Positions 1 through 33,675 of a stretch of DNA of 33,675 nucleotides are shown piece by piece. Each line of letters opens with the position of its first letter. Positions within the stretch are counted from its first letter, which is position 1. The stretch covers positions 1 through 33,675 of IMG/VR virus record IMGVR_UViG_3300017911_000597; one strand, given 5' to 3'. The DNA is from a virus (Duplodnaviria; Caudoviricetes). Made by a program: the position numbers and the translations under genes. A model generated the notes under the pieces. That model did no database searches and was not told the origin of the DNA. It saw only the letters and a program-made list of their open reading frames with translations.

Positions 1-159
1 ATGTACTTCGACAGCTCTAAGGCGTGCTCAAACGCTTTGCGCGCTGCAGAAGCCCTCTCAGACGCTCTACCGGCTGATCTAATGTGCATCAACACCGGCA
101 AGTTGTCTGGGTCAATACGGCCAAAGCTACGGCCATCAACGCTCAGTACAGGAGAGTAA
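1..159 (+). CDS. small hypothetical phage protein (possibly 5'-truncated)
   Basis: Open frame from base 1 (MYFDSSKACSNALRAAEALSDALPADLMCINTGKLSGSIRPKLRP...) ending TAA at 157-159, just before the next gene's start. Confidence 0.5.
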   Translation: MYFDSSKACSNALRAAEALSDALPADLMCINTGKLSGSIRPKLRPSTLSTGE

Positions 160-164
160 AAACC

Positions 165-1019
165 ATGAGCATTACATCCGAAGTCAAACGCGCAAAGCGC
201 TCAAAAGAAATCGAACAAAAAGTATTCAAGATCACGCCGGCGCACGCCGAAAAGTGGCTGGAAATGAACACTGGAAATCGCCGTATTCGTCCATCACATG
301 TGCGCCACCTCGCAAAACAGATGGAACAGGGTCGCTGGATGCTTAGCCCAGAGCCAATCGTGTTCAGCCCGCAACGCTTGCTCGATGGTCAGCACCGACT
401 ATCCGCCGTTCTCATGAGCGGGTGCACAATCGAGGCATCTGTCGCGCTCGTGCAGAACGAGGACGTGTTCCGCGTACTCGACCAAGGCGTAAATCGCAAC
501 AACAGCGACCTAACAGGTATCCCGTCACCCGTATTGCAGCCACTGCAATGGCTACTAAAGCATAGCGTCAACGCATTGCGTAAAGGGAAAATCGTCATTG
601 ATGATATCGAACGCATCAGAAACGAAAACATTTTCACGCTTTCGTACCGCGTCAACGAAGTCATCAAGCCAAAGGATCGCCGCTTCAAGTCCGCGCCGTT
701 CCGCGCGGCATACATCATGGCGGTTGATATGAAATTGTGCGACCTCGAAACCGCGGACCGCATCTACACCGACCTATCGCACATGAACATGACAGAGTGG
801 TCACGCATGATGCAAAATATCTTTCATCGCTTTGAGACGACTAAAGTGCACGGCGCAAGCAATAGCTTGAAAAACGAATTCTTTATGGCTGGCTTGTACC
901 TGTTCTCGGAGGCACACAGTAAGAAAACAAAAATCATTCTTACTGAGAAATTCACAGACGAAATGGAAAAGCGGGTTCGCAATCGCATCAACCTGCTTTA
1001 CCGTAAATCTGAATACTAA
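165..1019 (+). CDS. ParB/Srx-like N-terminal domain protein (DGQHR motif)
   Basis: ITP..A..WL..N..NR, W....EPI.F....LLDGQHRL.A motifs. AGGAG RBS at 150-154 supports ATG 165 rather than 84. Confidence 0.75.
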   Translation: MSITSEVKRAKRSKEIEQKVFKITPAHAEKWLEMNTGNRRIRPSHVRHLAKQMEQGRWMLSPEPIVFSPQRLLDGQHRLSAVLMSGCTIEASVALVQNEDVFRVLDQGVNRNNSDLTGIPSPVLQPLQWLLKHSVNALRKGKIVIDDIERIRNENIFTLSYRVNEVIKPKDRRFKSAPFRAAYIMAVDMKLCDLETADRIYTDLSHMNMTEWSRMMQNIFHRFETTKVHGASNSLKNEFFMAGLYLFSEAHSKKTKIILTEKFTDEMEKRVRNRINLLYRKSEY

Positions 1020-1024
1020 CAAAT

Positions 1025-1180
1025 TGGGCGCCTCACAAGCGCCCACCGTAAGCCATGAGTGCGGTGACGGGTTTAGGGTTATCTGCATTTCCCCCGTCAA
1101 CCATGGCAGCGTGAGCCGGTGGCAATCTCCGCTGGTGATCACGCACCGAGAGGGCGGGTTTACTCCTTTTCCGTCCTCTC
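1025..1180 (+). other. four consecutive stem-loops between convergent genes (terminators and/or structured RNA)
   Basis: Stems 1025-1031/1039-1045; 1052-1057/1102-1107 with inner 1065-1071/1093-1099; 1109-1114/1139-1144 with inner 1115-1122/1129-1136; 1148-1157/1171-1180. Confidence 0.55.
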
Positions 1181-2603
1181 ACACTACCCCACGAATTCCA
1201 CGCTTCAGCGGCTTACTCCAAGCCCCAGACGACGATCGCCCATAAGCCATCGTCGTGTGCTCGTTTGCAAGCGCCAAGCAAACAGCGTCCGCGCGGTCGG
1301 GCGAATTAACGCCGCGCTTCTTCATCGCCTCCTTGCTCTCAACTTGCATCTTGCCAGAGCTGGTAAAGTGATAACGCGGAGCCGCTAAATCCGCATATAA
1401 CGCGTCGTCACGCGGCAATTTGACGTCCATGCCCTCTAACCAGCCCTTCGCCTTAAACCACAGCTCAGCGCGCAGGTTGATGTACGTCTCCTTTTGCGAA
1501 GACCGCTCCGACACGTTCAGACCACGCGCCGGCAAATCCAACTCCCGCAAGCGATCCAGAACGCCCGCGCCAAAGCCGTTACTGTCAACAATGATCTCCA
1601 CTGGCCGCTTTGACGGCGGCAACACGTCATATTCCGCCTTCACGGCGCCAGTAAGCTGCATCAGGTCGAGGTTTCGCCAAACCGTGAGCGGATGGATCAA
1701 CGGGCCCTGACGCTTACACAACACGCTGCTATCGCCGCCCTGACGTGCAACGTCCAATCCCCATATGGCGGGCGTATCCTCGTGAACCTTAATATCGTTA
1801 TTCATCGCGTGCTCGATCAACGAAACCGGTATAACCGTGTCCTCTTCGGACGGCGGGAAATTTCCCAAAACGCGCACATGGTACGCCGGACTGTCCTCGC
1901 CATAACGCTTCTTCATGTCCTCGACAAAATCGTCGCTGACGCGCGGGCTACTAACGCAGGAAACATGCATCGTGCGCCAGTCTTCACGCAGGCGATTGTG
2001 CGTGTCATAAAAAAACCCAGTATTCCGCGTCGGGTTACCCGTCAAAACAGTCGTCGCATTGTGGCCAGACATCGAACCAGACGCGGCCTCAAAAACGGCG
2101 TTCGGGACACCGCTGGCCTCGTCGGCAATCAGCAACACGTTCTCGCTGTGAACACCAGCGAGCGCCTCGGGCTGCTCAGCCCGCGACGTCCTACACGAAA
2201 TAAACGTGCTCTCAGGCTGGCTCTTCAGCTCAATACGATCAGACTTCAACTCCAGCAAATCGTTGAACGGCGGGCGCAGCCGCTTGGCGACGTTTTTCAT
2301 CTCAGCGAAACAGGCGTCGAACAACTGCGACGACGTGGGCGCCGTGACAACCGTCTTGGATGGGATACGCATCAGAACGTGCCAAATTGCAGCCATCGCA
2401 ACGGCGGTCGACTTGCCGACACCGTGGCCAGAGCGAACGCTGATGCGTCGGGCGTCAGGATCGGCGATCGACTGCAAAAGCTCACACTGCCATTCGTCGG
2501 GCTCGATGCCGATGACCTCACGCGCAAACGAGACGGGGTCGTTGCGGTAACGACGCATCAACGCGACGAACGGGTTATCTTGTAATTTTTTTTGAGGGGT
2601 CAT
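1179..2603 (-). CDS. terL: terminase large subunit
   Basis: Walker A VRSGHGVGKS, Walker B LLIADEASG, TGNP coupling motif, RNase H-like nuclease motifs GLDVAR.G.D and SPDRADA. Confidence 0.95.
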   Translation of the reverse strand: MTPQKKLQDNPFVALMRRYRNDPVSFAREVIGIEPDEWQCELLQSIADPDARRISVRSGHGVGKSTAVAMAAIWHVLMRIPSKTVVTAPTSSQLFDACFAEMKNVAKRLRPPFNDLLELKSDRIELKSQPESTFISCRTSRAEQPEALAGVHSENVLLIADEASGVPNAVFEAASGSMSGHNATTVLTGNPTRNTGFFYDTHNRLREDWRTMHVSCVSSPRVSDDFVEDMKKRYGEDSPAYHVRVLGNFPPSEEDTVIPVSLIEHAMNNDIKVHEDTPAIWGLDVARQGGDSSVLCKRQGPLIHPLTVWRNLDLMQLTGAVKAEYDVLPPSKRPVEIIVDSNGFGAGVLDRLRELDLPARGLNVSERSSQKETYINLRAELWFKAKGWLEGMDVKLPRDDALYADLAAPRYHFTSSGKMQVESKEAMKKRGVNSPDRADAVCLALANEHTTMAYGRSSSGAWSKPLKRGIRGVV

Positions 2604-2712
2604 GTTAACACCTGTTTACGAAGAGGGGGTGGGGGTGCGTGGAGGGGTCATTTGCATTTGTGCCCGCCCGCCGAATCAAAAGGGGGGGGTGTTTTGCGTT
2701 TTCTGCATAGGT

Positions 2713-2740
2713 CACTCTGATAATGTCGATTATGTTAAAT
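2713..2740 (+). other. dif-like XerC/XerD recombination site
   Basis: CACTCTGATAA-TGTCGA-TTATGTTAAAT has 11-6-11 geometry. The right arm is identical to the E. coli dif XerD arm and the left arm ends in the conserved ATAA. Confidence 0.75.
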
Positions 2741-2818
2741 TCTAATTCCTGCATACGACATATAAATAAGGCGTTTGCGCGTCGCAACGCTGCAACGAGC
2801 CATGCAAAAAACGCAATG

Positions 2819-2834
2819 GCACAAGATGTAGTGT
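2819..2834. promoter_or_regulatory. NrdR-box-like pseudo-palindrome
   Basis: GCACAAGATGTAGTGT resembles the NrdR consensus acaCwAtATaTwGtgt, single copy in the terS-terL gap. Confidence 0.35.
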
Positions 2835-2914
2835 CAACAGATTGTAATTGAACACTCGTTCTGTTATTCGCGCGCGCCCGCGCACAAGTGTTCGCCACTG
2901 TGTGATTCCGACGC

Positions 2915-3361
2915 TCACACGTCATCATCGTCCACCTCGACCGCTTCACCATCGATCACGTCACCAAGCAACTGCGCAGCCTGCGCGTGCAAGTCGTTGA
3001 CGCTGATGTTGATTGCCACGTCACGTTGTCTTGTGTCGTATTGCGCGTTCAGCTTCGACGCCATCCACTTGTCAGTGTCCACTTGCAAGCGTGCGACGTT
3101 GACCATCGATGGATCGGTATTTTGAGCTGTGTCAACCGCACGCTCTGCGTAATAGTGTCCAGCCTCTAGCTGTGCAGCCGCGTACCTGTCACGCCTGCCA
3201 GCTTTTGCATCTAACCAACGCGACCACAGCTTATAGCCGATGTCGCGTTCTTTCATCAGGCTTCGCACGCTCTTACCGCTTGCGATTTGCTCGAACAGCT
3301 CATCCTCTCCGATCTCTTCGAGCGCCGCTAACTTTGCCTTCGCGATGTTACTTCTTCCCAT
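2915..3361 (-). CDS. terS: terminase small subunit (Sf6-like)
   Basis: N-terminal HTH-like segment (EQIASGKSVRSL), Y..A....A..YAE and ARLQVDTDKWMASKL motifs, located upstream of terL. Confidence 0.75.
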   Translation of the reverse strand: MGRSNIAKAKLAALEEIGEDELFEQIASGKSVRSLMKERDIGYKLWSRWLDAKAGRRDRYAAAQLEAGHYYAERAVDTAQNTDPSMVNVARLQVDTDKWMASKLNAQYDTRQRDVAINISVNDLHAQAAQLLGDVIDGEAVEVDDDDV

Positions 3362-3623
3362 CAGACATCATCTCCCCAGCTAGTGCTGCATATCCGCAGA
3401 TGTCGACCCATGTATCCGCCTTGTCCGGCGATGTCTGTGACCGTGACATCTTCAACAGCATCATCATGTTTGCCACGTCCATAGGTGACACGGGCACGTC
3501 TAGATACGCTGTCCAGAGCCGTGCAATGCTTTTGAAGCTATCCTCTGCATCCCCGTAATCCTCGTGCCTGTCACCGCTGATCAGTGTCTTTGCGATATCT
3601 AATATCTCGTCTCTCGTTACCAT
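3348..3623 (-). CDS. DUF6378-like phage protein
   Basis: R.EIL..A...I.GDR..DYG.A..SF..IA.LW..YL...DVA.MM.LLK.SR...D.WVD..GYAAL pattern. Confidence 0.75.
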   Translation of the reverse strand: MVTRDEILDIAKTLISGDRHEDYGDAEDSFKSIARLWTAYLDVPVSPMDVANMMMLLKMSRSQTSPDKADTWVDICGYAALAGEMMSDGKK

Positions 3624-4201
3624 GGTATATCATCTCCACCTAAATCCCAGTTGATGCGTTCATCACCATCACGCACCATTCTCGTTACCTTTGCATTCGG
3701 AAACGTGTTGAACGCATTGTTCAGGAAAGTCTCCGTCCAGTCAAATCTGATGATGCGTGCTGCATCTTCGAAGCTGTACACGATCCAGCTTGGATACTTC
3801 TTTCGCAGTTCCGCTGCCCCGTGTAGCGCAAAGCAAATTATCTCCTCCTCACATTGCACACAATACGCGTGCGGCGGTAGCGGCTTATGCCCTGCATCCT
3901 CTGCCGCCTTCTCCAACACATCCCACGCACGCATGAGCTGCGTTGCGATCTGATTGGTGCCAACGACATCATTCGCATCTACACGCTCTCTGAGCGCCTC
4001 GTATGCAGCTTCAAACCTGCCTGCCAGATCAGGTGATACCAAGTCAGGCAAAGTGTCTCCCCACTTCGCTATCTTCTCTCTCGCCTTTTCATCTAGCGGA
4101 CGTAACTGGCCCCATACGCCAGCACTGATCTTAGTCCCGTCATCATTAAGCGTTCCCTGCGCCTTCTTCTCTTTATAGTTAACCCGTGCCTTCTTTGCCA
4201 T
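3617..4201 (-). CDS. hypothetical phage protein
   Basis: 194-aa ORF in the operon with overlapping junction and AAGGAG upstream. Confidence 0.7.
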   Translation of the reverse strand: MAKKARVNYKEKKAQGTLNDDGTKISAGVWGQLRPLDEKAREKIAKWGDTLPDLVSPDLAGRFEAAYEALRERVDANDVVGTNQIATQLMRAWDVLEKAAEDAGHKPLPPHAYCVQCEEEIICFALHGAAELRKKYPSWIVYSFEDAARIIRFDWTETFLNNAFNTFPNAKVTRMVRDGDERINWDLGGDDIPW

Positions 4202-4214
4202 GTCATAACTCTCC

Positions 4215-4352
4215 TTCCACAGTTAGTTTCCACCTAGTCCACAGTTTCCACCACAGTTACGTATATATACGTAATAACTGTGGTGGAACTGAAAGTGGCC
4301 TCTTTTACCACACTTCCACACTCTTCCACAGTCCAACTGTGGTAACTGTGGT
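4215..4352. repeat. iteron-like CCACAGTT repeats around an AT-rich palindrome (putative replication origin)
   Basis: CCACAGTT at 4217, 4239, 4251; inverted AACTGTGG at 4276, 4335, 4344; 14-bp inverted arms 4246-4259/4275-4288; perfect palindrome TTACGTATATATACGTAA at 4257-4274. Confidence 0.7.
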
Positions 4353-4353
4353 A

Positions 4354-4602
4354 TCAGTGCATCGTGCCATTTGTGCCCTCAGTTAGCAGCGCCTTGTTGA
4401 GCGCCTTCATCATTGTCACGTCGGCATCGACACCTTGCAGCACCTCCATCACAAATTTGACGTCCAACAGCGCCGCTGACATCACTGGCATTTCGTCTGC
4501 GCTCCATTCGATGACGGCGCCGCCGACCTCTTCATCCCAGACGATGCGGCCAAGCTCTAGCTTGTTCTCGTCTTCTTCTACTTCACGTAATGGTATTGTC
4601 AT
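4354..4602 (-). CDS. hypothetical protein
   Basis: 82-aa ORF with AAGGAG RBS, tightly packed in the operon. Confidence 0.65.
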   Translation of the reverse strand: MTIPLREVEEDENKLELGRIVWDEEVGGAVIEWSADEMPVMSAALLDVKFVMEVLQGVDADVTMMKALNKALLTEGTNGTMH

Positions 4603-4604
4603 GG

Positions 4605-5027
4605 TTACAGCTCCTTAAACTTGGCTATATCGAAGTGTACCATAGGCTCGATGTCTTGTGGATCGTCTCGTCGCGCTGTTCCGCCGACCTCGACATGCAT
4701 ATCCTCGAACGACGGCGGCAGCTCCGCGATACCAGCCTTGTCAGTCCACTGCACGGCTAAGAAGCATGGCAGGCCAGTCGTCATCGTTAGCAGGCGCGCC
4801 TGCGTGGCTTTGTAGAGCGATAGCATGTAAGTCGGATACGTGTTCATTGTGATCTTGCGCTGCCGCGCCTCGATGAATGCCACGGCCTTACCGTTGCGCA
4901 TTGCCATAAAGTCTAGGCTTAGCTTCATTGGCATCTTTGACAGTATGCAGTTGTAGTGCTTCTCGATCTTTGCTGCGAGGCGTCGCTCGTTGTTGCGGTC
5001 CGCCTGCGTTTCATATGTTGGCCTCAT
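4605..5027 (-). CDS. putative PD-(D/E)XK-fold nuclease-like protein
   Basis: E...LDF......AFIEARQR pattern resembles the restriction-endonuclease-like fold, with the catalytic Lys apparently replaced. GGAGGA RBS. Confidence 0.5.
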   Translation of the reverse strand: MRPTYETQADRNNERRLAAKIEKHYNCILSKMPMKLSLDFMAMRNGKAVAFIEARQRKITMNTYPTYMLSLYKATQARLLTMTTGLPCFLAVQWTDKAGIAELPPSFEDMHVEVGGTARRDDPQDIEPMVHFDIAKFKEL

Positions 5028-5263
5028 AAGTCCTCCTCCAGTTGTCTTAACCTGAACGCCAGCTCACGTAGCTGCTCGCTCATGCCCTTTTCGATGTGTG
5101 CGCTGAACAGTGGCCGGCGGTCCTTCGCGCTGTACGCCTGCCCAGCTATGAGCGCGAACGTCTTTACGTCCGGCGCAATCTCGAATGTTATGTGCGCCAC
5201 CTCGAAGTGTTCGCGCGGTGCGTCAGGATGACGCTGCTTACTCTTTGGGCTGTGACGGCTCAT
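5024..5263 (-). CDS. hypothetical protein
   Basis: ATGA overlaps with both neighbours, start MSRHSPK at 5263. Confidence 0.65.
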   Translation of the reverse strand: MSRHSPKSKQRHPDAPREHFEVAHITFEIAPDVKTFALIAGQAYSAKDRRPLFSAHIEKGMSEQLRELAFRLRQLEEDL

Positions 5264-7455
5264 GATCCCAACTCCGATGCACTGATCCACTCTCCAACGA
5301 CGACGCACTGCACGTCGCGTCCTGCTCGTTTATCTGGCCACTCTTCGACCTTCAGCACGTTTGTCTCGCACCACTTCTTCAGGATCGCTTTGATGCGTGC
5401 CTTTTCGTTTTTCTTATCCACGTCCAAATCGAGCTGCACGGCGATTGCGTTGCCCGCCCAATTCTTTGCGCGTGCGTCTAGGCGCATTGGCTCCTGACGC
5501 TCCGCCGCTGCACCGATCAGGCGCTGCACCTCCATCGCGTCACGGGCGCTGACACCGTCGAACAGGTCAGGCATTTTGAACGGTATGCACACGCCCACAT
5601 ATTCACCGTTTGGTAGCTCCACGCCGTGCATACGGCGGTACAGCGCCTTTGCTGCGGGCGGTGCAAGGTTTGCCTTGCCATCGTCCACACGGAATATGCC
5701 GAGGCTTTCCTCGTCTGACACGCCCAGCTTCTGCGCGTCTTCTTGGCTCACTCTGTTGATGATCCGCGCCGCACGCGCTGCACCGATCAACGATCCAGCG
5801 CCGCGCACGCTGTCGATTGTTGCGTCTTCGCCGTTTGTCTTACGAATGTGGTGCGTCAAAACGACCGCTGCGTCGGTCTGGTCTGCGACCCAGCGCGCGG
5901 CTGCGACGGCTGCGTTCATTGCGACGTTGTCGTTTTCGTTGATGTCGTTGAAGCCAACCCACGGATCAATGATGACCAACCCGATGTTTTTGCGCTTTAT
6001 CTCGTCGACCATGAACTGCAACATGTCTTCGTCGGTTAAGATGCCATCGCGCGTTTGCTTTGCGAACTGGATTTGCAGGTCACGGCCCGCGTCCAAGAAT
6101 AGCTTGCCCTGTATTTGCTCTGGCTTGATGTCATAGTGGATCATGATTGCAGCAAACCGGCGCTGCATCTCTTCTAGCGGGTCTTCGCCGTTGATGACCC
6201 ACACGTTTACTGTTTCGTGGATCGTCTCTTCGAGTAGCGGCAAGCCTGTCGCAATCGCGATTGCTTCCACGCCCTGCATTGAAGTCTTACCAACGCCACC
6301 CATCGACGCAAGCACGCTGACGTAGCCACGGATGTAATGTTTGCCATAGACCCAACGACGCTTTGGGATCAGCGTGGGATCAATGACCTCGAACTCTGTC
6401 GGCCACTGGCGCTCGCTTTGCTTAATCTCTTGCACGGCTTGGGCGTACGGTTTTGCGTACGCTAATGCCTCGCGCAGCTTATCCTTGCCGGCCTCGCGTA
6501 GGTAGTCGTTAGCGTCTTTGACGTTCTCGACGCCGAGCTGGTCAAACCGCACCACATGCAGCGTCGTTGACCCGTCGCCTTGCAGTACGTCCGCGCATTT
6601 TTCTACGTCAAGGTCAGGGTCGGCGCATAGCGTTACATCTGAGGCGCGTGGCGGCACGAATGTAGACATGCCAGCCTTACCGAAGGTGCAGATCACCACA
6701 GCATCGTCACCCGCAGCCTGTCGCACGCTGAGCGCGTCCTCTGGGCCTTCGGTAATGCAAATTGGCTTATCGCCTTGCATGTCGCCGATCTGCATTACAT
6801 TTCCAGCAATGACACCCCGAGAGTATTTGCTGATGCCGTTGACTTCGCGCTTCTTACCCTCGGGTGTAAGTAGCACGCTTTGCACGCCCTCGATCGTTCC
6901 GTCTGGCGCTGTCGCTGCAAAGATGATGGCGGGCCCATCGTATGTGTTCGGGCTAAACTTTGCCACGCCCACTGCAGATGACGCTGCAAGGCCGCGTGAG
7001 TTGAGGTAAAGTAGCGCTGGGCGTACTGCGTCCTTATTTTCCCGTGAGATAGGTACAGCGCGCTCCCACGCGTCCTGAGCCTTCTTTATTTTGTCGTTGC
7101 GCGTCTCTTCGTCGCGAACGATTAAGTCTTTACTGGCCAAACGTGAAACTAAACGCTCCAGTTCACTCGGTATATACGGTTGTATATCCGAGTTTTCGAG
7201 CTGCTTCGGGTTTTCTGCCCCGCGCTTAAAGCCTGACCCAATGGTCGACTTGATCTCGAAGTCTTTTAGTCCGATCTGCTTTGCCGCTGTGTGTAGCTGC
7301 AGGATCGCGTTATCTGTGTTGGCGGGCGATAGGTGCGCGTGCCGTCCAATTGCAAACGCTGCCTTATTTAAGTTTTCGTTTCTGCCGCCCTTCATGGATG
7401 CAATCACGTCAGTGACCGCGCCATCCAATACCTTGTTAAAATATGCCTCTGACAT
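5260..7455 (-). CDS. primase-helicase (PriCT-like N-terminus, Toprim, AAA_25/RepA-type SF4 helicase)
   Basis: GGRN..LN..AF motif; Toprim ITEGPEDALS, CADPD, KDANDYL; Walker A ASMGGVGKTS; Walker B VIIDP; HHIRK and RGAGSL motifs. Confidence 0.9.
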   Translation of the reverse strand: MSEAYFNKVLDGAVTDVIASMKGGRNENLNKAAFAIGRHAHLSPANTDNAILQLHTAAKQIGLKDFEIKSTIGSGFKRGAENPKQLENSDIQPYIPSELERLVSRLASKDLIVRDEETRNDKIKKAQDAWERAVPISRENKDAVRPALLYLNSRGLAASSAVGVAKFSPNTYDGPAIIFAATAPDGTIEGVQSVLLTPEGKKREVNGISKYSRGVIAGNVMQIGDMQGDKPICITEGPEDALSVRQAAGDDAVVICTFGKAGMSTFVPPRASDVTLCADPDLDVEKCADVLQGDGSTTLHVVRFDQLGVENVKDANDYLREAGKDKLREALAYAKPYAQAVQEIKQSERQWPTEFEVIDPTLIPKRRWVYGKHYIRGYVSVLASMGGVGKTSMQGVEAIAIATGLPLLEETIHETVNVWVINGEDPLEEMQRRFAAIMIHYDIKPEQIQGKLFLDAGRDLQIQFAKQTRDGILTDEDMLQFMVDEIKRKNIGLVIIDPWVGFNDINENDNVAMNAAVAAARWVADQTDAAVVLTHHIRKTNGEDATIDSVRGAGSLIGAARAARIINRVSQEDAQKLGVSDEESLGIFRVDDGKANLAPPAAKALYRRMHGVELPNGEYVGVCIPFKMPDLFDGVSARDAMEVQRLIGAAAERQEPMRLDARAKNWAGNAIAVQLDLDVDKKNEKARIKAILKKWCETNVLKVEEWPDKRAGRDVQCVVVGEWISASELGS

Positions 7456-7476
7456 TGTTTTCCCTCTGCGTCGTGG

Positions 7477-7504
7477 AACGTAAGGCGCCGTAGCGCCCCA
7501 CGTT
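7477..7504 (-). terminator. stem-loop between the SSB-like gene and primase-helicase
   Basis: AACGT..GGCGC-CGTA-GCGCC..ACGTT, giving a cUACGg tetraloop on the minus strand. Weak U-tract. Confidence 0.45.
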
Positions 7505-7514
7505 ATTACTTTTG

Positions 7515-8102
7515 TTAGAACCCGAAGTTGTTCCCTTCGGCTGCTGGCGCGGGTGCCGGCGCAGGGGCTGGTGCAGGTGCAGGTGCCGCTTCTACAGGTG
7601 CCGCTGGCGCTGCGTCCGCCGCAGGCTTATCGATCCATGTGCGAATGTTGAAGCCAACGTCATACGACGTTCCCTTTCCAACGACGACAGGTGTTGTCGA
7701 CGTTACTTGTACGACTGGAACCTTGCCCTGATTGAATTCTGGCATCTCTTCAGCTTTGTTGTACAGCTTTGCGATAAACTGTCCCAAGCCGTAGCTATTC
7801 CCAGAAAACTCTGCAGCGCGCCCATCAGCGAGCCAACAGTTGACGCTAAACCCTTGCTTATGGTTCTCGCTTGGCCGCTCAGTGCGTTGGCTAGGCGATG
7901 GCCACGCCTGCCAGTCACGAACGCCCACATCGATGTGAAGCCATCCGAAGACGACCTCTTTGATGTCGATTGCAAAGCCGCGCTCCATGTCGATCGGCTC
8001 GTCGCCGGCCTCCGTTTTTGCCCACCAGCGGTTTTGCGGTAGGTTTCCACGGATGTATACTCCGCTTCCCTCGTTGTCACTTGATCCGAATGTAATTGGC
8101 AT
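7515..8102 (-). CDS. putative single-stranded DNA-binding protein
   Basis: Lies between exonuclease and primase. Aromatic beta-rich core, Pro/Ala linker, C-terminal Phe (NNFGF). Confidence 0.55.
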   Translation of the reverse strand: MPITFGSSDNEGSGVYIRGNLPQNRWWAKTEAGDEPIDMERGFAIDIKEVVFGWLHIDVGVRDWQAWPSPSQRTERPSENHKQGFSVNCWLADGRAAEFSGNSYGLGQFIAKLYNKAEEMPEFNQGKVPVVQVTSTTPVVVGKGTSYDVGFNIRTWIDKPAADAAPAAPVEAAPAPAPAPAPAPAPAAEGNNFGF

Positions 8103-8118
8103 GATGTGTCTCCTTGAC

Positions 8119-8913
8119 TTAGTTTGCCTCTGTGAATTTGAACGAGAATGGCGGGATACGGATCGTCATCAACTCCCCGTAATCGTAAGTCCACTCGTTG
8201 TTCGCTTGCGCTATTGCATACTGCTCCAGCGCGTATTGTACCGCCGCGTCCCCTTCGTTTAGGGATTCGGCGTCCAATTCGTAAATACCAACTTTGTATG
8301 GTGCATCCTTTCCGACAGCTATAAAGATAAACCGATCCACCTCGTGCCCGTCAAGCTCCATAACTCGACGATAAAAACTTTCTTGGATGTGATACCCAAG
8401 GTTTGCAGCCTGCCTTGCAAAGCCTTCTGGTGATGGGTCTATCGTTGTTTTCAAGTCTAGCAGGCACGCAATGTCTTTGCGCCAGCCGTCAGGCCGTGCG
8501 CGCATTTCAACGCCCGTGGGTGCATCTTTAGTTAGTACGCTTGCCTCACACACAAGGTCACCAGATAGCAACTCAGCGGCTGCGCCGTTGGCTCTGACGG
8601 CTTCTGCTAAGCGGTGCACCTTGTCATATTCTGCAGTGTTTAAGATGATCGCGCCCGCCTCGTCGGCGCTTTCTTTAAACTCGTTGTACTCTTTACCGGC
8701 GCGTCGGCCTCCCCACTCCCAAATTTCGTCTGCCTTGTGCGGCTCAAATGTAAGAGTATGCGCCGCAGAACCGATTAGCATCGCTGTCGTTTCTTTGCGC
8801 TCGCCATATTTAAAGTCGGCCAATGACTGCAGGGCAATCGTCTTTGCGCCTGATGACGATAAGTGTGGCAGCGAGTGATAATCGCTGTTGGACATGTCCA
8901 AGTGTACTGGCAT
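8119..8913 (-). CDS. RecE/exonuclease VIII-like PD-(D/E)XK nuclease (DUF3799-like)
   Basis: YH....LSSS, GSAAH...FEP, RARPD, LLDLKTT and GYHIQ..FY motifs. Confidence 0.88.
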   Translation of the reverse strand: MPVHLDMSNSDYHSLPHLSSSGAKTIALQSLADFKYGERKETTAMLIGSAAHTLTFEPHKADEIWEWGGRRAGKEYNEFKESADEAGAIILNTAEYDKVHRLAEAVRANGAAAELLSGDLVCEASVLTKDAPTGVEMRARPDGWRKDIACLLDLKTTIDPSPEGFARQAANLGYHIQESFYRRVMELDGHEVDRFIFIAVGKDAPYKVGIYELDAESLNEGDAAVQYALEQYAIAQANNEWTYDYGELMTIRIPPFSFKFTEAN

Positions 8914-9359
8914 TACAATTTCCCCCTTCCATAAAGCGCAATCAGCAATGCCTCTGCGCGGTGCTCATCCTTCTTGCGCTTTAGTTGTGACGCAAGGTCC
9001 GGAAACCATTGCTGCGCCAGCCGTCTCGCTGCGTCTTTGTCGCGTGGAAGATTGAGAGATCGTTTCCAAGTGTTGGGCGTGACCTGAGTATATGCAGTCC
9101 GCGACAACGCGCACGTCGTCAATATCTGCCCATAACCAAAGCCTAACTTAAAAGTAGAGCTGACGCCCTGCTTTGGCATAGCTTGCTGCTTCTCAATGAA
9201 TATGTGATCCACTCGATCGACCGAGGTCAATATATCCATAAGAGCCACAACATCGACACCGCCTTCGTCGTATGTTGGTAGGTCATGAACCTCTGCCCAG
9301 TCATCACCGACTAACGCAACGCCGCCTGTGCGGTAACCACAATCAATTCCGATGATCAT
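8913..9359 (-). CDS. RuvC-like Holliday junction resolvase
   Basis: MIIGIDCG..GG, FIEKQ.AMPKQG..STF.LG..YG, V.P..WK, D..AEALLIA. Start at 9359. Confidence 0.85.
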   Translation of the reverse strand: MIIGIDCGYRTGGVALVGDDWAEVHDLPTYDEGGVDVVALMDILTSVDRVDHIFIEKQQAMPKQGVSSTFKLGFGYGQILTTCALSRTAYTQVTPNTWKRSLNLPRDKDAARRLAQQWFPDLASQLKRKKDEHRAEALLIALYGRGKL

Positions 9360-9510
9360 CAGCCACCTCAAAGCCTTGTTTTTCGAGGTATTCTCTGACA
9401 GCGTCTTCAACTATCTTTGACATCGATAGCCTAGTCATGGCGCTGTAATTTTGCAGCGCATGATATACTTGCTCACGAATCCGTGGGCCAATTTGTTTAA
9501 GTTGATACAT
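9343..9510 (-). CDS. ribbon-helix-helix (Arc/CopG-like) transcriptional regulator
   Basis: 55 aa: KQIGPRI strand, helix, then SMSKIVEDAVREYL. GGAGGA RBS at 9515-9520. First gene of the replication operon. Confidence 0.7.
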   Translation of the reverse strand: MYQLKQIGPRIREQVYHALQNYSAMTRLSMSKIVEDAVREYLEKQGFEVADDHRN

Positions 9511-9522
9511 AATATCCTCCAT

Positions 9523-9541
9523 ATTTAACACCGTGTTAACA
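9523..9541. promoter_or_regulatory. tandem TGTTAACA-type operator boxes
   Basis: ATTTAACA (9523) and TGTTAACA (9534), 11-bp period, directly upstream of the RHH gene RBS. Confidence 0.55.
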
Positions 9542-9608
9542 TGAACAGGGATGTGGCGCAATACTTGCTGTTGTGGTAATGTTAGAAAAAATTACAGCGG
9601 TACGGATT

Positions 9609-9839
9609 ATGGAAAAATACGGCATCCTTTTTGCTATTTTTGTGCAGGCGGCAGGCGTCGTTTGGTATGTATCTATGTTGGCCAGTGGTGTTGATGAAAA
9701 CACACGTAATATCGCGCGCCACGAAATTATGATCCAGAAGCTAGAAGATACGACACAAACGCAGGCAATCATGTCTGCGCGTATCGATGAAAACATCCAG
9801 CAAATTCGATTAACGCTGGAAAAAATGGCGGATGATTAA
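9609..9839 (+). CDS. small membrane protein with coiled coil (lysis-cassette, holin/antiholin-like)
   Basis: N-terminal TM segment (GILFAIFVQAAGVVWYV) followed by an amphipathic helix. Confidence 0.55.
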   Translation: MEKYGILFAIFVQAAGVVWYVSMLASGVDENTRNIARHEIMIQKLEDTTQTQAIMSARIDENIQQIRLTLEKMADD

Positions 9840-9980
9840 ATGGACCAAAAAGCAATCGTGTCTGTGCTGTTTGCGGCGGTGGTTGCGCTGATCGGCTGGA
9901 ACATTTCAACGACACACGAGCTGACGCTGCAAGTGCAGAAGTTAGAGGTCATTCTCCTGAATGATGCGTTTGCAAAATGA
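9840..9980 (+). CDS. small single-TM protein
   Basis: MDQKAIVSVLFAAVVALIGWNISTTHELTLQVQKLEVILLNDAFAK abuts the upstream stop and has an ATGA overlap downstream. Not in the ORF track. Confidence 0.6.
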   Translation: MDQKAIVSVLFAAVVALIGWNISTTHELTLQVQKLEVILLNDAFAK

Positions 9981-10417
9981 TCGATCCCCTCACCGCGTTC
10001 GCCGCGATTAAGGGTGGCATTGCGGCGGGGAAGCAAATCCACTCGATGTCCAAGGAGATCGCTGGATTCTTTGACAGCGTCGACGGCGCAAAAAAGGCCC
10101 ACGAGAAAAAGAAGAACAGCTTGTTCGCGTCATCCAACGAGGAGGCGATGGATACGTGGATGCAAAAACAACAAGCCATCGATGCCGAGGCGCAACTCCG
10201 TGAGTTGATTGTCAACACGCGCGGCTTCTCAGCTTATCAGGACTTGCTAAAGCTGCGGCGTGAGATAGCCAAGGAGCGCAAAGAGCGTGAGCGCAGAGAG
10301 GCAAGAGAGCGCGAAGAACAACAAGAGTTGGTTGCGATCATAATGGTCGTGCTTACGATTATGATAGCGATTGTCGGCTTAGTCTACTGGGCGCTCGATT
10401 ACAGGGGGGTCATATGA
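9977..10417 (+). CDS. hypothetical coiled-coil protein with C-terminal TM
   Basis: MIDPLTAFAA start, charged helix, hydrophobic C-terminus. Confidence 0.7.
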   Translation: MIDPLTAFAAIKGGIAAGKQIHSMSKEIAGFFDSVDGAKKAHEKKKNSLFASSNEEAMDTWMQKQQAIDAEAQLRELIVNTRGFSAYQDLLKLRREIAKERKERERREAREREEQQELVAIIMVVLTIMIAIVGLVYWALDYRGVI

Positions 10418-10581
10418 TCTATGTGCTTTTGTTTGTTGCCCTATCTGGCGATGGTTTGGACTTTTACCAGATTGGCGGAACGTATCCCAACAGAGTAGAG
10501 TGCGACAAAGAGCGCATGAAAGCATCTGCCTTACTGCGCAATGGTACGGGGTTGTATTGCGTTGAAGTTAGTCGAGGTTAG
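10414..10581 (+). CDS. small exported protein with two Cys
   Basis: MIYVLLFVALSGDGLDFYQIGGTYPNRVEC...LYCVEVSRG with ATGA overlap. Not in the ORF track. Confidence 0.6.
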   Translation: MIYVLLFVALSGDGLDFYQIGGTYPNRVECDKERMKASALLRNGTGLYCVEVSRG

Positions 10582-10684
10582 CCACGGGCGGTGGGGAGTT
10601 TTGACCGCTGACAATAAATTGCTTATAATTACCACCATCAGAGAAATAGCGTTAAAGGTGCTACATGAACGAACTGATACCTGA
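10562..10684 (+). CDS. small hypothetical protein
   Basis: TTG-start ORF MKLVEVSHGRWGVLTADNKLLIITTIREIALKVLHERTDT fills the gap between neighbours. Confidence 0.4.
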   Translation: MKLVEVSHGRWGVLTADNKLLIITTIREIALKVLHERTDT

Positions 10685-10874
10685 TAAAGAGACTTACCAG
10701 ACTAATAAGCGCCGCATGGCATGGTCCGCATTGGGGATGATGATTATATCCACGTTCGCTGTTATCATTGACCCAGTGCGTATGAACGAAGCTAGTGCGG
10801 TTTTAATGATGATGTATGGATCGTTGTCAGCTTTGGTTGCTGCCTACTTTTCACTATCCGGAGCTAAGAAATGA
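10665..10874 (+). CDS. putative holin (two TM helices)
   Basis: 69 aa, two hydrophobic segments, basic C-terminus, directly upstream of the endolysin. Confidence 0.6.
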   Translation: MNELIPDKETYQTNKRRMAWSALGMMIISTFAVIIDPVRMNEASAVLMMMYGSLSALVAAYFSLSGAKK

Positions 10875-11305
10875 GACATATTGACGAAATAATCGTGCAC
10901 TGCACGGCGACAAACAGGAACTGGTTCATCGATCGGGATGCGCATGAAGTGGTAGAAGAGGTTCGCCGCTGGCATAAAACTGAGAGAGGGTGGTCAGATA
11001 TCGGATATCATTTCGTGATCCACCGCAGTGGACAGATTGCCGCAGGCCGTCCGATCACACGCAATGGCGCGCATACTCGTGGCCATAATAAGGGCACGAT
11101 CGGGATCGCACTTGTGGGCGGTCGCGGGGGTGCAGCCGATGACGACTTTCTAGATAACTTTACGCCAGAGCAACACCGCGAATTGCACGCGCTAATCGAT
11201 AGCCTTAAAGAAGAGTTCCCGACAATTAGCACCGTGTCAGGTCACAACGATTACGCCTCCAAGGCGTGCCCATGTTTTGACGTAGGGCAATGGCTAAGCG
11301 AGTAA
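10871..11305 (+). CDS. endolysin, N-acetylmuramoyl-L-alanine amidase (Amidase_2, T7 lysozyme-like)
   Basis: IIVHCTAT, GWSDIGYHFVI, GAHTRGHN, GHND, KACP Zn-ligand motifs. Confidence 0.93.
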   Translation: MRHIDEIIVHCTATNRNWFIDRDAHEVVEEVRRWHKTERGWSDIGYHFVIHRSGQIAAGRPITRNGAHTRGHNKGTIGIALVGGRGGAADDDFLDNFTPEQHRELHALIDSLKEEFPTISTVSGHNDYASKACPCFDVGQWLSE

Positions 11306-11685
11306 TCATCATATGCCTGCCACTCTTACTTGGGGGCTGCTTGGGGTTGCCATCTTTCTTGGCGCCATCTGGTGGGGTGAGCGTGACACCGATTGGTACA
11401 AACATCGCCCGCGAGGTGGAACAAACAGCCGTGAAGCAAGAGACGACGACTTCCGCTGGGCGGGACGTAGTCCAGACGGAGACGATCAAGGAGGTTGAGT
11501 TGGGGCCAGCCGAGACGGTAACGGTAAACAATCAGGACACGCCAATGTGGTTAATCTTGGTTGCGTTACTGGGCTGGTTACTGCCTACGCCTAGCCAAAT
11601 GGGAATTGCTATCTGGAATGCAATTTTAGTGTTGACCGCGCCGCTCACTAAATTAAAAAGACGCAGCGGAGAGCAAACCAATTAG
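11290..11685 (+). CDS. probable unimolecular spanin
   Basis: Lipoprotein signal (LLLGG-C), beta-rich periplasmic part, C-terminal TM (MWLILVALLGWLLPTP), follows the endolysin. Confidence 0.7.
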   Translation: MAKRVIIICLPLLLGGCLGLPSFLAPSGGVSVTPIGTNIAREVEQTAVKQETTTSAGRDVVQTETIKEVELGPAETVTVNNQDTPMWLILVALLGWLLPTPSQMGIAIWNAILVLTAPLTKLKRRSGEQTN

Positions 11686-11735
11686 CCGCGTCCACACCAC
11701 GGGCGGTTTTGTTGGTCCCCAGTATAGCCCGACAC

Positions 11736-12107
11736 TTACTGGCTCTCCGCACGACCTTCCTCATCATGTAGCACGCGGTGGCAATTTGCACAGAGCACGA
11801 TGCATCTCTCCAATGCTTCTTTCTGTGCTGCGCCAAATCGTCCGTTACGAACTAAGTCTGTGACCCTCTGATTGTCTGGACTTTTTATGACGTGGTGGAA
11901 GTCTATCGCCGCCGGATGCGAGTATCCGCACTTGACGCATGATAAAGTGGCTTTCCATTCACGGTACTCTTTCCGCTTGTTCTTGCGGTAGCTGTTGATT
12001 CTGTCTTGGATTTTCCTCTTATTCTTCTGGTAATACTTTTTGCGGTACTCGCGATTATAAGCGCGCTGGCGCTCCTTGTCTGCGTAAGGGATGGCTACGT
12101 CCTCCAT
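11736..12107 (-). CDS. HNH endonuclease with zinc-binding cysteines
   Basis: CVKCG...IDFHHV...CIVLCANCHRVLH with a basic helical N-terminus. Confidence 0.8.
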   Translation of the reverse strand: MEDVAIPYADKERQRAYNREYRKKYYQKNKRKIQDRINSYRKNKRKEYREWKATLSCVKCGYSHPAAIDFHHVIKSPDNQRVTDLVRNGRFGAAQKEALERCIVLCANCHRVLHDEEGRAESQ

Positions 12108-12132
12108 AAAAAAAGGCCCCCGTAGGGACCTT
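12108..12132 (-). terminator. intrinsic terminator
   Basis: Minus strand AAGGTCCC-TACG-GGGGCC-TTTTTTT. Confidence 0.7.
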
Positions 12133-12135
12133 ATA

Positions 12136-12429
12136 TCATATTTTATGTTTAGACCGAAACTCGTATAACCGCTGCCGCGTTATATCCAACCTTCGCGCAA
12201 TCTGGTCGTTGCTGTATCCCTTTGCAGCCATCTCTACGACGATCTGATAGTGACGTTCGTTGCGCTTGCGCCCGCCCTTCTGACCGGCTGCGCGCTGCGC
12301 GTTGGTCATGTTTACTTTTTTCTGCAGTATCTTGTTCTCAATCGCACATAATGCGCGAATGTGGTGCAGGCACTTGAACCAGCGTTCCTCTGTGGGCACC
12401 ATATTTTTTGGCCAAACAAAGTCCATCAC
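12136..12429 (-). CDS. helix-turn-helix DNA-binding protein
   Basis: C-terminal GYSNDQIARRLDITRQRLY HTH, preceded by AGQKGGRKR. Confidence 0.7.
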   Translation of the reverse strand: MMDFVWPKNMVPTEERWFKCLHHIRALCAIENKILQKKVNMTNAQRAAGQKGGRKRNERHYQIVVEMAAKGYSNDQIARRLDITRQRLYEFRSKHKI

Positions 12430-12521
12430 ATACCCCCAAAAAACATTAATTCGATAAAGCGCGCTCCCACGACGCCTGTGAGGCCGAATAGAACGGCGAT
12501 AAGTAGATCAGACTTTAACAT
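12426..12521 (-). CDS. small hydrophobic peptide
   Basis: MLKSDLLIAVLFGLTGVVGARFIELMFFGGM overlaps both neighbours. Confidence 0.4.
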   Translation of the reverse strand: MLKSDLLIAVLFGLTGVVGARFIELMFFGGM

Positions 12522-12750
12522 CTATACCCAACACTTTCTGCACCTCACGTAGCTCTGCGCGGTCGTCTGATAGCAACGCCATCTCGATGCCAATGTCTGC
12601 GCTGATGCTGCCACTGCGCACACCTTTGATATCGTTAAGGCGTTCAATCTTAATCAAGCGCTTTTTGATGCGATCAACCAGTTGTTCTTTGCGCTCTTCT
12701 AATGTGATTACATATTCACCTGTTGTTATGTCATATGTCAAAACGGACAC
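12508..12750 (-). CDS. hypothetical protein
   Basis: 80-aa ORF in a tightly packed early-type cluster. Confidence 0.55.
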   Translation of the reverse strand: MSVLTYDITTGEYVITLEERKEQLVDRIKKRLIKIERLNDIKGVRSGSISADIGIEMALLSDDRAELREVQKVLGIDVKV

Positions 12751-12839
12751 TCCTCTTCTGGGTTAGTGGGGCGCCACACAACATCTACGTTGTGCAGCGC
12801 TTTGATGAAGTCGACTAAGTTATGAGGCCACATGATCAT
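12738..12839 (-). CDS. small hypothetical protein
   Basis: MIMWPHNLVDFIKALHNVDVVWRPTNPEEECPF with ATGA overlap to the upstream gene. Confidence 0.45.
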   Translation of the reverse strand: MIMWPHNLVDFIKALHNVDVVWRPTNPEEECPF

Positions 12840-13147
12840 GCGTATCGTGCGAAAAACTCATCTTCGGTGATGCTGTTAGCGAAAGGCATCACCACCTTAA
12901 CATTGCGACCCTCAAGGGCTTTCAAGATGCGGCGCAAACGCTTAATCCCAGTTTCGTTCTTGGCATTTTTAGCTGTAGGTGTGCATGTGATGGTCATCTT
13001 TGGGTGAGCGCGGACACTCTTTGGCAAGCTGTTAATATCAAAGTCTTCTGCAAAATAAATTTCTGCAGCTACATATTCGACGTGAGTATCTTCTGACGGC
13101 CCGACGTAAGCGATTAGGGTAGTGTTAGTGTTGTCTCCAAAAATCAT
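12836..13147 (-). CDS. hypothetical protein (first gene of an early-type cluster)
   Basis: AGGAGGT RBS upstream of the ATG at 13147. Confidence 0.7.
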   Translation of the reverse strand: MIFGDNTNTTLIAYVGPSEDTHVEYVAAEIYFAEDFDINSLPKSVRAHPKMTITCTPTAKNAKNETGIKRLRRILKALEGRNVKVVMPFANSITEDEFFARYA

Positions 13148-13179
13148 TTTTACCTCCTGTGATTCTCTGTACATCATCT

Positions 13180-13198
13180 TGTTAACACACTGTTAACA
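13180..13198. promoter_or_regulatory. tandem TGTTAACA operator boxes
   Basis: Two perfect TGTTAACA palindromes at 13180 and 13191 (11-bp period) in the promoter region. Confidence 0.65.
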
Positions 13199-13205
13199 CC
13201 TATGC

Positions 13206-13237
13206 AAGAAAAAAAGCCCCACGCCGAAGCGCAGGGC
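13206..13237 (-). terminator. intrinsic terminator closing the virion operon
   Basis: Minus strand GCCCTGCGC-TTCG-GCGTGGGGC-TTTTTTTCTT. Confidence 0.75.
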
Positions 13238-13359
13238 CAGTACAGAGAGAGGTGAATGCTTGGACATGGGTTGGGCATTCACGAAAACCCTACATAATTG
13301 GCGTTTGCTTTACAATACCTTGGCGTGTAAAAGTTAACTACATATTAACGGAGGATACC

Positions 13360-13533
13360 ATGACACCCGTACAAGAAGAGCTGGTGAAGAACCTAAAATT
13401 GCCACAGCGTTTCAACAATCCTTACGCACTGCACAAGGCTTGCGTCGACGCGGCAAACTTAATTGAACAGTTGGCGGCTGAGCTGGAAAAGGCGAATAAG
13501 CCGGCGCCAAAAAAGCGCACGACTAAGTCTTAA
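13360..13533 (+). CDS. small hypothetical protein with basic tail
   Basis: GGAGGA RBS before ATG 13360, 57 aa. Confidence 0.65.
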   Translation: MTPVQEELVKNLKLPQRFNNPYALHKACVDAANLIEQLAAELEKANKPAPKKRTTKS

Positions 13534-15479
13534 TACTCGTCAGTGCGCAGCCCGATCGCCGCGCCAAGGATGCCGCCATACAACTCAGGCCGTAATCCAA
13601 TCCGCTGACGTAGCATCTGATCCTGCACCTGACGACCTGTCAAACGCTGCATCGCACGTTGCTGTGCCTGCGGCGTTCTGGCAAATAACATCTCTGACAT
13701 TTGCTCTGCGACCGGTGCGCCGATACCCTGAGCACGCGTGCCTAGTGCACCTACCGCCTGACGCATCGCCTCACCGCGTCCGCCGGCAATGATCTGCATC
13801 ATTGAAAGTGGATCGACGCCCTGCTCTGACATCTCTTGGATGTTGCGCTGCGTATCTGATCCGCCAAGAACACGACGCTGCGTGCGCTGGATGGCTGCCT
13901 CTGCGCGCATGTACTCTTCGAACTGATCGAAAGATGCCTCATCTGGGAACGCCTTACGCAGCGCCTCACGACGCTTTGGCGATCCAAACAAACGCTGCAC
14001 GTAATCAGTACGATCTGATCCAGACGCAATATTGCGTATCTTTGTGATCATGCCGACTTTCATCGCTTCGACTTCGTCTGGTTTCATCTTCGCAATTTTG
14101 CGTGCAAACTCTTGCTCGCTCAAACGCTCGAAGCTGTCGCCCACGTCAAATGCGCGGCGCATGTCAGAGTAGTCTGCAAATTGTGCGTCGGCCTTTGCGA
14201 ACGCTTCGTTCAGTTTGCCAATCTCATCTTTGAACTGGTTACGCACTGTAAGTACGTCGCGCGCTGTATCGTTCAGCTTGCCAGTGACTGTGTCAGTGTT
14301 CGAGTTTATGACGCGATCCAGACCCTGCGCAATCTTCTGCAAGTAGGATGTTGGCACCGTATCGTTGGCCAGCGTTGTCGCCAAATCTTCAAGCGGCTCT
14401 TCGCCAAGTGTATCCGCGCGGCTCTGGACAGCTTTGAACGCGTCCTTAAATACCTTACGCTCTGCAAATTTGCGGAACGGCGCCGCTGAAATATCGACAT
14501 CAGCCGCATCATATAGCGGCTTAAACTTGGCCGCTTGGTTGTCGTATAGCTCTTCCAAGAAGTCCAAGCCGTAGGCGCCTGTCGCGTCCATCTTCTCAGC
14601 GGTGACGTCTGCGATGCGTCCGCCTTGCTCAACGCTGCGCTCCATCATGGATTCAAGTACACCCGTGCGCGTCGCTGATGGCACCGCCTGCGCCGCATAT
14701 GCGGCCCCACGAGTGGCTTCGCCAATGTCGGCCATCATCATAGGTGCGCCCGCTGCCTGAGCTCTCTGAGTAGTCTCCAGAGCTTGCTGCGGCGTTAATC
14801 CTTCGCGCTCTAGCGCTTTACCAACGCGGCGTTCCGCCATAGCCGCTGCGCGCGCTGGGCTAGATAAGCCGGCTGCGTCTAGCGCGCGCATACCAATATC
14901 GGCAGCACCACCAACTACCGCAGGAGCCGCTGCGCCTAACGCACCGCCTGCAGCGCCGCCCAGAGCTGCGCTTTCTAATCGATTAGCAAGTCCACCTTCG
15001 CCAGAGCCAAACCCTGCCACAGCGCCCTCTGCAGCGCCTGCCTTGGCACCCTGTAGCGCAGCACGTCCGATGCCGCCAGCCTTAGCGCCCGCCAACACTC
15101 CGCGCGCAACAAGGCCCGCTGGAACAAGTGATGGTAAAATCGCGCCGCCGACCTCAAGGGCAGTGGCTCGAGCTGGATTAGCGCGGGCATACGATTTGAT
15201 GTCGCCGCGTATCTCTTCAAGTAGCGCGTCACGGTCCTTGCCAGTGAATGTTGACCTTACGTAAGCCTCGGCTTCGTCACCAAAACCTAATAAAACACCC
15301 TGAGCCAACGTGCGAAGTGCGCCGTAATCTGTGGCCTTTGACGTTTTAGCTTTCTTTGCAGGTTTTGACTTTTCCGACTGCATCCGCTGAACTTCCTGTA
15401 GGAGTGCGCGTGCATCATCTTCGTTTCCTGCGGCGTCCGCTGCCTCTGCGGCTTTAATTAAGGCTTCAATGGTTGCCAT
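13530..15479 (-). CDS. internal virion / DNA ejection protein (large)
   Basis: Helical, Ala/Gly-rich membrane-like segment (QG..LGFGDE..A, GAAEGAVAGFG). Last gene of the podovirus virion operon. Confidence 0.7.
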   Translation of the reverse strand: MATIEALIKAAEAADAAGNEDDARALLQEVQRMQSEKSKPAKKAKTSKATDYGALRTLAQGVLLGFGDEAEAYVRSTFTGKDRDALLEEIRGDIKSYARANPARATALEVGGAILPSLVPAGLVARGVLAGAKAGGIGRAALQGAKAGAAEGAVAGFGSGEGGLANRLESAALGGAAGGALGAAAPAVVGGAADIGMRALDAAGLSSPARAAAMAERRVGKALEREGLTPQQALETTQRAQAAGAPMMMADIGEATRGAAYAAQAVPSATRTGVLESMMERSVEQGGRIADVTAEKMDATGAYGLDFLEELYDNQAAKFKPLYDAADVDISAAPFRKFAERKVFKDAFKAVQSRADTLGEEPLEDLATTLANDTVPTSYLQKIAQGLDRVINSNTDTVTGKLNDTARDVLTVRNQFKDEIGKLNEAFAKADAQFADYSDMRRAFDVGDSFERLSEQEFARKIAKMKPDEVEAMKVGMITKIRNIASGSDRTDYVQRLFGSPKRREALRKAFPDEASFDQFEEYMRAEAAIQRTQRRVLGGSDTQRNIQEMSEQGVDPLSMMQIIAGGRGEAMRQAVGALGTRAQGIGAPVAEQMSEMLFARTPQAQQRAMQRLTGRQVQDQMLRQRIGLRPELYGGILGAAIGLRTDEY

Positions 15480-15480
15480 A

Positions 15481-16674
15481 TTAACTATCCAAGTTGTACT
15501 TTTTCAGTAGCCGGTTGACGCGGTCCTCTGGCGCAAGCTCGCTTTCAAGGGCGTTGATTGTTTCACCTAGCTTACCATAAAGCGTGAGAATATTTTCAGC
15601 CGTTTGAACTGGCATATCGACTGGGTCAATAACTCCGCTTAATTGGCCAAGCAAGCGAATATCGCTGTCAGATAAGATGCCGAGCTTTGCACCAGCGGCG
15701 ATTACTTCCGCCATGTTTTGGAACGTCATAATTGCGCCAAGCTGATTTGCAGCGGCTTGGAATTCTTTAAAACGACGACTGTCTGGTATGAACCCTTGTC
15801 GCGTTAAGAAGAAGCTACTCGGGTCAAGCTCTGCATCGCCAGACATTAAAGCATTTAATTGTGCGTCTAGCTCATCACCCTCCAAGCCCAATGATGCACC
15901 TAACGCATCACGCGCCGCGCCCATCGCGGTTTTAGCTTCCATCAACTTACCTTGGGAAACAGTGCGCTTTTCAGTTGCCGCAGTCTCTTTTGCACGCGCA
16001 TCTTCAAGCTGGGTGCGTAGAAGTTCCATATTAGTGTTAAATGCATCAAGCTGGTCGAGCCCAGCATAAACGCCTAATTGACTTGTGAGCTGCGCTATCT
16101 TTTGCTCAATTTCCGCCGCACTCATATCGCTAGAGACGCCGGAGCTTGAAGGCGTTCCCGTCGGCATCATCGGTGCGCCAGTAAGTAACGTCATTAATTG
16201 CTCGCGGCGCGCCATTTCAGAATCTAACTCAATTTGAGCCTGCCGCTCTTTACGTTTTTGGTCTGCACGTTTTGTAAAATCGCCAAGTACAGTTGCGACT
16301 TTTGTACCTTCTCTACCTTGCAAAGCTGCGCCAGCATCTGCAATCGCGGCAAACGCAAGCATACGCTTTTGTGTCTTTGTAAGTGCGCCGTATGGGTCCG
16401 ATTCCTCATCCGCTGCAGCCGCCATGGGTTTAGTCGCCGCCGCAACTACAGGCGCGACTGGGGCTGGCGCTTTTGTTCCAATAACTTGCTGGTCCAGAGG
16501 TGCATCAGGAGGTAAAATTTCATCTGGGTTATATGGCAAATCTACATCGTCGTCGGTAATCCCGTAAGGCGTCGGCCTACCGCGAAATGATGGCCCCACT
16601 GTGGGTGTCATTGCGGGCGTTAACGGCCCCTGCACTTTTTCTATGGCACGACGGAATGAATCATACGATGACAT
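15481..16674 (-). CDS. internal virion / ejection protein (middle)
   Basis: Helical, C-terminal G.LSDSDIRLL motif, positioned between ejection genes. GGAGA RBS supports the start at 16674. Confidence 0.6.
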   Translation of the reverse strand: MSSYDSFRRAIEKVQGPLTPAMTPTVGPSFRGRPTPYGITDDDVDLPYNPDEILPPDAPLDQQVIGTKAPAPVAPVVAAATKPMAAAADEESDPYGALTKTQKRMLAFAAIADAGAALQGREGTKVATVLGDFTKRADQKRKERQAQIELDSEMARREQLMTLLTGAPMMPTGTPSSSGVSSDMSAAEIEQKIAQLTSQLGVYAGLDQLDAFNTNMELLRTQLEDARAKETAATEKRTVSQGKLMEAKTAMGAARDALGASLGLEGDELDAQLNALMSGDAELDPSSFFLTRQGFIPDSRRFKEFQAAANQLGAIMTFQNMAEVIAAGAKLGILSDSDIRLLGQLSGVIDPVDMPVQTAENILTLYGKLGETINALESELAPEDRVNRLLKKYNLDS

Positions 16675-17689
16675 TTGTATCTCCGATTTCCTTGTAAAGG
16701 TCGCTATATTTAACGCGTCTGTATCCGTCTGATCCGACTTCAACTAGGTGTGGGTAAATTTCCTCAACTTCTTGGGCGATAACACCGTATGAACGCCCCT
16801 TCAGACCCTTACTCTGGGCATCCTTATTCCAAGTCCAGCTATAGAACTTAACACCGTTTCGCGTATCTTCGTGAACAATGTCATCCTTCAACCGAACGTC
16901 AGATAGGAACGACATGCCATACATTAAGTTACCAGCTCCCGACATCAATGCGCCTGCATTACCCATAGGATCGCGCGTAGTTGAGCTTCCGGTTGTAGTG
17001 CCAATACCAGCAGGGAAAGATGCCGATCCACCAGTAAGCGCAGAAAACTGCGTCAGTGGGAACTGTTGTTCCATTAGGTAGGCTTCGTATGCTTTGTTTA
17101 GCGTGTCCTGATCTACGCCACGAGCCGTTGCGCCTGCGCCCATCTGAGCACCTAGTCGCTGCAAGTCTGCAGCTTGACGACCTTGCGCCGCGCCCATCAT
17201 ACCTTGGGCTGCGCCTAATCTAGAAGCATCGCGTCGCTGCAACTCTTGTGACGCAAGGTTGAAAGCGTTTGCCTCCAACGCAGCTTGGCGCTCACCTTCG
17301 TAAACGTCTCTGCGATCACCAAATGCGCCTGCCTTAATTGCTTGCGCCTCTTGGCCAACGCCTTGCTGCGCAAATTTACGATTTAACATCGGCGCCATTT
17401 GCTCTTGGATTTCGCCAATGCGCATCATCCGCTCTTGTGGCGTTCGCTGAGCTACACCTGAGTAGATATCGGATGCTGCTTGGTACTCTGATGGAAGAGA
17501 CAGTCCGCCATAACCTGCGACCGCTTGGCTTTCTAAGTCAGATAAACCCGCGACACGTTCACCCTCGTAAGGCGTAAACTCCATACTTCCGATACGCTCA
17601 GCGGCAGGCATAATATACTGGCTGAGATACTGGCTTTGCATCGGGTCCATTGTTGTTGTCGATGTTGAAGTGCCGCCACTGCTACCCAT
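16661..17689 (-). CDS. DNA ejection/pilot protein with C-terminal Peptidase_S74 intramolecular chaperone domain
   Basis: MGSSGGTSTST start, GAFG..R motif, C-terminal SDVRLKDDI...[12 protein letters not shown]...DGY..V.Y. Confidence 0.75.
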   Translation of the reverse strand: MGSSGGTSTSTTTMDPMQSQYLSQYIMPAAERIGSMEFTPYEGERVAGLSDLESQAVAGYGGLSLPSEYQAASDIYSGVAQRTPQERMMRIGEIQEQMAPMLNRKFAQQGVGQEAQAIKAGAFGDRRDVYEGERQAALEANAFNLASQELQRRDASRLGAAQGMMGAAQGRQAADLQRLGAQMGAGATARGVDQDTLNKAYEAYLMEQQFPLTQFSALTGGSASFPAGIGTTTGSSTTRDPMGNAGALMSGAGNLMYGMSFLSDVRLKDDIVHEDTRNGVKFYSWTWNKDAQSKGLKGRSYGVIAQEVEEIYPHLVEVGSDGYRRVKYSDLYKEIGDTNVIV

Positions 17690-17691
17690 CT

Positions 17692-18138
17692 TTAAAACTC
17701 CATTTCATAGTGCCGATATTTCTCGACAAAACCGTGTTGCTTAGCAAACTTCGCAAATCCAAGGCGACCGTCCGCCTCAATCCCAGATAGCTCACCCTGC
17801 TTTGCAACTTCTTTTAACATATTTAACGCCGCGTTCATCCAAATCTTCATATCAGCACCGCCCATATATTCGATAAAGAGAGTGTGCCTTTGAGGGTGCT
17901 TCATGACGCATGTAGTAAATGCGGCAATCAACGTGTCCTGCAAGTGAACAGTCCATAAAAGACTGCCACCCCCCAGCAAGTCCGAAACAACATCCTCCAT
18001 AGAGACGTTTCTTTCGTTCTTCCGTATTGATGCTTCCAATAAAGGCAGTGCTCTTTCGACTTCCGACTGCACATTGTCTATTGCTGGCGTCACACGGATC
18101 GTGGGCTTTGGATTGAAGTTTACAACATTATCGCTCAA
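17692..18138 (-). CDS. virion morphogenesis protein (possible GNAT-like fold, P22 gp14 position)
   Basis: L.I.YMGG...W, IEADGR.GF...GF pattern and gene position. Confidence 0.5.
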   Translation of the reverse strand: MSDNVVNFNPKPTIRVTPAIDNVQSEVERALPLLEASIRKNERNVSMEDVVSDLLGGGSLLWTVHLQDTLIAAFTTCVMKHPQRHTLFIEYMGGADMKIWMNAALNMLKEVAKQGELSGIEADGRLGFAKFAKQHGFVEKYRHYEMEF

Positions 18139-18147
18139 ACTGAAACC

Positions 18148-18804
18148 CTAACCATGTAAGCGCGTTATGTGGACAGTCGAAGCTGGTGCTGCGGGTGAAA
18201 ACGCTGTCGCCCCCTGCGCGTCTAGCCGTCCACTTGTGCTAGACGTTGCCCACATGACCTGCAAGTAGTCGCCAGCCGTTACATTAAATTTTGCGCTGCG
18301 TGATGCGACAAATGTTGCCCCGTTGTTATGCAGTGAGTTTATCATAGTATTATTTGGGGCGTCTGTACCATTTAATCGGGGCCAAAAATAAAAGGTTACC
18401 GTGCTTCCTGATGACGATGCGATCTGCGCAGAAAACATAATTAAGTATTGGCCTGCCTCGTCAAATACGATTTTAGTCGGGTCTGTCCCGTCCAGCGAAA
18501 TACTCTTATTCCCAGTTGGCGCATCATACTGGATCGCATAAGCGGTATTAGAAGAGGCCGCTGTCACGTCAGTTGTGCGATAGAGCGAGCAATGCCCATC
18601 TTCCAAGACAACCTGCACGAACTCGCCGTTTTTAGACACCACAGGATAACCGTTTGTGTCATCCCAAAGTAGAACGCCATTTTCTGCTGGGCTGTCTTCG
18701 TCTGTTTTAAAAAAGATGCGGCCTAAGTTGCGCCGCAAAAAGAGATTGAGGTTACGTCCCCACTCTCTTACATCTTCGCCAATGATCGGTGGGATCGCAG
18801 GCAT
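18148..18804 (-). CDS. tail needle/knob-like protein with C1q/TNF-like beta domain
   Basis: Follows the gp10-like gene. KIVFDEAGQYLIMFSAQ...AGDYLQVMW beta-sandwich pattern. Confidence 0.55.
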   Translation of the reverse strand: MPAIPPIIGEDVREWGRNLNLFLRRNLGRIFFKTDEDSPAENGVLLWDDTNGYPVVSKNGEFVQVVLEDGHCSLYRTTDVTAASSNTAYAIQYDAPTGNKSISLDGTDPTKIVFDEAGQYLIMFSAQIASSSGSTVTFYFWPRLNGTDAPNNTMINSLHNNGATFVASRSAKFNVTAGDYLQVMWATSSTSGRLDAQGATAFSPAAPASTVHITRLHG

Positions 18805-21494
18805 TAACGAGTCCCTCCGGCTATTGTGTTTAATCGCATAATTCCAACACGCCAGTCGACAGCCTGATCTTGCTCAACGCGCATACGGAATTGCCGCCCG
18901 CTAAATCTCAGTGACGTCGGATTTGTTGGGTCAAATGGCCCGTAACTACGATCAGCTTCGTTGGGGTGGAAGCGCGTCTTAAAGGTCATCTGAACATCGC
19001 CTTGCGTTTTCTCATCAGGGATAACGCTGTTTACTTTTACGATCTGCTCTCCCGCTCCTAGAGCTATTGGGCCAGTTTCTGCAAAGACTGTAGAGCCGTC
19101 GTAGTTGTGACCAATTTCGTGATCCATTAAATCTGTGGACTCTGTTAGTTTGTTGGCCATGATAGGATATGCAAAGACACCACGCGAAATTCCTGCTGTT
19201 CTGGATAGCTCTCCAACAAGCCAATGACGTTCCATGAAGTCATAAGCAACATACCGGTCACATTCTGTGGCAGAGTTGCTTGGATAAAACCACCACACTT
19301 CCTGATGTGATCCGTTTACCATACCCCAAACCTTAGACTGCTGGGACGTGTTGAAGTCACCAAACACGTAGTCATGAACGTCACAAGGTAAAACACTTAC
19401 AGTATTACCATCGTAAACAAAAAAGTTTTCTTGGCCGTACCAGAAAACCCCTCTGTCAGTGGAAACCGCAGACTTTCGTGACACCGCGCCACAGTGTGTG
19501 CCAACTCTACTAAATTGATAAATGTAGGGCGGACCTACATATGTGGCAGAATGACAGTCTGTATCAGTTATAATCAGTGTATTGCCGCGCCCCTGCGCAG
19601 CACACATAATTTGTCCACTTGTTTGTAGTACTTGCGATCCAGCTTGGTTTGTCGTTGACGGCGTCCAAGTATCGCGATCCTCAAAGTCACACCAAGAAAT
19701 CTGCTTTGGGTTATTTGACGATCCTAGCGCAAAGATAAAACGCTCCTCAGTGACATGCACGCCAAGGTTATTTATAGGCGCATTGTCTACTGGCTCAGCG
19801 ACCGTGTAGAAGCGCAAAGAAATGTCGTCGATATCAAAGTTTGGAGTGTCATATGCATTTGGCACGATTTCAATTTTGACTTCAGTATCGTCAGCGCCGA
19901 AGCGGAAACGGTTTGTACCAACACTTAGCTTTTGGTCGACAAGAACTGTCGTGCTGGTCGTCCCCGTCACCTTGACGTTAACGTCTGGGACTGTTGTCGC
20001 GTCGCTGTCGTCATCAGGGTCAATCAGCGTGACGATGACGTCGTGCGTGTCTTGCTTGTCTGGTGTTGCCACTAAGCCAGAAACGGTCTGTTCAAGAACA
20101 CCAAAGTTTACGCGCGCCAGCTCGTGGCCTGCGCCGTGATCCACGGTAAATGAATGCGTTGAGCCAATGTCCTGACGGAATACATGTGCTGCGCCAACGC
20201 CAACCGCAGTGATGGTCACTGCCGCGCCGCCAGATGTTACTGACAACTGAAACTCTGTGGCTGATGCGTTAATAATGTAATAATCCGTTCCATCGACCAA
20301 GCCGCCAATGTCCGTACCGCCGCCATTACTATAAGTAACAATTTCACCGTCGCTAAACGTGTTGGCTGTAATGATCTTGTCGTTAACCGTGTCAACTACG
20401 GCAACATCTGTACTGTCGATCGTGACCTGATTATTGGCTGTCAAATCTATTGCAGCGCCGCCAGAGGTGAGCGATAGCTGAAACTCAGACGCAGTCGCCG
20501 CGATGATGTAGTAGTTAGCACCGTCGGTAAGCCCGCCGATATCTACGTCGCCGCCGTTGCTATACGTCACATAGTCGCCAGTAGTGAATGTATTTGTGTC
20601 GACAATTTTATCATTTGCAACATCAACAACAGTCGCGTCATCGCCATCAAACGTCAATGCGTTCTGCGTCAGATCGATTGCAGCGCCGCCAGAGGTTGCC
20701 GCAAGCTGGATCGTGTTGGCCGTTGACCCTACGACAAAATAATTAGTCGCAGTCGCAAGACCACCCACAGCCGTTGCAGGCGCGGCAGGCGCCGTGTAGG
20801 TCACCTCGTCTCCGTCGCTAAATCCGTGTGCTGTGATCGTGATTGTGTCAGTGGAGTAGTCTATCTCTGCCACGTCGTCGGCATCAAACGTCTTAATGTT
20901 TTGCTGGTATTCTGCAACGCCACCTGAGATTGACCAGTTTACACCTTTAGTCCAATCAGTGTCTGTGGCGAAGTCACCTGTCACGACTAACTCGGAGCCG
21001 ATTGTAGTCGTTAAATCCCACTCCCATATGGTTCCGTCATCCACGCTGCACGCAATCATTACTTCGCCAAAATTGGTTATATCCCAAGTTGTCGCAGGCA
21101 AGGGGATAGTGTCATCTTCTGTCGCGATAGGAACACCGAACAGGCCGACGCCAAACCTACCATTACCATATCCAGTGCCTGCCGCTCCATCTTCTCGACC
21201 CGCGACTAAATCATCAGGAGTTATGTCGTAAATATCGCCGCCACCGTTTATGGTTTTCAACTCTCTATATGAGCCACACGCCATCCACGCCGTGTTGTCA
21301 TTAGCTTGCCATGAGTGCATTCCACGGACAGTTGAAGACGTCACACTATCAACACGCTGACGCCACCCGCCAATCGGACGTAATGATCCGTCTAGCCAGC
21401 GGACTAAACTACCGTCAATCCACTTGTTACTTTCTTCAAGGTCGGTGCCATTTCCATGGAAGCCCGCGGGTATGTCTAAAGGTACTAATGTCAT
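18804..21494 (-). CDS. tail hub / packaged-DNA stabilization protein (P22 gp10-like) with a ~400-aa insertion
   Basis: Beta-propeller-like motifs (W.....VRW....LRPIGGW, ISWCD.ED...W.P..TNQAG, EVWWFYPS...CDRYV.YD, RFSGRQFRMRVE), plus podovirus gene order. Confidence 0.75.
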   Translation of the reverse strand: MTLVPLDIPAGFHGNGTDLEESNKWIDGSLVRWLDGSLRPIGGWRQRVDSVTSSTVRGMHSWQANDNTAWMACGSYRELKTINGGGDIYDITPDDLVAGREDGAAGTGYGNGRFGVGLFGVPIATEDDTIPLPATTWDITNFGEVMIACSVDDGTIWEWDLTTTIGSELVVTGDFATDTDWTKGVNWSISGGVAEYQQNIKTFDADDVAEIDYSTDTITITAHGFSDGDEVTYTAPAAPATAVGGLATATNYFVVGSTANTIQLAATSGGAAIDLTQNALTFDGDDATVVDVANDKIVDTNTFTTGDYVTYSNGGDVDIGGLTDGANYYIIAATASEFQLSLTSGGAAIDLTANNQVTIDSTDVAVVDTVNDKIITANTFSDGEIVTYSNGGGTDIGGLVDGTDYYIINASATEFQLSVTSGGAAVTITAVGVGAAHVFRQDIGSTHSFTVDHGAGHELARVNFGVLEQTVSGLVATPDKQDTHDVIVTLIDPDDDSDATTVPDVNVKVTGTTSTTVLVDQKLSVGTNRFRFGADDTEVKIEIVPNAYDTPNFDIDDISLRFYTVAEPVDNAPINNLGVHVTEERFIFALGSSNNPKQISWCDFEDRDTWTPSTTNQAGSQVLQTSGQIMCAAQGRGNTLIITDTDCHSATYVGPPYIYQFSRVGTHCGAVSRKSAVSTDRGVFWYGQENFFVYDGNTVSVLPCDVHDYVFGDFNTSQQSKVWGMVNGSHQEVWWFYPSNSATECDRYVAYDFMERHWLVGELSRTAGISRGVFAYPIMANKLTESTDLMDHEIGHNYDGSTVFAETGPIALGAGEQIVKVNSVIPDEKTQGDVQMTFKTRFHPNEADRSYGPFDPTNPTSLRFSGRQFRMRVEQDQAVDWRVGIMRLNTIAGGTR

Positions 21495-21910
21495 GGCGTT
21501 ACATACCCACTCATATCTTGTACTGTCGGCTCTTCGACAACCTCAGTCCCTAGCTGATCCCAGTTCACGTCTACAAAAACGCTATTCACCTTTAACAGTC
21601 TTGCATAAGTTGTCCTGACTTCATTCACTTTGCTTGACACTTCCTCGGCGGATAACCCTACTGCAAATTCACCTGTAACATCCGTGGCAAAAGAATACGT
21701 TTTACTAGCATCTAAGTTTAATATGCTCGCGTCACTAAGCTGCTCAGCAGGCATCTGCCAGCTTCCGTCAGAGTTTTGCGTGACTTCCTTAACGGCACAC
21801 CAATCTGTGGGGTTATTATCCAATCTACTTTTTTGTGACGATACAGCATTATTCAACTCTTGCTGCGTCTGATACTCTCTATCACAGTATACAAAAGGTA
21901 TTGTCGGCAT
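21491..21910 (-). CDS. hypothetical protein (adhesin partner)
   Basis: ORF coupled downstream of the Gly-rich adhesin gene. Confidence 0.6.
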   Translation of the reverse strand: MPTIPFVYCDREYQTQQELNNAVSSQKSRLDNNPTDWCAVKEVTQNSDGSWQMPAEQLSDASILNLDASKTYSFATDVTGEFAVGLSAEEVSSKVNEVRTTYARLLKVNSVFVDVNWDQLGTEVVEEPTVQDMSGYVTP

Positions 21911-22869
21911 CACGATGCTCCATACATAGTGCCAGAGTTAGTAAGAGTATAACTTTGCGATGTGCTTACCGCCTTACCTGCCGCACCACCATAAGTAGCG
22001 TTACCACCCTTGGCTCCCCATCCACCGCCACCATGAGCATAGCCTAAACCTGACGCTTGCGCTACATCCCCTGCTTGGTTTGGACCGCCGCCTGAACCAC
22101 CAAAGTAACTATTTGGCCCAGCGGAAACACCGTTAGGATAAGTCGTAGAGCCCGGAAGTATACGGCCACCGCCGCCTGCTCCACCACCCGTATAAGGGTT
22201 CTGTGTGTAACCACCACCAGTACCACCAGCAGTACCCCCATTACCAGCATTAGCGCCTGAGCCGTTAGCGCCGCTTGCGTTCACAACGCCACCAGTACCA
22301 CCAGCGGGGCTATTGATTGGGCCAACAGAACCATTACCCCCACCTGCGCCACCGCCACCTGCAGTACCTGCGCCACCACCGCCACCTCCTGCGATGTAAG
22401 CGCCAGATTTATTTGTAATAGTTACGCCAGTAGCCGTAATAGATATGGCATGCCCCGCAGCATAAGCTGTCCTACTTCCCGCAGAGCCAGAACCGCCATT
22501 CCCACCTTTGCCAATAACTTTTCCGTTATTTATAATAGTGCAAGCAATATCCACCAACATGGCTGGGTTTGATGTGTTGTCAGAGAAAATCCACCAATCA
22601 GAAGGAATTTCAAATATTTCTCCTGAGCTAATATAGTCAGAGATAGTAATTTCTTGCAGCGTTTTCTGACCGTTTATCATCGTAGGCGTTACTTCATCTT
22701 CTAAATTGTAGATATTACTGGCACCGTAAAAGTCTTTAATGCCTATAACGCCGCTAGATGGAATGCCAGTAGCCGCATCATAATACTCTTTTAGCCCATG
22801 AGGCGCGGTGCCGCCAAACTCAGCGGCAATCTCTTTTAGCGTAATCTTACCAGAACTTTGTAAGGCCAT
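21910..22869 (-). CDS. glycine-rich tail-fibre tip adhesin (T-even gp38-like organisation)
   Basis: MALQSSG..I....EFGG...L.EYY...IPSSG.I...DFYG anchor; IINNG.VIGKGGNGG, IAGGGGGG, GGWG, GAAGKAV polyglycine motifs. Confidence 0.7.
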   Translation of the reverse strand: MALQSSGKITLKEIAAEFGGTAPHGLKEYYDAATGIPSSGVIGIKDFYGASNIYNLEDEVTPTMINGQKTLQEITISDYISSGEIFEIPSDWWIFSDNTSNPAMLVDIACTIINNGKVIGKGGNGGSGSAGSRTAYAAGHAISITATGVTITNKSGAYIAGGGGGGAGTAGGGGAGGGNGSVGPINSPAGGTGGVVNASGANGSGANAGNGGTAGGTGGGYTQNPYTGGGAGGGGRILPGSTTYPNGVSAGPNSYFGGSGGGPNQAGDVAQASGLGYAHGGGGWGAKGGNATYGGAAGKAVSTSQSYTLTNSGTMYGAS

Positions 22870-23285
22870 TAGAATGCCTCTGCTTGAACATCATCATTCG
22901 CTTTTAGTGTACCAGTGCTTGTTAGTTTAAATTGAACGGCGCCATCGTAGCTAAAGTGCAGCTCTGTGCCTGATTGAGTAATTGTCCAATCGCCTAAATC
23001 AACCGTTGTGGCAACTAATGTTGTCGCCGCAACTTCACCTGCATCGCCATAAATAACTGCCTTATTATTAACTACTGTCTCAGCAACTGATCCATCTAGT
23101 AAATTTAATTCTTCCGCTGTTGAGGTTACATCTGTCCCATTAATCGTAAGGGTACTTAAATCTGGCGAGATAGTTCCAGATGTCCCATTAACGGCGCCCA
23201 CCACAGTGTCTAGCGCATTGTTAATGGTTGTACCCCATGTATTGTTGGAGCCGTTCACGGTTGGTTTTGTTATTGTAATAGCCAT
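22869..23285 (-). CDS. short tail fibre protein
   Basis: KPTV.GS..TWGT.IN N-terminal anchor, TSTAEELNLLDG fibre motif. Confidence 0.65.
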   Translation of the reverse strand: MAITITKPTVNGSNNTWGTTINNALDTVVGAVNGTSGTISPDLSTLTINGTDVTSTAEELNLLDGSVAETVVNNKAVIYGDAGEVAATTLVATTVDLGDWTITQSGTELHFSYDGAVQFKLTSTGTLKANDDVQAEAF

Positions 23286-23316
23286 GTTTCAATCCTTTGT
23301 TATGCACGATAGCATG

Positions 23317-23928
23317 TTAGGCAACTTCCGTCCATATTTCAGGCGGCACGTAAGGACTGAAGAACCCACGAAACTTTAAGTCGTATCCCGTTACCGTATA
23401 AGAGCCACTGTCTATAATAAACAAACGTTGAACAGTGAAATCTGCATCTCGACCTGTTATGCTAAACGTACCTTCGTCAAACGCTTCGCTAATGCCTTTG
23501 AGAATGTTCTGCCCTGTGACAGTAAACGACCCATTAAGGGCGTTCATTGATATGCCTATGTTTATGTCTTGCTCAGTGAGCGTGTACGATGCGCTATCAG
23601 CGACAATGCCAAACCCAGTATCAAAGACTAAGGTTTGACCCGTTAGCGTGTAACTGCCGCTATCGACAACAATACCAAAACCATAGTCAAGTCCAACATC
23701 CTGACCACTTACTGTGAACGACCCTGCATCCACTTGAAACGGTCGCTGCGCTGAAAGAGTCACAGCTTGACCATTTACTGTAAATGTGCCGCTTGGATAA
23801 ATGTCGGTGATTAGCTTAGCTGCGCCTTGCATACTTAGCGCGTAAGTCCCGTTCGTGACGGACATTACATAGGGCACACCTCTGGCGTCACCTAGTGGTA
23901 GTGCTGCAACTGCGCTTAATCCTAACAT
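23317..23928 (-). CDS. tail-associated protein with repeated beta motifs
   Basis: About 7 repeats of (D/N).GS(F/Y)T(L/V)TGQD. Confidence 0.6.
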   Translation of the reverse strand: MLGLSAVAALPLGDARGVPYVMSVTNGTYALSMQGAAKLITDIYPSGTFTVNGQAVTLSAQRPFQVDAGSFTVSGQDVGLDYGFGIVVDSGSYTLTGQTLVFDTGFGIVADSASYTLTEQDINIGISMNALNGSFTVTGQNILKGISEAFDEGTFSITGRDADFTVQRLFIIDSGSYTVTGYDLKFRGFFSPYVPPEIWTEVA

Positions 23929-23946
23929 TTTAATTTACCTTATTAA

Positions 23947-24336
23947 CTAGGTGCTGTATTGTACCCATCCTGCTGTATTATCAGCCTGATATGCGCTTTC
24001 ATCCCATTCATATATGATAGGCGGGTCAGCCGCTGGGTCTTCATCATCAGGCCGTGGAATAGGTGGCTCCCATGCCCATTTCGATGTGTTCAGCGTCCAT
24101 GACGCATGAGGTTGCGGCGGGTAAAATACATCATTTGTTTCGTCGTATATGTACCCAATACCCGCATAGTTTCCTCGCAACGGCGTGCCGCCCAATAAAT
24201 GCGTGTTTTCATGTGTGTTATAACTGGTTTGAACCCATGTCGCCGCACTATCGTCATCAAAGGTGTCGAAAAAATCGGCTTCCGCTACGATTACTTGCAC
24301 GACCTTTCCGTCTAAAACTTTCGCATAATGACCCAT
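23947..24336 (-). CDS. conserved protein accompanying Gly-rich adhesins (possible tail-fibre assembly factor)
   Basis: MGHYAKV...WVQTSYNT...RGNYAGIGY.YD...D.FYPPQP..SW.L.....WEPPIPRP pattern. Confidence 0.65.
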   Translation of the reverse strand: MGHYAKVLDGKVVQVIVAEADFFDTFDDDSAATWVQTSYNTHENTHLLGGTPLRGNYAGIGYIYDETNDVFYPPQPHASWTLNTSKWAWEPPIPRPDDEDPAADPPIIYEWDESAYQADNTAGWVQYST

Positions 24337-24346
24337 TTCTTCACCT

Positions 24347-24979
24347 TCATAATGCCTTGATATGCAAAAAATTAGAGATGCAATATCTACCATATCCGTC
24401 CAATGCATCTTCGGACATCGACAGTTCAGTAACTTGATGCCAAGCTATTGATGGGAATACTACCACACGATTGCTCTTGCATTCAATCTTTGCGTCATGC
24501 TCTATAATAAGATCGCCGCCACTGAATGATTTTGGCTCGCGATACAGCCAACACAAAAAGGTTGCGACTGCCGCATCTTTGTGCGCGTCATACTTGTCAC
24601 TATTTTCATAATACAGCATTTGCAAACTATCGAATGCGCCTAATTCTGGGTCAATATACCTCAAGAACCAAGCCTGTTCTTTCATAGGGTCAAGTAATTC
24701 GCTTTCGAAATATTGTCGCGTGATACGATAAATTGGTGAAAGATTTGGGCTATGATAAAACTCATGGTGCATGATGCCCATGTTCTTCTTTATATACTCA
24801 CCGTCATTATCTTTTGCCCCATAAGTGTCATCTGGTGTGCGAAAGCTTTTTCTCATAAAGTCTAGTTCATCTAACATTTCATGAACTTCATTTTGGTTGA
24901 AAAAGTTGTCCATTACAAAGAATGGTAACCCATTTTTTGTGTGTTTTAACTTTATTTCGCGGAATCTATCATGCTTCAT
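24347..24979 (-). CDS. 2OG-Fe(II) oxygenase (prolyl-hydroxylase-like)
   Basis: HKD...FSGGDL...NRVVVFPS..WHQV...RY: HxD/H facial triad plus the 2OG-binding Arg. Confidence 0.88.
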   Translation of the reverse strand: MKHDRFREIKLKHTKNGLPFFVMDNFFNQNEVHEMLDELDFMRKSFRTPDDTYGAKDNDGEYIKKNMGIMHHEFYHSPNLSPIYRITRQYFESELLDPMKEQAWFLRYIDPELGAFDSLQMLYYENSDKYDAHKDAAVATFLCWLYREPKSFSGGDLIIEHDAKIECKSNRVVVFPSIAWHQVTELSMSEDALDGYGRYCISNFLHIKAL

Positions 24980-25901
24980 ATCTAATAATCACAATCCCTG
25001 AGCCGCCACTTGCTTTCGTTGTTAGTCCATATTGGCCGCCGCCACCGCCGCCCGTATTGGCTGTAGCATTTGACGATCCAGCACCTCCACCGCCAGATTG
25101 CGCCGCTGTAGATGACGACGAACCACCTGTGCCTCCAGACGCATAATATCCACTGTCGCCCGATGACGTTGCACTTGCCCATGTGCTAAATGCATTAGAA
25201 CCAGCACCACCCGTACCACCGGTCGTGGTGTTTGGCCCTGTTGAACCTGATGAACCCTTGCCGCCGCCGCCACCTGAGCGACCTGAATTGTACGGGCCAC
25301 CACTTGCGCCCGCATTCCCTTGGCCCGATGTCCCGCTGCCGCCAGACCGCCCATATCCCGAACCGCCGCCGCCTGAACCACCAGAAACGCCATTCGTTTG
25401 GGTGTATGTCCCCCCGCCGCCGCCACCGATTGCGGTGTTACCAAATGCGCTTGAATTACTGCCATTTGCGCCAGAGGTATACCCGTTATTATCGCCAGCA
25501 CCCCCTGCGCCGACAACTATGCTGTAATTTTGCGCTGAGACCGTTGCCGTACCACTAAACATCCCTCCAGCACCGCCACCGCCGCCATAATATCCGCGAC
25601 CACCAGCCGCACCGCCAGCGATGATTAGCCAATCAACATCACCTTCACTTGATACGGCAAAGGTGCCTGATGACGTAAATTTGTGATATGTATAGCCGCC
25701 TGACGTATAAACGCTTCCACCTGTAGCACTAACACCAGCAGATGCACCATAGTACTCTGAGAAAGAGTTTTGCGCACCAGATGTTTTGCCGATCATATCA
25801 CGGATGTCTGCGTCATTAAGAGATGCCTGAGTGCCGCTAGAACCACCTGCCTCAACGTGAATTTCGTTCAACGATATTGCGCCACTACTTTGTAGAGCCA
25901 T
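24969..25901 (-). CDS. glycine-rich tail-fibre tip adhesin (second)
   Basis: [11 protein letters not shown] anchor; ATGG.....[40 protein letters not shown]. Confidence 0.75.
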
Positions 25902-27060
25902 TCTTTAGCTCCTCAATTTCAGCTTTCAGTTCTTTGATTGCTTCGATGAGTAGGCCGACCATGTTGCCATAAGCAACCGTCTTAATGCCGTCGTCATTTG
26001 TCTGAATAACCTCTGGTAAAACCTTTTCAACCTCTTGCGCAATGACACCAGCATGACGCGGGGCATCTTCAATGTCGTTACGGTTGTAGGTTACGCCTCT
26101 AATTACAGACACTTTATTTAAAGCATTGTCTATAATAGACACATTGTCTTTGAGACGCTCATCTGAATAAGCTGTGACGTTTCCTGTGGCAGTAACACCT
26201 GTAGAACTGATAGACATAGCCTCTGCGTTGTTTACACGAAAACCCATTGTGTTGTTGCTATGGTCGTATCTAACTCTGCCCATAATGGGAGAGCCACCGC
26301 TTGTGCCATCTGCAAAAGCTAAACCTCCTTGTGAGGATGTTCCTGTCGCAATGGTAATTCCGCCACTTGCTGAATTATAAACAACAAGGTCATCAACATT
26401 TGCATTGTAGGAACTAGGCGAAGTCGTCCCAATCCCTACCCTTCCAGAACTATCTATCGTCACCGCTGTAGAAGTAGCGTTATCATCAATTCCAGATGTA
26501 GCGGCGGCGGTCCAATCATAATCTGAGCCATTCCAAGATAAGTATTCACCTGAAGCGGCTGTAGATGTGTTTAAGTGTGCATCAACTAGCGGATCAACAT
26601 TTGCTGCATCCGTAACATCCGCTGATGCTTCGATAGCGTCTAGCTTTGTTCCGTCTGCCGCAACATCACGCCCATCGACTGTGCCTGTGACCGTGATGTT
26701 ACCTGTCACCGCTGCGCCCGATGCCGACACCGTAACAATGTCAGACCCTGCATTTTGCAAGCGGTTCATGTCTGCCGCTACCGCAGTGATTGCAACATAA
26801 GCTGTGCCGCCAAGTGAAACTGCCGCTCCGCTATTGCTGCTTTCGCTAGGTGTTCGTGTTAAGGATGTTCCTGACGCGGAATATGTACCTGTGCCAATTT
26901 CCCACGCAGAACCTTCCTCAATCAAGTATTGTACTACGTCACCATCAGACACACCCGCATCAGCAAAAGACTGAAACCCGCCAGCCGCGCCAGACAGGGT
27001 TACAGTTCCACTACCCGTTGTGGATGTTGTCATCTTGGCCCTGTTGAAAAGTTTAGCCAT
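25885..27060 (-). CDS. tail fibre protein with C-terminal Peptidase_S74 chaperone
   Basis: NRAK.TT.TTG.GT.TL anchor, [12 protein letters not shown] and [10 protein letters not shown] fibre motifs, YSDERLKDN...[13 protein letters not shown]. Confidence 0.85.
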
Positions 27061-27072
27061 GATGACCCTCCG

Positions 27073-27504
27073 TTATGCTAGTGTCAGGATACCGTTTGTC
27101 CCGATGTCGATTGTGAATGTGTCACCATCGTTAAGGGTCAAAGATGATCCGTAGTCGTAGTAACCAATCACTGGGTCTGCTGGGGATGTAACAGTGTCGT
27201 TGTAAATCACAACGTAGCGAAATGCCGCCACTGAACCGCCCGATGCAGTTAAAACCTTGTCATCCGCTGATAGCTTGTATGTGCCGCTAGTCTGCGTTGA
27301 TGTTACGTTTGCCAGATCACGACCAGACAGGTTTGTGTAGCTGATCTCAGTAATGTTCGCCAAAACACCGTTACCGTCTGCTGTAACATCTGTCCCTGAT
27401 GTTGGGTCTGTGTTTGTAAGCGCGACCGTCAATGTGTCTGCGTCTAAATCCATAGCGTTTGCTAGGTTCACCACAAAGTCATTTACCTTTGTAAAACTTG
27501 CCAT
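27073..27504 (-). CDS. virion structural protein (tail-fibre associated)
   Basis: Thr-rich beta protein with FRYVVIYNDT...IGYYDYG...DGDTFTID...GILTL. Confidence 0.6.
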   Translation of the reverse strand: MASFTKVNDFVVNLANAMDLDADTLTVALTNTDPTSGTDVTADGNGVLANITEISYTNLSGRDLANVTSTQTSGTYKLSADDKVLTASGGSVAAFRYVVIYNDTVTSPADPVIGYYDYGSSLTLNDGDTFTIDIGTNGILTLA

Positions 27505-27506
27505 AT

Positions 27507-28124
27507 TTAGAAGCTCCTAATTCTCATGCGGTGGCCTGCGCCGCTCGCCTTGGCTTTATCATCTTCAAGATTTATACCACTAATTGCATTTTTATACAAT
27601 GAGGCCCAAACGGTCACACGCTGGTCCTCACCTAAGTATGGAGCCGCGTGCGACAGCGCCCCGTAAAGGTATGCGTCTGGATGGTACTGCAGCATCCAGT
27701 TACTTGCGTTTGCCGCTGACAGAGCTTTTAACTGCTCGTAGTAAACAATCTCCAAGTCGTAATCTTGGTCGGGTTCTGGATAAACTTCAAAAGCACCATC
27801 TGTGATGGTGTAAAAACGTGGCGTCGCAGCAACATCAGTTAGGGCGCGCTTATCCATCAATTCGCTATTCGTAATCAGCTCAAGGCGCTTAATGCTTGGG
27901 CTAGTTATCATGACGCGCAAGGCCTCAATAAAGTCTGTTGGTAGTGCTGTGTATCGTGTATCTAATAAAGCGACGGCTCGATCTTCCATACGCCAGTGGC
28001 GCACCTGACGATTCATATCTGCTTCTGCTAGTGAAATGAATGTTGGAATAACTGTAGTCAAATCGTCACGATTCAAGAAATCTGCGATTGATGACTTCAA
28101 CTCGTCGTAGGTTGTAATGCTCAC
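27507..28124 (-). CDS. head-tail adaptor protein
   Basis: TY.ELK..IADFLNRDDL...IP.FI.LAEA, LP.DF, NW.L..HPDAYLYGAL motifs, located downstream of the capsid gene. Confidence 0.75.
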   Translation of the reverse strand: MSITTYDELKSSIADFLNRDDLTTVIPTFISLAEADMNRQVRHWRMEDRAVALLDTRYTALPTDFIEALRVMITSPSIKRLELITNSELMDKRALTDVAATPRFYTITDGAFEVYPEPDQDYDLEIVYYEQLKALSAANASNWMLQYHPDAYLYGALSHAAPYLGEDQRVTVWASLYKNAISGINLEDDKAKASGAGHRMRIRSF

Positions 28125-28426
28125 AGCGTGCCCGCCCTTGTTCTAAACACTCGGTTGTCCCCGTCGTTCAACCATCTTTTCAAGGCAACGGGATCATCCG
28201 CAATTCCCTTGCGCTTTAACTCATAATACACTGAAAGAGGTATTGACGCCACCTTGTTGACGTCCCCGTATTTATTAGGCGTATCGTTGTAGGCTCGCTT
28301 ATTCGCATTCGCGATAGCTGTAACGTCCTGCACCGTCTCGACCACGTACTCTCCCTTGTCAGTAACGTGCCAATAAGTGGTAGTGCCGACGGTAGGATCG
28401 CGATCAAAAATTCGTTTATTTCCCAT
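28121..28426 (-). CDS. conserved hypothetical virion-region protein
   Basis: QDV..I, KVASIP, WLND.DN..FRT..G pattern. GGAGG RBS. Confidence 0.65.
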   Translation of the reverse strand: MGNKRIFDRDPTVGTTTYWHVTDKGEYVVETVQDVTAIANANKRAYNDTPNKYGDVNKVASIPLSVYYELKRKGIADDPVALKRWLNDGDNRVFRTRAGTL

Positions 28427-28435
28427 CTATCCCTC

Positions 28436-28466
28436 CAAAGAAGTGGGGCGACCGAAGCCGCCCCGC
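28436..28466 (-). terminator. intrinsic terminator after major capsid gene
   Basis: Minus strand GCGGGGCGGC-TTCG-GTCGCCCCAC-TTCTTT. Confidence 0.7.
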
Positions 28467-28471
28467 TAGAC

Positions 28472-29440
28472 TTATGATGTTGTAAGGTCGAAGATGCCTG
28501 CGTGTGCAGCCTCGTTAGTTACCTTAAGGCCAAATTCAGCGATGCACATTTTTTTCTCGGCATCGCCTGTTTTAGCGAGATCAACAACATTGATCGGACG
28601 TAGGTAGCATACTGACGCATACTCTGGGTCCAGTAGAAAAGCATCACGTGCTCGCTGAAATCTGTTGGGAATACAGCTCAAGGTCCCAAAATCTGACATA
28701 TAGACATCAGCCGTTCCGATAATGGTTGTTGGAGAGTCAGACGGCGCTTGGTAACGCTGTGCTGCGATACCTGCAAAACCAGAAACCTTAGTTTTGTTAA
28801 ACGATCCAACCATCAAGATAGTTGGCTCACCGCCGTTGTCGTATGCAGATTGCATCGCGGTCTTCAACATAGTTTCTGTGAATGCCGCTGGCACAGAGTC
28901 ATCTGTACGCGCGTCTGTACCGTCGCCAGTTGGGTCTGCGCCCGCTGGTGTACCACCTGTCTGCTTAACAGTGTTTGTCGCGATCCATGCAGGTAGACCC
29001 GCTGTTTCGCGTGCAACTGTTGAAGAGCCGGCTACTTGAGCATTATTGTCAAGAAGAGTTGCCTCAATATCGCGGCGAAGCTCTTTACCGCGCTTAGCAA
29101 CTTGATATGCCAACTCATCATTGCGGCCTGCGGCATCTTGTGCGCCAAGGTTGTCCGCGATGATCAAGCTACGGCGGCGAATATGAGTATAGTTGCCGAC
29201 GCGAGTGGTTGCACCTGTGCTGTCGAATGACGCAACATCGTCCCCATCAAGTACCCCTGTGGTGCTTGTTGAGGCAAGCGAATCAGTCTGCCATTCAAAG
29301 TAAGTGTTAGAAACATTTTCTGAACCAATGTTAGATTGGAACGGAGTTGTTTCAGGCGATATATTCGAAATAATATTCGAAAGCTCTTCACGAATTCCGA
29401 CTGAGTCAAAGCTCGTGAAAGTATTTGCTACGATTGCCAT
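28472..29440 (-). CDS. major capsid protein (DUF5309/SU10-like)
   Basis: REELS.II.NISP.TTPF, FEWQTD.L, R.GNYT.I, ELAYQ..KR.KELRRDIE, Y.SDFG, LAKTGD. Strong AGGAGG RBS. Confidence 0.9.
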   Translation of the reverse strand: MAIVANTFTSFDSVGIREELSNIISNISPETTPFQSNIGSENVSNTYFEWQTDSLASTSTTGVLDGDDVASFDSTGATTRVGNYTHIRRRSLIIADNLGAQDAAGRNDELAYQVAKRGKELRRDIEATLLDNNAQVAGSSTVARETAGLPAWIATNTVKQTGGTPAGADPTGDGTDARTDDSVPAAFTETMLKTAMQSAYDNGGEPTILMVGSFNKTKVSGFAGIAAQRYQAPSDSPTTIIGTADVYMSDFGTLSCIPNRFQRARDAFLLDPEYASVCYLRPINVVDLAKTGDAEKKMCIAEFGLKVTNEAAHAGIFDLTTS

Positions 29441-29449
29441 AATGGCCTC

Positions 29450-30457
29450 CTAGAGTAACGATTTAATTGCAGCCGCTGCATCTTGCACGCGGCCAGTTTG
29501 ACGTGCGCGCTGTAGCGCTTGTTGTTGCTCTGTGCGCGGTTTAACTTGTGATCCACGAGAACCAGCTTTGAGTGTCTTGGCCTTTTGCGTCCTCGGCTTT
29601 TTCTTTGCCTCGGTTGCGCGTGTCTGACCCTTCTCATACATCATCGCTTTTCTCGCCAACTTCACCAGCGTTGCATTCTGTAGGCCGTTGACATCTTGCT
29701 CTGAGAAACCTTCGTTCAGAAGAAATCCTCTAATGTCTTTTGCCTCTTTTGCCGCGACTTTACCGTCACGCCATTCAGGAATGATTTCAGGCAGTATTTG
29801 ACGTTGTTCGTCAAAGTAACGAGCTTGCATTTGCTCCATACGTTGTTGCTCTATTTGAGCCATACGTTGGCGCTCTGCTTGGACCGCTTCAAGTTGAGCT
29901 GCGCGCTCTTCTTGCTGCTTTCTCCATTGCCTTTCTGCCTTCGCTGCCATCGTGGGGTCTGTATCGTACAGGGTGTCCCAATCAGGTTCTTGTTCTGCCG
30001 GCTGCATCAAACGCTCCTGCAACGCAGGCAACATTTGTGCATATTGAGCACGTTCACGCTCGATCTCATGAAATTGAGCCTCCATCTCTTTACGAGCTTC
30101 GGCCAACTCTTGGGTCTTGCGTGTGTAATCTCGATGTCTCAGGTTTCCGCGTCGAAGTTCGTCAACGGTAATCTCTTCTCCATCTACTTCGACTTTAGCC
30201 GAAAGTATGTCGAAAGATGCGTCTTCAAACTCTTCAGTTTCGGTTTCGCCTTCTTCTTCAAGATCGCCATCGTACCCCAATTCGTACTCTTCAGAGTACT
30301 CTTCAGCGTCTTCTGGCATTTCGGCGTCAGCCTCAACGGCCTCCACCTCAAGCGCCTCAGTTTCTGTCGCGTTATCCTCTTTGGGGCGCATCAAGTCTCT
30401 GATGGCATTTTGTGCTACGTTCAGATCAGTCCCTAGCGGGGTATTGGCTTCTGACAT
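29450..30457 (-). CDS. capsid scaffolding protein
   Basis: Acidic N-terminus, V.VDGEE.TV.EL..G..R..DYTRKTQELAE, coiled coil, directly upstream of the capsid gene. Confidence 0.85.
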   Translation of the reverse strand: MSEANTPLGTDLNVAQNAIRDLMRPKEDNATETEALEVEAVEADAEMPEDAEEYSEEYELGYDGDLEEEGETETEEFEDASFDILSAKVEVDGEEITVDELRRGNLRHRDYTRKTQELAEARKEMEAQFHEIERERAQYAQMLPALQERLMQPAEQEPDWDTLYDTDPTMAAKAERQWRKQQEERAAQLEAVQAERQRMAQIEQQRMEQMQARYFDEQRQILPEIIPEWRDGKVAAKEAKDIRGFLLNEGFSEQDVNGLQNATLVKLARKAMMYEKGQTRATEAKKKPRTQKAKTLKAGSRGSQVKPRTEQQQALQRARQTGRVQDAAAAIKSLL

Positions 30458-30479
30458 GCTATATCTCCATATTATGCGA

Positions 30480-30725
30480 TTATTTTAACTTTTTTTCAAT
30501 ACTCGCATTATCTTCCATTGAGCGCAGCTTTTGTCGCACTGACTGTACGCCGCGCAGTTTCATGTAAATGCCCTCACGGACATTCGTATCGCCGGTGTTC
30601 GTTGACTTAAACTCCTCCCAGCAATCCTGCTCGATTTCATCCATAAATCTGTTGAAATCTGTATCACGTAAAAGACGGGCAGCCTCCTGCCCGTCGTCTA
30701 TGATTTGTTGTTTACTCTTCACCAT
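30480..30725 (-). CDS. small conserved protein between portal and scaffold
   Basis: 81-aa helical ORF overlapping the portal stop. Confidence 0.65.
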   Translation of the reverse strand: MVKSKQQIIDDGQEAARLLRDTDFNRFMDEIEQDCWEEFKSTNTGDTNVREGIYMKLRGVQSVRQKLRSMEDNASIEKKLK

Positions 30726-32838
30726 CTATTCCACTTTTTATGACGTCGGCCTGCGCCTTCATAACTTCCCGATTTATGGCCAGCTCAGATCGTATTTTTT
30801 CGACGTTGAGCTGCGTGCCATACTTAGCCATCAGCTCTTCAGATTTTACATACAAATCTGCATCCAGCTCGTCGCGCTTACGGTCATCTTCCATGATCAT
30901 TTTTTGACGCTCAAGCTCAAGCTCGGCAGCTTTCTTTTGAATGTCTGCTTCGATCTGCTGGATTTGGACGCCAATAAGCTGCTCGTTGATGTCTGGCTTG
31001 TCCTCTTTTGGTGGAGGTGTAAACTCTGCAGGGTTTGACCAGAACTGCGATGCATCCTTAAAGCCTGCAAGCTCAGCCATTGACTTCAACGTGTTCGCCA
31101 GCTTGTTCATGTCAGTTAGCGGATTGACTGGACCCATCTGCATGATTGCCTCTTTTTGCATCTCGCCGATTTGGCGCATCATCATCATGCGCTCAGTGTC
31201 TGAACCCCGACCAAGTGCGACATTAACGATAACGTCCATATTAGAATTCCACACCGCAGGATCAATCGGGACAAATTCATTTGCCAGACGAACCATGCGA
31301 GGACGATCCTGATGTTTGATGATTAGGTGCAACACAATTTTGTAAAGCTGTTTCATACCTGTTTCAGCGAAGATACGGGCAATCAGCTCAATGTGTTGCT
31401 GAGCGGCGCTCACAGTGGCATTTACTGCCGCTGCGGTTGATGACTGCAGCGCACCTGCATCCAAGCCTGCAGACGCCTTTGAGATGCCTGTGCGGGCCTC
31501 TTTCAACTCATCCATATACTGCAACACTGGGAAAGCCTCGCGGCCAACAAATGGCATCGACAGTGGCTGCACCTGACCGGCGGAACGCTGACGAATAATT
31601 GCACCGACTTCGGTGTTCATAACGTCCTCGATATTTACCATGCCCTCAGTCACCGCAATGCGTGGGTGAATTGACATGGACAAGCTGTCCAGTGTGTTAC
31701 GCATGATTGATGACTTGATGCGTTGGATGTCCATGATGGTATCTGCGACAGATAGGCCAAAGAAGTCGTGGGCCTCTGGATCAGGGCAGAACACTGCGAA
31801 CGGGACCATATCGATAGGCTCGTTCATTAAAATTTTATACCCGTCACCGCCGGTACAGATTTTACGCAATTCTGCGATCCCGTCACCGTCGTAATCAACG
31901 CGAATATAGTTTTCGACGTACAAAACCTTTTTCATCGCAGGATCGGTGCGCTCGTTCATCTCGTTGTTTAGCGCACGGTTACGCGTTGTCCGCTCGACAT
32001 TGGTTTCCATGTCATCGTATGCCGCGCCTAAATCAGACACTTCATCGAACTCGTAGCCCATCGCAACAAGCTCGGACACGGTAACGATACGGCGGTGCGC
32101 GATATATCCTGAATCCTCTAACGACTTCGCCTCACGCGAAATCATGAACTCTTCTGGTGGGACCGCTTCCAACTTCACACGGCCATCTGGGTGCGTGTAA
32201 GTAACGCGGGCTGCGTGTACCGCAGGCGGCGGAATGATCTGGCCGCTCACTGGGTCAAGCTGTGGCTCGCCCACCATCTCTGTCTGCACGATCTCAACAT
32301 CTGCGCTAGGATCGGCCATCAAGGCGTTCAGGGCAGTGTCATCGATGCCAGTAAAGTCATGTGTTTCAAATTTTGTCTGGTCATCCCAGTAGCACTTCAG
32401 GATGCCCGCCTTACGGATCAGCGCATCTTTAAATGCTGCGTGCATATGCAGGAAACCATTGTTGTCGCGATTAATCACGTAGTTTGCATAATCTGTCGCC
32501 TGCTTAGCCGCCGCAACATCCTCTGGACCCTGTGGGACATATTCGACAGTGCGCTCGTTGCCATGGAATATTCGCATGAGGGAGGGCATGATCGCCTGTA
32601 CGGTATCCCGTACGTCCATCGATACAACTTGGCTGCGGCCTTCTTCTTCGTCGCCAAATAGCTCGCCTCGGTAATATTTGGTCGCGGCAGCACGTACTGG
32701 GCTAATATAATTATCGATATAATCTTGGGCGTCCTCAAACTCCTTGCCAACGATACCCTGCAGCTCGTCGTCATCCATTTGGTTTGGGTTTAGCTCGGCC
32801 TGCAGTGCAAGCGCCATTTCATTTGTTTCGTAGTCCAT
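30712..32838 (-). CDS. portal protein
   Basis: YY.G..FG.EE.GRSQVVS.DV.DT, FKDAL..K.G..K, VPPEEF, FFG.S.AD...DIQ, C-terminal barrel helix. Confidence 0.92.
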   Translation of the reverse strand: MDYETNEMALALQAELNPNQMDDDELQGIVGKEFEDAQDYIDNYISPVRAAATKYYRGELFGDEEEGRSQVVSMDVRDTVQAIMPSLMRIFHGNERTVEYVPQGPEDVAAAKQATDYANYVINRDNNGFLHMHAAFKDALIRKAGILKCYWDDQTKFETHDFTGIDDTALNALMADPSADVEIVQTEMVGEPQLDPVSGQIIPPPAVHAARVTYTHPDGRVKLEAVPPEEFMISREAKSLEDSGYIAHRRIVTVSELVAMGYEFDEVSDLGAAYDDMETNVERTTRNRALNNEMNERTDPAMKKVLYVENYIRVDYDGDGIAELRKICTGGDGYKILMNEPIDMVPFAVFCPDPEAHDFFGLSVADTIMDIQRIKSSIMRNTLDSLSMSIHPRIAVTEGMVNIEDVMNTEVGAIIRQRSAGQVQPLSMPFVGREAFPVLQYMDELKEARTGISKASAGLDAGALQSSTAAAVNATVSAAQQHIELIARIFAETGMKQLYKIVLHLIIKHQDRPRMVRLANEFVPIDPAVWNSNMDVIVNVALGRGSDTERMMMMRQIGEMQKEAIMQMGPVNPLTDMNKLANTLKSMAELAGFKDASQFWSNPAEFTPPPKEDKPDINEQLIGVQIQQIEADIQKKAAELELERQKMIMEDDRKRDELDADLYVKSEELMAKYGTQLNVEKIRSELAINREVMKAQADVIKSGIDGEE

Positions 32839-32846
32839 GCTTATTC

Positions 32847-33675
32847 CTACTGATTGAACTTGCGCCAGTATTCGTTGAACAGACCGATTTCATCGATCAT
32901 TTGCTGGTCGGCTGGTTGAATTAAGTTTGTGTGGCTCATCATAAATGAACGCTGATCGCCAGATGGTGCAGTGTACTTGAAGCCGTCGGTATAACCTCGG
33001 CGGGCATTCATAAAGTCTCTGAATGTAATCGCTGCAGGTATCTGCACTTCTAAGCTGCCGTCGTATTCACCTAAAATACCTCTTGGATATATAGGGTGAA
33101 TAGAATCTTGTTGAACACCCGCACCTAGTGTTGGGCGCCCAATATTAAGTCCAGTATCAAACGGGTTTGCGTACAGTAAGTCAGGGTCGGTCAATGCAAT
33201 CCGAGCCTCGCCCATAGGGATGCCAGCGTCACGGAACTCTGCGCTATCTATAGCCTGCCAAATTGCCCGACGGTTTGACCCGTTCAGGTTATCGAAGTCC
33301 ATTTCGACGCCGTCTAAAAGGTTTCTCATGTTTCGACGGCCGCCACCGCCAGCTACTAGATTAAACAACGAGAAATCTTGATCTGTAAAATCTTTTGAGG
33401 CCACTAACTTTTCAGCCAATGTGCGGCGCAATTTTGGATCAATGTCTACGTTGCGCAAATATTGGCGCATCAAATCATCAGTCGCAAAGTCAGACGCCTG
33501 ACCACCCATGGACGTGTATACAAGCCTCGGATTGCCCGACCGACCAGCACGCTCTAAAGTTTCATATATTGAATTTACAACTTTATCGTCCGACGCCCAG
33601 ATGCGATTATTGATCGCGTCTCGTATGTACCCAGACCCGCCGTACTTAGAAACTGGATTGTCTAGCATTTGCCCA
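32847..33675 (-). CDS. hypothetical protein upstream of portal (5'-truncated by window edge)
   Basis: Open frame running to the window end, stop 9 bp before the portal start. Confidence 0.65.
   Translation of the reverse strand, partial: GQMLDNPVSKYGGSGYIRDAINNRIWASDDKVVNSIYETLERAGRSGNPRLVYTSMGGQASDFATDDLMRQYLRNVDIDPKLRRTLAEKLVASKDFTDQDFSLFNLVAGGGGRRNMRNLLDGVEMDFDNLNGSNRRAIWQAIDSAEFRDAGIPMGEARIALTDPDLLYANPFDTGLNIGRPTLGAGVQQDSIHPIYPRGILGEYDGSLEVQIPAAITFRDFMNARRGYTDGFKYTAPSGDQRSFMMSHTNLIQPADQQMIDEIGLFNEYWRKFNQ

Follow-up and report, generated by a model that had tools for sequence, protein, structure and literature searches.

The 28 bp at positions 2713-2740 of the window (the whole stretch of DNA that was analysed, 33,675 nucleotides) are, as predicted from sequence, a real and conserved dif-type site for XerC/XerD. 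The site lies between the terminase genes of a tailed phage in which no recombinase gene was found, and three phage isolates have a dif-like site in both of their terminal repeats. We give an even chance to the reading that host XerC and XerD recombine two copies of the site at the genome ends, circularising or concatemerising the phage DNA.

A dif-type site in the largest gap of the genome

The record is a podovirus-type genome, rated 91% complete, that occurs in seawater and estuary metagenomes. Its closest cultured relative by the terminase large subunit (TerL) is the Sinorhizobium phage phiM5 (MF074189), at 50% identity in TerL and 45% in the capsid protein. The site and its neighbours are as follows.

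1179..2603, minus strand: terminase large subunit, terL (phrog_2, E 2e-40; 50% identical to phiM5 TerL)
2604..2914: terS-terL intergenic gap, 311 bp (from ORF positions; no Rfam match)
2713..2723, plus strand: XerC-type arm, CACTCTGATAA
2724..2729, plus strand: 6-bp central spacer, TGTCGA
2730..2740, plus strand: XerD-type arm, TTATGTTAAAT (identical arm in bacterial genome sites)
2915..3361, minus strand: terminase small subunit, terS, Sf6-like (phrog_1482; PF20901, E 5e-15)

The sequence CACTCTGATAA-TGTCGA-TTATGTTAAAT has the organization described for dif-type sites, two 11-bp arms around a 6-bp centre in the order ATAA-centre-TTAT (PMC2731167; 10.1101/2024.04.09.588662). It is also non-coding and low in G+C, as expected of such a site (8/28, vs 42-58% per kb across the window). 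A preliminary description of this DNA had noted the 11-6-11 layout in the largest gap, an XerD arm identical to that of E. coli, a conserved inner ATAA and a spacer agreeing at four of six positions, and our recount agrees throughout: relative to E. coli dif, the XerD arm matches at 11/11 positions, the spacer at 4/6 and the XerC arm at 5/11, namely the inner ATAA plus the C at position 5. The E. coli dif 28-mer itself is also present in viral loci such as L100. The match is unique, since ATAA-N6-TTATGTTAAAT with up to two mismatches is found once in the window, for a mean of 0.03 in shuffled sequences. A dif profile gives the site 28.2 bits, the sole score in the window above 14 bits; five shuffles peaked at 16.9.

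The gap is the largest among the 46 ORFs taken as genes. It is crossed by a 115-aa ORF (2605-2952) without a PHROG match, which we treat as spurious because only 3/5 complete relatives have a counterpart and its identity there (63-75%) is below that of TerL (87-94%). The Rfam search of the window gave no match, and the one sigma-70-like promoter match near the site is at chance level. As single-stranded DNA the gap folds better than shuffled sequences (z -3.07), and a 20-bp inverted repeat (2694-2713 and 2797-2816, 85% complementary) brackets the site. A hairpin attP of the CTX type was rejected for this fold, as there is only one dif-like core.

Conservation among relatives

We found 342 relatives by TerL and fetched the best 80 of the 342, at 81-96% identity. 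Twelve end too near terL to be assessed; the site is present in 65 of the other 68, a conservation within the terS-terL gap that the preliminary description had proposed to check. The site lies 92-204 bp before terL, except in L074, where the distance is 825 bp and the site is behind an insert (~50-800 bp upstream of terL) that by eye resembles an HNH endonuclease gene. Each of the five complete relatives has one proper site. The three relatives that lack it (L052, L070 and L071) are near-identical to each other in the gap, and their TerL is near-identical to that of the dif-bearing L050; judged from these sequences, the site is dispensable. No resolvase or integrase was found in these three incomplete records. 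Their gap contains several GGACCG or GGGACCG repeats, ~100-330 bp upstream of terL.

The inner arms hardly vary across the 29 distinct 28-mers, and 17 different spacers are present. Information content is 1.76 bits per base in the XerD arm, 1.65 in the inner and 0.78 in the outer XerC arm, and 0.83 in the spacer, with arm conservation partly fixed by the search pattern, which also set the spacer length at 6 bp; the flanks of these sites have 0.32 and 0.39. Positions 5 (C) and 17 (A, the last spacer base) lie outside the pattern and are invariant in 29/29 distinct sites. The XerD arm, the inner XerC arm and position 5 are thus kept and the outer XerC arm and the spacer vary, a pattern that matches the account of proteobacterial dif in Carnoy and Roten 2009 (PMC2731167). 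At the CTG of the window's XerC arm, most relatives have CCG, CGT or CGC. Dif-like sites of Paracoccaceae-family genomes include the CTGATAA form, and the relatives' arm variants are present in 113 of 201 such genomes, where a reversed control pattern matches rarely. The orientation of the site is inverted in L350, L411, L413 and L576.

At TerL identities of at least 80% the site is present in 9/9 viral loci, and at 50-80% in 6/49. Phage C72C1 (TerL 46%) has it in the equivalent gap. It never occurs within 2 kb downstream of terL in the 121 loci with at least 1 kb there. No site scores above shuffle level in eight capsid or terS relatives from culture or deposited records (Venkman, HTVC106P, DSL-LC05, phiGT1, MW202462, MW202711, MW202496 and phiM5).

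Absence of a phage recombinase

The preliminary description saw no recombinase gene, and profile searches of the 91% complete window agree, with no match to PF00589 or PF07508. It had proposed to check the missing genome part for a tyrosine recombinase; all five complete relatives lack PF00589, and they lack PF00239 too (positive controls matched). These searches, and the 65/68 conservation, uphold its view of an XerC/XerD site in a recombinase-less phage. PF00589 was matched by 0 of 42 further records, and the large serine recombinase profile PF07508, DUF3653 and FtsK-gamma by neither the window nor four complete relatives. Among 40 window ORFs there was no match to a partition protein and, beyond the primase-helicase, none to a DNA polymerase. 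The window has an exonuclease VIII-type gene and a gene for an enzyme acting on Holliday junctions:

8913..9410, minus strand: RuvC-like Holliday junction resolvase (phrog_1770, E 8e-27; homologue in 5/5 complete relatives)

A 284-aa gene at 165-1019 (plus strand; phrog_5931) is present in 2/5 complete relatives and carries what we take to be a DGQHR motif; the other complete relatives have an HNH-like gene downstream of terL. A 2OG-Fe(II) oxygenase gene (24347-24979; phrog_61) lies among the tail genes.

A probable terminal repeat around the site

In the window phage the site probably belongs to a short direct terminal repeat that would also take in the 3' end of terS.

2590..3010: putative direct terminal repeat, up to ~420 bp, limits approximate (contig depth in runs X1-X4; phiM5 layout)
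2682..2689, plus strand: G-run (C-run on the gene strand) with GC-rich flank, also in the dif-less phiM5 and L599

Contig depth is raised ~1.7-2x over ~2590-3010 in four runs (X1-X4) from two studies. In X1 the contig over 2591-3013 has a depth of 174.6, vs 112.6 and 95.9 on the flanks and 79-113 for the seven other long pieces listed; at 92% likeness X1 yields only five pieces, with no second strain on the flanks. Depths are 36-43.6 vs 20.2 and 22.6 in X2, 59.3-60.8 vs 35.6 and 32 in X3, and 113.2 and 98 vs 46.1 and 59.3 in X4, which comes from the other study and represents a related strain. In X2, X3 and X4, contigs break at 2588 and near 2990-3008. We call the repeat likely only, since each depth is one mean per contig (a measure that carries the tool's own warning against ranking parts by it), X1 and X2 are possibly the source of the window, and X1-X3 come from a single study; strains sharing the 2590-3010 stretch could also raise its depth. 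By eye, contig ends have no clear peak near the site, and no joints or molecule-end peaks are reported in these data, which are contigs only.

In phiM5, the annotated 357-bp direct terminal repeats begin inside the gene before terL, cover the end of this terS-position gene up to just before terL, and stop just past a C-run and a GC-rich stem. The assignment of that gene rests on position, because its match to TerS is weak (25%, E 0.002). The G-run at 2682-2689 is likely a terminus or terminase signal. The Sf6-like TerS family is a headful-packaging one, so the depth peak could instead mark a pac site or headful start. If the gap is a terminal repeat, virion DNA carries the site twice, as a direct repeat with one copy at each end. 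The preliminary description had missed the likely repeat, to which the depth step and the phiM5 layout point. The end repeats that IMG/VR gives for complete relatives (59-141 bp, elsewhere in the genome) were rejected because they look like assembly overlaps, as does a 127-bp end repeat of L110/L130, rejected likewise.

dif-like sites in other phages

Searches of phage records with short blastn queries revealed dif-like sites in T7-like Ralstonia phages and in many rV5-like phages, and three of these genomes were checked. In Hena1 both annotated terminal repeats (519 bp) contain one; so do the two copies of an exact 459-bp end repeat in EdH4 and those of a 142-bp repeat lying close to both ends in RpT1. 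All have canonical arms and spacers unlike that of E. coli. Not all phage dif sites are located at ends, because those of the Vibrio phages K303 and PhiPS02 and of the Burkholderia phage Maja are internal in their records, with no terminase gene within 3 kb. In K303 (36 kb; L345:2994-3021) and PhiPS02 (35 kb; L346:2994-3021) the site is ~1.7 kb from a ParA-like gene, and these two are possibly phage-plasmids using Xer resolution.

A scan of 6 of the 64 parts of IMG/VR by the motif only (~1300 stretches estimated) gave at least 120 loci, 80 of them with flanks. By their flanking genes, 18 of the 80 look like inoviruses and one like a microvirus. In 34 of the 80, terL lies within 2.5 kb (tblastn) and the site is upstream of it in all of these except one (33/34), with 20 sites in one orientation and 14 in the other; these loci form 9 TerL groups less than 30% identical to each other. 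Among distinct contigs of 20-40 kb, 11/16 are terL-linked, vs ~3 by a rough length estimate. The terL-linked counts are not independent, since IMG/VR is biased towards hallmark genes and the window's TerL family supplies 20 of the 34, and the bias for the position upstream of terL could partly reflect free non-coding space.

Several loci have other arrangements. L168 (minus strand, near 2430-2528, upstream of terL) has two tandem dif-like cores, the second with a 9-bp centre. Dif-like sites lie between terL and portal in L104 (2501-2528) and between integrase and terL in L157 (2497-2524). L362 (minus strand, near 2339-2366) and L435 have perfectly palindromic arms around 6 bp, and the L362 site immediately precedes a tyrosine recombinase gene, as in a Xer module with a single recombinase. 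In L106, L159, L145, L135, L093 and L114 (64-129 kb) the sites are not near terL, and two are beside chaperonin genes.

Accessory motifs beside the core

A 13-mer resembling the IHF consensus (WATCAANNNNTTR; consensus from PMC9452768) lies on the terS side of the core in 26/63 distinct flanks, vs 1/63 on the opposite side and a shuffle expectation of 4.3. It starts 13-14 bp from the core in 19/62 distinct family flanks, and stands at that distance in 10/31 terL-linked loci, 0/116 bacterial sites and 0/16 inovirus sites. C72C1 has it at 13 bp, and relatives with an inverted core still have it on the terS side, at 13 bp. The window site has no IHF consensus at up to one mismatch; in its subclade another motif replaces the IHF-like site.

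2759..2771, plus strand: conserved motif CATATAAATAAGG, XerD side (comparison of 63 distinct flanks)

By this comparison, CATATAAATAAGG occurs in 24 flanks and the IHF-like site in 25, both in 0 and neither in 14. IHF may serve the terminase as well, because phiM5 has an IHF-like site inside its repeat and no dif. There is no KOPS polarity towards the site (5 motifs toward and 6 away over 7 genomes, a small count made with the E. coli-type motif, from which that of the host may differ). An activator like XafT, which has been linked to the DUF3653 family (PMC6744903), was found in 0/5 records.

A serine resolvase in place of dif

We compared 42 hand-picked records, many of them incomplete, for dif and PF00239: 16 have only dif, 9 only the resolvase, 17 neither, and none has both. 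In L591-L610 (19 loci) and L082 a resolvase gene lies directly before terL and there is no dif, and in MW202879 the resolvase is at 966-1634, after terS, again with no dif. The gene encodes a small serine resolvase of ~226 aa (PF00239; L599:2328-3005, also L591-L595, L597-L610, L082 and L502). In a TerL tree (66 dereplicated rows, quick IQ-TREE, LG+G4; rows below 49% identity, or with less than 2 kb upstream and neither feature, were left out), the window's clade of 24 rows has the resolvase clade as its sister, and the resolvase state changes 2 times and dif 8 times. These sequence comparisons are suggestive of a resolvase replacing dif in related lineages, in few independent events.

Gene order around the site and host genomes

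terS lies beyond the site in 63/63 viral loci with enough flank; two more end within 50 bp. The metagenome scan used as pattern the terL side and the first five XerD-arm bases only, and covers 115 of ~140 loci. terL is beside the match in 84 of the 115; 56 of these extend for 450 bp or more past it, and terS lies beyond the site in 55 of the 56. The remaining locus, L370, has a TerL identity of 42% and a match that is not dif-like. Among 28 shorter metagenome loci, 16 have terS and the other 12 match phage gap DNA. No phage-host junction (attL/attR at host dif) was present in the 63 viral and 55 metagenome loci. In the genome collection, no family gene lies beside 30 matches of a G-run plus site pattern or beside 120 CCG-type sites, and the exact window-type site is absent from 185,579 genomes. 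The family TerL was not found in 401 Paracoccaceae-family genomes (E<=1e-60), a search that is uninformative because it lacked a positive control. TCAGTA is the commonest spacer in 201 Paracoccaceae-family genomes, and by eye TGTCGA is not among the 150 of 161 matches listed for them. L081, a phage-like contig in an Opitutae bin, has terS, site and terL in intact order.

A possible role in joining genome ends

We envisage that after injection XerC and XerD would bind both end copies of the site, whose identical spacers would permit crossover whatever their sequence. Xer sites are described as recombining when their central regions are identical or close (10.1101/2024.04.09.588662). Crossover between the end copies would turn the linear genome into a circle. 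Joining two genomes in this way would produce head-to-tail concatemers, and crossover within a circular dimer would return monomers. The difference between its spacer and that of the host would limit insertion into the chromosome. A free spacer and a free orientation fit a site that recombines with its own copy. Activation is the weak step of this mechanism, since there is no KOPS polarity and no known activator. We infer a route independent of FtsK, which a DNA-bending accessory site, IHF-like in many relatives, possibly sets; our guess is an XerC-first route aided by DNA bending, like that of cer and psi (PMC5357621). The junction made by XerC could then be finished by XerD, by replication or by the phage's RuvC-like enzyme.

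Several observations stand against end joining. The exonuclease VIII-type gene offers a homology-based route to circularisation, 17/42 records have neither dif nor resolvase, the resolvase state accounts for only 2 changes in the tree, there is no KOPS polarity over 7 genomes and no FtsK-gamma or DUF3653 match, and the window itself has no IHF consensus. We propose, as a tentative generalization, that unrelated tailed phages, lytic ones included, have convergently put a mimic of host dif in their terminal repeats, often with a phased IHF site, where XerCD would circularise or concatemerise the genome without FtsK, and that in sister lineages a serine resolvase encoded by the phage takes over this role.

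Alternative explanations

The preliminary description listed three functions for the site. Action on the phage's own DNA is the part that we favour; integration at host dif, which it thought could act as a switch by separating terS from terL, is not supported, and we find it improbable that the site is an attP and the phage an IMEX. Several features would suit an IMEX: the site is intergenic, no integrase was found in the window, relatives or further records, and the window spacer keeps TGT on the XerC side; in VGJphi, attP and dif1 differ on the XerD side alone (PMC5357621). Variable spacers are shared with integrating gokushoviruses (PMC7062461), and the relatives' spacers TCTGTA and TATATA equal spacers in bacterial genomes. 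The lack of junctions in assemblies does not amount to proof, as prophage junctions assemble poorly. However, the phage gene order is unbroken (63/63 viral and 55/56 metagenome loci, L370 being non-dif-like), all 12 short flanks without terS are phage gap DNA, family genes are absent beside the 30 and 120 genome-collection matches, and so is the exact site from that collection. The first three spacer bases take 12 forms, spacers drift and the orientation flips. The prophages flanked by two dif copies for which the preliminary description suggested looking are likewise missing from the viral, metagenome and genome-collection loci.

It is unlikely, though a serious alternative, that the site resolves multimers or unlinks a circular replicating or carrier form, with the terminase genes nearby only because there is free space. 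The sequence and conservation of the site fit such a role, the phased accessory-like motif resembles the cer/psi design, and replacement by a resolvase fits equally well, as do the lack of a DNA polymerase match beyond the primase-helicase and the ParA-like gene near the K303 and PhiPS02 sites. Multimer resolution should work anywhere, yet 33/34 terL-linked sites are upstream of terL and none is downstream in 121 loci; three isolates hold the site in a terminal repeat, and partition proteins have no match in the 40 ORFs. We regard as quite improbable a site that XerC/XerD only bind, without crossover, be it an end cap or roadblock against exonucleases or translocases or a landing site for host factors. 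Such a role would suit the terminal position, free spacer and free orientation, and XerD is described in Bacillus and Staphylococcus as having roles at dif-like sites that involve binding only (PMC9226527), but 29/29 distinct sites retain the two arms with exactly 6 bp between them (at a spacer length fixed by the search), and recombination is suggested by the exchange of the site for a catalytic resolvase gene in related lineages. That the motif is a terminase (pac) or promoter signal with a chance resemblance to dif is very hard to credit: such a signal would account for the vicinity of the terminase genes and the likely genome end, but the chance expectation is 0.03, identical arms occur beside 9 unrelated TerL groups and in bacterial genomes, the C at position 5 is invariant, the orientation of the site is free, phiM5 shares the terminus layout but not the site, and the sole sigma-70-like match nearby is at chance level.

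Relation to known systems and implications

The site shares with chromosomal dif, the substrate of XerC, XerD and FtsK as described in PMC2731167, the 11-6-11 layout, the XerD arm, the inner XerC arm, the C at position 5 and a non-coding, low-G+C setting. Unlike dif, it is phage-borne, lacks KOPS polarity, varies in spacer between close relatives and likely has two end copies. As for cer (ColE1), psi (pSC101) and the xrs/pdif sites of Acinetobacter (PMC5357621; 10.1101/2024.04.09.588662), host XerCD would act on the element's own DNA at a spacer differing from the host's, possibly with a one-sided accessory sequence. The phage site differs in belonging to a tailed phage without visible partition genes, in likely acting between genome ends, and in its accessory motif, IHF-like at 13-14 bp in relatives vs PepA/ArgR/ArcA in cer/psi. 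CTXphi, VGJphi, TLCphi, GGI and the enterogokushoviruses also combine a dif-like site with no integrase of their own (PMC5357621, PMC6744903, PMC7062461). In contrast to these IMEX, we have here a dsDNA tailed phage with free site orientation, no XafT/DUF3653 and no attL/attR found. phiM5 resembles the window phage in TerL (50%), capsid (45%) and a terminal repeat annotated at the terS/terL junction, but it has its own integrase and no dif-like site.

In phage P1, loxP lies in the terminal redundancy, and Cre cyclises and monomerises the genome. A tyrosine-recombinase site duplicated in terminal redundancy may be common to both phages (here judged from contig depth). The recombinase would in our case be host XerC/XerD, with a short repeat and no plasmid prophage machinery seen; a phage-encoded recombinase of the P1 type was not found in the window or the five complete relatives. 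The site would work like a plasmid Xer site or P1 loxP, and be assigned to either only by likeness. End joining in recombinase-less phages with short repeats is usually credited to homologous recombination or end annealing. The mostly open-access Xer/dif literature that we searched names inoviruses, microviruses, tailless prophages, satellites, islands and plasmids as Xer users; none of the papers found there describes a tailed phage with dif in its terminal repeats or terminase region. Our analysis adds contig depths that speak for a terminal repeat, a search for junctions, the exchange of dif for a resolvase and an IHF-like site at a fixed spacing.

A dif-like site alone is not grounds for calling a phage temperate. 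If end joining by host XerC/XerD is true, mobile elements would have a third way of exploiting Xer, alongside integration and plasmid resolution. XerC, XerD and possibly IHF would then be host factors for abundant marine podoviruses, and the same factors would serve the rV5-like coliphages used in biocontrol. The 28-bp sequence would also provide a marker for genome termini in metagenomic contigs.
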